From assembly GCA_965211635.1 (NCBI GenBank), contig OZ242948.1, positions 28,645 through 92,644 of the forward strand: DNA of 64,000 nucleotides, given 5' to 3'. The DNA is from Dehalococcoidia bacterium (lineage in GTDB: Bacteria; Chloroflexota; Dehalococcoidia; Bin125). Made by a program: the position numbers and the translations under genes. Shown in pieces: positions 1-64,000 of the stretch (positions are counted from its first letter, which is position 1; each line of letters begins with the position of its first letter). The notes under the pieces are model-generated. The model worked only from the letters and a program-made list of their open reading frames with translations, did not search any database and was not told where the DNA came from.

Positions 1-86
1 AGAACCCGGTCCTCGCCGCCTCCGCAAGCCATCAGTATCCAGGCGGCGATCACCAGCAACACGGTACGCACAACGCGCCTGAACAT
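1..86 (-). CDS. lipoprotein, N-terminal fragment (gene continues beyond the window start)
   Basis: Minus-strand ATG at 86 gives MFRRVVRTVLLVIAAWILMACGGGEDRV. It has a basic n-region, a hydrophobic core and an L-M-A-C lipobox. Too short for the ORF track. Confidence 0.4.
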   Translation of the reverse strand, partial: MFRRVVRTVLLVIAAWILMACGGGEDRV

Positions 87-255
87 GACTCATCGGCACC
101 CTTCGAAGCCTGCCCCGGGAACACAGGTCCAGGTCGCACTCTGCAGGCACGAGGCTATCGCCGCCGCCCGAGTCAGCCGCGGCCCAGTCGGTAGCGCAAC
201 GCTGCTCCAATCGCGCATGATGCAAAGGGCGAGGCAATGGCAGTTCGCTACGTGA

Positions 256-331
256 TGGTGGAGCCGAGGGGATTCGAACCCCTGACCTCTGCCGTGCAAG
301 GGCAGCGCTCTCCCGGCTGAGCTACGGCCCC
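256..331 (-). tRNA. tRNA-Ala (anticodon TGC)
   Basis: Reverse complement GGGGCCGTAGCTCAGCCGGGAGAGCGCTGCCCTTGCACGGCAGAGGTCAGGGGTTCGAATCCCCTCGGCTCCACCA folds as a cloverleaf. Anticodon loop is CTTGCAC, the G3:U70 Ala identity pair is present, and CCA is encoded. Confidence 0.9.
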
Positions 332-369
332 GGGATCGTCAGGTTACCGCCTGCTCGGCGTTGTACCGG

Positions 370-1050
370 CTATCCCCGGCCGAGAATGCCGATTCGCATG
401 CCGGTGACGACCGCTTCGAGCTTGGTCCGCGCGTTGAGCTTGCGACGCAGGTTGCGAATGTGATTACGCACCGTGTGCAGGCTGATCTCCAGCTCTTCGG
501 CGATCGATTCGGTGCTGCGACCGGCGGCAACGAGCTGCAGCACCTGCAGCTCGCGCGGACTCAGCGGCTTGAGCTGCTCTTGCTCGCCATCATCCATCGA
601 CAGGTCCGAGATCACGGTGTGCCCGCTCTGCGTCAGACCCTGTCGAGCAACGTCGACCATGCGCTGCGATTCGCCGATCGTCGCGCCTTCGTCAATCAGG
701 TGGACCAGTAGGGGGCTGTCGGCATTCTCGGTGGCGACCACCATGGGCGTGAGGTTCATCATTCGGCGCTGACCACTGGCCGTGCGCAGCGGCATCGACA
801 TCGCGGTCGGCACCCTGCCCGAACGCAGCGCGCGCATGCTGGGGCAGCCCTGCACGCACTCCGGCGTCAAGCCTTCACCAAACGGTCCCGAGGAAGCCTC
901 AAAGCAGCGCCGACCTATCACCTGGCTCGGACGGTAGCCAAGCATCCGCTCGGCCTCCCGATTCCAGAAGAGAATCGTCTGGTCAATGGACATTACCACC
1001 GCACCGACATCGGCCATGGAGAGCATGCGAATGATACTGTCTGGCGTCAT
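370..1050 (-). CDS. PAS-domain LuxR-family transcriptional regulator
   Basis: 226-aa ORF. The N-terminus is PAS-like (VMSIDQTILFWNREAERMLGYRPSQVIGRRCFE). The C-terminus is a LuxR/GerE HTH (LSPRELQVLQLVAAGRSTESIAEELEISLHTVRNHIRNLRRKL). Confidence 0.85.
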   Translation of the reverse strand: MTPDSIIRMLSMADVGAVVMSIDQTILFWNREAERMLGYRPSQVIGRRCFEASSGPFGEGLTPECVQGCPSMRALRSGRVPTAMSMPLRTASGQRRMMNLTPMVVATENADSPLLVHLIDEGATIGESQRMVDVARQGLTQSGHTVISDLSMDDGEQEQLKPLSPRELQVLQLVAAGRSTESIAEELEISLHTVRNHIRNLRRKLNARTKLEAVVTGMRIGILGRG

Positions 1051-1364
1051 CCCGGATCACCCGACCTCTCAGTTGCGCGGTGGGTCAGCTTGCAGCAGCG
1101 AGATCACAGTCAACCCGTACGCGAATACAATATTGGTAGCAATACCGCCTTTGCAGCCCTCAGTCCACGACTGCCGTGTGTCAGACTACGCACACTGCTA
1201 ACGCAGGAGGAGTGTTCCGAATCTATCGGTCCGCGTCCGGCTGCGAGTACAGTAGTCGCAACTCGTAAGGTAGATATGAACTCGTTAGAACAGACCCTGC
1301 ACATTCACAGCAACTGAAATCGCACACTACTCAGCTTACCGAGGGTCTGACTGGCAAAGCTCGC

Positions 1365-1649
1365 TCAGGGCGATCCTCGCGCGGCCTCGGTTTGCCAATG
1401 ATCCACGGGGCGGGACAACAGCGCGAGCTGGGTCACGTGACAGGTCTCGCACCAGAAGGTCCAGTGGAGCTTGAGCGGGTCTCCATAGAACGGCGCCACG
1501 TGCTCGGTCGTTATCTGGTGGCCGGCGTGGCCCCAGGTACGCAGCTCTTCGTTCGCGCGGTTCACCAACCAGCGCAGCTCGCTCGCCGGATAGCGGGCCT
1601 GGAGCTCTGCCCGGCCCAGGGCTTCCTCCACCTGCTCTGTCGTCAGCAT
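1365..1649 (-). CDS. hypothetical protein (94 aa)
   Basis: Internal ATG at 1649 of the 203-aa ORF is preceded by GGGAGGAAGG, a Shine-Dalgarno sequence. The product MLTTEQVEEALGRAELQ...WCETCH... looks protein-like, whereas the upstream part of the long ORF is Arg/Pro/Ala-rich junk. Confidence 0.5.
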   Translation of the reverse strand: MLTTEQVEEALGRAELQARYPASELRWLVNRANEELRTWGHAGHQITTEHVAPFYGDPLKLHWTFWCETCHVTQLALLSRPVDHWQTEAARGSP

Positions 1650-2068
1650 CAGCCTTCCTCCCGCTGCGACAGAATACGTTTGGTCTACCCATTCGGCACC
1701 AGATTTCCGCCGATCCACTCGCGCGCTCGCAGTTTCTGTGGATAGTGTTGGCAACTCCGGCTGGCGAGGGCAGCGCTCGGCGCCATACGGCACGTGGCGC
1801 CAAGCGGTGGCACACGCGCCCTGCCGCAACTCCGCTGATCGCCAACACTCGCCTGTTCGAAAACCAACTGCGGCGCCGTAGATCGTCGCCCCTTCTCGTC
1901 TCAGCGAGATGAAATGAGGCGCGGCTTCCAAGACAAGGGACCCGCGTGTCAAAAGGGTTGCCAGGCGTCGGGCCAACTGCAGTCGTGGACCACTTTTGCG
2001 TGCAAACGAGCCGTCTGATGTGCAATAATCTCGAAATCGGACGTTACGTCAAGTAAGGAGAGCTGCGA

Positions 2069-3535
2069 TTGGTGACCATGTTGGGCGGCGCGATGGCACT
2101 GGTTGGTCTCTGGCTGTTCAGCCAACTCTGGCTGCCGCTGTCGCCCGAGCTCGGCGAGACAGGGCGACTCCGGCTTGAAACCGCCGCGTCCTCGACGGCG
2201 ACCAATCGTGAGATTGCAAGTGAACCTGGCCCCCGGTCTCAGGCTGTTGCGCGATCTGGAGACCCAGCAACAGGCCAGTCGCCTGGCAGTCGCCCCAGCG
2301 CGAGGGCGCGATCACTTGCATTGCGATTGCTGTGGCCTGCTGGGCCTCCGCGCGTTGTAATCGAAGACGCGCCACTGAGGCACGAAGGACGTGAGTTTAC
2401 GATCAGACTTCGATTCGACCGACCATTACCTAACGTGCCTCTTACGTTGTGGCCGCATGCGCTTAGAGTCAGCTCCGCAACGATCGGCTCGATTGCGCGG
2501 GTCGGCGAGGCGGGATTGGTCTGGCAGGTAGGCATCGTACCGGACGGCAGAAGAAGCGTCGACATCCGCCTGGAGGATCGAATCCCCTGCGCCGAAGTTG
2601 CCATGGCCTGCGCCGACGACTCGGAAAACTCTGCCAGCCTGCGACATGCGCACATCTCCGGCCCGGCTGTCACGGTTCGAGCAGTTGCATCTCCTGAACA
2701 TCATCGCGGTAAGGGTCGAGTCGAGGTGCTGATAGAGCTGAGCGAACCGTTGTTTGCGAATCTGCGAACGATCAGAGACCGTGCCATCCGCGTATCGAAC
2801 GGACGCATCATCGGCGTAGATCGAGTGTCTGGACGAGGCGATCTGTGGAGTTTGACGTTAGAAGTCAGCTCGCGGCTCGACCTGGATGTCTCGTTCGATC
2901 CTCGACTTGGATGCAGCGTGGGAAGCGCAGAGTGTTCCGACGAACTGATGCGCATCGAGAGTCCGTTAGCAGTCAACGTGCCAGCGGCCAGACTGTACCT
3001 CACGTTTGATGATGGTCCGAACCCGGTGTTCACACCTCGCATTCTCAACGTGCTATCCCGCTATGACGCCCGCGCGACGTTCTTCGTCACCGGCGAGAGC
3101 GCAACCAACTATCCCGAGCTCATCGAGCTGATTGTGAGTGAAGGCCACACCCTCGCCAACCACACCTGGAATCACACTTCACTCGACGGCATCTCCTATG
3201 AGGACTTTGTCGAGACCATCACTCGCACCCAACAGGTATTGGGAGAACACGCGACGTCATGCCTGCGTCCGCCGTACTACAGCATCGACGAACATACAGT
3301 GGCGCGAGCCGAGCAGCTTGGTATGAGAGTCGTGATGGGCGAAGTTCGACCGCTTGACTGGAGTCAACCCGGAGTGCTGGAGATCGCCGACCGAATCGTG
3401 GGCGGCGCCGCTCCCGGTCGTGTCGTAGTTCTGCACGACGGCGGAGGTGATCGCAGCCAGACGGTTGAGGGCCTGGAACTGGCCCTGGCCTATCTCGAGT
3501 CGCGCAACTACGTCTACGAGCCGGTCTGCCAGTAA
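2069..3535 (+). CDS. membrane-anchored polysaccharide deacetylase (NodB homology domain) with two Ig-like repeats
   Basis: 488-aa ORF with an N-terminal TM helix. The C-terminal NodB motifs are LTFDDGPNP, TFFVTGE and HTLANHTWNH. Two related ~60-aa beta-type modules precede the catalytic domain. Confidence 0.85.
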   Translation: MVTMLGGAMALVGLWLFSQLWLPLSPELGETGRLRLETAASSTATNREIASEPGPRSQAVARSGDPATGQSPGSRPSARARSLALRLLWPAGPPRVVIEDAPLRHEGREFTIRLRFDRPLPNVPLTLWPHALRVSSATIGSIARVGEAGLVWQVGIVPDGRRSVDIRLEDRIPCAEVAMACADDSENSASLRHAHISGPAVTVRAVASPEHHRGKGRVEVLIELSEPLFANLRTIRDRAIRVSNGRIIGVDRVSGRGDLWSLTLEVSSRLDLDVSFDPRLGCSVGSAECSDELMRIESPLAVNVPAARLYLTFDDGPNPVFTPRILNVLSRYDARATFFVTGESATNYPELIELIVSEGHTLANHTWNHTSLDGISYEDFVETITRTQQVLGEHATSCLRPPYYSIDEHTVARAEQLGMRVVMGEVRPLDWSQPGVLEIADRIVGGAAPGRVVVLHDGGGDRSQTVEGLELALAYLESRNYVYEPVCQ

Positions 3536-3595
3536 TCAACCGGGATTCCGCAAGGCCAATCTTTGGCCTCCGCACCCTGGTCGTTCCAGCCAGCG

Positions 3596-4474
3596 CTACA
3601 GCAGGATCCGTTTGGGCGCCCCCGACGGCTGGCGGCGGAAGCCGTCAATCAGCAGCCGTTGCCGCCCTCCATCAAGTATCCATTCGCCGCGACATCGGCG
3701 TTGATCCTGAAGAATCCCCTCTGCTTGGCGATGCAGGCGCTGGTACTCCTGGCGGTCCTCCGATTCGACTCCGAACAGCCCGCTGCCGACCGCGAACCGG
3801 CACTGGCGATCCTGGATCGTGATCTGCCAGCCAAACAGCAGTTGCGCCCAGCCGAGATGAAACGCTTCGTCCGCCCAGTTGACGAGGAATCGCTTGTCAT
3901 GCGAGCCGTCGGCGTTGAGCAAGGCGGAGGCGCCGAAGTGAGATCGCGAGAGTTCCGAGACCGCGCGGTAAGCGTCGGCGGTCTCGGGCGCCATGGCAAT
4001 CTGCTGTCCGGCCATGTACTGGCCCATTCCGATCTCGGTGGCGTGATGCTCAGCGTTGTTCGACCAGGCGTCCCGCAACCAGTCCTCGAACTCGATCTGC
4101 TCGTCGCCGACTACGGCTTGCTCTGCGCCGAGCCACTCCATCGTTGCGCGTAACAGCGCCAGAGCGGACGAGTAAGAAGCGCGCGCTGTCAACGCGCGCG
4201 CCTCGATTCCGCCGCTGTAGACGCGCGACCAGAACATCAACGCAGAGGCATAACGTCGGTTGCGGAATGAGGAGCCATAAGACTGCTCAACGATCTTGCG
4301 TTGCAAGCCGAGCGCGTCCTGCAGCCAGCGCAGATCGAGTGCGAGGGCGAAGCCGGTCTCGCGGAATGCGTCTCGGCGATGCTGAGGTTCGTCGTCGCGC
4401 GGCCTGGCCAGGACCGGAGTCTCGGCGGGGAACGTGATTGGCGAAATGCGCTGGCGCGGGGGGGCGGAACTCAT
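3596..4474 (-). CDS. hypothetical protein (292 aa), helical
   Basis: The start MSSAPPRQR (ATG at 4474) overlaps the stop of the upstream ORF in an ATGA arrangement. The longer 377-aa ORF start lies inside the upstream gene. No family is recognised with certainty. Confidence 0.6.
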   Translation of the reverse strand: MSSAPPRQRISPITFPAETPVLARPRDDEPQHRRDAFRETGFALALDLRWLQDALGLQRKIVEQSYGSSFRNRRYASALMFWSRVYSGGIEARALTARASYSSALALLRATMEWLGAEQAVVGDEQIEFEDWLRDAWSNNAEHHATEIGMGQYMAGQQIAMAPETADAYRAVSELSRSHFGASALLNADGSHDKRFLVNWADEAFHLGWAQLLFGWQITIQDRQCRFAVGSGLFGVESEDRQEYQRLHRQAEGILQDQRRCRGEWILDGGRQRLLIDGFRRQPSGAPKRILL

Positions 4475-5022
4475 GGCTTCGCGGATCCGGAGTCTCCTGT
4501 GGCCAAGAGCAGCTCCAGCCAACTGAGCAGGCGCTCGGATTGGGTCTCGATATAGGGATGGTCGGGATGCCAGGCCCAAAGCTCGCGCACGACCTCGACT
4601 GTTGACCACATGCTGCCCTCGCCGCCACATGCAATCTGGATCATGCGCGTGGCGACGTGATCTGCGGTCCAGACCAGGGGTCGCTCGTAATCGAGCATGC
4701 GGGTGGTCTGGGTCAGGGCGCGGATCCAACGCTCGACCGTGTCGAAGGCGACCCGTCGGTCCATGAGCTGAGCTCGTAGGGCCAGCACTTCAGGAAGATC
4801 AACAATCCGCGCCGGCGGTCGATCCGGCGGTGGAACCGGCTCGGGACCGGCGTCCTTGGGCAGTAGATCGAGCGCCGTACTCCACGTTGCCGACGGGATG
4901 CGGCGCAGTTCGTTGTAGACGAGGGCGCCGCCCGAGCCGGTTTCCCACCACGCGCGTAGCCGCTCGTGGCGCGGATGCTGGGGATTGCTCACATCGGATT
5001 CTTGGCTGATCGAGGAAGGCAC
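4471..5022 (-). CDS. hypothetical protein (183 aa)
   Basis: ORF is translationally coupled (4-nt ATGA overlap) to 3596-4474. The sequence is Trp-rich and not low-complexity. No recognisable domain. Confidence 0.55.
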   Translation of the reverse strand: MPSSISQESDVSNPQHPRHERLRAWWETGSGGALVYNELRRIPSATWSTALDLLPKDAGPEPVPPPDRPPARIVDLPEVLALRAQLMDRRVAFDTVERWIRALTQTTRMLDYERPLVWTADHVATRMIQIACGGEGSMWSTVEVVRELWAWHPDHPYIETQSERLLSWLELLLATGDSGSAKP

Positions 5023-5239
5023 CCAGCAAGGTTATCGCAGCTACTTCTGTTCGGCCTGTAGCGACGAGAATTGTTGCCGCAGCGTTAGCTGGTTCAACAG
5101 ATAACTCGAGTAACCAATCCTCCACGCGAGGTGGCGGCACTGCTTGCTAGAGCGGATCCAGCGCCGACACCTGTTGTCGGCGCCGCCACTACGGACACGG
5201 CGGCCTGGTCGCTGTGTATGAAGGAGACGGCCCGGCAGT

Positions 5240-6163
5240 ATGGAACACGAAATCCAGCAGTTTCTGACCTACATGGCAGCGGAACGGGGGGCATCGGCGA
5301 ACACGATCTCCGCGTATCGGAACGACCTCGCCCAGTTGCGGGCGTATTTCGTCGATCAGGCACAGGAACTCGATGAAGAATCCTCGACGAGCGTGCCGAT
5401 CGAAGAGGTCGACACCGAACAACTGCAGGAGTACATCGTCCACCTGCGCGAGCAGCAGTACGCGGCGGCCACCGTGGCGCGCAAGGTCGCTGCGGTCAAG
5501 AGCCTGTTCAGTTACCTGCACGGAGAGGGGCTGATTGGCGACAATCCAGCCGAGCAGCTCTCGTCACCGCGTGTCGGCCGCAGTCTGCCGCGGACGCTGA
5601 CGATCCAGGAAGTCGACGCGCTGCTCGAGCAACCCAGCCGCTGGAACACGCCCGAGGCGGCTCGCGACCAGGCGATGCTGGAGATGCTCTACGCGACCGG
5701 CATGCGCGTCTCCGAGTTTGTCTCGCTCGATCTCTCGTCGATCGAGCTGCAGGGCCAGCGAGCCTCGGTGCGCTGCGTCGGCAAGGGTCGCCGCGAGCGG
5801 CTGATCCCGATTCACTCGGCCGCCGTCGCCGCACTGCATCACTACTTGCAGGAAGCGCGACCGAAACTGGCTCGCGGCCGGCGCGAGGTTGCGCTGTTCA
5901 TCAATCGCCGCGGCGAGCGTCTGACCCGCCAGGGCGTCTGGCTGATCATCAAGCACTACGCGCAGGAAGCCGGGATCACCGGAGTCACGCCGCACACGCT
6001 GCGGCATAGCTTCGCCACGCACCTGCTGCGCGGCTCGGCCCCGCTGCGCAATGTGCAGGAGCTGATGGGTCACGCCAACATCTCGACGACGCAGCTCTAC
6101 ACCCAGTTGACAGACGAGCACCTGCGCGACGTTTACGATCGGGCACATCCACGCGCCAGTTAG
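5240..6163 (+). CDS. site-specific tyrosine recombinase, XerC/XerD family
   Basis: 307 aa. The N-terminal SAM-like domain reads FLTYMAAERGASANTISAYRNDL. The C-terminal catalytic region reads HTLRHSFATHLL...MGHANISTTQLYTQL...HPRA. I cannot tell XerC from XerD by eye. Confidence 0.9.
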   Translation: MEHEIQQFLTYMAAERGASANTISAYRNDLAQLRAYFVDQAQELDEESSTSVPIEEVDTEQLQEYIVHLREQQYAAATVARKVAAVKSLFSYLHGEGLIGDNPAEQLSSPRVGRSLPRTLTIQEVDALLEQPSRWNTPEAARDQAMLEMLYATGMRVSEFVSLDLSSIELQGQRASVRCVGKGRRERLIPIHSAAVAALHHYLQEARPKLARGRREVALFINRRGERLTRQGVWLIIKHYAQEAGITGVTPHTLRHSFATHLLRGSAPLRNVQELMGHANISTTQLYTQLTDEHLRDVYDRAHPRAS

Positions 6164-6206
6164 CGAGACGTTGGCCGGCGCACAACGGATGGCCTGCAGG
6201 GCCTGA

Positions 6207-7517
<1,311 letters not shown>

Positions 7518-7536
7518 CGATCGTCCCCAACCCGTC

Positions 7537-7559
7537 ATTGCCGCGCAAAGCGCGGCAAT
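7537..7559 (+). terminator. perfect 10-bp stem / 3-nt loop hairpin after eno (REP-like; possible terminator, no T-tract)
   Basis: The sequence is attgccgcgc-aaa-gcgcggcaat, 20 nt after the eno stop. It belongs to the ATTNCCGCG palindrome family also seen at 7602, 15164, 15219 and 26327. Confidence 0.4.
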
Positions 7560-7601
7560 CTCGCTTTGCCGGGCGAGGACGTCTTTGCTGAGCACGGCGA
7601 G

Positions 7602-7624
7602 ATACCCGCGGCAAGCGCGGGTAT
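7602..7624. repeat. REP-like palindrome
   Basis: The sequence is atacccgcg-gcaag-cgcgggtat. Its right arm runs directly into the 25-bp tandem repeat. Confidence 0.6.
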
Positions 7625-7720
7625 GACGAGAGTCTTGGGCTGTGTGTATGACGAGAGTCTTGGGCTGTGTGTATGACGAGAGTCTTGGGCTGTGTGTGTG
7701 ACGAGTGTTTGGGCTGTGGG
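7621..7720. repeat. tandem repeat, 25-bp unit: 3 perfect copies plus 1-2 degenerate copies
   Basis: gtatgacgagagtcttgggctgtgt occurs at 7621, 7646 and 7671. Decayed copies follow (gtgtgacgagtgtttgggctgtgg...). It lies between the convergent eno and uvrC genes. Confidence 0.85.
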
Positions 7721-7755
7721 AGTGACGGTCGCTGCGGGTTGGATCGCGACGACAC

Positions 7756-9696
7756 TCATAGCTCCTGCTTGAGCTGCTCTGCTAGTCGTCGCGTCATGCC
7801 TGGGGTGGCGGCGAGGTCGTTGACCTCGGCCTCGCGCATGGCCTGGAGTGAGCCGAACTTCTTGAGCAAGGCCTTCTTGCGGCGTGGGCCGATGCCCTTG
7901 ATCCGATCGAGCGTGCTCTGCGATGTCTGGCGAGCGCGCAGGCGTCGGTGATACGAAATCGCAAAGCGGTGCGCCTCGTCACGAATCCGTTGCACCAGAT
8001 ACAGGCCCTGCGATCGGCGGTCGAGCCGGACGGGATCGGAGGAGTCGACCTGGTATAGCAGCTCTTCGCGCTTGGCCAGTCCCGCGAGCGGGATGTCGTC
8101 TACGGCGAGGTTGCGCATCACGTCGTGGGCGGCCGAGACCTGGCCCTTACCGCCGTCAACAATCACCAGGTCGGGCACAGCGCCCCAACCCTCAGATTCG
8201 GACTGTTCGTCATCATCAGTTGTCGCAACTTGCGGCTCGACCGGTACGTCGTAGCCCTGCGATCGCTCCGCCCGACGTTCTTCTCCGAGCCGCTTGAACC
8301 GACGCTGGATCACCTCGGCCATCGAGGCGAAATCGTTCGGTCCGTCGGAGCTGTCGACGGTCTTGATCCGAAAGCGGCGATACTCGCTCGTCGCCGGGCG
8401 GCCGTCGAGGAAGACGACCATCGAGGCGACCACGTTCGAGCCCTGCGTGTTGGAGATGTCGTAACACTCGATGCGCTTCGGCGGCGTCGGCAGGCTGAGC
8501 GCCTCTTCGAGCTCGGCCAGCGCCGCGTCCGTGCGTCCGCGGTCGGCCATCCAGCGCACGCGGGACATAGCCAGCGTCTCCGAGGCATTCTCCGAGGCCA
8601 TCTCCACAAGTCGCCGCTTGTCGCCGCGCTTCGGATTGCGAACCTCGACGCGGGCGCCGCGCTTCTCCGAGAGCCAATCCTGCAGCAGCTCCAGGTCGTC
8701 GATCTCGGACGGGATCAGCACCAGTCTTGGCGGCTGCAGACCGCTCTCGTAGTGCTGTCGAAGGAACGACGCGATCACGGATCCGCTCGACTCGTCCTTT
8801 ACGCCGGCGAGATTGAAGTGGTCGGAGCCGGCCATCTTCTGGCCGCGAATGAAGAGAACCTGCACGACGGCTTCGTCTCCATCGACAGCGAGGCCGAAGA
8901 CATCAATCTCGGCGGCGGAGGTGTCGGCGGTGAGCTGCGTCTCCGTGACACGCTCGACGGCGACGATCTGGTCGCGAAGTTGCGCTGCGCGTTCGAAGTT
9001 GAGCTCCTCGGCCGCGTCGTTCATGGCGGTCTTGAGCTGTTTGACGACCGTCTCGCTCTTGCCATCGAGGAAGAGCATGGTCTGGTCGATCACCTCGCGG
9101 TACTCGTCCGGCGTGCAGAACGATGTGCAGGGCGCGATGCAGCGTCGGATGTAGTACTCGAGGCAGGGACGCGGATCGGAGCCGGTGATGACCTTGTCGC
9201 AGGAACGCCAGGGGAACAGCTTCTTGACCAGGTCGAGCGTCGTGCGCACCGACTTGGCCGAAGCGTAGGGCCCGAAGTAGCGGCTGCCGTCCTTGGCCAC
9301 GCGTCGAGTAATGGTGACCCGAGGCCAGGGCGCGTCGACGTCGATTTTCAGATATGGGTAGTGCTTGTCGTCCTTGAGCCTGACATTGAAGAAGGGCTGA
9401 TGACGCTTGACCAGCGTGGCTTCGAGGTGGAGGGCGTCCTGTTCTGTGTGCGTCGTGACGTACTCGAGATTGGCGATTCGTCGAGCGAGGACGCGGGTCT
9501 TGCCCTCGAGCGAGCGCGGGGAGCCAAAGTAGTTGCGCACCCTGGATTTGAGGTTCGCTGCCTTGCCGATGTAGATGACGCGGTCGTTGGCGTCGCGGAA
9601 GGTGTACACGCCGGGCCGCCCCGGCAGCGCCGCGACCTGCGCCTGGAGCTGGGCACGGGCATCGTCAGATGAGGATTGGGCCGTTTCGGTCGTCAC
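7756..9696 (-). CDS. uvrC: excinuclease ABC subunit C
   Basis: 646 aa. The GIY-YIG N-terminus reads PGVYTFRDANDRVIYIGKAANLKSRVRNYF. A UVR domain, an endonuclease V-like domain and a C-terminal (HhH)2 (LDRIKGIGPRRKKALLKKFGS) follow. Confidence 0.95.
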   Translation of the reverse strand: MTTETAQSSSDDARAQLQAQVAALPGRPGVYTFRDANDRVIYIGKAANLKSRVRNYFGSPRSLEGKTRVLARRIANLEYVTTHTEQDALHLEATLVKRHQPFFNVRLKDDKHYPYLKIDVDAPWPRVTITRRVAKDGSRYFGPYASAKSVRTTLDLVKKLFPWRSCDKVITGSDPRPCLEYYIRRCIAPCTSFCTPDEYREVIDQTMLFLDGKSETVVKQLKTAMNDAAEELNFERAAQLRDQIVAVERVTETQLTADTSAAEIDVFGLAVDGDEAVVQVLFIRGQKMAGSDHFNLAGVKDESSGSVIASFLRQHYESGLQPPRLVLIPSEIDDLELLQDWLSEKRGARVEVRNPKRGDKRRLVEMASENASETLAMSRVRWMADRGRTDAALAELEEALSLPTPPKRIECYDISNTQGSNVVASMVVFLDGRPATSEYRRFRIKTVDSSDGPNDFASMAEVIQRRFKRLGEERRAERSQGYDVPVEPQVATTDDDEQSESEGWGAVPDLVIVDGGKGQVSAAHDVMRNLAVDDIPLAGLAKREELLYQVDSSDPVRLDRRSQGLYLVQRIRDEAHRFAISYHRRLRARQTSQSTLDRIKGIGPRRKKALLKKFGSLQAMREAEVNDLAATPGMTRRLAEQLKQEL

Positions 9697-9714
9697 GGTG
9701 TCAGATTAGCGAAG

Positions 9715-9830
9715 GGCGAGGGTGAGGGGACCCTCTCCCCCCTCGTTGGCAAGGGCAGGCTCTCACCCACTCGCGGGTGAGCCCTGCGCGTAAACCAACC
9801 AGAGTCGGCCCCGCGCAGGCGGGGCCCTGC
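9715..9830. repeat. cluster of GC-rich REP-like palindromes
   Basis: Hairpins ctcaccc-actcgc-gggtgag (9762-9781) and ggccccgc-gcag-gcggggcc (9807-9826), plus a gaggggaccctctcccccctc motif. Similar motifs recur at 26190-26480, 30470-30510 and 56010-56160. Confidence 0.6.
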
Positions 9831-9954
9831 GATCCTCATCTGGTTGCGGCGCCAGGGCCTGCGCGGGGGCGACTGCATCATGGGGTTACGCGCAGATCTC
9901 CAGAGGGAGAGAAGATCCAGAGGAAAGGGAGGTAGTGGTGTGGCCAAGGATTGG

Positions 9955-10031
9955 TGGCGCGCCCGGCAGGACTTGAACCTGCGACCTCTGCCTCCGCAGG
10001 GCAGCGCTCTAATCCGCTGAGCTACGGGCGC
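9955..10031 (-). tRNA. tRNA-Arg (anticodon GCG)
   Basis: Reverse complement GCGCCCGTAGCTCAGCGGATTAGAGCGCTGCCCTGCGGAGGCAGAGGTCGCAGGTTCAAGTCCTGCCGGGCGCGCCA folds as a full cloverleaf. The anticodon loop is CTGCGGA. Confidence 0.85.
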
Positions 10032-10071
10032 GTGGAACTGGTTGGTGCGGTGGTTGTCGAGACTGAAGTGT

Positions 10072-10158
<87 letters not shown>

Positions 10159-11016
10159 ATCGAGATGCAGCGTTGACCGCTGCTTGCAGCCTCTTGACTC
10201 TGCCCAACCTTCCCAAGCCTATCTGTTGATCGTGAACTCGTGGGCCTTCACGTACTGTACTGCGAACTGTCTCGTGGGCCGTCTTCCTATTGACAACGAG
10301 ATGTCGCGACTTGGGCAAGCTTCGGGCCGGCAAGGGCTGGCCACAATCCCCGCTGGCAACTCGCCTCTCACGTTGCTCAGCGGGAAGAGGCGGACCGAAG
10401 ACTTTCCGTCGGATCGCTGTGCCCCGGAGAACCTGTTGATCGTTTTGTGTCGCCGGTCAGGGGTGTCGCGGCATGGCAGCGTGTCGGCACTGCGGTTGCT
10501 GGCGGCCTCTGGGTCCTCCGGTGCTGAGACTGCAATAGGTGAGCTTGTCGCCCGTTGACATCCCGCCAATGCCGGCCAAGCCCAGCAAGCGCTCTGGCGA
10601 GATAGACCGGGTCACTTGCATGGTACTCATGCACCTCATGATGATCACCTGTTGCCACCATCATCGATTGCGCACACCTCCTTTGTCCACTGCGCACGCT
10701 ACAGCTCTAATGAGCTCATAGATATCTCAAATGGCAGGTTCATTTGACCTCGAAAGCGCCACATGAAGGTGGTAATCTACCTGTTTATGAGTATCGGTTC
10801 TACAAGAACACCCGCGCGAAGCGACGCTGGTACAGCGGGCTCCGCAACGGGCCTCCGGGCTGCAGGCCTGCGCCTCTACGCCCTCAGGATCCCGCTGCAC
10901 GAGCAAGTGGTCCTCGGAGGCTCCACGAATCACGAGTCCTCTCGGCTCCCGCCGAGCAAGTGAGTGCTATGCGGTCGGCGCGCGCAACGCCGGTCCCCGG
11001 GAGAGAAGGAAGAGAG

Positions 11017-12645
11017 ATGAAGCACCTGTTGACCGCTATCGCGGCCCTGCTCGTCGCGGGTTCGATGCTCGGGCTAGCAGACTGGGGAACGGTCGAGGCG
11101 GATAGCCATAACATCGCGCTGTCCGATTTCGAAGACTTCGTCGCCGAACTGCCCTACATTACCGACGCCGAGAAGACGACGGCGAACGCAGCCATCAACG
11201 AGACCTGGACAGGAAACGTGGTTGGCAGCCACATCCACAGCCTGTTCCAGGCACTGGTGCTCGCTCACGGCGGGGAGTGTCACAGCAAGTGGGGATCGCT
11301 GGAGCTTCCGCAGGGCGTGCAAGAATCCGGCTCGCTGTACGCATCAACCTGGCAGACCAACGGATGCGGCAGGGTCATTGTGACCGTCACAGGCTTCGCC
11401 CCAGTCAACACTGCCTGGGGCAACCTCCTCAACAACAACCCTCGTCAGCCGGGTAGCCAGGAATTCGCGAGCAATGAGCAGAGCGAGGCGTACATGCATG
11501 AGGCGTGGCAGCGCTACTTGCTGTACTCCCGGTGGGGCAAGACGGATACTGTGCTATGGAACGCGGCCGAGACGTTCTTCCACGCTATGGACGGAATCAC
11601 CGAAGCCGAGCTCGAGACGGTCAACGACTACATCGACAAGCCGCGGACCGACGGCAGCACCAATCTCTGGCTCAAGCACGTCCACGAAATCTTCCAGGAA
11701 CTCGTGCCCGAGCACACAGACTGTTCGGGTTACTACGATCCGAAGTGGGCACACGGAAGCACCGCCATCAAACCCGGAGCGGGGGGGCTGGATGACGTCA
11801 ACTGCGCCCGAATCATCGTGCAGATTACCGGCATTCAGCCTCCGACCAGCGGGTGGGGCAACCCGAAACCGGACGGTGTGTCGCAGGCCGTCCATGAGCA
11901 GACTTGGAAATCGTCAAGTTTCATTCAGGCCCAAAACCTACTGGAGATGTGGGAGCGCTACAGGGAGTACCCGCAGCGCGTGGCTCTTGAGGAACCCGGA
12001 ACCAACATCGGGCAGGTCTGCGCGTTCCGGCTGAACGGCGGGCAGGAGACACGCGGTGGTGGCGACTCGCGACCCGCCGCGCTCTTGGGGACTGCGACGG
12101 CGGCGGAGAAGGCTGCGGCGGTCCGCTCGTGCGGCTTCTTCCTCAATCCGGATCACTTCCACCACCGGACAGTCAACGGCGTCGCGCAGTGGATCTACAC
12201 GGGACCAGCGCAACCTTACCCACAGCGAGATCGGGTGGATCATAGCGAGCCCGACAGCGACGGCAGCGTCACTGTCAGGGTCTACAAGACGGCTGATGAC
12301 TCCAACCCGGTCGTGATCGAGGACAATCGCGAGGTCGCAGACCGCACTCAAGTCGTCAACGGCGAGACCGTGACTCACATCCCGTTGATGAGCATGGGCT
12401 CGACAACTAACCCGTGCGAGGGCAAGACGCTGGAGGAGTGCAAGCTGTTCATCGAAAACGACCCCGCCCTCGCTGCGGCGAACAACCACGATTCGGACCA
12501 CGAGGCTGGTTCGTTCATGGAGAACGACCCCGACTATCAGCGGCGGCGCCTGGAGGCGATGCGCATCCTGACGGGCTGCGACCCGAACGACCTCAGCAAT
12601 CACTGCATCGACTGGCAGTCCGGGCGCACCCCGTTTGGTCAGTAG
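11017..12645 (+). CDS. secreted hypothetical protein (542 aa) with an internal ~130-aa tandem duplication
   Basis: ATG at 11017 follows the GGAGAGAAGGAAGAGAG SD-like run. The signal peptide is MKHLLTAIAALLVAGSMLGLA/D. Repeats at aa 41-170 and 187-318 share F..(I)T.AE..T.N..I, H.H..FQ.LV..H..C, C.R(I)IV..TG..P...WGN and E.W.RY..Y. The ORF-track start at 10744 adds 91 aa of Arg/Pro-rich sequence and is not favoured. Confidence 0.75.
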   Translation: MKHLLTAIAALLVAGSMLGLADWGTVEADSHNIALSDFEDFVAELPYITDAEKTTANAAINETWTGNVVGSHIHSLFQALVLAHGGECHSKWGSLELPQGVQESGSLYASTWQTNGCGRVIVTVTGFAPVNTAWGNLLNNNPRQPGSQEFASNEQSEAYMHEAWQRYLLYSRWGKTDTVLWNAAETFFHAMDGITEAELETVNDYIDKPRTDGSTNLWLKHVHEIFQELVPEHTDCSGYYDPKWAHGSTAIKPGAGGLDDVNCARIIVQITGIQPPTSGWGNPKPDGVSQAVHEQTWKSSSFIQAQNLLEMWERYREYPQRVALEEPGTNIGQVCAFRLNGGQETRGGGDSRPAALLGTATAAEKAAAVRSCGFFLNPDHFHHRTVNGVAQWIYTGPAQPYPQRDRVDHSEPDSDGSVTVRVYKTADDSNPVVIEDNREVADRTQVVNGETVTHIPLMSMGSTTNPCEGKTLEECKLFIENDPALAAANNHDSDHEAGSFMENDPDYQRRRLEAMRILTGCDPNDLSNHCIDWQSGRTPFGQ

Positions 12646-12913
12646 GAGGAACCCACGAACAGAAAGGTCCAGCGAGAGAGGTTCTCGACGACTGGACCTG
12701 GAAGCGCGCCAGGGGGCTTCGCGCTCGCTGTGCTGGTCGACGGCCGGGTCTCGGTCTGGATTCGGCTGGCTCGTCGGGCTTGCCGCCGTCGTTGAGTTCG
12801 CCTTTCGGCGCAGGTTCTGGTGCGCCGTGGCGGGAAGTGCCTAGCGGACCATGCCTGCTCCATGGCAAGGGGCCTGGCCACCGTTCAAAGAAGGTTCCAT
12901 CTACCGCAGACGA

Positions 12914-12990
12914 TGGTGGGCGATGCAGGACTTGAACCTGCGGCCTCTCGGATGTGAACCGAACGCTCTAGCCAGCTGAGCTAATCGCCC
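12914..12990 (-). tRNA. tRNA-Val (anticodon CAC)
   Basis: Reverse complement GGGCGATTAGCTCAGCTGGCTAGAGCGTTCGGTTCACATCCGAGAGGCCGCAGGTTCAAGTCCTGCATCGCCCACCA. The anticodon loop is TTCACAT. Confidence 0.9.
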
Positions 12991-13004
12991 CCGCAATCCT
13001 GGGG

Positions 13005-13080
13005 TGGTAGCAGCGGCAGGACTCGAACCTGCGACACGGGGCTTATGAGTCCCCTGCTCTGCCAACTGAGCTACGCTGCC
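13005..13080 (-). tRNA. tRNA with CAT anticodon (elongator Met, or Ile2 if lysidine-modified)
   Basis: Reverse complement GGCAGCGTAGCTCAGTTGGCAGAGCAGGGGACTCATAAGCCCCGTGTCGCAGGTTCGAGTCCTGCCGCTGCTACCA. Position 1:72 is paired (G:U), so it is not an initiator type. Confidence 0.85.
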
Positions 13081-13169
13081 ACGTCCGGTTAGCGTATCTC
13101 ACTCCCCCTCTCAACGTCGCTGCTCGAACCATCCGAAAGACGCCGAAACGATGGCCAATCGCATACTCT

Positions 13170-13808
13170 GTGGCAAATCGAACTTGGCGAAGTCCCTGGA
13201 GCCTGGCGAACGTGGCCCTCGAGTGGCGACCAAACGATCCTGACTTCTCGCTTTCGGGGAGCATCCTGGTCGCCTCGCGGCATCTGGCCGACCCCAACTT
13301 CTTTCGAACCGTGGTCCTGATCCTCGAGCACGGCGAGGGCGCGCTCGGCGTCGTGCTCAATCGGCCCACCGCAGTCACGATTGCCGATGTCGTTCCAACC
13401 TGGTTGGACCTGGTCGCGGAGCCCGCGGTCGTCTTCCAGGGCGGCCCTGTCGAACGGACCGCTGCAATCGGCCTGGCGCGGCCGGGCGATCGTTTCGGCT
13501 CAGAACAGACGTCTTTCAGCTTGTCCATCAAAGACCCTGGTCGCGAGCTTGGAATCGTCAACCTGGGCGCAGATCCAGGCGAGTTGGCGGGTGTGGTTCG
13601 AGATGTACGAATCTTCTCGGGATACGCTGGATGGACAGCGGGACAGTTGGAGAGCGAAATCCAGGCGGGAGGCTGGCTCGTGTTGGACCACGAAGGGTTT
13701 GATCCATTGACCAACGATCCGGCAACGCTGTGGAATCTGGCTGCCAGCGCAGCCAGCAGCGGCCAGGGGGTAAGGGCCATCAATGGCCCGCTGGTGGAGA
13801 ACAACTAG
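13170..13808 (+). CDS. YqgE/AlgH family protein (UPF0301)
   Basis: LSGSILVASRHLADPNFFRTVVLILEHGEGALGVVLNRP is the family signature. The true start may be one of the in-frame GTGs at about 13212-13224. Confidence 0.8.
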   Translation: MANRTWRSPWSLANVALEWRPNDPDFSLSGSILVASRHLADPNFFRTVVLILEHGEGALGVVLNRPTAVTIADVVPTWLDLVAEPAVVFQGGPVERTAAIGLARPGDRFGSEQTSFSLSIKDPGRELGIVNLGADPGELAGVVRDVRIFSGYAGWTAGQLESEIQAGGWLVLDHEGFDPLTNDPATLWNLAASAASSGQGVRAINGPLVENN

Positions 13809-13871
13809 TCGACTGTCAGCCGCGAACTCCCCTCTAGCACGGGGAGCGAGGGATCTGGGGAGGGATGTGCG

Positions 13872-15047
13872 ATGGCCGACAGTCTGGGTTCGCGATTGCG
13901 CCGACGGCAGCAGTCCTGGGTTCTGTTTACGTTCCTCCGCAGGCCCTACTCGACCCGTGACGCGATCAGCCGCGCGTTGGTGGCGGCCGCGGTTGTCGGA
14001 GCGATTGTCGCGCCGATCTTCATCGGTGGTCGCGGCGGCGATGCCGCCGAGGGCGCGGGCGAGGCCTTCGCCGGCCAGCTCGCTGAGCTGGAAGAACTGC
14101 GCGAGGAGCGAGACGCGGAAGGAAGCTCGGACGACCTCGACGCCCGCATTCAGCATCTCGAGGACGCCACTCAGCTCGGCTACCTGGAGCGCGACGGCGA
14201 CGCCTCGGACAAGGGCGCGCTCGCGCCCGACTTCCGCCTGCTTGATCTGGAGGGCGAGCCGCATCGGCTGTCCGAGATCGAGGGGCCGATCGTGCTCAAC
14301 TTCTGGGCCAGTTGGTGCGAACCATGCATCGAGGAGATGCCGGAGTTTGAGCTTGTCAGCCAGGAGACCGCCGGTCGCGTCACGTTCGTCGGCGTCAATG
14401 ACGGTGAGAGCCTGGAGACGGCGCGCGAGTTCGCCTACGAGGTCACGGGCGTCAGCTACCTCGTTCTGCTCGACCCGACCAAGTCGATGACGGACGGTCC
14501 CTATCCGCTGGTCGGTCGTCCAACGACCTTCTTCATCGGCGCGGACGGAATCATCAAGGAACTGCGCGTGGGAATCGTCAGCCTTGAGACGTTGCGCGAA
14601 CTCGCAGGAGACCTGATCGGGGAGGACCTGGGCGCAGTACAGGAGGCGATGCCTGCGGACTACGCCGAGGCTGTGCTCAACATCATCGACTCGGCCAGGG
14701 CCAACTACGCCACGGCCGCGGCGCAGATCGGGCGCTGGCGCGAGAATCCGGCCGTATTCGGCGATCCGGGCTGGCAGCGGAACATGAGCGCGCAGGTGCG
14801 GATCTGGATGGACCTGAACGAGCAGTTCGCCGCACTGACGCCTCCGCCGCAGTGGGAAGCCCTGCACGACAACGTTGGCGATGCCCTGGCGCAGATTGCC
14901 AACGCCGCCGGTCCGTTGGTGAGCGGCGCCGTCGAGAACGGCAACGAAGACGGCCTGCAGGTTGCCGTTGGTCTGTTCGAGACCTTCCGCGCCACATTCG
15001 ACAGCGCCGCCGAGAATCTCGCTGGTGTGATAGAAACTCAGCAGTAG
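13872..15047 (+). CDS. membrane-anchored TlpA/ResA-like thiol-disulfide oxidoreductase with a C-terminal ~130-aa helical extension
   Basis: 391 aa with an N-terminal TM helix. The thioredoxin fold carries WASWCEPC in APDFRLLDLEGEPHRLSEIEGPIVLNFWASWCEPCIEEMPEF. The C-terminal domain has no family I recognise. Confidence 0.8.
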   Translation: MADSLGSRLRRRQQSWVLFTFLRRPYSTRDAISRALVAAAVVGAIVAPIFIGGRGGDAAEGAGEAFAGQLAELEELREERDAEGSSDDLDARIQHLEDATQLGYLERDGDASDKGALAPDFRLLDLEGEPHRLSEIEGPIVLNFWASWCEPCIEEMPEFELVSQETAGRVTFVGVNDGESLETAREFAYEVTGVSYLVLLDPTKSMTDGPYPLVGRPTTFFIGADGIIKELRVGIVSLETLRELAGDLIGEDLGAVQEAMPADYAEAVLNIIDSARANYATAAAQIGRWRENPAVFGDPGWQRNMSAQVRIWMDLNEQFAALTPPPQWEALHDNVGDALAQIANAAGPLVSGAVENGNEDGLQVAVGLFETFRATFDSAAENLAGVIETQQ

Positions 15048-15068
15048 GCTGCGCCTGCTAGCGTCATC

Positions 15069-15145
15069 GGGCGATTAGCTCAGTCGGCCAGAGCGTCCGG
15101 TTTACACCCGGGAGGTCGGAGGTTCGAGCCCTCCATCGCCCACCA
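15069..15145 (+). tRNA. tRNA-Val (anticodon TAC)
   Basis: GGGCGATTAGCTCAGTCGGCCAGAGCGTCCGGTTTACACCCGGGAGGTCGGAGGTTCGAGCCCTCCATCGCCCACCA. The anticodon loop is TTTACAC. Confidence 0.9.
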
Positions 15146-15163
15146 GATCGCGCTCCTGATGTC

Positions 15164-15238
15164 ATTCCCAGCTGGCCTGGGAATCTCGCCCGCAGATCAC
15201 GCTCCGCGGTCGGGCGGGATTCCCGCCTGCGCGGGAAT
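15164..15238. repeat. two REP-like palindromes of the ATTCCC...GGGAAT family
   Basis: attcccag-ctggc-ctgggaat (15164-15184) and attcccgc-ctgc-gcgggaat (15219-15238). The second is identical to the palindrome at 26327-26346. Confidence 0.7.
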
Positions 15239-15290
15239 GACGGAAGTGGAGCGCGGGAATGACGGAAGTGGAGCGCGGGAATGACGGAAC
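15231..15290. repeat. tandem repeat, 22-bp unit, 2.7 copies
   Basis: gcgggaatgacggaagtggagc occurs at 15231 and 15253, with a truncated copy at 15275. The unit begins with the right arm of the preceding palindrome. Confidence 0.85.
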
Positions 15291-15361
15291 AGAATCGCTG
15301 AAGTGACGAGCACTCGCGGATGCGCTCGACCGGCGGGAACGCACCCTAGAGTCTCACACGG

Positions 15362-15793
15362 ATGCCAGAGCGGAGGCTCGTCGTGGCGGAAGAGGTGCGG
15401 CTGCTGTCAGGCGGAAACCCGCAAATCCCCAAGGGCGACGGTGACGCGCCCGTGCAGGCGTACATCGCCGCGATGCCGGGCTGGAAGAGCGAGCTGGGAC
15501 GCCAGCTTGACCACTTGGTCGTGAATGCGGTCCCGAACGTGGTCAAGGCGATGCGCTGGAACTCGCCCTGGTACGGCGTCAAGGGCCAGGGCTGGTTCCT
15601 GAGCTTTCATGTCTTCACCAGGTATGTGAAGGTGACGTTCCTGCGGGGCGCATTGCTGGATCCGCTACCTCCGGGCTCAGGCAAGGATCCCGACTCCCGC
15701 TGGCTCGACATCTACGAAGAGGGCTTCGACGCCGAGCAGTTCACCGACTGGGTATGCCAGGCGGCTGCGATCCCTGGCTGGGATGGGTTCTGA
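15362..15793 (+). CDS. DUF1801 (YdhG-like) domain protein
   Basis: 143 aa. VQAYIAAMPGWKSELGRQLDHLVVNAVPNVVKAMRWNSPWYGVKGQGWFLSFHVFTRYVKVTFLRGALLD matches the DUF1801 pattern as I remember it. Confidence 0.7.
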   Translation: MPERRLVVAEEVRLLSGGNPQIPKGDGDAPVQAYIAAMPGWKSELGRQLDHLVVNAVPNVVKAMRWNSPWYGVKGQGWFLSFHVFTRYVKVTFLRGALLDPLPPGSGKDPDSRWLDIYEEGFDAEQFTDWVCQAAAIPGWDGF

Positions 15794-15915
15794 TTCGTTC
15801 TCGATGTGAAGCGAAGGGCAACGTACGATAGGCGCCATCAACGAGGAACTGTTCAACGCCTGCCCAATAACTGGCGGGTACCCTGCCTAAACCGAAACGT
15901 CAGAAAGGCTTGATC

Positions 15916-16575
15916 ATGAAACAGCTCGCTCCCGACCTCTGGCAGACCTCAAGACGAATGCTTTTCGACGGTGTGTACTCACACGCCTACTTGCTCACCC
16001 GACCGCAAGGCAACCTGTTGATCTACAGCATCGGCGAGGATCAGCAGGAAGACCTGGATGCGATCGAGGAGCTGGGCGGCGTTGAAATGCAGGTCTTGAG
16101 CCACCGTGATGAGATCGGTCCTGCGCTCGGCCAGATCCGCGAGCGATTCGACTCGCGCCTCGGCTACCACGAGGCCGACGACCACGCGATCCGCGACACG
16201 GCCGCTGCCGATCTCTTCGTCGGCGCGGACTGCGCTGACCCGCAACTCGAGGGAATCGACGTGCTGCACACGCCCGGGCACACGCCTGGCAGCATCTGCC
16301 TGCGCTACGAGTCGCCGCACGGCCAGTCCTATCTCTTCACCGGCGACACGATCGTTCCCAACTCCGGCAGTTGGGCAACCGGTGTGTACGCAGAGATCGA
16401 GGGCGACGCCGCCGACCTGGTCGAGAGCCTGACGTGCCTCCGCGATCAGGCGGCCGATCTTGTAATCAGCAGCGCCCACGGCGGTGACAGTGGCTACGTC
16501 GAGGTCACGGCCGACGTCTGGCGCGAAGCAATCGATGGTCGGATTGAGAGCCTCAAGAGGCGTTTCAACTGCTGA
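15916..16575 (+). CDS. MBL-fold metallo-hydrolase
   Basis: 219 aa from the ATG at 15916 (the ORF track starts at TTG 15910). Contains LSHRDE...HTPGHTPGSICL...TGDT motifs. The 3' end overlaps the convergent vapC by 11 nt. Confidence 0.8.
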   Translation: MKQLAPDLWQTSRRMLFDGVYSHAYLLTRPQGNLLIYSIGEDQQEDLDAIEELGGVEMQVLSHRDEIGPALGQIRERFDSRLGYHEADDHAIRDTAAADLFVGADCADPQLEGIDVLHTPGHTPGSICLRYESPHGQSYLFTGDTIVPNSGSWATGVYAEIEGDAADLVESLTCLRDQAADLVISSAHGGDSGYVEVTADVWREAIDGRIESLKRRFNC

Positions 16576-16984
16576 CCGAACTGAATGGGTTGATGACCCG
16601 AAGACCGGCGTAGTCCTGCCGGTCGCTGAGGTCCTCGGAGTAGACGGCTTCACAGCCCATGGCTTGCGCAGCAGCAAGAATGGCGGCATCCCAGTAGGAA
16701 ATCTGGAAGCGCTGGCAGATGTCTACTGCCTCAAGGAAGAGCTCAGGGGTGATCGGTTGGACGGGCATTCCTGCGAGCTCGTCCAGAAAGTCCCGCGCCT
16801 GTTCGTGATTGAGCAGAATCGACCGAGATGGTCGAGTCGCCTGAAAGTAGAACTCCTGGAGGACCTGTACGGACAGGCACAGGTCGTCTCGCGTGAGGAG
16901 ATCGAGGGCAGTCTCCGTCTTCCGTTGCTCGGTGGGGTGCAGTGAAGCCGCGTACAGAAGTACGTTCGTGTCAACGAGACGCAT
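16565..16984 (-). CDS. vapC: type II toxin, PIN-domain ribonuclease VapC
   Basis: 139 aa from the internal ATG at 16984, beginning MRLVDTNVLLYA. The acidic PIN residues are intact (D5, E44 in VLQEF, D99 in YWDAAIL). The longer 219-aa ORF start lies inside the antitoxin gene. Confidence 0.85.
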   Translation of the reverse strand: MRLVDTNVLLYAASLHPTEQRKTETALDLLTRDDLCLSVQVLQEFYFQATRPSRSILLNHEQARDFLDELAGMPVQPITPELFLEAVDICQRFQISYWDAAILAAAQAMGCEAVYSEDLSDRQDYAGLRVINPFSSVSS

Positions 16985-17246
16985 GACGGTCGTACAGATC
17001 CTCGCGCGGCACGTTATCGGCCACCCGGAACCCCGGACTGGTACGGCGGATATCCTCCCGAACCTTGAGGATTCCGCGCATGCGACGCTGGGAGGCAGTC
17101 TCCTGACTCCGCATGTCACGACTCTCTGTGGTGAGCTCCTGCAAGTAATCGCGCACGAGGGCTGAGACGGACGTGTCCATCTCGGCCGCTCGGATCCGTG
17201 CCTGCCGGTAAGTCTCGTCATCAACGGAGACTGTGATGTTCCTCAT
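16971..17246 (-). CDS. type II antitoxin (VapB-like, ribbon-helix-helix-type N-terminus)
   Basis: 91 aa, MRNITVSVDDETYRQARIRAAEMDTSVSALVRDYLQEL. It overlaps the vapC start by 14 nt. Confidence 0.7.
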   Translation of the reverse strand: MRNITVSVDDETYRQARIRAAEMDTSVSALVRDYLQELTTESRDMRSQETASQRRMRGILKVREDIRRTSPGFRVADNVPREDLYDRHASR

Positions 17247-17371
17247 TGCCGTCTTTCCAGACCACAGTCACACAGTAACTGCGATTCACAGTAGCAGGAA
17301 TGCCGTCAACACGTGGGCGCAGCGCACAGCAGAATCACCGGGAATCCCGCAGCTTGGTTGAATGATCGGCG

Positions 17372-17400
17372 TTGACCTGCTGACGGGGTCTACGTAGCCT
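17372..17400 (+). promoter_or_regulatory. putative sigma70-type promoter of the mutase cluster
   Basis: TTGACC, a 17-nt spacer, then TAGCCT, about 35 nt upstream of the 17434 start. Pattern match only. Confidence 0.3.
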
Positions 17401-17433
17401 CTGGGTATCTACCTTCGCGGAGGGAGCGTTGCC

Positions 17434-19104
17434 ATGTCCTCGAAACTCCAGGATTGGTTGGAGGGCCCGTACGCCAAGGCGACCGATCGCTTCCCTGAGC
17501 GGCGCGAGGCGTTCCGTCGTTCGTCCGGCGACCCGCTCGCGCCCATCTTTGTGAACGGCGACGACGATCCGCTGCCTGGCGAGTATCCCTACACCCGCGG
17601 CATCCAGCCGACCATGTACCGCGGCCGGCTCTGGACGATGCGCCAGTACGCCGGTCAGGAAGACGCCGAAGCCTCGAACCGGCGCTACCGATTCCTGCTT
17701 GACCAGGGTCAGACCGGACTCTCGGTCGCCTTCGACCTGCCTACGCAGATCGGCTACGACTCGGACGCGGCGATGGCCGAGGGCGAAGTCGGCAAGGTAG
17801 GGGTCGCGATCGACTCAATCGAGGACATGCGCACGCTGTTCGATCAGATCCCGCTTGATCGGGTCACGACATCGATGACGATCAACGCGACGGCGAACAT
17901 CCTGCTTTCGCTGTACGCCGCCGTGGCCGAGGAACAGGGAGTCGGCCGCGACAAGATCGGCGGTACCGTCCAGAACGACATCCTCAAGGAGTACGTCGCG
18001 CGCGGTACATACATCTATCCGCCGCAACCGTCGATGCGGCTGATCACGGACAGCTTCGACTACTGCACGCGCGAGGTTCCGCGCTGGAACACGATCTCGA
18101 TCTCCGGCTACCACATGCGCGAGGCGGGCTGTACGGCGGCGCAGGAAATCGGCTTCACGCTGGCCAATGCGATTGCCTACGTCGAGGCGGCGCTGGAGAA
18201 AGGCATGGCCTTCGACAGCTTCGGCCCGCGGCTCTCCTTCTTCTTCGCCTGTCACAGCAACTTCCTCGAAGAGGTGAGCAAGTTCCGCGCCGCGCGGCGG
18301 CTCTGGGCAAGCATCGCCCGCGAGCGTTTCGGCTCGGAGAATCAACGAGCGCAAATGCTGCGATTCCATACACAGACGGGCGGCGTCACGTTGACTGCGC
18401 AGCAGCCGGACAACAATGTGATACGCACCACGCTGCAGGCGCTCGCCGCCGTGCTGGGCGGCACGCAGTCGCTGCACACCAACTCGCTTGACGAGGCGCT
18501 GGGCCTGCCCTCGGAGCACGCCGTCGAGATCGCTCTGCGCACGCAGCAGGTGATCGGCTACGAGTCGGGCGTCGCTGACGTGATCGATCCGCTGGGCGGC
18601 TCCTACTACGTCGAGCAGACGACCGACGCGCTGGAAGCAGAGGCGCGCAACTACATCGACCAGATCGACGCGCTCGGCGGCGCCGTCTCGGCGATCGAGC
18701 AGGGGTATCAGCAAGCGGAAATCCTTGAGGCGTCCTCACAGTTCCAGCGAGAGGTGGAGACCGAGTCGGAAGCTGCTCGCGAAGGCGACCGCACCGCGGG
18801 CAAGCGCGGCCGCGTCATCGTCGGCGTCAACCGCTTCGAGACCGATGAAGACAGCGACGTCGAGATCGTCCGCGTCGACCCAAGCGTGCGCGAGCGGCAG
18901 ATCGAGAAGCTGGAGCGCCTGCGCGACGCACGCGACGCGAGCGCGGTCTCCGCCTCGCTGGACGCGATCCAGCAGGCGGCGTCAACGGACGAAAACCTGG
19001 TGCCGCTCATGCTCGATGCGGTGAAGCAGTCGGCGACCCTGGGCGAGATCTCCAATGCGCTGCGCGAGGTCTGGGGCGAGTACCGCGAGCGGATCGTCGT
19101 GTAG
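17434..19104 (+). CDS. methylmalonyl-CoA mutase family, large (catalytic TIM-barrel) subunit
   Basis: 556 aa. Contains [45 protein letters not shown] and [20 protein letters not shown]. There is no B12-binding domain, which is encoded separately at 22924. Confidence 0.9.
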
Positions 19105-19137
19105 CTGTCGATACAGCCGAAAGTTCGGGATGACGTC

Positions 19138-19677
19138 GTGCCCTTTGGACGCAGAGCATCAAGTCGCGGGAATCCCGGCGCGACCGGCAGTCAGTCGGAT
19201 CAGGACTGGTCGGACGCGCAGCGTCTGCGCTACTGGTGGCAAGCTGAGCGCAACCTGCTCCTAAAGTCGCTGGAAGCGGTCTCAGAGGACGCCGTCGACA
19301 CTCCCCTCGACGTTGGCGCCTGGACACCCAGGGGAATGGCCGCGCATCGCTTGTTCTGGGAAGCAGAAGAACGCGCCGCCATCGAAGAGCATCTGGGTGG
19401 CGTGTTTCCTTCGTTGCTCGACTTCCCTACCGACCGGATTGATTCGACCAACGCGGCCGCTGTTGAGTCGCTTGGCGAACGTCAGATGCCAGCACTGCTC
19501 CGAGCGCTGGCCGACTTGCGAACACGAACGGCCACATTGGTTGAGCGTGTCCAGGACGCCGATCTCAACGAACAGGGCAATCCCGCGCGCATCCTGCTAG
19601 GCGTCGCGCTGGAACACGACCGCGAGCATCGGAGAGCATTGGAAGCGCGATTCGGCGCGACGCGCAGCGACGATTGA
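19138..19677 (+). CDS. DinB-like four-helix-bundle protein
   Basis: AERNLLLKSLEAVSEDAVDTPLDVGAWTPRGMAAHRLFWE...LEHDREH resembles the DinB_2 family. The start codon is uncertain. Confidence 0.5.
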   Translation: MPFGRRASSRGNPGATGSQSDQDWSDAQRLRYWWQAERNLLLKSLEAVSEDAVDTPLDVGAWTPRGMAAHRLFWEAEERAAIEEHLGGVFPSLLDFPTDRIDSTNAAAVESLGERQMPALLRALADLRTRTATLVERVQDADLNEQGNPARILLGVALEHDREHRRALEARFGATRSDD

Positions 19678-19711
19678 TCTGAGCCGACCAGACGAGAGCG
19701 ATGGGAGCGAC

Positions 19712-20524
19712 ATGGCACTCACGAGGATTCACCACATCGGCATCGCGGTACACGACGTGGACAAGGCAGCCGAGCTGTGGCGCGATACCTTCGGTCTCGA
19801 AACCGCGATCGACATGGAGATTGAGTCGCAGGGCGTGCGAGGCGTGATCTTTCCGCTCGACAACTGCGAGATCGAGCTGCTTGAGCCAACCCGCGACGAC
19901 ACCGGTTTTGCGCGGAATCTGGAATCGCACGGCGAAGGGTTCCACCACATCTGCTTGGAGTCGACCGATGTCGCCGGCGACCTGATCGCCGCCAAGGCGA
20001 GCGGGATGCAGATGATCGACGAAGAGCCGCGCGAGGGCTTGGCCGGCATGATCGGCTTCATTCACCCGCGATCCAATCACGGCGTGCTGATCGAGTACGC
20101 TCAGCCGCCCGACCACACGCCGCACCATTCGGGTCCTACTTCGGGTCCGGGGCCGCACGCGATGCACCACGTGACGGTGGCCGTGAATGAGATCGCCCCC
20201 GTGCGGGACAAGTGGACAGAGCGCTACGGCATGGTCGGCCGCGAGCCGTTTCAGGCCGAGGCGCTGGGTCTGGAGGGTCAGTTCCTCGACCTTGGACCAA
20301 CCGCGATCGAGTTGGTACGCCCGCTGCCGGACAGCGAGGGTCCGTTGCCGCGCAAGCTGGAGCGGGGCGAGGGCATGTTCATGATGGCGCTGACGGTGCG
20401 CGACGCGGAGAAGTCCGTGACCTACCTGCGCGACCAGGGCATGACCGTCACCGACGCCAACACAGGAGCCTTCATCTCCCCGCGCAACACGAACCGAGCC
20501 CGCCTCCGCCTGTCGGAGGCGTAA
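19712..20524 (+). CDS. methylmalonyl-CoA epimerase with duplicated VOC domain
   Basis: 270 aa. Domain 1 reads IHHIGIAVHDVDKAAELWRDTFGLE...GFHHICLE...IHPRSNHGVLIEYAQ. Domain 2 reads MHHVTVAVNEIAPVRDKWTERYGMV...MALTVRDAEKSVTYL. Confidence 0.8.
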   Translation: MALTRIHHIGIAVHDVDKAAELWRDTFGLETAIDMEIESQGVRGVIFPLDNCEIELLEPTRDDTGFARNLESHGEGFHHICLESTDVAGDLIAAKASGMQMIDEEPREGLAGMIGFIHPRSNHGVLIEYAQPPDHTPHHSGPTSGPGPHAMHHVTVAVNEIAPVRDKWTERYGMVGREPFQAEALGLEGQFLDLGPTAIELVRPLPDSEGPLPRKLERGEGMFMMALTVRDAEKSVTYLRDQGMTVTDANTGAFISPRNTNRARLRLSEA

Positions 20525-20541
20525 GTGCATTGGTTGGTCGC

Positions 20542-22798
20542 CTAGCCAAACTGCGCTTGCACGAACACGGCCGCCTCTTGCGCGGATAGCTCACGAGTTG
20601 AGTGTCCTGTGCGCACGTACAAGCGGCCGTGCTTATCGAAGATGGGCTTGTTTGAGGGATCACAGCGCACCGCCAAGACGCGCTTCGCCCCGAAGTCCTC
20701 AAAGTTGGCATGGACATTCGCCCAAATCACGGCGCTCAGCCGGTCGTTTAGGAGGTTGGTCAAGTGGAGGTTCATCTTGTCTTCGGACTCAAACTCGTCG
20801 TGCTCGATTCCAATCGGGGTGCCATCATCCTGGACCCCGATCACTAGTGAACCCCCCTTCAGGTTGAGGAAGCCAGCAACGGTCTTGACGATCGCGTCTT
20901 CCATTCGTGCGTCCTTCGACCCGTTGTGCAGGTTCATTCGCAGCGTGGACTTGAACTCCACATCGTCGCTCTCGCCACCGGCGATCAACGCGGAGATGTC
21001 AAGCGCCGCGGGACTAGCAGCGACACTGGGTTGCTGTAAGCCAATCCGCTCGAATCCGAGCCTGATCAGCTCGGCCATACGTTGACGCCGCTCCCTTAGG
21101 AAATCCTCGTAGGCCATGGTTTGCCAGCCTGCGGGCAGGGCGTGAAGCTCGTACATTTTCTCAATCGAGGCATCCGAGTGCCCGGACTCTCTCATTGCTC
21201 TGTCGAACGCCGGCAAGTACTCCTCGGGGGATCTCGCGCCAATCTTGAGATTGTCTGTCCACTCGACATAGGCGTAGTTGGCTATCTGGTTCGTCGCGGT
21301 GCGGGCCGTCACGCCTTGCTTGGCCAGATACGCCTTCGAAAAGATGATGCCGCTCGATCGACTTGGCCGGATTGACGAACGGATCGAACCAGTCTGAGAT
21401 GTTCGTATCGGAGAAGAGGACTGGCGCCTGCAGCAGCACTTGGGCAGCGTGATAGGCCGTCAGTGACGGGCTTCGTGCCGTGGACGTCGCAAGCTCGTTG
21501 GGAAGCGTGACAGACCAGAAGTCACTGGTCAGGGCGATGTCACAGGCGCTCTGAAGTGTGGCCAAGAAGCTCGCGGCAGTGTCGGCGGAGCGGATCATTG
21601 CCAAGTCGGACTCCATCGCCGACTCTGGCGAGCCGGTATAGCGCCCCGTTAGCGAGGACATGAAGAACCACTGTGCAATGGCCGTCCGGAGTGGTTTCGC
21701 TTGGACCTTCAGCTCCGTGCGACCGATCAGGTACAGCGTGTACGCGAAGAACAGGGCAGTCTCGGAGTTGACCATTCGCCTGTTCCGGTAGCCCGCCCGG
21801 GTCAGACATTGAAGGAAGTCATGCCAATGGGTGAGATTGAGAGCCCTCTCTTGCGCAGCCTGCAGTCGTTTGAACTGCTGATTGCGGAGATCGTCCGAGA
21901 ACTCCCCGGTGTCCGGATCTTTGCCTCGCAGGATCGAATAGACGTACTCCAGGCGAGCGCGGCGGAAGGCGAGACCCACTCCCACTCGCAGAAGGCGATC
22001 TGGCGTTGGCTCGATGAAGTGATTGAACGGGGAAGATTCTGTGGCGTCGGGCAGTTTCGAGCGCCGCGCAAACTCTTCGAGCGCGGTTCGTCCTTCGTCC
22101 CAGAAGACAGACATCAGAGTAAGGATGAAGTCGGCCTGATTGAGAGGCTTGCCCTTGCTGTTGATTCTGACGAAGACTTCTGCCACATGTTCCTCTTCGA
22201 CGTGGCTGGCGAGTTGCAGAGCCGTAACTGGGAAGTTCGAGAGGCCTTGCAGCCTTCCTAGCGCCTCCTCTACCGCCTCTCTCTCAGCGTCGGCCACGGA
22301 GCGAGCGCTCTCAAGGCGGGCAATGAAGCCACTAAAGGTGGCGATCAGATTCCGTTTGCCGCTCAGTAGTGGAGTGATGTCGGGAACAAACGAGCGGTCG
22401 TTATTCGTCGCGGCGCTGGCGACGTCGAAGCGGCCGTTCAAGGGGTTGAATGCGATGCGGATCCGTTCGCGCGAGAAGTCACTGCGAACCACCTCCTCAC
22501 CGGTGAAGACCGCAAACAGCGAGGTCAAGCGTTGCTGGCCATCGACGATCACCAGCGACGGGGCGACTTGTTTCTGCTCGCCGCCGATAGTGCGGTGGGT
22601 CGGTTCGACTCCTGTCTGCCAAAGCAAGAGGTAGCCGACGGGATAGCCTCTATACATCGAGTCCAGCAAATCGCGCACTTTGACGTTATTCCAGACGAAG
22701 GGCCGCTGGATGTCCGGAAGGCCGATGTGACCAGTTTTGATCTGCTCGAGTAGTCCGTTGAGAGTAAAGGTCACTTGCTGGAATACCGTTTGGTCCAT
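20542..22798 (-). pseudogene. frameshifted DUF262 (ParB/GmrSD-like) + HNH-like + AlbA_2 domain gene (about 750 aa if repaired)
   Basis: The likely start is ATG 22798 (MDQTVFQQ). DUF262 motifs are GLPDIQRPFVWN and VIVDGQQRLTSL. The frame breaks at the A4/T4 run 21338-21343: ...SIERHHLF reads in one frame and SKAYLAKQGVTARTATNQIANYAYVEWTDNLKIG in the next (ORF 20542-21312). The C-terminal AlbA_2-like segment is ESDDVEFKS...VAGFLNLKGGSLVIGVQDDGTPIGI. Confidence 0.75.
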
Positions 22799-22923
22799 TG
22801 GGCTTGCCTTACCAAGATGCTGATTCGCGATTCGATCCCGGCAGAGTCTATTGCCATAGTCGGGCAATCCTGTCGGTCGGACCCTCTAAGCTGGTGCCAA
22901 TCCACACTGGGTAAGGTGATGTG

Positions 22924-23349
22924 ATGACTGAGACCGCTGTTGACCAGATCCGCGTGCTGGTGGCGAAGCCGGGGCTGGATGGGCATGACCGGGGGGCGAA
23001 GATTGTCGCCCGGGCGCTGCGCGATGCGGGGATGGAAGTGATCTACACCGGCATCCGCCAGACGCCCGACATGATCGCCGAGGCGGCGCTGCAAGAGGAT
23101 GTGCACGTAGTGGCGCTGTCGGTGCTCTCCGGCGCGCACCTGGAGCTGTTTCCGCGCGTCGTCGATGCCTGCGGGCAGCGCGGGATTACGCCCGACAACA
23201 CGCTGTTCCTCGGCGGCGGCATCATTCCCGACGAGGACGCCGACGTGCTTAAGCAAGCCGGATTCTCGGCGATCTTCGGTCCCGGCGCGCACACCGGCGA
23301 CATCGCGGAGTTCGTGCGCGCCCAGGTGCCCGAACTCGACCGCTCGTGA
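22924..23349 (+). CDS. methylmalonyl-CoA mutase, small cobalamin-binding subunit
   Basis: [35 protein letters not shown] contains the DxHxxG B12-binding motif. AAGGTG lies 5 nt upstream of the ATG at 22924. The ORF track starts at GTG 22921. Confidence 0.9.
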
Positions 23350-24323
23350 CCACTGAAGCGGCAGCAGCTCCGCACACCGTATCAGCCGGAAGACTGGCCG
23401 AGCTGGAGGCGCGGCTGCTGTCCGGTGATCGACGCGCCTTGTCCCGCGTCCTGAGCTGGGTCGAGAGCGGCGACGAGCGAGGACGCGCGATGCTCCGCGC
23501 GCTCTATCCGCGCAGCGGCCGGGCGCGCACCATTGGCCTGACCGGCTCGCCCGGCGCGGGCAAGAGCACCGTCACCAATGAACTGGCCAAGTCGTTCCGC
23601 GCTCGAGGCCAGACCGTCGGCATAGTCGCCATCGACCCGTCGTCTCCTTACACGATGGGCGCGATCCTTGGCGATCGCGTACGCATGACCGAGCTCTACT
23701 CGGACGAAGGCGTGTTCATCCGCTCGCTCGCGTCGCGCGGGGCGTTGGGCGGACTCTCGGCGGCGACGCAAGATGTGGTCCACGTGCTCGACGCCTACGG
23801 CAAGGACGTGATCCTGATCGAGACCGTCGGCGCGGGACAGGACGAAGTCGACATCGCCGGCGCGGCGCAGACCACGATCCTGGTCAACACGCCCAACATG
23901 GGCGACGAGGTGCAGACGCTCAAGGCCGGCATCATGGAGATCGCCGACGTGCTCGCGGTCAACAAGTCCGACCTGCCCGGCGCCGACCGGATGGTCTCGG
24001 CGCTCAAGGCGCTGCTCTCGCTCAACCCCGATCGGGGGTGGGATCCTCCGGTCGTGCGAGTTGTCGGCACGAAAGGCGAGGGCATCGACAAGCTGACCGA
24101 GGCGTGCGACGCGCACTTCGAGGAGCTGCAGGCGTCGGGAAAGCTGGAGACAGCCGAATTGGAACGGGCGCGACAGCAAATCACCGCACTGGCACGGGCG
24201 AACGTGCTGAATTCGCTGCGCACCGAGTCGGGAGAGTTGCGCCTGGCCGAACTCACACAGGCAGTGGCCAACCGAACATCGGACCCGCACGCCGCCGCTG
24301 AAGCCTGGCTGGCGGAGTCGTGA
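23346..24323 (+). CDS. meaB: methylmalonyl-CoA mutase-associated GTPase MeaB (ArgK)
   Basis: 325 aa. The P-loop is [12 protein letters not shown], followed by ETVGAGQ and NKSD motifs. The GTGA start overlaps the preceding stop. Confidence 0.9.
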
Positions 24324-24997
24324 GTCAGTCCGAACCGCGACAGCGCCTGCAGATTCGCTTTAGCGCCGACGGACCGCTCAAGTACGTGTCGCACCTGGAC
24401 CTGATGCGAGTCTGGGAACGGGTCTGCAAGCGAGCGGGGTTGCCGCTGGCTACCTCGCAGGGGTTTTCGCCGCGACCGAAGATCGCACTCGCCGCGCCGC
24501 TCGCGGTCGGCGTCACGTCGGAGGCAGAAGTCCTCGACCTGCTGCTGGTCGAGCGAGTCGAGCTCAGTTCCACCATGCGAGCGCTCTCGGCAGAACTGAC
24601 GCCGGGCCTGAGCATCCAGGAGATACATGAGTCCCCGCTCAAACAGCCCTCGCTGCAATCGATGCTCAAGGCTGCGAGCTACGACGTCGAGGTTGAGGAC
24701 TCGCGGTCTCTCGACGTGTGGCGAGCAGCCGTTCAGGAGCTTCTGGCGCAGGAGCGCATCCCCTGGAGCCACCAGCGAGGGAAAGAGACCAAGTCGTACG
24801 ACCTTCGCCGGCTGGTGTTCGGGATCAAGGTGACGGATGTCAGCAATGGCGTCGCCACACTGACGATGCGTTTGCGCAATGACGAGCAAGGCGCCGGACG
24901 ACCGGAACAGGTCGCCCTTGCTCTCGGCGCCCAGCAAGAACCGAGACGCATTCACCGCATTTCACTTGAACTCGCCCGGGAACGCGTGACGGCATGA
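24320..24997 (+). CDS. DUF2344 / radical-SAM-linked protein family
   Basis: RLQIRFSADGPLKYVSHLDLMRVWERVCKRAGLPLATSQGFSPRPKIALAAPLAVG is the family signature as I remember it. It has a 4-nt overlap with meaB. Confidence 0.7.
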   Translation: MSQSEPRQRLQIRFSADGPLKYVSHLDLMRVWERVCKRAGLPLATSQGFSPRPKIALAAPLAVGVTSEAEVLDLLLVERVELSSTMRALSAELTPGLSIQEIHESPLKQPSLQSMLKAASYDVEVEDSRSLDVWRAAVQELLAQERIPWSHQRGKETKSYDLRRLVFGIKVTDVSNGVATLTMRLRNDEQGAGRPEQVALALGAQQEPRRIHRISLELARERVTA

Positions 24998-25608
24998 ATC
25001 GAATCCTGATCGTGCGACACGTCGAGTCGGAAGCCAACCGGTCCGGCGTGGGGCTCGGTCACGCAGACTCTCCACCAACCGAACTCGGCATGCGGCAGAT
25101 TGAAGCGACTGTCGACGCGCTGCGAGACGAGCCGGTGGTTCGCGTACTGACAAGTCCGCTGTCCCGCGCCCGTCTGCTGGCTGAAGGAGTCGCTCAATCT
25201 CATGCGATTGAGGCTGAAACCTGTGACGGCTTGATCGAGCTTGACGTGGGGGAGTTGGAGGGCGTCGAATGGCCAATCGTTCGCGAACGCTTCGGCGAGT
25301 TTCTGCGCGACTGGCGCGGCGATGACTCCGTTCGTGTGCCGATGCCTGGCGGAGAGTCGCTGATCGATGTGCTTGAGCGCGCGCGACCTTTCTTTGACGA
25401 GCTGGCGCACGACCCATCCGCAGGAACGGGCGTGATCGTGACCCATAACTTCGTTGTCAAGATGCTGGTCGCGCACGCGCTTGAGATGCCGCCTCGTGCC
25501 TGGCGCCGGATAGATACCGGACTGGGGGGCATCACCGCGTTTCGGATCGCCGACGGCATTCCCGCAGTTGAACGGTTGAACGATCGGCATCACCTGCGCA
25601 ACACGTAG
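24994..25608 (+). CDS. histidine phosphatase family protein (phosphoglycerate mutase / CobC-like)
   Basis: MNRILIVRHVESEANRSG contains the RHG/E-type catalytic motif. Also ...VIVTHNFV. Confidence 0.8.
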   Translation: MNRILIVRHVESEANRSGVGLGHADSPPTELGMRQIEATVDALRDEPVVRVLTSPLSRARLLAEGVAQSHAIEAETCDGLIELDVGELEGVEWPIVRERFGEFLRDWRGDDSVRVPMPGGESLIDVLERARPFFDELAHDPSAGTGVIVTHNFVVKMLVAHALEMPPRAWRRIDTGLGGITAFRIADGIPAVERLNDRHHLRNT

Positions 25609-25657
25609 TCCCTCGTGGGGTGTAGAGTGCCGATGGCGGCGGCGCTGATCGCGCGGC

Positions 25658-26143
25658 ATGGACGACCCTGACAAGACGACTGGCGAGCAACCGGTCGCAG
25701 GCGCGCAGACCGCAGAGACGGCTGCAACGCCAGGCCGAACCCAACAGCGGGCCAATGCGGCGCCTTTGCGCAAAGCCGAGCAGGCGCCCGCTCCCTCAGC
25801 CCTGTCCTGGATCGTTCGCCGAGTCGCCTTCGTCGGTTCTCTGCTACTGGTTGGCTTCGTCGTCTTCAGCGGCGTCGAGGGACTCGTCCAGGCCAACAGC
25901 CTGGACGAGCGGATAGCGGAGACGCGGACCGAGATCATCGAGTTACGACGCGACGCGGACCAGCTCGCCGCGCTGATCGCGTGGCTGGATTCCGACGCCT
26001 ACATCGAGCGCATCGCGCGCGAGGATCTGGGTATGGTCCGGCCCGGCGAGGAAGCGTTCGCCGTCCACGCACCGGGCCGCGGCCAGCTTGAGGTCAGTCG
26101 CTCGCCCTGGTGGGCGAATCTGCTGCCTGAAGGCGTTGAGTAG
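25658..26143 (+). CDS. septum formation initiator family protein (FtsB/DivIC-like)
   Basis: A TM helix (VAFVGSLLLVGFVVF) is followed by a coiled coil and then SDAYIERIAREDLGMVRPGEEAF. Confidence 0.7.
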   Translation: MDDPDKTTGEQPVAGAQTAETAATPGRTQQRANAAPLRKAEQAPAPSALSWIVRRVAFVGSLLLVGFVVFSGVEGLVQANSLDERIAETRTEIIELRRDADQLAALIAWLDSDAYIERIAREDLGMVRPGEEAFAVHAPGRGQLEVSRSPWWANLLPEGVE

Positions 26144-26250
26144 GCGTCTTTGGCCCAACCGAAGGTCTTCACGCTTGGAGAGATGCTAAGCCAAGACCCG
26201 CTCCCCCTCACAGCGCCTGCTCCCGCGCAGGCGGGAAGGGAGCTGTCCCA

Positions 26251-26376
26251 TAGGAGACCTGCACGTAAGTCGTCGACCGCCAGTGTCCGGTAAGTGTTGC
26301 TGTTCGCTGACCGGTTAGGCGGATGGATTCCCGCCTGCGCGGGAATGACGGAATGTGGAGTTACGCACAGGTCTCC
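26251..26376. repeat. REP-like palindrome (26327-26346) embedded in an imperfect 16-bp inverted repeat
   Basis: The palindrome is attcccgc-ctgc-gcgggaat followed by gacggaatgtggag (compare 15219-15252). It is flanked by ggagacctgcacgtaa (26252) and ttacgcacaggtctcc (26361). Confidence 0.55.
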
Positions 26377-26539
26377 ATCGGGACTGAGGGGGTCCCACAG
26401 GCGTCCCGAGCAGATTGGGCTGTACGGGCGGAACCCCCTCCGCCTTCGGCACCTCCCCATGTAAGGGGGAGGGAAAGTGATTGCGCTCAACCCTACACAG
26501 AGCAGAAACTGAAAGCGCGACCGCACTGAGACAATCATC

Positions 26540-27589
26540 GTGACCTTGCCAACTGACCGCCGGATCCGCGAAGTCGGACGGACCGTGTCCCGCGCCCTGG
26601 TCGAGCGCGTCGGCCAGGGACTCGGCAAGCCGATGATCGTGGCTGTGTCGGGCGGAGCCGATTCATCGGCGCTGCTGTTGCTTCTGACCGACACGCAGTC
26701 CCGGCACGGTTGGCGAGTCCGAGCTGCGCACATCGATCATGGGATTCAGGATGACAGCGTTCGCCGGAGGTTCCGAGGACACACCCAGGCGCTTTCGGCA
26801 ATGGCCCATGTGCAACTCGACATTCGCGAAGTCGACGCAAGGGCAGAAGCTGCGTCGTCGTCCGAGGGGCTGGAAGCGGCAGCGCGACGCGTACGCTACG
26901 AGGCGCTCGTTGACGTGGCGCTGGAACGCGGGGCTGCGGTGGTCGCCGTGGCGCATACGCTGGACGACCAGGCGGAGACGGTCCTGCTGCACATGCTGCG
27001 AGGAGCGGGGCTCGATGGACTCAGCGGGATGCCGCAGTTCCGTCCCCTCGACGAGGGAGTCACGCTGGTTCGGCCCATGCTCGATGTGTCGCGCGCAGAG
27101 ACCGAGGCGGTCTGCCGCGCCTACGACTGGGAACCTGTTCACGATCCCGCCAACGACGACCTGGCCCACACGCGCAATCGAGTCAGGCGGTCGCTGTTGC
27201 CGGTCATGGAGGAGATCAATCCGCGCGTGTCGCAGCGGCTAGCGCAGCTCGCCCGTTCGCTGAGCGGGGATCGGGAGTTGCTTGAGTTGATCGGCCGGGA
27301 GACGCTTGGACAGATGCTGGGCCCGCAAGACAGTCGGCAAGAGGGTCGGCAGGACGGCCTTTCTCGGCGGACGTTCATGACCCTGCCGGGACCGCTCCAG
27401 GTTCGCGTAATCCGCGCGTTCTGCCAGGAGCGGGCAGTGGTGCTTTCAGCCGAGCGAACGGCGGCTGCCCTGCAAGTGATTCACACCGGGCACGGAGTGG
27501 TTGAGATGCCTGAGGGCTATCGACTCTCTGTGGCGCGCGGCACAGTCAGGCTGGAGGAGACTTGTCCACCGGCAGAACCGGCAGGTTGA
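26540..27589 (+). CDS. tilS: tRNA(Ile)-lysidine synthetase
   Basis: 349 aa. The PP-loop is MIVAVSGGADSSALLLLL, followed by AHIDHGIQ and VAHTLDDQAETVLLHMLRGAG. Confidence 0.85.
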   Translation: MTLPTDRRIREVGRTVSRALVERVGQGLGKPMIVAVSGGADSSALLLLLTDTQSRHGWRVRAAHIDHGIQDDSVRRRFRGHTQALSAMAHVQLDIREVDARAEAASSSEGLEAAARRVRYEALVDVALERGAAVVAVAHTLDDQAETVLLHMLRGAGLDGLSGMPQFRPLDEGVTLVRPMLDVSRAETEAVCRAYDWEPVHDPANDDLAHTRNRVRRSLLPVMEEINPRVSQRLAQLARSLSGDRELLELIGRETLGQMLGPQDSRQEGRQDGLSRRTFMTLPGPLQVRVIRAFCQERAVVLSAERTAAALQVIHTGHGVVEMPEGYRLSVARGTVRLEETCPPAEPAG

Positions 27590-27615
27590 CATCGCGTTTG
27601 GTGCCGGTCTACCCT
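27586..27615 (+). promoter_or_regulatory. candidate rRNA promoter overlapping the tilS stop codon
   Basis: TTGACA, an 18-nt spacer, then TACCCT. Pattern match only. Confidence 0.3.
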
Positions 27616-27683
27616 AGTGGTCTGCGCAAAAGCAGGGTGCGAGCATCGGCAAAGGCTTCGATGAGCGCGCTGCGGCTGGCAGG

Positions 27684-27694
27684 CCTTAACAATT
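27684..27694 (+). promoter_or_regulatory. boxA-like antitermination element in the 16S leader
   Basis: ccTTAACAATT resembles the rrn boxA core (gcTCTTTAACAA-TT), about 140 nt upstream of the 16S 5' end. Confidence 0.35.
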
Positions 27695-27829
27695 GGAGAG
27701 CGGAAGTCCAGTGTGCTTGGGGAGCCCCCCCAAGTCCGGACTCGCGCTGTGTTGACGCCTTCGGGCGGAGGGACGGCGGCGAAGTCCGAACAATCTCTAC
27801 CTTTGCAGCCGGCTGAGACCGGCTGATCC

Positions 27830-29329
<1,500 letters not shown>

Positions 29330-29578
29330 TAGGGAGAACTCCCCGCATCCCATGCGGGGTACGCCAACCGGCGATCCCATCGCCGATTGAGCTCCCAGGT
29401 CGATCCGCCAGTCCTCGTTCACTCGAGGACGCTTCAACGCCAACGCCCCTAACCCGGGTCGCGGCCGCGAGGTCAACGGCGTGTCCGGCTCCTCGATTGC
29501 ATTGGCTTCCGCTCTCCAACGGTTAAGGCCGCTCGCCGCCCTCAACATCAACGGGGCGGCGATGCCGTTATCTCTCCC

Positions 29579-29655
29579 GGGCCATTAGCTCAGCAGGTTA
29601 GAGCGCAGTCCTGATAAGACTGAGGTCCCTGGTTCGAGTCCAGGATGGCCCACCA
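29579..29655 (+). tRNA. tRNA-Ile (anticodon GAT)
   Basis: GGGCCATTAGCTCAGCAGGTTAGAGCGCAGTCCTGATAAGACTGAGGTCCCTGGTTCGAGTCCAGGATGGCCCACCA. The anticodon loop is CTGATAA. Confidence 0.93.
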
Positions 29656-29659
29656 GGGA

Positions 29660-30150
29660 CTCTCGGCCCGCCTGGGCTGCGGCGGAGCAGTGCCGGAAAG
29701 CTGGGCTGATTGGAGTCCCGTTCAAAAGCGGACGCTTCGCTGATGCCGATCTTTTCCATGACGATGAAGCCTGCGCGGTCCGTGAGACTCCAGCGCCGAC
29801 CCTCGCGAGCTGCAAACTGTCGCGCTCATATGCGGGACTGCGTAAGCTTCTGCCGAGCCAAGTTCATTCACTCGTTCGCCTAAAGCTCAGCAAGCATCTC
29901 GCTGACCATCCGGCGATCTCAAACTCCGGTGCTCGCCGTGTGGCTGAGCACCTCCATGAAGAACATCTGCATCGGCACGACAAGCGGCTGTGCTCGCAGG
30001 GTCACGAGCAGAGCATGATGGTTCGTCAACCCGCTCATCAACAAGCGCTATCCAACAGCCCGCGTCAACCGATTGGGCCCGCGCCAAACCCGCTCCTCCT
30101 CCTCGCTGGGATGCCCGCTGAGGAAGCGAAGAGTCGCCGGATACTGAACA
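29660..30150 (-). pseudogene. decayed PIN-domain (VapC-like) gene remnant
   Basis: Four colinear minus-strand fragments in different frames, separated by stops. They read ..ATLRFLSGHPSEEEERVW.., ..ALLVTLRAQPLVVPMQMFFMEVLS.. and ..ARQFAAREGRRWSLTDRAGFIVMEKIGISEASAFERD... The last resembles the sLtDa.sFavMe+lGi.eA.aFDrdF C-terminus of VapC toxins. Confidence 0.35.
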
Positions 30151-30179
30151 GCTTGGGGTTGCGTGATAGGATTCTCGGT

Positions 30180-30300
30180 GAGCTGGTGATTGGAGCGCGG
30201 TGGCACCACCCGTTCCCATCCCGAACACGGAAGTGAAACGCCGCAGCGCCGACGATACTGGGGGGGCAACCCCTTGCGGAAAATAGGCCATTGCCAGCTC
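30180..30300 (+). rRNA. rrf: 5S ribosomal RNA
   Basis: The 11-bp helix I pairs gagctggtgat with attgccagctc. The conserved core is CCACCCGTTCCCATCCCGAACACGGAAGTGAAACGCCGCAGCGCCGA(C)GATACT. Length is 121 nt. Confidence 0.9.
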
Positions 30301-30315
30301 GCTCCGTTCAAACCG

Positions 30316-30349
30316 ACCGCCCGACGCATCCGCAGGTGCGTCGGGCGGT
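30316..30349 (+). terminator. intrinsic-terminator-like hairpin after the 5S rRNA
   Basis: accgcccgacgca-tccgcagg-tgcgtcgggcggt is a perfect 13-bp stem, followed by tctgctctgt. Confidence 0.7.
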
Positions 30350-30518
30350 TCTGCTCTGTAGGCCGTGTCGCTCCGCTGCTCGCTGGAGGGAGCTCGTGCG
30401 TAGCAGCTTGCCCCGCGCGTTCTGCGGGAGATGAAGCGGATCGTCGCTGCGTCGGACTCCCTCTGTCACTCCGTGACATCTCCCCTGCTTCGCGGGGGAG
30501 AGGAGAGAGGCGCCGGCT

Positions 30519-32048
30519 GTGGTACGATTCGGCAAACCCCAGAAAGGAGAGGGGGCGGCCACTGACGCAGATAGCGACGCCCAGACCGACCCCCAAACCA
30601 CCAAACCGTTGACGACTTCCAGCACAGACATCGAACCGACGACCGCCGAGACCGATGCGCCCGCATCGGGAGCGGGGGACTCGCCACCCACTCCTTCCGC
30701 TACCAGCGAACCAACCACGATGGACGAGCTCCTGGCCGAACCCGGCCGCGAGCCGCTCAACCCCAGACGCGGTGACGTTGTCGAGGGCATCGTCGTGCAC
30801 TGGTCCGGCTCGGCCTTGATCGTCGATGTCGGCGCCAAGTCTGAGGGCGTTGTGCACATGGAGGAGATGCGCTCGCTCACCGATACCGAGCGCGATGCCC
30901 TGAAGACTGGCGACGCCGTCCACGTGTTCGTAACTGACTCGGAGTCGGAGGGCGGCTCGCTGGAGCTGTCAATCGACCGCGCCCGCGGCGAGCAGGGCTG
31001 GCACGAGTTGCAGCGTCGCTTCGACGAGAACGAGGTCTTTGACGCCCGCGTGACCGGCTCGAACAAGGGTGGGTTGCTGGTCAACGTCGAGGGCGTCAAC
31101 GCGTTTGTGCCACTCTCGCAGATTGTCGAGATCACCGGTGACCGGGACCAGGCGATCGCGCAGTTGACCGAGTACGAAGGTCGCTCGCTGCGATTCAAGG
31201 TGATCGAGATTAATCGCCGCCGCAACCGCGTCATCCTCTCCGAGCGCGCCGCCGTCCAGGAATGGCGGGCCGAGCAGAAGGATCGTCTGCTCGAGGAACT
31301 GCAGGAGGGCGAGATTCGCACAGGACGGATCACCAGCATCCGCTCGTTCGGCATCTTCGTCGATCTGGGCGGTGCCGACGGCCTGGCGCACCTCTCTGAG
31401 TTGAGCTGGGAGCGGGATGTCGACCCGGAGTCGATGTTCAGCATCGGCCAGACGATCGACGTGTACATCACCAAGATCGACAAGGAATCGAAGAAGATCG
31501 GCCTCTCCGTGCGGCGGGCGTCGCCCGAGCAATGGGACGAGGTCGTGGCAAAGTTCGAGGTCGGCGACATCGTGCCGTCGGTCGTCACGAAGCTTGTCAC
31601 GTTCGGCGCATTCGCGCGCCTGGAAGGCCCGGTTGAGGGTCTGGTTCACGTCTCTGAACTGGCCGACCGGCGGATTACGCATCCACGCGAGGTGGTGCTG
31701 GAGAACGACATCATCCCGGCAAAGATTGTGCGAATCGAGCGAGACCGGCATCGATTGGGTCTGTCGTTGCGACAGGCTCGGTCCGACGCCGAACGGGCCG
31801 GCTGGATGTTCAACCAGGACGGCGGAGTTCTGCGCTTGCCAGACGAAGTGGCTGAGCGATTCAACATCACCCAGGAACCGCTGCCCGAGCGCCCGCCGGA
31901 GGCCGAGCCGCAGGAAGAGCCGTCGCGCGGCGCCGACGAGACTGCGCAGCAAGAGCCGGTCCAGGAACCAGTGCGAGCGATCTCCGCCATGCAAGAGGCG
32001 CTCGAACGGGCCGGCGTCACAGAGCAGGACTTCGGCGGCAATCGATAG
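30519..32048 (+). CDS. rpsA: 30S ribosomal protein S1
   Basis: Four S1 domains, for example GDVVEGIVVHWSGSALIVDVGAKSEGVVHMEEM, GRITSIRSFGIFVDLGGADGLAHLSEL and VVTKLVTFGAFARLEGPVEGLVHVSEL. The start is uncertain: GTG 30519 follows a GGAGAGGAGAGAGG run, and ATG 30720 would remove a 67-aa Thr/Pro/Asp-rich extension. Confidence 0.9.
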   Translation: MVRFGKPQKGEGAATDADSDAQTDPQTTKPLTTSSTDIEPTTAETDAPASGAGDSPPTPSATSEPTTMDELLAEPGREPLNPRRGDVVEGIVVHWSGSALIVDVGAKSEGVVHMEEMRSLTDTERDALKTGDAVHVFVTDSESEGGSLELSIDRARGEQGWHELQRRFDENEVFDARVTGSNKGGLLVNVEGVNAFVPLSQIVEITGDRDQAIAQLTEYEGRSLRFKVIEINRRRNRVILSERAAVQEWRAEQKDRLLEELQEGEIRTGRITSIRSFGIFVDLGGADGLAHLSELSWERDVDPESMFSIGQTIDVYITKIDKESKKIGLSVRRASPEQWDEVVAKFEVGDIVPSVVTKLVTFGAFARLEGPVEGLVHVSELADRRITHPREVVLENDIIPAKIVRIERDRHRLGLSLRQARSDAERAGWMFNQDGGVLRLPDEVAERFNITQEPLPERPPEAEPQEEPSRGADETAQQEPVQEPVRAISAMQEALERAGVTEQDFGGNR

Positions 32049-32285
32049 CGCCTGACTCTCATGCCCCTGCTCATCACTGCTCAATCCCCGCGTTGCGCGG
32101 GGGCGAGCTTGCCATCGGCCGCTGATCTCGGCCGGTGGCGCCCACGGCCAGGACGCGAACTCTGAACGGCTCTACGCGTTGAGTGGGGACTGGATAACTT
32201 CGAGTTCGAACGCCCTCGCCTCTGATAGGCTTGGATTGTCGGCGAGCGGCTGACGCACAACCGCGACGCGCACGGGAGTACTGCC

Positions 32286-34886
32286 ATGGCAGACCGATTT
32301 GACAAGTTCACTGAACGCGCTCGCCGCGTATTGACTCTTGCTCAGGAAGAGGCTCAACGCTTCAACCACAACTACATCGGCACCGAGCACCTGCTGCTTG
32401 GTCTGGTGCGAGAGGGCGACGGCGTTGCCGCCAAGGTGCTCTCCAATCTGGGCGTCGAGTTGGGCAAAGTGCGCTCGGCGGTCGAGTTCATCATCGGTCG
32501 CGGCGACCGCGCCGTGCTCGGTGAGATCGGTCTGACTCCACGAGCCAAGAAGGTCATCGAACTGGCGGTCGACGAGGCGCGCCGGCTCAATCATCACTAC
32601 ATCGGCACCGAGCACTTGCTGCTCGGCCTGGTCCGCGAGGGCGAGGGCATTGCGGCCGGCGTGCTGGAATCGCTCGGCGTGAACCTGGAACGCGTGCGAG
32701 CCGAGACCACGCGGATCCTCTCGCAGAGCGGTCCGGCGACCGCCGGCGCTGGAGCGGGCGCGAGCAGCGGCTCGGGCTCTCGCTCGGCGACGCGCACGCC
32801 GACTATCGATCAACTTGGCTTCGATCTCACGGCCGCGGCGCGAGCGGGAACGCTTGACCCGGTGATCGGCCGCTCGAAGGAGATCCAGCGCGTAGTGCAG
32901 ATTCTGTCGCGACGCACGAAGAACAACCCTGTGTTGATCGGGGAGCCGGGTGTGGGCAAGACGGCGGTTGTTGAGGGCCTGGCGCAGCACATCGCCTCGG
33001 GCGATGTCCCGGAGACGCTGCAGGGCAAGCGGTTGCTAACGCTGGACATCGGTTCGTTGGTCGCAGGGACAAAGTACCGCGGCGAGTTCGAGGAGCGGCT
33101 CAAGAAAGTTGTGGAAGAGATCAAGGGCGCGGGCAACTGCGTGCTGTTCATCGACGAGCTGCACATGCTGGTCGGCGCCGGCGCGGCTGAGGGAGCGGTC
33201 GATGCGGCCAACATCCTCAAGCCATCGCTGGCGCGAGGCGAGCTACAAACGATAGGCGCGACCACGCTCGACGACTACCGCAAGCACATCGAGCGAGACG
33301 CTGCGCTTGAACGCCGATTCCAGCCGATCGTCGTGGAAGAGCCATCGGTCGAAGAGACCGTCGACATTCTGCGCGGAATCAAGGACCGCTACGAGGAGCA
33401 TCACAAGCTGGTGATCACGGACGACGCGCTGGTCGCTGCAGCCGAGATGTCGGCGCGCTACATCTCCGACCGTGCGTTGCCGGACAAAGCGATCGACCTG
33501 ATCGATGAGTCGGCCTCGCGGGTACGGATCCGACGCTCGTACACGCCGCCTTCGCTGAAAGAGGCCACGGTCGGGCTGGAAGGCATTCGCAAGGAGAAGG
33601 AACAGGCGATCAACCAGCAGCAATACGAGTACGCGGCCGACCTGCGCGACCGCGAGTTGAAGCTGACGCAGCGGATCGCCGAGCTTGAGCAAGACCTCGA
33701 TCAACAGCGTGAACGCGACTCGTCGGACGTGCTGGCGGAGGACATTGCCGAGGTCGTATCGATGTGGACGGGGATTCCCCTGGTTCAGATTGCGACCGAG
33801 GAGTCCGAACGCTTGCTGCGCATGGAAGAGGACCTGCACGAGCGCATCGTGGGTCAGGAAGAGCCGATTGTCGCGCTGGCCAAGGCCGTGCGCCGGGCTC
33901 GAGCCGGGCTCAAGGATCCGCGCCGACCGATCGGCGTGTTCATGTTCCTCGGGCCGACCGGCGTCGGCAAGACGGAACTCGCCCGAGCGCTCGCCGACTT
34001 CATGTTCGGTTCGGACGACAACATGGTCCGCCTGGACATGTCGGAGTTCATGGAGCGGCATACGGTTGCGCGACTGGTTGGCGCGCCTCCCGGCTACGTC
34101 GGCTATGACGACGGCGGTCAGCTCACCGACACGGTGCGGCGCAAGTCGTACTGCCTGATCCTGCTCGACGAGATCGAGAAGGCGCACCCCGAAGTCTTCA
34201 ACATGCTGCTGCAGGTCTTCGACGACGGTCACCTGACCGACGCCAAGGGCCGCCAGGTCGACTTCCGCAACACGATCATCATCATGACCTCCAATGTTGG
34301 CTCGGATCTGATCCGCCGCGAATCGGCGATCGGCTTCTCGACGGTCAACGATGAGGAGCAGTCGGAGAAGCAGCGCTACGAGAAGATGAAGGACAAGGTC
34401 CTCCAGGAGATGAAGCGCGTCTTCCGCCCGGAGTTCCTCAACCGCGTCGACACGACACTCGTCTTCCACCCGTTGAGCCGGGCGCACATCCGCAGCATCG
34501 TCGACATGATGCTGAATGAGGTCGACTCGCGGATCAAGGAGAAGCAGGTCGAGCTCGATGTGACCGAGGCGGCGCGAGACTGGCTGGGCGAAAAGGGCTA
34601 CGATCCGGTCTTTGGCGCGCGGCCGCTGCGTCGCGTGATCCAGGAGCGGCTCGAGGACTCGCTCTCCGAGGCGCTGCTGCGCGGCGACTTCGAGGCCGGC
34701 GACACGATTCGCGTCGACCTGGTCAAGGAACTCAACGAAAACGGCGTTGAGGAAGAGATGCTCCACTACCAGCGGATCGAGGGCCTCTCACGCGCCGAAG
34801 AGCTCGCCGCCGAAGTCGAAGCGGCCAAGAGCGAGGCGGAGTCCGAGGAAGAAGAGGAAGAGGGCGAAGCGGTCGCTACTTCCTAA
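32286..34886 (+). CDS. clpC: ATP-dependent Clp protease ATP-binding subunit ClpC
   Basis: 866 aa. It has two Clp_N repeats ([37 protein letters not shown]), two AAA+ modules ([20 protein letters not shown]) and a UVR-like linker. Confidence 0.93.
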
Positions 34887-35036
34887 TCCTCCGGCAATCG
34901 CAGGAGACAGCAAGCGCCCCCTCAGCGCTGAGTGCGCCGCTCTGAATGGCTGCGCCTCTCTCCCCGTAGATTCTCTTGGCTTGTGAGCAGTCCACACGTG
35001 CGCTCTGCGGGAGAGAACTGCAGCGACAGCAACTGT

Positions 35037-36986
35037 TCATCTTCTTCGCAACCGTGCTGTCGCAGCAACGGCGATCATGCCAGCGGAGATGAGCAGCCAC
35101 TCTAGCGCGATTATGCCTGTGTCGCGGTCATCGGAACTCCTGGAGCTGCTCAGACCACCGGTTCCGGTAGTGGGAAATCCTGGATCCCCACCTGCTTCCA
35201 GCTTTGCCTCCGACCAGGTTCCTTGCAGGGTGGTGGGTTTCCCACCAACGTGCAGATTCAGAAACTGGTTGTCTCCCCAACAGATGACGTTGCCGGCTGG
35301 GCGTAGTCCACAACCGTATCCGCCGCCCATACTGATCTGGGTGAAGTGCCCAGGTGGCGCCTGCTCGCTACCAAGCCCCATTGAACCCCAGCACACGACC
35401 ACTCTGTCGGTTCGTAGGCCGCAGTTGCCATTCCAACGTGCATCAACTTGAATGAACTGTCCAGATGGAGCCTCATTTTGCCCGTACCTATTACTCCCCC
35501 AGCAACGCAGCGTCAGGTCAAGCAAGATTCCGCAGCCGTGAAAGAGACCGATGTCGAATTGAATGAAGCGCTCGTCCGGTTCTGGTGGAATGTACTCTTG
35601 TTCGCCCCAGCAGGCGATGTTGCCATCTCGTAGCAATCCGCAGCGAGATCCGATACCTCCTCCCCACATGGCATGTGTGGCGATCTGGGCGAATGGCCCC
35701 TCTTGGGTATCGATGACGTTGTCTCGGTTACGGATCCAGCAAACGGCTGAGCCATCCGTACGCAACGCGCAGTTGTTGGAGAAGTGGACGCTCACCTGCC
35801 TGAACGATCCCTGGGGAGCGTAAGTCGGAGCATCGGTGCCGCTGCCCCAACACTGAATGCTGTCATCTTCTCGCAACCCGCATCCCTTTTGCCATCCCAA
35901 ACTCAGCCGGCTGAGGTTCTGCTCAGGTGGCATGGTGCTTCCGTCTTGATCGGTGCCCCAGCAATGAATCTCACCATCAACTGCCAGAGCGCAAGCGTGG
36001 GTCGAACCCGCGCTGACCTCGATGAATCGTCCGTTGGGCGGCTCTATGGGTGGGGGATCTCCGGCAACCCAACAACTCACCGTGCCGAGTTCATGCAAGA
36101 GGCAACCGCCCCCAACACGCACTTCTACGGCGATGTACTGGTCGGGAGGCAGCGCAGGGAATCTGGCCGACCAACCACCCCAGCATTCCACGCTGCCATT
36201 CGGACGCAGTCCGCAGCTCTCTCCCGACGCCGCGCTGATATGCACGAACGATCCGTCAGGCGCAACGCTCTCGCCCCAGCGATTCTCGCCCTTGCAGAAT
36301 GCAGTGCCATCAAGGCGTAACCCGCAGATGTGACCACTGCCAACACTAATCTGGGCAAACCGGCCACCCGGGGCTTCGAACGTCCAGGTCGGTAGCCGCT
36401 CCCAACACTCAACCGCTCCTGAGACTCGCAGGCCGCAACCAAACTCTTCGCTAACGCTCACCTGCCGAAAGCGGCCTGACGGCACGTCAACCTCATCTTC
36501 GTCGAGGGCGCCCCAACACGTCAACTCGCCGCTGAGTTGAATTCCGCAAGCGAACGTGTCCGTAATGCTGATCTGGCGAAACTGGGTAGAGTCCGGCCGA
36601 GTGCTCCAGAATGATGTATTGCCCCAGCAGACAATCTCGCCATCCGTTCGCAGTCCACAAGTCACATCTTGACCGGCACTGACTCGAGTAAATCGGCCGG
36701 CGGGCGCCTCCGTAGCGCCGTCACGGTTGCTTCCCCAGCAGATGGCTGCACCATCGATTCCCACACCGCAGGCATGGGTGTACGAGACGCTCAGTTGCGC
36801 CAACTCAATCCCTTCGAGGGTGTGAATCACCCCGCTTCTCAGCAAACGCGGCGTTGGCTCTTCGGCTGCTGCATCACGGCCCTGATGCCATGTGAGAGCG
36901 GCCACAATCGCAATCGACACCAATATCGCCAAAACGAAGCGCTGCTTCGTCGAGCGACCGTTATCCGTATGCCCTACCCGAAGCAT
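35037..36986 (-). CDS. RCC1-repeat (beta-propeller) surface protein with an N-terminal signal/anchor and a C-terminal FPTTG + TM + RLRRR sorting-signal-like tail
   Basis: 649 aa. About 14 repeats end in ..CG(L/I)R.DG...CWG. The N-terminal hydrophobic segment is FVLAILVSIAIVAAL. The C-terminus is GFPTTGTGG...IIALEWLLISAGMIAVAATARLRRR. Confidence 0.85.
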   Translation of the reverse strand: MLRVGHTDNGRSTKQRFVLAILVSIAIVAALTWHQGRDAAAEEPTPRLLRSGVIHTLEGIELAQLSVSYTHACGVGIDGAAICWGSNRDGATEAPAGRFTRVSAGQDVTCGLRTDGEIVCWGNTSFWSTRPDSTQFRQISITDTFACGIQLSGELTCWGALDEDEVDVPSGRFRQVSVSEEFGCGLRVSGAVECWERLPTWTFEAPGGRFAQISVGSGHICGLRLDGTAFCKGENRWGESVAPDGSFVHISAASGESCGLRPNGSVECWGGWSARFPALPPDQYIAVEVRVGGGCLLHELGTVSCWVAGDPPPIEPPNGRFIEVSAGSTHACALAVDGEIHCWGTDQDGSTMPPEQNLSRLSLGWQKGCGLREDDSIQCWGSGTDAPTYAPQGSFRQVSVHFSNNCALRTDGSAVCWIRNRDNVIDTQEGPFAQIATHAMWGGGIGSRCGLLRDGNIACWGEQEYIPPEPDERFIQFDIGLFHGCGILLDLTLRCWGSNRYGQNEAPSGQFIQVDARWNGNCGLRTDRVVVCWGSMGLGSEQAPPGHFTQISMGGGYGCGLRPAGNVICWGDNQFLNLHVGGKPTTLQGTWSEAKLEAGGDPGFPTTGTGGLSSSRSSDDRDTGIIALEWLLISAGMIAVAATARLRRR

Positions 36987-37146
36987 TATGGGCTCCTGCG
37001 GCTCTTGTCTCGTTGGACTGAGGGCATCGCGCCCTTCACCCCAGGAGTGACGCCGACCAATGAGCCATGCACTCCCCTCGACTTAGTACAAGGAGTCGGT
37101 GACTGGTACGGAAGCCGACCTTCTGACTCACAGTATCGGCCGTTGG

Positions 37147-37533
37147 CTACTCGCCGGTCGGTCGTTGCACCAGGACCCAGCCGTTGCCGTCGGGGTCGCG
37201 GAAGAGGGCCTGGTGGCCCCACATCTGCTCGGTGGGCGGTTCCGAGAACTCAACGCCCCTGCTCAACCAGTCCTCGTAGGTGGCCTGGATGTCGTCAGTC
37301 CAGAGGACGTAACCGCTGCTGGAGCCGGGCTGCGCGCCGTCAGGGTCGAAGGCGCCGAAGTTGGCGAGCACGAACTGGACCTCGTCCTCCGGCAGTTTGA
37401 CGGTGATCCAGCGCAACTGGGGACCCATTGGGTCGTCCATGATCTTCTCCATGCCGAGCTTGTCGGTGTACCAGCGCAACGCGGCCTGCTGGTCGGAGAC
37501 CTGGATCGGGACGATGGACAGTCGGACGGACAT
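37147..37533 (-). CDS. VOC family protein (glyoxalase/bleomycin-resistance fold)
   Basis: 128 aa. Contains VPIQVSDQQAALRWYTDKLGME and LFRDPDGNGWVLVQ. Confidence 0.8.
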   Translation of the reverse strand: MSVRLSIVPIQVSDQQAALRWYTDKLGMEKIMDDPMGPQLRWITVKLPEDEVQFVLANFGAFDPDGAQPGSSSGYVLWTDDIQATYEDWLSRGVEFSEPPTEQMWGHQALFRDPDGNGWVLVQRPTGE

Positions 37534-37574
37534 ATGAATCGCTTTCAGACTCGGCAGGCTGGTAGAGCGCCCGC

Positions 37575-38696
37575 CTATGGCGTTGGATTTCGGCGAGCGT
37601 CGTCCTGCCAGGCGAGGACGCTCTGCAGCAAGCCCAGGCCGACAAAGAATATCAACAGCGACGAGTTTCCTGTGCTGATGAAAGGCAAAGGCAGTCCGGT
37701 CACAGGAATCAGGCGAATGTTGATCGCAACATTGATGAAGACCTGGATCGCTATCACTGTGATCAATCCGACGGCTAGCAGTTGGCCCAAGGGTTCGCCA
37801 GCTTTGGCAATCACGCGCAGCATGCGCAAGAGCAGCAACAGGAAGAGCAGGAAGAGGGCCATAGCGCCAATGAAGCCGAGCTCCTCACTGAGCACGCTGA
37901 AAATGAAGTCGGTGGTCTGAATGCGGACAAAGTCGAGCTGGGTCTGCGTTCCCTGGGTCAGCCCTTGGCCCCAGAGTCCACCCGATCCGACGGAGGTTTC
38001 AGCCTGGATTACGTTGAATCCTGCGCCCTGGGGGTCGGACTCCGGATCGATGAAGGCTCGGATGCGGTCTCGCTGATAATCCTGTACGCCGGCGGCGAGT
38101 CCGACGGGTACGAGGCAGAGGCCGATCGCCGCGAGGATGGCGTAGTGGCGAAGGCGCGCGCCTGCGAAGAGCGTCATCACTAACCAGAGCGCCAGGAAGA
38201 CGACGGCTGAGCCGGCGTCCGGCTCGATGAACACGAGTGCAGCGGGTAGGACCGCCACGCCGAGTGAGAGCAGGAACACCCGAAACTCCTGGAGGCGGTC
38301 GCGATAGTCGGTCAGGAACTTGCCCAGGCCAATGATCGTCATCAGTTTGCCGATCTCGGAAGCCTGGACGACGGTGAAACCGAGGTCAAACCAACGCCTC
38401 GATCCGAACTCGTCGGAACCGAAGAACAGGACCGCGATCAGTACGAGGATGCCAAAGCCGTAAGCGAGCCAGCCGAGTGCGTCGATCAGCCGGTAGTCGA
38501 GGCGCGTCAACGCGACCATCGCGAGCGCTCCGACGAGCGCGAAGATGATATGCCGCTGGACAGCGCTCGAGAGCACGATGCCTTCGGAACCGCGCGGAAG
38601 CGAGGCGGAGTAGATCACCAGCGCGCCGTAACCGGACAGGGCAAGAGCAGCCAGCAGGATCAGTGGGTCAAAGTGACGCCAGGAGTGTCCGGTCAT
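37575..38696 (-). CDS. rodA: rod shape-determining protein RodA (SEDS family)
   Basis: 373 aa and polytopic. Contains SEIGKLM...DFIFSVLSEELGFIG...PVTGLPLPFISTGNSSL. It is the last gene of the mre operon. Confidence 0.9.
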   Translation of the reverse strand: MTGHSWRHFDPLILLAALALSGYGALVIYSASLPRGSEGIVLSSAVQRHIIFALVGALAMVALTRLDYRLIDALGWLAYGFGILVLIAVLFFGSDEFGSRRWFDLGFTVVQASEIGKLMTIIGLGKFLTDYRDRLQEFRVFLLSLGVAVLPAALVFIEPDAGSAVVFLALWLVMTLFAGARLRHYAILAAIGLCLVPVGLAAGVQDYQRDRIRAFIDPESDPQGAGFNVIQAETSVGSGGLWGQGLTQGTQTQLDFVRIQTTDFIFSVLSEELGFIGAMALFLLFLLLLLRMLRVIAKAGEPLGQLLAVGLITVIAIQVFINVAINIRLIPVTGLPLPFISTGNSSLLIFFVGLGLLQSVLAWQDDARRNPTP

Positions 38697-38705
38697 TGGC
38701 CGACC

Positions 38706-40793
38706 CTACCTTGACCTTGCCCGGATGGCTTCATAGAGACGCTGATCTTCCTCCTCGGTCAACGCGATGCGCGCATAGGGAGGAGGAATGGCTGTGGAGA
38801 GCGCGCCGCTGGTCTCGGCCCAGGCCCGGAGAATCTCGCCCCCCGCTTCGGCAGCCAGGTAACCGGCGGAGAACTCGAAGAAGACGGCGATCGCTATCTG
38901 CGGATCGTCGAACGGTGCGAAGGCGATGAACCAGCCGTGCGTCGGACCCTCCTCGGTTCCCGAGACTGCGGTGCCGGTCTGGTTGAACTCAGCGGTTCCG
39001 GTCTTTCCGCCGACCAGCATCTCGGGCATCACGACCAACGCATCGTGGCAGGTACCGGCGAGCGTGCAGAGCGCCATGCCTTCGCGGACGATTCGCAGGA
39101 TCTCAGGATCAACCTTGAGCTGGTTGCGCACGACCGGTTGCCAGGGTTGGACGACGCGCCCCTCGGTGTCGATTAGCTCCTTGACGACGCGTGGCTCGTA
39201 GACGGTGCCGCCATTCGCGATAGCCGCAGTTGCGACCGCCATCTGCAACGGAGTGACGGTGGTGAATCCCTGGCCGATCGCCATGTTGTAGGTGTCGCCA
39301 TCGCGCCACTCTTCCCCGAAGGCTTGGAGCTTTTGCTCCGCCGAGGTGATCAGGCCCGGCGTTTCGCCAACCAGATCGATTCCAGTGAGCGCATCGAATC
39401 CGACCTGGCGCGCCCAGTAGGCCAGCGCTTCATTGCCGGCCCCCTCGAACTTGATGTCGCCGGCGACAATGCCGTCTTCGGCCAGTTCATCGACTCGTTC
39501 CTGCTCGACCGGATGGCGCGGAGGATTCTCGGGATTTCGGTACGGATCACCGCCGGCCACGTAGTAGAAGTAGACGTTCGAAGACTCGGCCAGGGCGGTA
39601 CGGATGTTGTAGACGCCCTGCGTCGTGTCGCCGAAGCGGTAGATGATGCCGGGCGACAGTTCGTTGTGGACCTCGAGCACGCCGGGGGAGTAAATCCTGG
39701 TCTGGGGTGTGATTGCCTCCTCGGCCAGTCCGGCAACAGCGGTGACCACCTTGAAGATCGAGCCCGGCGGGAACTGGTCCTGGATTGCATGATTCTTGAG
39801 CGGTTGGCCTGGATCTTCCAGCAGCGCCTGGTACTCGAGGGTGGTGATGTCCTCGTACACATTCACGTCGTAGTTGGGTATCGAGACCATCGCGAGCACC
39901 TGGCCATTGTGAACGTCGAGGACAACGGCGGATGCAAACAGCGACGCGCCTTTGTGCTCGGTCAGGATGTCCTGGACTCGTTGCTGGAGCTCGATGTCGA
40001 TCGTCAGCACCACGCTGAGACCAGGCGAAGGCGGCTGGTTGTCTAGCGTGCGCAACACATTGCCAATCGCGTCCACCTCCACGATCTCGCGTCCGGCCGT
40101 GCCGCGTAACTGCCGTTCGTAGGCGGCCTCAATTCCAGCTCTCCCGATCTGGTCGCTGTAGAGGTAGCGCTGGGAGGAGAGGTCTTCATACTCCTGCTCA
40201 GTGATCTTGCCGACATAGCCGAGGATGTGACCGAGCAACTGGCCGTGTTCGTAGCGGCGGATCGAAGTTGTCACGACGCGCGTGCCAGGCAGGGTGGAAC
40301 GGCGCGAGGTGACGTCGATCACCTGCGCCGGCGTCGGTTCCTCGTAGATCAGCATTGGTAGGAAGGGGTCGTTGGAGTACTTTCGCTCCCAGATCTGCTG
40401 TTCGATGGACCAGGCTCGGAGTCCGAACATCTCGGCAAGTTCCTCCGACACGTTGGCAACCTCGTCGTCGGGAATCTCAGCGGCGACCAGTTGGATCTCG
40501 TAGGCTGGCGCGTTTTCGACCAGCAGGTTGCGGTCAGCGTCGTAGATCAACCCACGCGCCGGCGCAAGATTGACGGTGCGCACACGATTGCTTGCAGCTC
40601 GGGCCACGTACTCGTCGTGCTGCAGAATCTGTAGGCGAACGAGCTGAACCGTGAGGATGCCAAACAACAGCAAGATGAATCCGGCAAGGATCCAGACCTT
40701 GGCTCGCACTGGGAAGCCATCGCTGCGGTCGAGATGTTGGGCGTACTCGCGGGAGATGCCCTCGGATCGTCCCGGTCGTGGTCGGCGTTGCAC
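38706..40793 (-). CDS. mrdA: penicillin-binding protein 2 (elongasome transpeptidase)
   Basis: 695 aa. A TM anchor is followed by a PBP dimerisation domain and a transpeptidase domain with PGSIFK (SxxK) and KTGTAE motifs. The GTG start shares one nt with the mreD stop. Confidence 0.9.
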   Translation of the reverse strand: MQRRPRPGRSEGISREYAQHLDRSDGFPVRAKVWILAGFILLLFGILTVQLVRLQILQHDEYVARAASNRVRTVNLAPARGLIYDADRNLLVENAPAYEIQLVAAEIPDDEVANVSEELAEMFGLRAWSIEQQIWERKYSNDPFLPMLIYEEPTPAQVIDVTSRRSTLPGTRVVTTSIRRYEHGQLLGHILGYVGKITEQEYEDLSSQRYLYSDQIGRAGIEAAYERQLRGTAGREIVEVDAIGNVLRTLDNQPPSPGLSVVLTIDIELQQRVQDILTEHKGASLFASAVVLDVHNGQVLAMVSIPNYDVNVYEDITTLEYQALLEDPGQPLKNHAIQDQFPPGSIFKVVTAVAGLAEEAITPQTRIYSPGVLEVHNELSPGIIYRFGDTTQGVYNIRTALAESSNVYFYYVAGGDPYRNPENPPRHPVEQERVDELAEDGIVAGDIKFEGAGNEALAYWARQVGFDALTGIDLVGETPGLITSAEQKLQAFGEEWRDGDTYNMAIGQGFTTVTPLQMAVATAAIANGGTVYEPRVVKELIDTEGRVVQPWQPVVRNQLKVDPEILRIVREGMALCTLAGTCHDALVVMPEMLVGGKTGTAEFNQTGTAVSGTEEGPTHGWFIAFAPFDDPQIAIAVFFEFSAGYLAAEAGGEILRAWAETSGALSTAIPPPYARIALTEEEDQRLYEAIRARSR

Positions 40794-41338
40794 TAGAACC
40801 CGGCCATTCGCGAGGACGCGGCGATCGAGCTCGCGCCCGATGTGGGGATGCGCACAAACCAGAAGACGACGGCACCGAGCAACATGTTCCCGAGCAGGCC
40901 GCCCAACATGACGGTACGCAACGCCGCGAGCCAGTTGACGCCGGTCGTGGACAGCTCAACGGCTACGGCATGGGCGCCGAAGTGAAGGATGGAAGCGATC
41001 ACGATCAGCACGATAGTCGCGGCCCATTCCAAAGCGATGGGCGTGAATCGTCGCGACTCGCGCCAGTGACGCCAGGTCAGCGCGGCGACTCCGATAGGCG
41101 CGAGCGCAGCGACCGACTCGGCCATGCCCTGGAATGCGAGCAAGCCGAGGCCGATGCCGGCAAGTGGAATCATGACCAACGTTTCAATCGGCGGTCGCAC
41201 AGTTGCCCAGCAGCAGAGGACGATCAGTACGATCTGAGGCCCGGAGCCGAAGATCGAGAATGAGGGAGCAGCGGAAGTCTGGAAGACGACCAGGACGAAG
41301 AGTCCAGCCAGTAGCAACGGCCATCGCAGGAGGTTCAT
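40793..41338 (-). CDS. mreD: rod shape-determining protein MreD
   Basis: 181-aa polytopic membrane protein, positioned between mreC and mrdA. Confidence 0.75.
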   Translation of the reverse strand: MNLLRWPLLLAGLFVLVVFQTSAAPSFSIFGSGPQIVLIVLCCWATVRPPIETLVMIPLAGIGLGLLAFQGMAESVAALAPIGVAALTWRHWRESRRFTPIALEWAATIVLIVIASILHFGAHAVAVELSTTGVNWLAALRTVMLGGLLGNMLLGAVVFWFVRIPTSGASSIAASSRMAGF

Positions 41339-41341
41339 CGA

Positions 41342-42217
41342 CTAACCCCCTTCGGCTTCGATTGCTTCAGGCTCGGTGATGGTGAGATCGGGTGGAGGAA
41401 TCGAGAGCTGGACCAGGACCTGTTCAAGCTGGTCGAGCGGGGCGATCGGTTCAAGCACGACATGGCGAAAGGCGTCCTGGACCGTTCCTTCCGCTGCCGA
41501 GACGCGACCAACCGGCAATCCCTGTGGAAACTCGCCATCGAGCCCCGAGGTCACAAAGATGTGGCCGAGTTCGACTTCTGAAGTCCAGGGAATGCGGACT
41601 TCGAGGTTGCCCAGCGTGTCGCCGGTTGCGACCACCTCGCTGCGCGAGGGCTGGTGAAACACGCGGATCGCGCTGTCCGGGTCGGTGATCAAGCGAACGA
41701 ATGCGGTGTGCGGACGGACATCGATCACTTGACCGATCAATGTCCCGCCGGCGGCGAGAACCGGCAGGCCGACCCGCAAGCCGTCATTGGAGCCACGGTC
41801 AATGCCGATGACGGTGCGCAGACCGGTCAGGTCTCGGGTGGTTACGTATGCGGTCACGGTCGCAAACCCGGTTTCGGCCTGGACTTCGAGCAGCGCCTGC
41901 CTGGCGCGGACCTGTATCTGCAGTTCGCGCAACCTCGCGTTCTCCGCTTCAAGCTGTTCAATGCGCGAGCGCAGGGCGCGGTTTTCGGTGTTGAGCCGGC
42001 CGAAGTCGTCCAGGTCGTTGAGCAGGTTGGAGATCGGTTCGCCGGCCTGACGGAACGCGCGTTGGACGGGGTTGAGCGCGGTCGCAGCAGTGTCCTCAAC
42101 CGTTGCCGCCCAGCCGATCATCCCGAGCAAGGCGAGCAGGCTGATCAGCAGCGCGCTGGCCAGAATCCAGCGAGTGCGCGCGCCGAGGAGACGAACCAGT
42201 GCGCCGATCCAGGGCAT
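41342..42217 (-). CDS. mreC: rod shape-determining protein MreC
   Basis: 291 aa. A TM helix is followed by a coiled coil (ENRALRSRIEQLEAENARLRELQ) and a beta-barrel C-terminus (GLPVLAAGGTLIGQV; FPQGLPVGRV). Confidence 0.85.
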   Translation of the reverse strand: MPWIGALVRLLGARTRWILASALLISLLALLGMIGWAATVEDTAATALNPVQRAFRQAGEPISNLLNDLDDFGRLNTENRALRSRIEQLEAENARLRELQIQVRARQALLEVQAETGFATVTAYVTTRDLTGLRTVIGIDRGSNDGLRVGLPVLAAGGTLIGQVIDVRPHTAFVRLITDPDSAIRVFHQPSRSEVVATGDTLGNLEVRIPWTSEVELGHIFVTSGLDGEFPQGLPVGRVSAAEGTVQDAFRHVVLEPIAPLDQLEQVLVQLSIPPPDLTITEPEAIEAEGG

Positions 42218-42245
42218 GGCAACCCGCCAATCGAATGGACGACCG

Positions 42246-43304
42246 TCAGCGGCGACCGGCCAGCACCTGACCGTCGCCGGCGGCGAGGGCGCGCGTCTCG
42301 TTCAACGCCTCGGCACAGCCGCGGACCACACAGGTCAGGGGCGACTCGGCTTTGAACACGGGGAATCTTGTTTCCTGCGACATACGCCGGTCGAGCCCCG
42401 GCAGATGGGCGCCGCCTCCGGCCAGGGCCACCCCCTGTTGCATGATGTCGGGGATCAACTCCGGCGGGGTGATCTCCATCGTGCGGACGACGGCCTCCAG
42501 GATCGAGGAGACAGCAGTAGAGATGGCGTCACGCAGCTCGACCGTCGTGACGTTGACGATCTTGGGCATCGAAGTTGACAGGTCCCGACCGCTGATCGTG
42601 ACATCGCGCTCTTCCTGCAAGGGAAACGCCGAGGCGCCGGCGATCTTGATCTTCTCGGCCGATGCTTCGCCGATCTGGATGTTGTGGACCTGACGGGCAT
42701 AGGTGATGATCGCCTGATCGATCTCGTCGCCGGCGACGCGGGTTGAGGTGCTAACAACCATGCCGCCCATTGAGCAGACCGCAACCTCGGTCGTCCCTCC
42801 GCCGATGTCGACGACAATGCTGCCGGTCGACTCGAAGATTGGCAGGCCGGCGCCGATTGCCGCTGCCATCGGCTCCTCGATCAGGTGGACTTCACGCGCG
42901 CCGGCGGAGCGGGTCGCTTCGAAGATGGCGCGTTTCTCGACTTCGGTCGCGCCGCCGGGAATACCGACCATCACCCGCGGTCGACCGATGCCGATGCCGC
43001 TCGTCTGCAGCGCCTCGTGGATGAAGTGGTTCAGCATGCGCGCGGTGACATCGAAGTCGGAAATCACGCCGTCGCGCAGCGGTCTGATCGCAACGATATG
43101 AGCGGGGGTGCGCCCGACCATCGTTTTCGCCTGTTTGCCAATCGCAAGGACGGAATTGTCAATCTTGTTGATCGCGACGACGGACGGTTCGTTGACGACG
43201 ATGCCTCGACCTCGCACGTAGACGAGGGTGTTGGCGGTTCCCAGGTCAATGCCAACATCGGGCGAGAAACGTCGGGCCAACCAGCCGAACGGCGACCAAC
43301 GCAT
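42246..43304 (-). CDS. mreB: rod shape-determining protein MreB
   Basis: 352 aa. Contains GIDLGTANTLVYVRGRGIVVNEPSVVA, DIGGGTTEVAV and LAGGGAHLPGLD. Confidence 0.95.
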   Translation of the reverse strand: MRWSPFGWLARRFSPDVGIDLGTANTLVYVRGRGIVVNEPSVVAINKIDNSVLAIGKQAKTMVGRTPAHIVAIRPLRDGVISDFDVTARMLNHFIHEALQTSGIGIGRPRVMVGIPGGATEVEKRAIFEATRSAGAREVHLIEEPMAAAIGAGLPIFESTGSIVVDIGGGTTEVAVCSMGGMVVSTSTRVAGDEIDQAIITYARQVHNIQIGEASAEKIKIAGASAFPLQEERDVTISGRDLSTSMPKIVNVTTVELRDAISTAVSSILEAVVRTMEITPPELIPDIMQQGVALAGGGAHLPGLDRRMSQETRFPVFKAESPLTCVVRGCAEALNETRALAAGDGQVLAGRR

Positions 43305-43438
43305 CAGGACTCCTCTAACTCCCGCGGTGCCTGTGCGAACGATAGAGATCGTCCGTCAACGATACGCCCCAGCAGCGCTTCGCAATCGACATAGTCCAGC
43401 GTACTCGTTATCGCCGAATCGCCGGTACTAGTTGGACG

Positions 43439-46394
<2,956 letters not shown>

Positions 46395-46398
<4 letters not shown>

Positions 46399-47144
46399 CC
46401 GCCAACATGATCGACGTGTTGCCCGCGATCGACATTCGCGGCGGTCGCTGCGTGCGGCTGGTCCAGGGCGACTACGAGCGCGAGACGGTGTTCGACGACG
46501 ATCCGCTGTCTCCGGCCCAACGCTGGATCGATGAGGGCGCCGAGATGCTGCACGTGATCGATCTCGACGGCGCGCGCGAGGGCCGAGCCGCCAATGCGCA
46601 TCTAGTCGAGGCGATTGCCGCGCTGGGCAAGCCGTTGCAGGTCGGCGGCGGCATCCGAACGCTTGAGACGGTCCAGCGCTACCTCGATGCCGGCGTGGCG
46701 CGGGTGATCGTTGGCACCGCCGCAGTCACCGACCTCAGCTTTCTGCTCGAGGCGGTTGAGCGCTGTGGCGCGGCTCTCACCGTGTCGGTCGACGCGCGAG
46801 GTGGGCGAGTGGCGCTGAACGGCTGGACCGAAGAGTCGGAGTTGCCGGCGGTCGCGCTGATACCGCAGCTTGAGGATTTGGGCGTGAAACGATTCATCTA
46901 CACGGACATCGCCTCAGACGGCATGCTCGGCGGGCACGACGAGGCGGAGTTCTCGCGCGTCGCGGGTGTGGCTCGATCGCCTGTGATTGCGGCTGGCGGG
47001 ATTGCCCATCCCATGCAGATTCGCAGGTTGGCCGCCAATGGCGCGGCAGGCGTCGTGCTCGGTCGCGCGCTCTATGACGGCCGCCTGTCGCTGTCCGACG
47101 CGTTTCAGGCCGCTGCGGCGGGCATCAGGGAACGAACCTGCTAA
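46395..47144 (+). CDS. hisA: 1-(5-phosphoribosyl)-5-[(5-phosphoribosylamino)methylideneamino]imidazole-4-carboxamide isomerase
   Basis: 249 aa. Contains [36 protein letters not shown] and IAAGGI. Confidence 0.9.
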
Positions 47145-47159
47145 GCGCAAGTTGAACAG

Positions 47160-47945
47160 ATGCTGACCAAGCGAATCATCGCCTGCTTCGATGTCGACAA
47201 CGGCCGCGTGGTCAAGGGGGTGTCGTTCGTCGAGTTGCGCGACGCCGGTGATCCGGTCGAGCTGGCCGCGCTGTACGACCACGAGGGGATCGACGAGTTG
47301 GTCTTCCTCGACATCACCGCCTCGCACGAGGACCGCAACACCGTGGTCGAGATGGTCCGGCGCACCGCGGATCGAGTGTTCATTCCCTTCACCGTTGGCG
47401 GCGGGCTGCGCTCGGACGTGGACATGATGCTGATGCTGGAATCCGGCGCCGACAAGATCACGATCAACACGGCGGCGGTCGAGCGGCCCGAACTGATCTC
47501 GGAGGGCGCCTACCGCTTCGGCTCGCAATGCATCGTCGTCGCCATCGATGCGCGCACCGAGCCGGACGGCTCGATGCAGGTGTACACGCACGGAGGGAGG
47601 CGAGCGACCGGGATCGACGCTGTCGAGTGGGCGCGGGAAGTGGTCGAACGCGGCGCCGGCGAAATCATGCTGACCTCGATGAACACCGACGGGCACCAGG
47701 GCGGCTACGATATTCCGCTCACACGGGCGGTGTCGGACGCAGTCGGCGTGCCGGTGATTGCCTCGGGCGGGGCCGGCAACGCGCGGCATATGATTGACGC
47801 GATCACCGAGGGTCGTGCCGACGCCGTGCTGGCCGCGTCGATCTTTCACTTCGGCACTCACCCGATCATGGATGTCAAGCGGCAGATGCGCGCCGCCGGT
47901 ATCCCGATTCGAATGGAACACGCGGACTATGACGATGTCCTCTGA
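47160..47945 (+). CDS. hisF: imidazole glycerol phosphate synthase, cyclase subunit
   Basis: 261 aa. Contains [45 protein letters not shown] and VIASGGAG. Confidence 0.95.
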
Positions 47946-48270
47946 ACTCACGCTTCCGCAACTGAAGTACGACGCCAACGGGCTGATCCCGGCGATCGTG
48001 CAGGACGACGAGACGAACGAGATCCTGATGCTCGGTTACATGAACGAGCGATCGCTTCAAATGACGCTGGAGAAGCGACTGGTCACGTTCTGGAGCCGCA
48101 GCCGGCAGGAGTACTGGACCAAGGGCGAGACCAGCGGCAATGTGCTCGAACTGGCCGGTATCCGCAAGGACTGCGACGTCGATGCCCTGCTGGTCCGCGC
48201 CGTGCCCCACGGCCCGACCTGCCACACGGGCAATCGCAGCTGCTTCTACCGCGACCTCGCCGAGGACTGA
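47929..48270 (+). CDS. hisI: phosphoribosyl-AMP cyclohydrolase
   Basis: [54 protein letters not shown]...[10 protein letters not shown]. The start is ATG 47929 or 47935 and overlaps the hisF end. Confidence 0.85.
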
Positions 48271-48298
48271 TTCACGGTTGATGCGGCCGGCATAACAG

Positions 48299-48332
48299 AT
48301 ATGTTGACATCAACGAATATGTTGCGTAAGGT
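48299..48332 (+). promoter_or_regulatory. putative hicAB promoter with direct-repeat operator candidates
   Basis: AT-rich patch with TTGACA (48304), a 17-nt spacer and TAAGGT (48327). The -10 element ends 6 nt before the GTG start, which suggests a leaderless or very short leader. ATATGTTG is repeated at 48299 and 48317. Confidence 0.3.
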
Positions 48333-48338
48333 TGCAAT

Positions 48339-48528
48339 GTGAACTCCAAGGAGCTCCGCCGCTGGCTCAAGAAACGGGGTTGCACCTTCGACAACCACAA
48401 GGGCGGGAGCGGCCATGTCACCGTCCGGCGCGGTCGACGTACGAGTCAGTTGCCCATGCACGGCGCACGCAAGGAGCTGGGCACCCGGGCTCGTCGCGAA
48501 GATCAAGAAGGACCTGGAGCTGAAGTGA
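48339..48528 (+). pseudogene. hicA: type II toxin HicA, frameshifted near its 3' end
   Basis: (M)NSKELRRWLKKRGCTFDNHKGGSGHVTVRRGRRTSQLPMHGARKELG is HicA-like. After about 48480 the expected C-terminus PGLVAKIKKDLELK* (stop 48526-48528, TGATG overlap with hicB) lies in the +1 frame. The frame as sequenced reads through into hicB. Confidence 0.65.
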
Positions 48529-48995
48529 TGCTCGCCTACCCAATCGACCTGACCGACGACGACGGAACCTTGCTCGTGACCTCGCCCGATTTTCCTGAGC
48601 TGACCACGTTCGGAGAGGACCGCGAGGAGGCGCTCTCACGCGCCGTGGACGCGCTCGAGGAGGCTATCGCGGCTCGAATGCACAGCCGCCTGGACATTCC
48701 CTCGCCATCTCGGGGCGAGACCACCGCGACCTTGCCGACGCTGACTGCGGTCAAGCTGATGCTCTACCAGGGCATGCGCGACCGCAAGATCGGCAAGGCG
48801 GAACTGGCGCGGCGGCTGGGCTGGCACCTGCCCCAGGTCGACCGCGTGCTCAACGTGCAGCACTCATCCCGGCTTGAGCAGATGGACGCCGCATTGGGGG
48901 CCATCGGCATGCGGCTTGACGTGCGCGCCCGGGAGATGCCGCCGGTAATGGGGACGGCGGTCGCGGAGGACCCACCGGAGTTCACCGCCCCCTAG
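48528..48995 (+). CDS. hicB: type II antitoxin HicB with a C-terminal HTH
   Basis: MLAYPIDLTDDDGTLLVTSPDFPELTTFGEDREEALSRAVDALEEAI is a HicB RNase-H-like fold. An HTH-like segment KIGKAELARRLGWHLPQVDRVLN follows. Confidence 0.75.
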   Translation: MLAYPIDLTDDDGTLLVTSPDFPELTTFGEDREEALSRAVDALEEAIAARMHSRLDIPSPSRGETTATLPTLTAVKLMLYQGMRDRKIGKAELARRLGWHLPQVDRVLNVQHSSRLEQMDAALGAIGMRLDVRAREMPPVMGTAVAEDPPEFTAP

Positions 48996-49028
48996 CCGCC
49001 GGGTCTGCGACCGGGCCTGTGCTCCGCC

Positions 49029-49241
49029 TCAGTCCTCGTCCTCGCTGATGCCGTAGCGGCGGCGGAATCGTTCCACGCGGCCGGCGGTGTCGACGATGCG
49101 TTGCTCGCCGGTGAAGAATGGATGGCAGGTCGAGCAGATCTCGATGCGAATGTCTGCCTTGGTCGCTCGCGTTTGCCAGGAGCTGCCGCAGCCGCAGGTG
49201 ATCGTGGCGTCGACGTACTCAGGGTGAATCTCAGTCTTCAT
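49029..49241 (-). CDS. rpmE: 50S ribosomal protein L31
   Basis: [27 protein letters not shown]...[10 protein letters not shown], with the Zn-binding CxC...CxxC form. It has a 4-nt overlap with rpmA. Confidence 0.93.
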
Positions 49242-49528
49242 GCGCCCACCTCTTCGCCAATCTCCTCACGTGCGGCCGGAATCACCGAGACCTTCTTGCG
49301 CCGATTGCGAGCGTAGGGCGAGAACTTGACCGTGCCGTCGGCCAGCGCAAACAGCGTGTGGTCGCGACCGACGCCGACATTCTCGCCGGCGTGGATGCGG
49401 GTGCCCCGCTGGCGCACGATGATCCCGCCGGTGCGCACAACCTGGCCGTCGAACAGTTTCACGCCGAGTCGCTTGGAGTTGCTGTCGCGCCCGTTGCGGG
49501 ACGAGCCGACGCCCTTCTTGTGAGCCAT
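49238..49528 (-). CDS. rpmA: 50S ribosomal protein L27
   Basis: [49 protein letters not shown]. Confidence 0.95.
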
Positions 49529-49537
49529 AGCGCTCTC

Positions 49538-50044
49538 CTAGTCCTCGGTTTCTTCATTGGCGTCATCGCCGGATTCCTCGACGACGGCCTCGGTCGCGTC
49601 GTCGGCGACGGTCGGCTCCTCGGCTGTTTCGTCGGTCGAGATCGTTTCCTCGACCGCTTCCGCTTCCGCCGCAACGAACTCTTGCACAACGGGAGCAGTC
49701 CAGGTCTGATCGCCAAGCGAGACCTCGTCAACCAGCACGGCCGTGTGCAGCTGTCGATGCCCGCGCAGGCGGCGGTAGCGGGTCTTGTTCTTGTACTTGA
49801 AGACGTGAATCTTGCGACCGCGCCCCTGCTCAACGATCTCGCCGGAGACGCTGGCCGACTCTACTGTCGGCGTGCCGACCGCGACCGCACCGCCGCCGCT
49901 GACAAGCAGGACGTCGCTGAATGTGATCCGGTCGCCGGCCGAGCCGTCGAGCCGCTCAATCTTGAGCCGCTGCCCCGGCGAGACACGGTACTGTTTGCCG
50001 CCGCTGCGAATCACGGCGTATACATCGGACGGTTCAGTGCTCAT
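49538..50044 (-). CDS. rplU: 50S ribosomal protein L21 with a ~65-aa acidic C-terminal extension
   Basis: YAVIRSGGKQYRVSPGQRLKIERL...KIHVFKYKNKTRYRRLRGHRQ is the L21 core. The tail is rich in E, T, A and D. Confidence 0.9.
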   Translation of the reverse strand: MSTEPSDVYAVIRSGGKQYRVSPGQRLKIERLDGSAGDRITFSDVLLVSGGGAVAVGTPTVESASVSGEIVEQGRGRKIHVFKYKNKTRYRRLRGHRQLHTAVLVDEVSLGDQTWTAPVVQEFVAAEAEAVEETISTDETAEEPTVADDATEAVVEESGDDANEETED

Positions 50045-50162
50045 AGCGTTCTCGCATCGACCTGAGGAGCGGGTCGGTTGATGGTCCCTGGGTTAATCAG
50101 CCTAATCAGCGCGGCAATGCCGTCAAGCGACTGGCGAACAGAGCGCACTCTATCAGTGGCGG

Positions 50163-52184
50163 CTACGAGTCGAGCGAGGAGCTGTTCTGGTTGCCGCCCC
50201 AAGCCAGACCGGGCTTGGGCGGCATCAGCGGCTCGAGCTCCTCATCCGCTTCGCCACTTGGAGGCGCGGTAGGCGGAAGTGTCGGTTCGGGTGCGGGCGG
50301 AGGCGGCGTGGGCTGGGGGACGGCGTCGCCGGGCTGCCAGGCCAGAATTGCGCGCAAATCGTCGCCCTCGAGCGTTTCGACCTCCATCAGCCGAGTGGCC
50401 AGCAGGTCGAGCTGCTCGCGGTTGCGACGCAGGATCGTACGGGCGCGGTCTCGCGCGCGATCGATAATCTCGCGCAGCTCTTCGTCAATTTGTTCGGCGA
50501 CCATCTCCGAGTAGTCACGCTGCTCGGAGATGTCGCGGCCCAGGAAGACCATCGATTCCTTCTTGCCGAAGGTGCGCGCGCCCAGCCGCTCCGACATGCC
50601 CCACTGTGTGATCATTGCGCGCGCGATCTGGGTGACTTTGCTCAGGTCGTCGTGCGCGCCGGTGGTCATTTCGCCGAAGACCACCTCCTCGGCGGCGTGA
50701 CCGCCCAGCGCCGAGGCCATGAAGCCCTCGTAATAGCTCTTGCCGGCCAGGCGGTGTTCGGATTCCGGCAGGTAGCGGGTGTAGCCGCCGGCCATGCCGC
50801 GCGGCACAATCGTGACCTTGTGCACTGGGTCGTGACCGGGAATGTGCGAGGCGACCAGCGCATGTCCCGCCTCGTGGAAGGCGACGACTTCCTTCTCTCG
50901 CCCAACCAGCAGGCGCGATTTTCGCTCCGGTCCGGCCATCACACGGTCGACCGCCTCTTCAACCTCTGCCTGGGTGATGTGCTTCTTCTGTCGGCGCGCG
51001 GCGAGGATTGCCGCCTCATTGAGCAGGTTGGCCAACTCGGCGCCGGAGAAGCCGGGCGTCTCCTTGGCGATCGTGTTCAGATCGACCTCTTCGGCCAGCG
51101 GTTTGCCGCGTACATGGACATCAAGGATTGCGACGCGGCCCTTGACGTCGGGCGCGTCGAGCACGACTCGGCGGTCGAAGCGGCCCGGTCGCAGCAGCGC
51201 CGGATCGAGGATGTCGGGGCGGTTGGTCGCGGCGACGACAATCACGTTGGTGTTGGTGTCGAAGCCGTCCATCTCGACGAGGATCTGGTTCAGGGTCTGC
51301 TCGCGCTCGTCGTGCGAACCGCCGACGCCGGCGCCGCGCTGGCGACCGACCGCGTCGATCTCGTCGACGAAGACGATGCAGGGCGCGTTGCGCTTGGCCT
51401 GTTCGAACAGGTCGCGGACGCGGCTGGCCCCGACGCCGACAAACATCTCGACGAACTCCGAACCGGAGATCGAGAAGAACGGTACTCCGGCTTCGCCGGC
51501 CACGGCGCGGGCGATCAGTGTTTTGCCGGTGCCGGGCGGTCCGACCAGCAGACAACCGCGCGGGATGCGCGCGCCCAGGGAGGCGAAACGCTCGGGGAAC
51601 TGCAGGAACTCGACGACTTCCTGCAGCTCTTCCTTGGCCTCGTCGCAACCGGCCACGTCGTTGAACGTCACCGAGGGTCGATTGGCGGTGACCATCCGCG
51701 CCTTGCTCTTGCCGAATGACATCGCCTGCGAGCCCTGCCCCTGCGCCTGGCGCAGGAAGAAGAAGATCAGCCCGACGATCAGCAGGATCGGAAGCAGATT
51801 GAAGAACAGGCCGGCAATCGTCGAACCGAAGCCGCCGCCGCCCGAGACCTGGACGTCGGGAAAGCCCTGCGAACCGATATCGATCCCTTCGCGATTGAGG
51901 AAGTCGAAGAAGTCGAAACCGGTCTCCGGCAGGTTGGTCTGGAAGGACTGCGATCCGTCGCGATAGGCCAAGGTCACCTTGGATGAGGAGACCTCGATCG
52001 TCTCGATCAGTCCGGCGTCGTTTTCGATCCGATCAAGCAGCGACTCCGTGCCGCCCGCCAGTGGGATCTCGTTCGAGCCGCCGCCTCGCGGGAATACGGA
52101 GAAGACGATCACGATCAACACGACGAAGATCAGCAGGTAAATCAGAAAACTGCGCTTGAACCGCGAGCCGCCCATCAACGCCAT
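50163..52184 (-). CDS. ftsH: ATP-dependent zinc metalloprotease FtsH
   Basis: 673 aa. Two TM helices are followed by AAA motifs ([32 protein letters not shown]) and the HEAGH zinc site. Confidence 0.95.
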
Positions 52185-52345
52185 CCCTCATAGCGGCGGG
52201 ATAAGCCAGACGGCTCCCCGCCAGAACCTTAAGCGGACAGTTTCGAGCATATCGCAACGCCTCGGCGCCGTTGGACTGTATGACGTGAGATACGTGAAAT
52301 CTCGGCAATGTGGGCGATGTTGGCACTCTAGGACCAGGATGAGTC

Positions 52346-54208
52346 GTGCCCAATCAGCCGCGGGGCGCGCAGTCCGGGCGTCGGTTACGATTCTCGCAGC
52401 ATGAACGGCGCGAGCCTGCGGCGGCCGGCGACCGGCGACGGGAGCGCAGACCATTGAATCGTGGGCCGCCTTCGGCGCCCGTGCAATACGAAGCCGACCA
52501 GACGTGCCCTCCGCTGGTCGCGCTTGCGGTGGGATTCCAGGGCGCCGCGCTGGTGCTGGCCCCCACGGTCTTGATCGTCGCCATCTCGATCCGAGCGTCC
52601 GGTCTCGACGACACCTATCTCACCTGGGGCGTCTTTGCCGCGCTGCTGATCAATGCCGTTGTGACGGCGCTGCAGGCACTCCAGGCCTGGCGCTTCGGCG
52701 GCGCACACATCGTGATCACCGGCCCCACAGCGCAGTTCATCGGGATCACCGTTGCCGCGGTCTCGGCCGCCGGACCGGACACGCTGGCGAGCCTGCTCGT
52801 CGTCAGTTTCTTCATCCAGGTCGCGTTGGCCTGGTGGCTGCCGACGCTGCGCCGGATCGTAACCCCGGTCGTCTCCGGGACGGTGATGATCCTGCTCGCA
52901 ATCACCATCCTGCCGATCGCAGTTGATAACGTCCAGACCCTGCCCGAGGGCGCTTCGGCAGGTGCAGGGCCGGCGATCGCCGCGGTCACTCTGCTGGCCT
53001 CGGTCGTCATGACTCTCCGAGCCACGGGGCGCTGGCGCCTGATCGCGCCGTTCATCAGCATTGTTGTCGGCTGCCTGGTCACGGTCGCATTCGGCGAGTT
53101 CGATGTCCGACGAGTCGGTGAAGCGAGCTGGTTCGGTGTGCCCGATCTGCCCGACCTGGGCTTCGACCTGACGCCGGGCAAGGAGTTCTGGGCGCTGCTG
53201 CCCACCTTCGCCATTCTCACCTTGACCATGGGCATCAAGTCGATCTCGGACAGCATCGTGATCCAACAGGCATCCTGGCGTCGGCCCCGAGCGATCGACT
53301 TTCGCCAGGTCCAGGGCATGGTCGCCGCAAACGGCGTCGGGATGCTGCTCGCCGGCATCGCAGGGACGCCGCCGACCATGATCTACTCGTCCTTCAGCAT
53401 GACGCTGATCCAGCTCACCGGGGTCGCGGCGCGGCGAGTCGGGTTCGGCGTGGCGATCGTCTTCGTGTTCCTTGCCTTCTTCTCCAAGTTCGCGGCGGTG
53501 TTGCTGAGCATTCCCGGACCGGTGCTGGCCGCCTACCTGATGCTCGCGATGGGCCTCTTCTTCGTCGGCGGCGTACAGACAATCCTGCGCGACGGTCTCG
53601 ATCCGCGTCGCGGTCTGATCGTGGCGCTGGCGATCGCGCTCGGCTTGGGGCTGCACGAGCACCCGCTGATGCGCGACGTGCTGGGCGATGAACTGGGCGG
53701 ATTGCTGGGCAACGGCGTGATGATCGGTGCGCTGGTAGCGATTTCGATGACTGCGCTGATCGAGCGGATTGGCGCCCGCCCGGCTCGCCTGGACGTCACT
53801 CTCGACATGGCCTCGCTGCCGGCGATCGACAAGCTGCTCGCGGGCCTGGCGCAGAGTTTGCAATGGGACGAGGCCTCAACCCGTCGGCTGCGTTCCGTCG
53901 GTGAGGAGACGCTGGCCAGCCTCCTGCCGGACGAAGCAGATGGCAGTCAGGGCGATCCTCCCCGTCTGGTGATCGCGGCGCGGCCTCAGGCCGGGATGGT
54001 GGAGCTGGAGTTTGTCGCGACGACCAGCCAGGAGAATCTCGAGGATCAGATGGCAGTGTTGACACACGAGGCCGCACTGTCGGGAGAAGGCGAACTCTCG
54101 CTCAGGCTGTTGCGGCACTTTGCCTCCAACGTGCGCCACCAGAAGTTCCACGGTGTCGACATCGTCACGGTCCAGGTCGAAGGCAGTCCCGAAGCAGCGC
54201 GGGCCTGA
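52346..54208 (+). CDS. NCS2 (xanthine/uracil permease)-like transporter fused to a ~150-aa C-terminal soluble domain
   Basis: Polytopic membrane region, about aa 55-470 (VGFQGAALVLAPTVLIV...). It is followed by a soluble alpha/beta-looking tail. The start is uncertain: GTG 52481 would remove an Arg-rich leader. Confidence 0.6.
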   Translation: MPNQPRGAQSGRRLRFSQHERREPAAAGDRRRERRPLNRGPPSAPVQYEADQTCPPLVALAVGFQGAALVLAPTVLIVAISIRASGLDDTYLTWGVFAALLINAVVTALQALQAWRFGGAHIVITGPTAQFIGITVAAVSAAGPDTLASLLVVSFFIQVALAWWLPTLRRIVTPVVSGTVMILLAITILPIAVDNVQTLPEGASAGAGPAIAAVTLLASVVMTLRATGRWRLIAPFISIVVGCLVTVAFGEFDVRRVGEASWFGVPDLPDLGFDLTPGKEFWALLPTFAILTLTMGIKSISDSIVIQQASWRRPRAIDFRQVQGMVAANGVGMLLAGIAGTPPTMIYSSFSMTLIQLTGVAARRVGFGVAIVFVFLAFFSKFAAVLLSIPGPVLAAYLMLAMGLFFVGGVQTILRDGLDPRRGLIVALAIALGLGLHEHPLMRDVLGDELGGLLGNGVMIGALVAISMTALIERIGARPARLDVTLDMASLPAIDKLLAGLAQSLQWDEASTRRLRSVGEETLASLLPDEADGSQGDPPRLVIAARPQAGMVELEFVATTSQENLEDQMAVLTHEAALSGEGELSLRLLRHFASNVRHQKFHGVDIVTVQVEGSPEAARA

Positions 54209-54239
54209 CATAACGGCATCGAGCCTTTAGCCTCCTGTT

Positions 54240-54896
54240 GTGCCGCCGCAACGTCCCACCCGCCGTCGCGAACTGCAACACTGGCGCAGCGGCGCGAAGT
54301 GCGTCGCCGGCGTCGACGAGGTCGGTCGGGGTCCGCTGGCCGGTCCGATTGTCACCGCCGCGGTCGTACTGCCGGTCGCTCGGCGACTGTCCTGGCTGCG
54401 GGACCTGCGCGACAGCAAACAACTCACCGCCAAGCAGCGCGAGCGGCTGGCGCCGCTGATTGCCGCCGAGTCCCAGCACTGCGCGATCGCTTGGGTTCAG
54501 GCAAGGGAGCTGGACGAACTTGGAATGTCCGAAGCGCTGCGGCTCTGCTTCCGCCGCAGCCTGGAGCAGCTCGATCAAATGCCAGATGTCGTGCTCGCCG
54601 ATGGTCGCGACGATCTGCGTCTTCCCTGCCCAGCCGAGATGATTGTCAAGGGCGATGCCAGCGTGTCGTCGATCGCGGCCGCGTCGATCGTGGCCAAGGT
54701 CGCCCGCGACCGCTGGATGGTCGAGCTCGACATTCGCTACCCGCAATACGGCTTCGCCCGTCACAAGGGCTATGGCACGGCCGAGCATTTGCGGGCACTG
54801 CGCCAATGCGGGCCGTGTCCTGAGCATCGGCGCAGTTTCGCCCCGGTCGCCGCCTTGAATCAGCCGCGGATGAGTTTCGATGTCGCAGCCTCCTGA
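54240..54896 (+). CDS. rnhB: ribonuclease HII
   Basis: VAGVDEVGRGPLAGPIVTAAVVL, DSKQLT and ASIVAKV..D motifs. Confidence 0.9.
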   Translation: MPPQRPTRRRELQHWRSGAKCVAGVDEVGRGPLAGPIVTAAVVLPVARRLSWLRDLRDSKQLTAKQRERLAPLIAAESQHCAIAWVQARELDELGMSEALRLCFRRSLEQLDQMPDVVLADGRDDLRLPCPAEMIVKGDASVSSIAAASIVAKVARDRWMVELDIRYPQYGFARHKGYGTAEHLRALRQCGPCPEHRRSFAPVAALNQPRMSFDVAAS

Positions 54897-55272
54897 CCGA
54901 CAGAGGCTGGGCGCCGCCGGCGAGAACCTGGCGGCCAGCTACCTCGAGGCGCGCGGTTACGCGATCATCGATCGCAACTACCGTCGACGCTGGGGAGAAG
55001 CCGACATCATTGCCCTCGCCCCGGAGGGCACACACGTCATCGTCGAAGTGCGCTCGCGGAGCGATCGGCGTTACGCGGTCGAGGCGGCGCAGTCGGTGGG
55101 TCCGCGCAAGCAGCGCCAGTTGCTGCGCCTGGCTCACGGTTTGCTTGCGGAGCAAGAGACAGAGATCGACCTTCGAATCGATGTGATGGTTGTCGCGCCA
55201 GACTCACGGGGGCGGCTATCGGTGGTCTCGCACATCGTGGACGCGATCGAAGATGCCGAGGTTGACGACTAA
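54880..55272 (+). CDS. YraN family endonuclease-like protein (UPF0102)
   Basis: RLGAAGENLAASYLEARGYAIIDRNYRRRWGEADIIAL...VEVRSR. Confidence 0.8.
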   Translation: MSQPPDRQRLGAAGENLAASYLEARGYAIIDRNYRRRWGEADIIALAPEGTHVIVEVRSRSDRRYAVEAAQSVGPRKQRQLLRLAHGLLAEQETEIDLRIDVMVVAPDSRGRLSVVSHIVDAIEDAEVDD

Positions 55273-55303
55273 GATGAAGGCAAGCGTCGAGTTGCGTCGG
55301 ATT

Positions 55304-55576
55304 ATGCCGATCTACGAGTACTACTGTCCCGACTGCGTAGGCACGATCGAGGTGTTTCAGCGTCGTTTGCGCGCAGACACCGATCCGCTTCCCGGGTGTC
55401 CTCAGTGTGAGGGCAAGCGGTTGCAGACACGTTTCTCCAGATTTCGATCGCGAACCGAGCTGTCCTTCCCAGGCTTTGGCACGCTCGACGATGTAGACGC
55501 CGACGATCCCGAGTCGGTCGCGGCGTGGCGACAGTCGGCCGGCGCGAATCCCGAATTGCCGAGCGATCTAGTCTGA
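55304..55576 (+). CDS. FmdB-family zinc-ribbon protein
   Basis: MPIYEYYCPDCVGTIEVFQRRL...CPQCEG from the ATG at 55304, which is internal to ORF 55190-55576. Confidence 0.7.
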   Translation: MPIYEYYCPDCVGTIEVFQRRLRADTDPLPGCPQCEGKRLQTRFSRFRSRTELSFPGFGTLDDVDADDPESVAAWRQSAGANPELPSDLV

Positions 55577-55602
55577 GGTGTAAGCCTTGAGGGAGGCATT
55601 CG

Positions 55603-55947
55603 ATGCCGATCTACGAGTACCGCTGTCAACAGTGCGGACACGTGCAGGAACAGTTCCATCGCTCGCTTGATCGAGCAGTCGCGCCTTCCTGCGAGACCTG
55701 CCCCTCCACGGACATGGAGCGGGTGATCTCGCGCTTCGCTACGCCCAAGACCGAATCCCAGGTGCTGGAGCAGTACGGCACGCCCGGCCCGGGCGCAGGA
55801 CCCGACGCCTACCGCGATCCGCGCCAGATCGGCCGCTGGGCCGAGGAACGCTTCGATCAGATGGGGGTCGAGATGCCCGCCGAAGCCAAGCAGATGATCG
55901 ACGCCGCCCGGGAGGGCGATCTGCCGGATCCGGTGAAGGACCTGTAG
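55603..55947 (+). CDS. FmdB-family zinc-ribbon protein (paralogue)
   Basis: MPIYEYRCQQCGHVQEQFHRSL...CETCPS. Confidence 0.75.
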   Translation: MPIYEYRCQQCGHVQEQFHRSLDRAVAPSCETCPSTDMERVISRFATPKTESQVLEQYGTPGPGAGPDAYRDPRQIGRWAEERFDQMGVEMPAEAKQMIDAAREGDLPDPVKDL

Positions 55948-56009
55948 GGCAATCAAGACCTCCCCGTCCGGCACAGACTTGCCCTACGCGTAGTCGCCGA
56001 GTGATCCGC

Positions 56010-56165
56010 CGCTTCCCTTCTCCCCCCGCGAGCTGCCGCGAATCCCCCCGTTTCACTTCTCCCCCCGCGAAGGCGGGGGGCAGAGGGGGGTCCGTGCAGC
56101 TAGCAGCCGTTGCGGACCCCCTTCAGTCGCTACGCAACAGCTTCCCCCAGAGAGGGAAGCGGGAT
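56010..56165. repeat. cluster of GC-rich REP-like elements upstream of hppA
   Basis: The 14-bp direct repeat ttctccccccgcga occurs at 56018 and 56057. The hairpin ccccccgc-gaag-gcgggggg lies at 56061-56080, and gggtccg..cggaccc lies nearby. Confidence 0.6.
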
Positions 56166-56309
56166 TCCAGAGCCCTGTAAATCACTGAATTGCCGCGATC
56201 TGGCCTGAGCGGTAGCCTGCCGTCTGGCGGGACGGTCGGTTTCGCCGCTACCGGTACCGCACGGGTCTGATCTGTTTGACGACTTCGACCTGATCGTGAG
56301 GGGACCTGC

Positions 56310-58418
<2,109 letters not shown>

Positions 58419-58436
58419 GCGAGCTCTTCTGCAGAC

Positions 58437-58517
58437 GTAGGGGCGACCCTTGTGGTCACCCTCTTCGGTAATCGACCGCGCCCCCACAACGGGCAACCAC
58501 AAGGGTTGCCCCTACGA
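58437..58517. repeat. 21-bp inverted repeat (one mismatch) with a 39-nt spacer; bidirectional-terminator-like or MITE-like
   Basis: cgtaggggcgacccttgtggt pairs with accacaagggttgcccctacg. It lies between the hppA stop (58418) and the stop of the minus-strand small ORF (58519). Confidence 0.7.
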
Positions 58518-58518
58518 G

Positions 58519-58674
58519 TCAGCGGGCATCATCGCTGCCTGAGCGACCAGCCCGCTCTCGCTCCGTTTGCTCTCGGATCTGCTCCTGCAGCGCGCGACCG
58601 GCATTGCCGGTGGCGAGAATCGTCAGCACCGCGCCAACCATCACTCCCAATAGCAGTCCGATCAGAAAGCGCAT
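58519..58674 (-). CDS. small YtxH-like membrane protein (51 aa, below the ORF-track cutoff)
   Basis: Minus-strand ATG at 58674 is preceded by GAGGA with 5-nt spacing. The product is MRFLIGLLLGVMVGAVLTILATGNAGRALQEQIREQTERERAGRSGSDDAR. Confidence 0.5.
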   Translation of the reverse strand: MRFLIGLLLGVMVGAVLTILATGNAGRALQEQIREQTERERAGRSGSDDAR

Positions 58675-58742
58675 TGCAATCCTCGCGTACTTCCTTGCTG
58701 ATCAGCGTAGACGGTACGATGTCCCTGAAGGCTGGCTCCACA

Positions 58743-59306
58743 ATGACGACGACCGCCCCGGAACTGCTGACCGCCGATGATCTCCTGCGCCTTCACAGCG
58801 AAGGCGTATACGGCGAGCTGATCCGAGGAGTGCTGCACGAAACCATGCCACCAGGAACTGACCACGGGAAGATCAATGCGAAGCTCACAGCAAGGCTCGT
58901 CACGTTTGTTGAGGGACAGCAGCTCGGAGAGGTCACGACTGGAGATGCTGGAGTTTGGATTGAAGCAGACCCCGATACTGTCAGAGGGCCGGACATTGCG
59001 TTTTTCTCACCCGAACGGATGGCTCGGGGCGTGAGCGTTCCTGGTTACTCGCGGACACGCCCAGACTTGGTTGTCGAGATCGTTTCTCCGAATGACAAAT
59101 CGCACGAGGTCTATGACAAGGCGCGTATGTGGCTGAGCCACGGGGTGCGGCTGGTCTGGGTCGTGCAGCCCCAGAGCCGCACGGTCGAGGTGCACCGAAG
59201 CGATGTCGGCGTGGAAGTCATCGCGAGCGAGGGCGAGATCGACGGCGGTGAGGTGTTGCCCGGTTTCACTTGTCTCGTCAGCGACATTTTCCCGCCCGCC
59301 GAGTAA
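58743..59306 (+). CDS. Uma2-family (DUF820) endonuclease-like protein
   Basis: YGELIRGVLHETMPPGTDHGKINAKL...PDIAFF...PDLVVEIVSPND...KARMWLSHGVRLVWVVQP. The start is ATG 58743 or 58719. The ORF-track start at 58452 runs through the inverted repeat. Confidence 0.8.
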   Translation: MTTTAPELLTADDLLRLHSEGVYGELIRGVLHETMPPGTDHGKINAKLTARLVTFVEGQQLGEVTTGDAGVWIEADPDTVRGPDIAFFSPERMARGVSVPGYSRTRPDLVVEIVSPNDKSHEVYDKARMWLSHGVRLVWVVQPQSRTVEVHRSDVGVEVIASEGEIDGGEVLPGFTCLVSDIFPPAE

Positions 59307-59418
59307 CCCTGCCCGATCTCAGCAGTGCGTTCCCGTTCGCTTTGCCGACTCCGGTGTCGTCGTACGCTCAAGAGACGCTGCGAAAGCCGCCGATAGCCCC
59401 TCCAGAAAGGCGATCTTC

Positions 59419-60738
59419 ATGACGACTGCGACCGACGTTTCGCTCGACATCCTGGTCTCGCTCTGCAAGCAGCGCGGGTTTGTCTTTCCCGCCTCCGAGA
59501 TCTACGGGGGATTCGGATCGACTTACGACTACGGACCATTGGGTGTCGAGTTGAAGCGCAACGTCAAAGAGCTCTGGTGGCGCTCGGTTGTACGCGAACG
59601 CTCCGACGTGGTCGGGCTGGACTCGGCAATCATCCAGTCGCCGCGCGTCTGGGAGGCATCCGGTCATGTGCAGAACTTCCACGACCCGATGGTTGACTGC
59701 CTCGAGTGCAAGGGCCGCTTCCGCGAGGACCATCTCGAAGGCCCCGAGTGCCCGACCTGCGGCGTCGTCGGCAAGTTCACGGAGGCGCGCGAGTTCAATC
59801 TGATGTTCCGCACCCAGGTCGGACCAGTCGCCGACGACGGCGCGCTCGCTTATCTGCGACCGGAGACGGCCCAGGGCATCTTCATCAACTTCGAGAACGT
59901 GCTCACTTCAACCCGACGGCGTCTGCCGTTCGGCATTGCGCAGCAGGGCAAGTCGTTTCGCAACGAGATCACACTGGGCAACTTTATCTTCCGCACGCGT
60001 GAGTTCGAGCAGATGGAGATGGAGTTCTTCGTCGCGCCCGAGGAGTCGGACGAGTGGTATCGCCGCTGGATCGACCTGCGCGAACAGTGGTACGTCGACC
60101 TCGGCATCGACCCGGCCAACATCCGCCGAGACGTGCACCCGGCGGAGAAGCTGTCGCACTACTCGGCCGGCACGACCGACCTGCAGTACCGCTACCCATG
60201 GGGTTGGGACGAACTCGAGGGCATTGCTAACCGGACCAACTTCGACCTGACCCAGCACGGCGAGTCGTCGGGCAAGCGGCTCGAGTACTTCGACCCCCAG
60301 ACCAACGAGCACATCGTGCCGCACGTGATCGAGCCCGCCGCCGGCGTCGACCGGATCATGCTCGCCTTGCTCTGCGACGCCTTCACAGTCAGCAAAGACG
60401 AAAAAGGCGACGACCGCACCGTGCTTGCCTTCAACTCGCGCGTCGCGCCAATCACCGTGGCGGTGCTTCCACTATCGCGCAAGGAGCCGGTCGCCAACCT
60501 CGCCCAGCAGATCTGGGACATCCTCCGACCCCACTGGACGACGCAGTATGACGACACCCAGTCGATCGGCCGCCGCTACCGCCGCCAGGACGAGATCGGC
60601 ACTCCGCTTTGCGTCACGGTCGACTTCGACTCCCTGGAAGACGATGCCGTCACAATCCGCGATCGCGATACGCAAGAGCAAGTGCGCGTGAAGATTGAAG
60701 AGCTGGTTGACGCACTGAGAGACCGGCTGGGGTTTTAG
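59419..60738 (+). CDS. glyQS: glycine--tRNA ligase (dimeric GlyQS type)
   Basis: 439 aa from the ATG at 59419. Contains LCKQRGFVFPASEIYGGFGSTYDYGPLGVELKRN, YLRPETAQGIF, FRNEITLGNFIFRTREFEQMEMEFF and PHVIEPAAGVDR. Confidence 0.93.
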   Translation: MTTATDVSLDILVSLCKQRGFVFPASEIYGGFGSTYDYGPLGVELKRNVKELWWRSVVRERSDVVGLDSAIIQSPRVWEASGHVQNFHDPMVDCLECKGRFREDHLEGPECPTCGVVGKFTEAREFNLMFRTQVGPVADDGALAYLRPETAQGIFINFENVLTSTRRRLPFGIAQQGKSFRNEITLGNFIFRTREFEQMEMEFFVAPEESDEWYRRWIDLREQWYVDLGIDPANIRRDVHPAEKLSHYSAGTTDLQYRYPWGWDELEGIANRTNFDLTQHGESSGKRLEYFDPQTNEHIVPHVIEPAAGVDRIMLALLCDAFTVSKDEKGDDRTVLAFNSRVAPITVAVLPLSRKEPVANLAQQIWDILRPHWTTQYDDTQSIGRRYRRQDEIGTPLCVTVDFDSLEDDAVTIRDRDTQEQVRVKIEELVDALRDRLGF

Positions 60739-60746
60739 GCAACATT

Positions 60747-60776
60747 CGATGCCCCGCGTCGGAGCGCGGGGCATCG
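60747..60776 (+). terminator. hairpin after glyQS (perfect 12-bp stem, weak T-tract)
   Basis: The sequence is cgatgccccgcg-tcggag-cgcggggcatcg. Confidence 0.5.
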
Positions 60777-60888
60777 GATTCGTGCCGCACAGACACAACG
60801 ACGCTGCCGCGTTACGGCGGTTGGCCAACAGATTGGCCCACCCCGACGCGGCAGCGTTCTGATTCAACTCTGACAGAATCGGCCGCGA

Positions 60889-61170
60889 CTAGGGGGCAAG
60901 CTCGGCGACTTTGGAGCGGGCCGCGTCGGGGTCGTCGAACCACTCGGCGTTGATCTCGGTGAAGACCTGCCACTCATCCGGCACGTCGTCCTCGGAAAAG
61001 ATGGCGGTCACCGGGCAGGCCGGCTCGCAGGCGCCGCAGTCGATGCACTCGTCCGGCGAAATGTAAAGCATGCGGTCGTCATCGTCCGCGTGGATACAGT
61101 CCACCGGGCAAACCTCGACGCAAGACTGGTCCTTCACGTCGATGCATGGTTCCGCGATCACATAGGTCAT
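60889..61170 (-). CDS. ferredoxin (FdxA-like, 7Fe type)
   Basis: 93 aa from the ATG at 61170: MTYVIAEPCIDVKDQSCVEVCPVDCIH...CIDCGACEPACPV. The upstream part of the 147-aa ORF is not protein-like. Confidence 0.85.
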   Translation of the reverse strand: MTYVIAEPCIDVKDQSCVEVCPVDCIHADDDDRMLYISPDECIDCGACEPACPVTAIFSEDDVPDEWQVFTEINAEWFDDPDAARSKVAELAP

Positions 61171-61332
61171 CGATTCGTCCTCTCGTCCGCTCGTCCTGCG
61201 TCGCGCCGACAGAGGCACAACCGCGACTACAACACTTATAGGACGGCATCCGACTGTTCGCAATAGGCGAACGAGTTTGCTGCACACACTGACGTTTACC
61301 CTCAGAGTTGTCTCGAAGTCGGGAGTCGCCAA

Positions 61333-64000
61333 TCAGGAGGCGGCGACTGCCTCGGTCGGCGCGCGCCAGCCGTGGAGAGCCAGCACATCGCGCAGAAATC
61401 GGCCGGTGTAGGACGCTTCCACGAGCGCCACTTCCTCCGGAGTGCCCGCCGCAATGACCTGGCCGCCGCGATCCCCACCCAGAGGACCCAGATCGATAAT
61501 CCAGTCGGCGTTCTTGATCACGTCGAGATGATGCTCGATCACGACGACCGTGTTGCCGCCTTCTACGAGCTGCTGCAACACCTGCAACAACGCTTCGACA
61601 TCGGAGAATGAGAGGCCGGTCGTCGGCTCGTCCAGCAGGTAGAGCGTGCGACCGGTCGAGCGTTTGGAGAGTTCGGTTGACAGCTTGACCCGTTGGGCCT
61701 CTCCGCCGGAGAGCGTGGTCGCTGGTTGTCCCAGCTTGATGTAGCCCAGCCCCACGTCCTGCAGCGTGCGCAGCTTTCGCGAGATCGCAGGGTGGGCATC
61801 AAACAGCGTTGACGCTTCGTCGACGGTCATGTTGAGCACGTCGGCGATCGTGCAATCCTTGTATCGAATCTCCAGCGCTTCTCGGTTGTAGCGGTCGCCG
61901 TGGCAGACTTCGCAGGGCACCGTGACGTCGGGTAGAAACTGCATCTCGATCGTGTTGTAGCCGTCGCCCTTGCAGGCCTCGCAGCGTCCGCCCTTGACGT
62001 TGAACGAGAATCGTCCCGGCTTGTAGCCGCGCATGCGCGATTCCGGCACGGAGGCGAACAGCTCGCGGACCGGAGTGAACAGGCCGGTGTAGGTCGCGGG
62101 ATTCGAGCGCGGGGTGCGGCCAATCGGCGATTGGTCGATGTCGATCACCTTGTCGATGGAGGCCAATCCCTGGAGTCCACGCATCGCGCCGGGCCGACGC
62201 CGCGCGCCATGCAACTGCTGAGCGGCCGAGGCGTGCAGAAGGTCATTGACCAGCGTGCTCTTGCCCGAGCCGGAGACGCCGGTCACGCAGATAAACGTGC
62301 CCAGCGGAAAAGTGGCGTCGATATCGCGCAGGTTGTGCTCGGAGGCGCCCAGCACCGTCAAATCGTCGCCATTGCCGGGCCGCCGTTGGGGCGGCATCGG
62401 AATCCGCCGCCGACCGCTCAGGTAGTCGCCGGTCATCGATCCATCGTGTTCCATGATCGCCGAGGGCGGACCCGAGGCGACGACTCGACCGCCGGCTTCA
62501 CCCGCCCCGGGGCCCATATCGACGATGTAGTCGGCGGCCCGCATCGTCGCCTCGTCGTGCTCGACGATCAGCACCGTGTTGCCCAGGTCGCGCAGGCGTT
62601 TGAGTGTGCGAATCAGCCGCTCGTCGTCGAGCGGATGCAAGCCGATCGATGGTTCGTCGCAGACATAGAGCACACCCATCAGCGACGAGCCGATCTGCGT
62701 CGCCAGGCGAATCCGCTGAGCTTCGCCTCCCGACAGCGTGGCCGCGGCGCGGTCCAGCGTGAGATAGTCGAGACCGACGTCCACCAGGAACGTGAGCCGC
62801 TCACGAATCTCCTTGAGGATCTGCGTCGCGATTGCCATTTCCCGCGGCGAGAGCGGCGTGTGCTCACCGCTCAGTCGATGCGCCCACAGCGACGCCTCCG
62901 ACACCGACATCCGCGTCACGTCAACGATCGAGCGTTCATCCACGCGAACGGCCAGCGACTCAGCCTTCAGCCGCGCGCCGCCGCAGGACGAGCAAGGCAC
63001 GGCTGTCATGTAGCGCTCAATCTCCGTTCGCGACCAGTCCGAGTCGGTCTCACGGTGGCGGCGGTCGAGGTTGTGAACCACGCCTTCGAATTGCGTCTCG
63101 TAGCGGCGATGTCGGCCGCGATGATTGACGAAGTCGACCACGATCGGCTCGGGCAGGCCGTAGAGGACGGCGTCGACCAGATCAGCCGGCAGGTCCTCGA
63201 AGGGAACGTCTGTCTCCGCGTCGAACTGCTCGAAGACCGCTTCCAGCATCCGCCGATGCCAGCCGGTGTGGGTGGTTGAGCGAGACCAGGGCGCGATCGC
63301 TCCGTTGTCCAGTGACTTCGAATGGTCCGGAATGATGAGCATCGGATCGACCTGCATCGTGATGCCGAGCCCGGTGCAGTCGGTACAAGCGCCATGCGGC
63401 GAGTTGAAGGAGAACGAGCGAGGTTCGATTTCGCCAAGCGCGAACATGTCGCGCGGACAAGCGAGTTGCTCGGAGAAGATCAGGTCGTCGTCGGAGTCGA
63501 GTGGGCGAATCCTCACGATCCCGTCACCCAGGCCGAGCGCCTGCTCGATCGAGTCGGCCAGGCGGTTGGCGAGGACGTTGCGCTCTTCCGCTTCGACCTC
63601 GGCCGCCGGCAGAGCGACCCGATCGATGATGACGTCGATCGTGTGGTTCTTGTTCTTCTCCAGCTCGATCTCATCGTCCAGCGAGAGCACTTCGCCATCG
63701 ACGCGAACGCGAACGAAGCCGCGTCCGCGGGCATCTTCGAACACGCCCTTGTGCTCGCCCTTGCGGTCGCGGATGACCGGGGCCATGATCATCAGCCGGC
63801 GGCTCTCGCCCAGCGACATCACCGCGTCGACCATCTGCTGGACGGTCTGCTGTGTGATCGGGTCGCCGCAGATTGGGCAATGCGGTCGGCCGGCCCGGGC
63901 GAAGAGCAGGCGCAGGTAGTCGTAGATTTCGGTCACCGTGCCGACGGTGGAACGCGGATTGCGAGAACCGGTCTTCTGATCGATTGAGATCGCCGGCGAG
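61333..64000 (-). CDS. uvrA: excinuclease ABC subunit A (N-terminus beyond the window end)
   Basis: The frame stays open to 64000: ..SPAISIDQKTGSRNPRSTVGTVTEIYDYLRLLFARAG. Contains LSGGEAQRIRLATQIGS, GVSGSGKSTLV and LSGGEAQRVKL. About 888 aa are present. Confidence 0.95.
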   Translation of the reverse strand, partial: SPAISIDQKTGSRNPRSTVGTVTEIYDYLRLLFARAGRPHCPICGDPITQQTVQQMVDAVMSLGESRRLMIMAPVIRDRKGEHKGVFEDARGRGFVRVRVDGEVLSLDDEIELEKNKNHTIDVIIDRVALPAAEVEAEERNVLANRLADSIEQALGLGDGIVRIRPLDSDDDLIFSEQLACPRDMFALGEIEPRSFSFNSPHGACTDCTGLGITMQVDPMLIIPDHSKSLDNGAIAPWSRSTTHTGWHRRMLEAVFEQFDAETDVPFEDLPADLVDAVLYGLPEPIVVDFVNHRGRHRRYETQFEGVVHNLDRRHRETDSDWSRTEIERYMTAVPCSSCGGARLKAESLAVRVDERSIVDVTRMSVSEASLWAHRLSGEHTPLSPREMAIATQILKEIRERLTFLVDVGLDYLTLDRAAATLSGGEAQRIRLATQIGSSLMGVLYVCDEPSIGLHPLDDERLIRTLKRLRDLGNTVLIVEHDEATMRAADYIVDMGPGAGEAGGRVVASGPPSAIMEHDGSMTGDYLSGRRRIPMPPQRRPGNGDDLTVLGASEHNLRDIDATFPLGTFICVTGVSGSGKSTLVNDLLHASAAQQLHGARRRPGAMRGLQGLASIDKVIDIDQSPIGRTPRSNPATYTGLFTPVRELFASVPESRMRGYKPGRFSFNVKGGRCEACKGDGYNTIEMQFLPDVTVPCEVCHGDRYNREALEIRYKDCTIADVLNMTVDEASTLFDAHPAISRKLRTLQDVGLGYIKLGQPATTLSGGEAQRVKLSTELSKRSTGRTLYLLDEPTTGLSFSDVEALLQVLQQLVEGGNTVVVIEHHLDVIKNADWIIDLGPLGGDRGGQVIAAGTPEEVALVEASYTGRFLRDVLALHGWRAPTEAVAAS

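What the first reader, a model, noticed from the sequence alone, without database searches (positions are those of the whole stretch)
20542..22867. Frameshifted DUF262 (ParB/GmrSD-like) + HNH-like + AlbA_2 (Schlafen-type) fusion gene inserted antisense inside the methylmalonyl-CoA mutase cluster
The mutase large subunit (17434-19104), epimerase (19712-20524), B12-binding subunit (22924-23349) and MeaB (23346-24323) are all on the + strand. The only minus-strand DNA between them is this 2.3-kb unit, which ends 17 bp from the epimerase stop.

- **N-terminus:** it carries the DUF262 signatures GLPDIQRPFVWN and VIVDGQQRLTSL.
- **Frameshift:** at the A4/T4 run 21338-21343 the reading frame breaks inside ...SIERHH-LF | SKAYLAKQGVTARTATNQIANYAYVEWTDNLKIG..P.EY. 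This is an H-H...N...N nuclease-type motif that closes many DUF262 proteins. Translation continues in the +1 frame as ORF 20542-21312.
- **C-terminus:** the last ~130 aa look like an AlbA_2 domain (ESDDVEFKS...IVKTVAGFLNLKGGSLVIGVQDDGTPIGI).

DUF262-plus-nuclease proteins such as GmrSD, BrxU and SspE are modification-sensing restriction or defence effectors. I know of no described member that carries a C-terminal AlbA_2 module.

Hand-counted 60-nt lines inside the gene run about 52-68% GC, against about 60-73% in the flanks. This hints at foreign origin but needs proper calculation.

The best reading is a horizontally acquired single-gene defence candidate of unusual architecture, possibly inactivated exactly in its catalytic motif.
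Basis: partly seen in the sequence, partly recalled or inferred. Interest (0 to 1): 0.7.

Follow-up and report, generated by a model that had tools for sequence, protein, structure and literature searches.

The report
Broken DUF262–Schlafen phage-defence gene
This is one copy, broken by a 2-base deletion, of a widespread and already described single-gene phage-defence protein (a BrxU/GmrSD-like DNA-sensing enzyme fused to a Schlafen RNase), and it sits in a variable slot inside the methylmalonyl-CoA mutase operon of a sponge-type Dehalococcoidia bacterium.

Summary
A single minus-strand gene (20542-22798) lies between the epimerase and the B12-binding subunit. It carries a DUF262/GmrSD_N domain (E 1.5e-29), a His-Me-type motif and a C-terminal SLFN_AlbA_2 domain (E 1e-18). 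A frameshift breaks it inside ERHHLF|PKAYL.

The interpretation needs correction on several points.
- **Architecture:** it is not unusual. All 120 best database hits are intact proteins of about 750 aa with both domains. DUF262-Schlafen fusions were described in 2025-26, and EcoSlfn7 gave a roughly 540-fold drop against T7.
- **Lesion:** it is a net 2-nt loss (TTC CCG to TTC G) that removes the invariant Pro488 codon. Nine orthologues in the same slot are intact, with dN/dS 0.05-0.10. The break is therefore very recent or an assembly error.
- **Age of the insertion:** the gene is accessory but not a recent import. Among 39 informative related species, the slot is empty in 27, holds this gene in 5 and holds other cargo in 7.
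- **Exchange:** orthologues are 73-90% identical, their tree disagrees with the host tree, one allele is a mosaic, and GC3 is native-like. Together these point to long residence with exchange by recombination.

Verdict: a new, probably dead, member of a known kind. Interest is modest.

The parts
20542..22798 (-). Whole DUF262-HisMe-Schlafen gene. It would encode 752 aa if repaired and is disrupted by a 2-nt deletion.
   Evidence: ORFs. Repaired translation aligns end to end (100% coverage, 73-90% identity) with intact 752-759 aa orthologues.
22121..22759 (-). DUF262 / GmrSD_N (ParB-like NTPase) domain, aa 14-226. Motifs: QR (aa 31-32), RDLLDS (aa 42-47), DGQQR (22529-22543), FVRIN (22160-22174).
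   Evidence: PF03235 E 1.5e-29. Motifs are invariant in A1/A4. BrxU 7p9k profile hit E 5e-14. Coordinates verified.
21356..22120 (-). Alpha-helical linker region, about aa 227-481.
   Evidence: The AF2 model of orthologue P0001 is almost entirely helical across aa 221-471. The Foldseek alignment to BrxU spans 670 columns.
21250..21355 (-). His-Me-finger-like nuclease motif: ERHHLF (21338-21355), lost Pro488, N508 (21277-21279), N517 (21250-21252).
   Evidence: E482, H484, H485, P488, N504-Y509, E513, W514, D516 and N517 are invariant in 31 homologues. Predicted strand 481-485, strand 509-513 and helix 517-520. PF07510 itself does not hit.
21337..21338 (-). Site of the frameshift: a net 2-nt loss (TTC CCG -> TTC G) that removes the Pro488 codon and creates TTCGAA.
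   Evidence: DNA alignment with L001 and L004. All intact relatives read ERHHLFPKA.
21161..21337 (-). Out-of-frame 58-codon tail of the N-terminal ORF, ending at a stop at 21161-21163.
20587..20973 (-). Schlafen / AlbA_2 RNase-type domain (aa 610-738) with the Ex4ExK motif ESDDVEFK at 20950-20973 and D658 at 20827-20829.
   Evidence: PF04326 E 1.1e-18, profile 1-117/118. E610, E615, K617 and D658 are invariant. Fold matches to 3lmm, SAMD9 and SLFN5/11/12/13/14. The motif is defined in PMC13056530.
22799..22920 (.). 122-bp divergent intergenic region between the defence gene and the B12-binding subunit gene. It has conserved blocks (CAGCTTAGA, AATAGACT) that are candidate -10-like elements for the two directions.
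   Evidence: Alignment of nine loci. The region is absent from empty-slot genomes. The promoter role is inference; the sigma-70 consensus scan found none.
20525..20541 (.). 17-nt spacer between the convergent stop codons of the epimerase and the defence gene; left edge of the insertion.
17434..20524 (+). Upstream half of the mcm cluster: mutase large subunit (17434-19104), DinB_2 protein (19138-19677), glyoxalase-type epimerase (19712-20524).
   Evidence: Pfam. Same order in all 40+ related loci.
22921..24323 (+). Downstream half of the mcm cluster: B12-binding subunit (22921-23349) and MeaB (23346-24323).
   Evidence: Pfam. Synteny.

Best explanation
The locus is one gene for a three-module, single-polypeptide anti-phage protein of the DUF262-Schlafen class (the class of EcoSlfn7).

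**Architecture.** The first ~590 residues form a BrxU/GmrSD-like body: a ParB-like DUF262 NTPase domain, a long helical linker and a divergent His-Me-finger nuclease. The last ~150 residues are a Schlafen (AlbA_2) RNase domain carrying the catalytic Ex4ExK motif.

**Inferred mechanism, by analogy with BrxU/GmrSD/SspE and with pSlfn5/SLFN11.** The DUF262 domain binds and hydrolyses NTP and reads a feature of invading DNA, most likely a base modification. This licenses the His-Me nuclease to cut that DNA. It also licenses, or is backed up by, the Schlafen domain, which cleaves tRNA and shuts down translation. Because the catalytic motifs of all three modules are invariant across the family, I infer a dual-effector enzyme (DNase plus RNase) rather than a pure sensor fused to an RNase.

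**Genomic setting.** In this sponge-type Dehalococcoidia clade the gene is accessory. It occupies a fixed, polymorphic slot between the epimerase and the B12-binding subunit of the mcm operon. It brings its own 122-bp divergent intergenic region. It is exchanged between lineages by homologous recombination through the conserved flanks.

**State in this genome.** A 2-nt deletion at 21337/21338 removes the invariant Pro488 codon. It separates the catalytic His (N-terminal ORF) from the two Asn residues and the Schlafen domain. If the deletion is real, this copy is a very young pseudogene.
For: **Shown: identity and architecture**
- Domains: PF03235 E 1.5e-29 and PF04326 E 1e-18.
- PADLOC HEC-05 (= BrxU, per bioRxiv 10.1101/2024.01.29.577857) E 3e-30.
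- PDB profile hit to BrxU 7p9k, E 5e-14.
- AF2 model (pLDDT 76.8) matches BrxU over 670 columns, E 4e-11. Its C-terminus matches 3lmm, SAMD9 and SLFN5/11/12/13/14.
- Motifs QR, DGQQR, FxxxN, HH..P..N..N and Ex4ExK are invariant in 31 homologues of 55-90% identity.
- The class has been published and validated: DUF262 fusions are 1.8% of 5,930 pSlfns, EcoSlfn7 gives a 538-fold EOP drop on T7, and Ex4(E/D)xK is catalytic (PMC13056530).

**Shown: the gene is functional in relatives**
- Nine orthologues are intact as single HSPs covering aa 1-752.
- dN/dS is 0.05-0.10 in every domain.

**Shown: accessory gene in a variable slot**
- Among 39 informative species, the slot is empty in 27, holds this gene in 5 and holds other cargo in 7.
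- Carriers are scattered across the host tree.

**Shown: exchange between lineages**
- L024 and L027 are 98.1% identical in host proteins (flank dS 0.19-0.44) but 73.5% identical in this protein (dS 1.9).
- L009 is a mosaic: aa 1-500 are WIN-type (~90%) and aa 501-752 are L027-type (~88%).
- Distant homologues (57-59% identity) lie in unrelated contexts.

**Shown: the lesion**
- DNA alignment.
- It is the only real gene split between frames in the ~21 kb comparable with relatives.
Against: - No experiment exists on this protein or on any close relative.
- The EcoSlfn7 sequence could not be obtained. Class membership therefore rests on domain composition and motifs, not on measured similarity to the tested protein.
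- Pfam GmrSD_C (PF07510) hits none of the 31 family members. It hits only sub-threshold (E 0.03-0.14) in 4 of 10 Slfn-less relatives. The His-Me assignment therefore rests on motif, predicted secondary structure and whole-chain fold similarity.
- No defence genes flank the gene in this window, and the other cargo found in the slot is not defence-like.
- The published paper treats fused domains as probable sensors. The dual-effector reading is my inference.
- Whether the deletion is real cannot be decided. The truncated 545-aa product is on record from a single 3.1-Mb contig, and the metagenome scans found nothing.
Confidence: 0.8

Rival explanations
1. The gene is intact in the organism, and the 2-nt deletion is an assembly or consensus error in a short C/T-rich stretch. 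GmrSD itself was first reported as two genes and later shown to be one.
For: - There are no other lesions. Both halves stay 83-93% identical to the nearest orthologue, and dN/dS of the post-frameshift part (0.09) equals that of intact pairs.
- The truncated product is seen on only one contig.
- All nine orthologues are intact.
- The GmrS/GmrD precedent is described in bioRxiv 10.1101/2024.01.29.577857.
Against: - A loss of two bases from a 3-base run is not the usual one-base homopolymer error.
- No other real gene in the ~21 kb comparable with relatives is frameshifted, so the assembly does not look error-prone.
- Accessory defence genes are often inactivated in nature (general knowledge).
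Confidence: 0.38
2. One reading: a recently and horizontally acquired foreign single-gene island of unusual architecture.
For: - It is the lowest-GC 2.26-kb stretch of the window.
- It lies antisense inside an otherwise co-directional operon.
- The slot is empty in most relatives.
Against: - The same gene occupies the same slot and orientation in nine other loci at 73-90% identity, with dS 0.75-1.9.
- GC3 is within 1 sd of native genes, and orthologues show the same 3-4 point GC offset.
- No integrase, repeats or att-like sites lie at the edges.
- The architecture is common and has been published.
Confidence: 0.07
3. The two ORFs form a working split system: a DUF262 sensor protein plus a separate Schlafen protein started at GTG 21312, comparable to the two-protein TgvAB. 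Alternatively, they are joined by programmed frameshifting.
For: - Two-protein GmrSD-like systems exist (TgvAB; bioRxiv 10.1101/2024.04.04.588119).
- The downstream frame is open and has a GTG start.
- The Schlafen domain is undamaged.
Against: - The break falls inside the invariant HHLFP motif. It separates the catalytic His from N508 and N517 and deletes the invariant Pro.
- No relative is split.
- No convincing ribosome-binding site precedes GTG 21312 (by eye).
- No slippery-site logic would restore Pro488.
Confidence: 0.04
4. The protein has a housekeeping or regulatory role tied to the mcm operon, for example a DndB-like DUF262 regulator or a nucleoid protein, rather than a role in defence.
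For: - The position inside the operon is fixed and shared in several species.
- The gene is under strong purifying selection.
Against: - It is absent from 34 of 39 informative related species that keep the operon.
- Homologues of 57-59% identity lie in unrelated neighbourhoods.
- Nuclease and RNase catalytic motifs are invariant.
- A member of the class has been shown to defend.
Confidence: 0.03

Closest known systems
Prokaryotic Schlafen defence proteins, DUF262-Slfn class (EcoSlfn7 of E. coli UC4224; Perez Taboada et al., Nat Microbiol 2026, PMC13056530)
   Same: - One polypeptide combines a DUF262 domain with a full-length PF04326 Schlafen domain carrying the Ex4(E/D)xK motif.
- It is a single-gene system.
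- The class has been shown to reduce plating of T7 and other phages.
   Different: - This copy comes from a Dehalococcoidia sponge-type symbiont, not Enterobacterales.
- Similarity to EcoSlfn7 itself was not measured.
- This copy is frameshifted.
- It sits in a metabolic operon rather than a defence island.
- The mechanism of this class has not been dissected in the paper, which concentrates on pSlfn5.
BrxU (= PADLOC HEC-05), GmrSD-family type IV restriction enzyme, PDB 7P9K
   Same: - It has an N-terminal DUF262 with QR, RxLxDS-like, DGQQR and FxxxN motifs.
- A long helical linker follows, then a C-terminal His-Me-type nuclease region.
- It gives the best sequence-profile hit (E 5e-14) and the best fold hit (E 4e-11, 670 columns).
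   Different: - BrxU has no Schlafen domain and is about 590 aa.
- BrxU's nuclease motif is DHIYP; here it is HHLFP, and the Pfam DUF1524 model does not match.
- BrxU is embedded in BREX, Hma or type I RM loci, and none is present here.
- Identity is only about 18% in the structural alignment.
Eco94GmrSD / EcoCT GmrSD and SspE (DUF262 + DUF1524 enzymes)
   Same: - The logic is the same: an NTP-dependent DUF262 sensor controls a His-Me nuclease that acts on non-self DNA (glc-hmC DNA for GmrSD; phosphorothioate sensing for SspE).
- GmrSD was once mis-annotated as two genes.
   Different: - PADLOC SspE matches are weak (E 2e-05 at best).
- No dnd or ssp genes are nearby.
- The extra Schlafen module is absent from these enzymes.
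Eukaryotic Schlafen and SAMD9 tRNases (SLFN11/12/13/14, SAMD9 AlbA_2 domain)
   Same: - The fold of the C-terminal domain matches.
- The ExxxxExK catalytic segment aligns with SLFN12.
- The general logic is shared: a nucleic-acid sensor is coupled to a tRNA-cleaving effector.
   Different: - Eukaryotic proteins pair two lobes and carry a helicase or other large sensor domains.
- Here there is a single AlbA_2 lobe attached to a GmrSD body.
- Sequence-level E-values are not significant (0.3-0.5).

Membership tests
GmrSD-family type IV restriction enzymes (DUF262 - helical linker - DUF1524) | N-terminal DUF262/GmrSD_N domain above the Pfam gathering score | tested here: met
   PF03235, 104 bits against a cutoff of 33.2, E 1.5e-29. 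All 31 homologues match.
GmrSD-family type IV restriction enzymes (DUF262 - helical linker - DUF1524) | DUF262 motifs QR, DGQQR and FxxxN (as listed in bioRxiv 10.1101/2024.04.04.588119) | tested here: met
   DIQRPF (aa 29-34), VDGQQR (aa 85-90) and FVRIN (aa 209-213) are all invariant in A1/A4.
GmrSD-family type IV restriction enzymes (DUF262 - helical linker - DUF1524) | Alpha-helical linker between the two domains | tested here: met
   The AF2 model of P0001 has helices spanning aa 221-471. The fold alignment to BrxU covers 670 columns.
GmrSD-family type IV restriction enzymes (DUF262 - helical linker - DUF1524) | C-terminal DUF1524/GmrSD_C domain recognised by its HMM | tested here: not met
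   PF07510 gives no hit at E<=5 in the repaired protein or in any of 31 homologues. Only sub-threshold hits (E 0.03-0.14) appear in 4 of 10 Slfn-less relatives, at the matching position.
GmrSD-family type IV restriction enzymes (DUF262 - helical linker - DUF1524) | His-Me finger: catalytic His at the end of strand beta-1, Asn in the loop, Asn in the helix | tested here: inconclusive
   H485 ends the predicted strand 481-485, N508 precedes strand 509-513, and N517 starts helix 517-520. All three are invariant. This is a motif and predicted-structure argument only. In the window the motif is split by the frameshift.
GmrSD-family type IV restriction enzymes (DUF262 - helical linker - DUF1524) | NTP-dependent cleavage of modified DNA | not testable with these tools
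   Needs biochemistry.
Prokaryotic Schlafen (pSlfn) defence proteins, DUF262-Slfn class | Full-length Slfn domain (PF04326, >100 aa), the selection rule of PMC13056530 | tested here: met
   PF04326, 68 bits against a cutoff of 25.3, covering profile positions 1-117 of 118 over aa 610-738.
Prokaryotic Schlafen (pSlfn) defence proteins, DUF262-Slfn class | Catalytic Ex4(E/D)xK motif | tested here: met
   ESDDVEFK at 20950-20973. E610, E615 and K617 are invariant in 31 homologues.
Prokaryotic Schlafen (pSlfn) defence proteins, DUF262-Slfn class | Fusion to a DUF262 domain in the same polypeptide | tested here: met
   Met in all intact orthologues. In the window it is met only after repairing the 2-nt deletion.
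Prokaryotic Schlafen (pSlfn) defence proteins, DUF262-Slfn class | Sequence similarity to the tested member EcoSlfn7 | not tested
   The sequence or accession is not in the held text, and no supplements are held. The E. coli collection cannot be searched with a protein.
Prokaryotic Schlafen (pSlfn) defence proteins, DUF262-Slfn class | Anti-phage activity that depends on the Slfn active site | not testable with these tools
   Needs plaque assays with E610A/E615A mutants.
BrxU / HEC-05 (defence genes embedded in BREX, Hma or type I RM loci) | Embedded within a BREX, Hma or type I RM locus | tested here: not met
   The neighbours are mcm-operon genes. No RM or BREX genes appear in the flanks of ten orthologous loci.
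BrxU / HEC-05 (defence genes embedded in BREX, Hma or type I RM loci) | Full-length match to the HEC-05 HMM | tested here: inconclusive
   PDLC04151 scores E 2e-33, but the best stretch covers only aa 8-111 (profile 23-143 of 600), with three stretches in all.

The most novel reading that the evidence does not exclude
The most novel reading concerns the setting rather than the protein. In these sponge-associated Dehalococcoidia, the gap between the epimerase and the B12-subunit genes of an essential-looking metabolic operon acts as a recombination-driven cargo slot.
- Deeply diverged, mosaic alleles of a three-activity defence enzyme (NTPase, DNase, tRNase) are swapped between species through the conserved flanks.
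- They alternate in that slot with unrelated secreted-protein cargo.
- Each insertion brings the promoter that now drives the downstream half of the operon.

A sub-reading is that the DUF262-Slfn class is a true dual-effector enzyme that cuts both DNA and tRNA, rather than a sensor fused to an RNase.
Probability: 0.3. Interest if true: 0.5.

Novelty: new member of a known kind. Interest (0 to 1): 0.3.

Why it matters
- **Annotation:** the two ORFs should be merged into one disrupted gene and named as a GmrSD/BrxU-like DUF262-Schlafen defence protein rather than 'DUF262 domain-containing protein'.
- **Biology of the class:** the family alignment shows that the NTPase, His-Me and Schlafen catalytic motifs are all invariant over 55-90% identity. 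This gives a concrete, testable prediction that these proteins use two nucleases. The published work on the class has not addressed that.
- **Symbiont genomics:** the mcm-operon slot shows presence/absence polymorphism, allele replacement (dS 1.9 against 0.2-0.4 in the flanks) and a mosaic allele. It is a compact example of how uncultured sponge symbionts turn over defence genes without obvious mobile-element machinery.

None of this is a surprise to specialists.

Tried and rejected
- **Pfam DUF1524 (PF07510).** No hit on the repaired protein, on 31 homologues or, above threshold, on 10 Slfn-less relatives. The nuclease domain cannot be filed under that HMM.
- **NCBIfam.** No family matched.
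- **EcoSlfn7 for direct comparison.** No supplements are held for either version of the paper, and the E. coli collection has no protein mode.
- **Independent evidence for the deletion.** Two metagenome-contig scans used patterns that accept either the deleted or the intact form. Both returned nothing, so they are uninformative. The exact look-up found the truncated 545-aa product on a single 3.1-Mb contig only.
- **Promoter and terminator scan of 20300-23100.** No sigma-70 consensus sites, and one terminator-like site, which is fewer than the shuffled expectation.
- **A second frameshift near 27.9-28.3 kb and another near 10.0 kb.** These were rejected. The regions are the 16S rRNA gene and tRNA genes, where spurious ORFs align.
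- **The slot as a dedicated defence hotspot.** Rejected. The other cargo is large secreted repeat proteins and arylsulfotransferase-like paralogues by eye, not defence genes. Those proteins were not scanned against Pfam or PADLOC.
- **Plasmid and phage collections.** Only distant homologues (<=41% identity) turned up, mostly lacking the Slfn domain. Nothing there informs the origin of this copy.
- **Composition as evidence of foreign origin.** Rejected after the GC3 calculation.
Full report
**1. What is in the sequence**

Two overlapping minus-strand ORFs, 21161-22867 (568 aa) and 20542-21312 (256 aa), lie between plus-strand genes. Those genes are the methylmalonyl-CoA mutase large subunit (17434-19104), a DinB_2 protein (19138-19677), a double-glyoxalase epimerase (19712-20524), the B12-binding subunit (22921-23349) and MeaB (23346-24323).

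- The N-terminal ORF carries GmrSD_N/DUF262 (PF03235, E 1.5e-29).
- The C-terminal frame carries SLFN_AlbA_2 (PF04326, E 1.1e-18, profile 1-117 of 118).
- The real start is the ATG at 22798, because every orthologue begins MDQTVFQQ.
- The stop (20542-20544) lies 17 nt from the epimerase stop.

**2. The lesion**

All intact relatives read ...SIERHHLFPKAYLAK... across the junction.

- At the DNA level relatives have CAT CAT CTG TTC CCG AAG GCG. The window has CAT CAT CTT TTC G AAG GCG.
- This is a net loss of two bases from the CCC run at 21337/21338, next to a synonymous CTG>CTT change. It deletes the invariant Pro488 codon and shifts the frame.
- The upstream product keeps E482, H484 and H485 and then runs 58 codons out of frame.
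- N508, N517 and the whole Schlafen domain lie in the downstream frame.

There is no other damage.

- Both halves are 83-93% identical to the nearest orthologue.
- dN/dS of the window copy against relatives is 0.05-0.09 before the break and 0.08-0.11 after it. Intact pairs give the same values.
- Among the genes in the ~21 kb that can be compared with close relatives, this is the only real gene split between frames. Two other flagged spots are the 16S rRNA and tRNA genes.
- The truncated 545-aa product is on record from a single 3.1-Mb contig.
- Two scans of metagenome contigs, for either form of this allele, found nothing.

The break is therefore either very recent or an assembly error. I put the odds at roughly 60:40 in favour of real. 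A two-base loss in a three-base run is not a typical consensus error, and the surrounding assembly looks clean. GmrSD itself was once mis-described as two genes, which argues for caution.

**3. What the protein is**

The repaired 752-aa sequence finds thousands of homologues.

- All 120 best hits are 741-782 aa, cover 99-100% of the query and carry both Pfam domains. Where named at all, they are called 'DUF262 domain-containing protein' from Chloroflexi or Dehalococcoidia MAGs.
- An exhaustive search of 1.84 billion cluster representatives gives 640 hits at E<=1e-30 and 5,389 at E<=1e-10.
- The top hits fall into two groups. Some align over residues 1-750. Others align only over about 1-590 and are ~590 aa long, or carry other N- or C-terminal extensions. 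Plasmid-borne homologues show the same pattern.
- So there is a modular GmrSD-like core, and the Schlafen domain is one of several add-ons.

The core resembles BrxU.

- PADLOC gives HEC-05 at E 3e-30. HEC-05 is BrxU (bioRxiv 10.1101/2024.01.29.577857).
- A family profile hits BrxU 7P9K at E 5e-14.
- An AlphaFold2 model of the 90%-identical orthologue P0001 (mean pLDDT 76.8) matches BrxU over 670 alignment columns at E 4e-11.
- The family keeps QR, RDL[LF]DS (compare RLFDS of BrxU), DGQQR and FxxxN invariant.

The nuclease region is divergent.

- Pfam GmrSD_C/DUF1524 hits none of 31 members.
- It gives only sub-threshold hits (E 0.03-0.14) in 4 of 10 Slfn-less relatives, at the equivalent position.
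- Even so, E482, H484, H485, P488, N504-Y509, E513, W514, D516 and N517 are invariant.
- The model places H485 at the end of a strand, N508 before the next strand and N517 at the start of a helix. That is the His-Me pattern described for TgvB and BrxU.

The C-terminal domain is Schlafen-type.

- It matches 3LMM, the SAMD9 AlbA_2 domain and SLFN5/11/12/13/14.
- It carries ESDDVEFK, which fits the catalytic Ex4(E/D)xK motif of Schlafen RNases. E610, E615, K617 and D658 are invariant.

**4. It is a known kind**

Perez Taboada et al. (bioRxiv July 2025; Nat Microbiol 2026; PMC13056530) catalogued 5,930 prokaryotic Schlafen proteins in 55 domain compositions.

- DUF262 fusions make up 1.8% of them.
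- Their mechanistic work on pSlfn5 shows trigger-activated, Mn2+-dependent cleavage of tRNA anticodon arms that depends on the Ex4DxK residues.
- A 2026 NAR survey describes GmrSD as ParB+HNH and Schlafen RNases as backup 'suicidal' effectors around BREX.

I could not obtain the EcoSlfn7 sequence. Membership in that class rests on the paper's own criteria, namely a full-length PF04326 domain, the motif and a fused DUF262. It does not rest on measured similarity.

**5. How it most likely works**

*Shown:*
- Domain identities and motif conservation.
- Strong purifying selection in every module.
- Defence by a member of the class (literature).

*Inferred, by analogy with BrxU, GmrSD and SspE:*
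- In those enzymes DUF262 binds and hydrolyses nucleotide and reads DNA modification to control the nuclease.
- By analogy, the N-terminal body senses invading DNA, probably modified DNA, and cuts it with the His-Me domain.
- The Schlafen domain would cleave tRNA, either in parallel or as a fallback, arresting translation.
- Because all three catalytic centres are invariant across 55-90% identity, I favour a dual-effector enzyme over a pure 'sensor + RNase'. This is a prediction, not a result.

**6. Genomic setting**

A scan of one genome per species with the neighbouring MeaB returned 41 close loci, all Dehalococcoidia or Chloroflexota MAGs. Many come from sponge-derived bins and complete chromosomes. 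The first orthologue is from a sponge metagenome.

Slot contents among the 39 informative loci:

| Slot content | Loci |
|---|---|
| Epimerase directly followed by the B12 subunit (gap about 40-170 bp) | 27 |
| This gene, intact, same orientation | 5 |
| 0.8-6.2 kb of other cargo | 7 |

- Four further carriers came from exact-protein look-ups.
- The other cargo is large secreted repeat proteins and paralogous secreted enzymes, not defence genes.
- Carriers are scattered over a host tree built from mutase+MeaB+B12. Several have empty-slot sister taxa.

The gene tree conflicts with the host tree.

- L024 and L027 are 98.1% identical in host proteins. Their flanking genes differ at dS 0.19-0.44. 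Their defence proteins are only 73.5% identical, at dS 1.9.
- The window's closest allele (L001, 90%) belongs to a more distant host than L009 (host 94.5%, allele 81.5%).
- L009 is a mosaic. Residues 1-500 are of the window/L001 type (~90%) and residues 501-752 are of the L027/L007 type (~88%). The switch comes just after the His-Me motif.
- Homologues of 57-59% identity in other Chloroflexi lie in unrelated neighbourhoods, one of them next to a recombinase and a large helicase.
- No integrase or repeats mark the edges. Even the first codons of the B12 gene differ between filled and empty sites, as expected if exchange runs through the conserved flanks.

This makes it a long-resident accessory gene in a variable slot, moved around within the clade by homologous recombination. 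It is not a recent foreign import.

- Overall GC is the lowest in the window (58.8% against 63.6%). Orthologues show the same 3-4 point offset.
- GC3 (0.73) is within one sd of native genes (0.77 +/- 0.06). The deficit sits at second codon positions.

The insertion splits what is a contiguous operon in empty-slot genomes.

- It brings a 122-bp divergent intergenic region with conserved blocks (CAGCTTAGA, AATAGACT).
- These blocks probably hold the promoters for the defence gene and for B12/MeaB. This is inference, since the consensus scan found no sigma-70 site.

**7. Verdict**

- It is wrong about rarity and recency.
- The locus is a new, probably inactivated, member of a known and experimentally supported defence class.
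- Interest is modest. The protein class has been published, this copy is broken or mis-assembled, and the added value is population-genomic (slot polymorphism, allele replacement, mosaicism) plus a testable dual-nuclease prediction.

Noticed in passing
window 27828-30299: 16S rRNA (27828-29328), a tRNA (29579-29652) and 5S rRNA (30182-30299) lie together on the + strand. No 23S rRNA hit occurs anywhere in the 64-kb window, which suggests an unlinked or rearranged rRNA operon.
   Followed up: no
window 16565-17246 (minus strand): A PIN-domain toxin-like ORF (16565-17224) overlaps a small upstream ORF (16971-17246) immediately upstream of the mutase gene, which looks like a VapBC-type pair. L001 has a PIN gene at the same place. 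L004 has a PIN/AF2212-like pair inserted between the defence gene and the epimerase.
   Followed up: partly
L008 6369-9473; L026 7765-9303; L041 7511-9484; L047 7409-9544: In these relatives the same epimerase-to-B12 slot holds large secreted proteins. They share an N-terminal 'ATVRISAKRL..GRTE(F/Y)GLQ' module followed by repeats: 'GSGLPxxTFDLTGMFDTPxQxNIDxCGNY' units, or RCC1-like 'GAVECWG..SSPPSGRFVQVSAG' units in L047. Function is unknown.
   Followed up: no
L045 1716-4889 (minus strand): A 1057-aa protein made of many S1-like repeats ends in a Schlafen/AlbA_2 domain (GGESQSLEFKASLR...). It lies between the mutase and the epimerase, where other genomes have the DinB gene. This is a second, different Slfn fusion in the same operon.
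   Followed up: no
L045 5902-7695; L046 3367-9472: One to three tandem paralogues of a secreted ~570-745 aa protein (arylsulfotransferase-like by eye, not scanned) fill the slot in the more distant relatives.
   Followed up: no
L001 10277-11090: In this sponge-metagenome contig the epimerase gene, not the defence gene, is split into three called ORFs and two tblastn frames. It may be another frameshift or an assembly error at this locus.
   Followed up: no
L009 7200-9455 (minus strand): The defence gene of L009 is a recombinant. Residues 1-500 match the window/L001 allele (~90%) and residues 501-752 match the L027/L007 allele (~88%). The most variable part of the family is residues 488-600, between the His-Me core and the Schlafen domain.
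   Followed up: yes
window 21335-21340: The 2-nt deletion creates the palindrome TTCGAA at the break. This is probably coincidence.
   Followed up: no
window 19138-19677: A DinB_2-family gene sits between the mutase and the epimerase. It is conserved there in nearly all 40+ related loci, which is an unusual constant member of an mcm cluster.
   Followed up: no
window 22840-22872: An inverted repeat, ATTGCC-N7-GGCAAT, lies in the divergent intergenic region next to the conserved AATAGACT block. It is only partly conserved in L009 and could be an operator.
   Followed up: no
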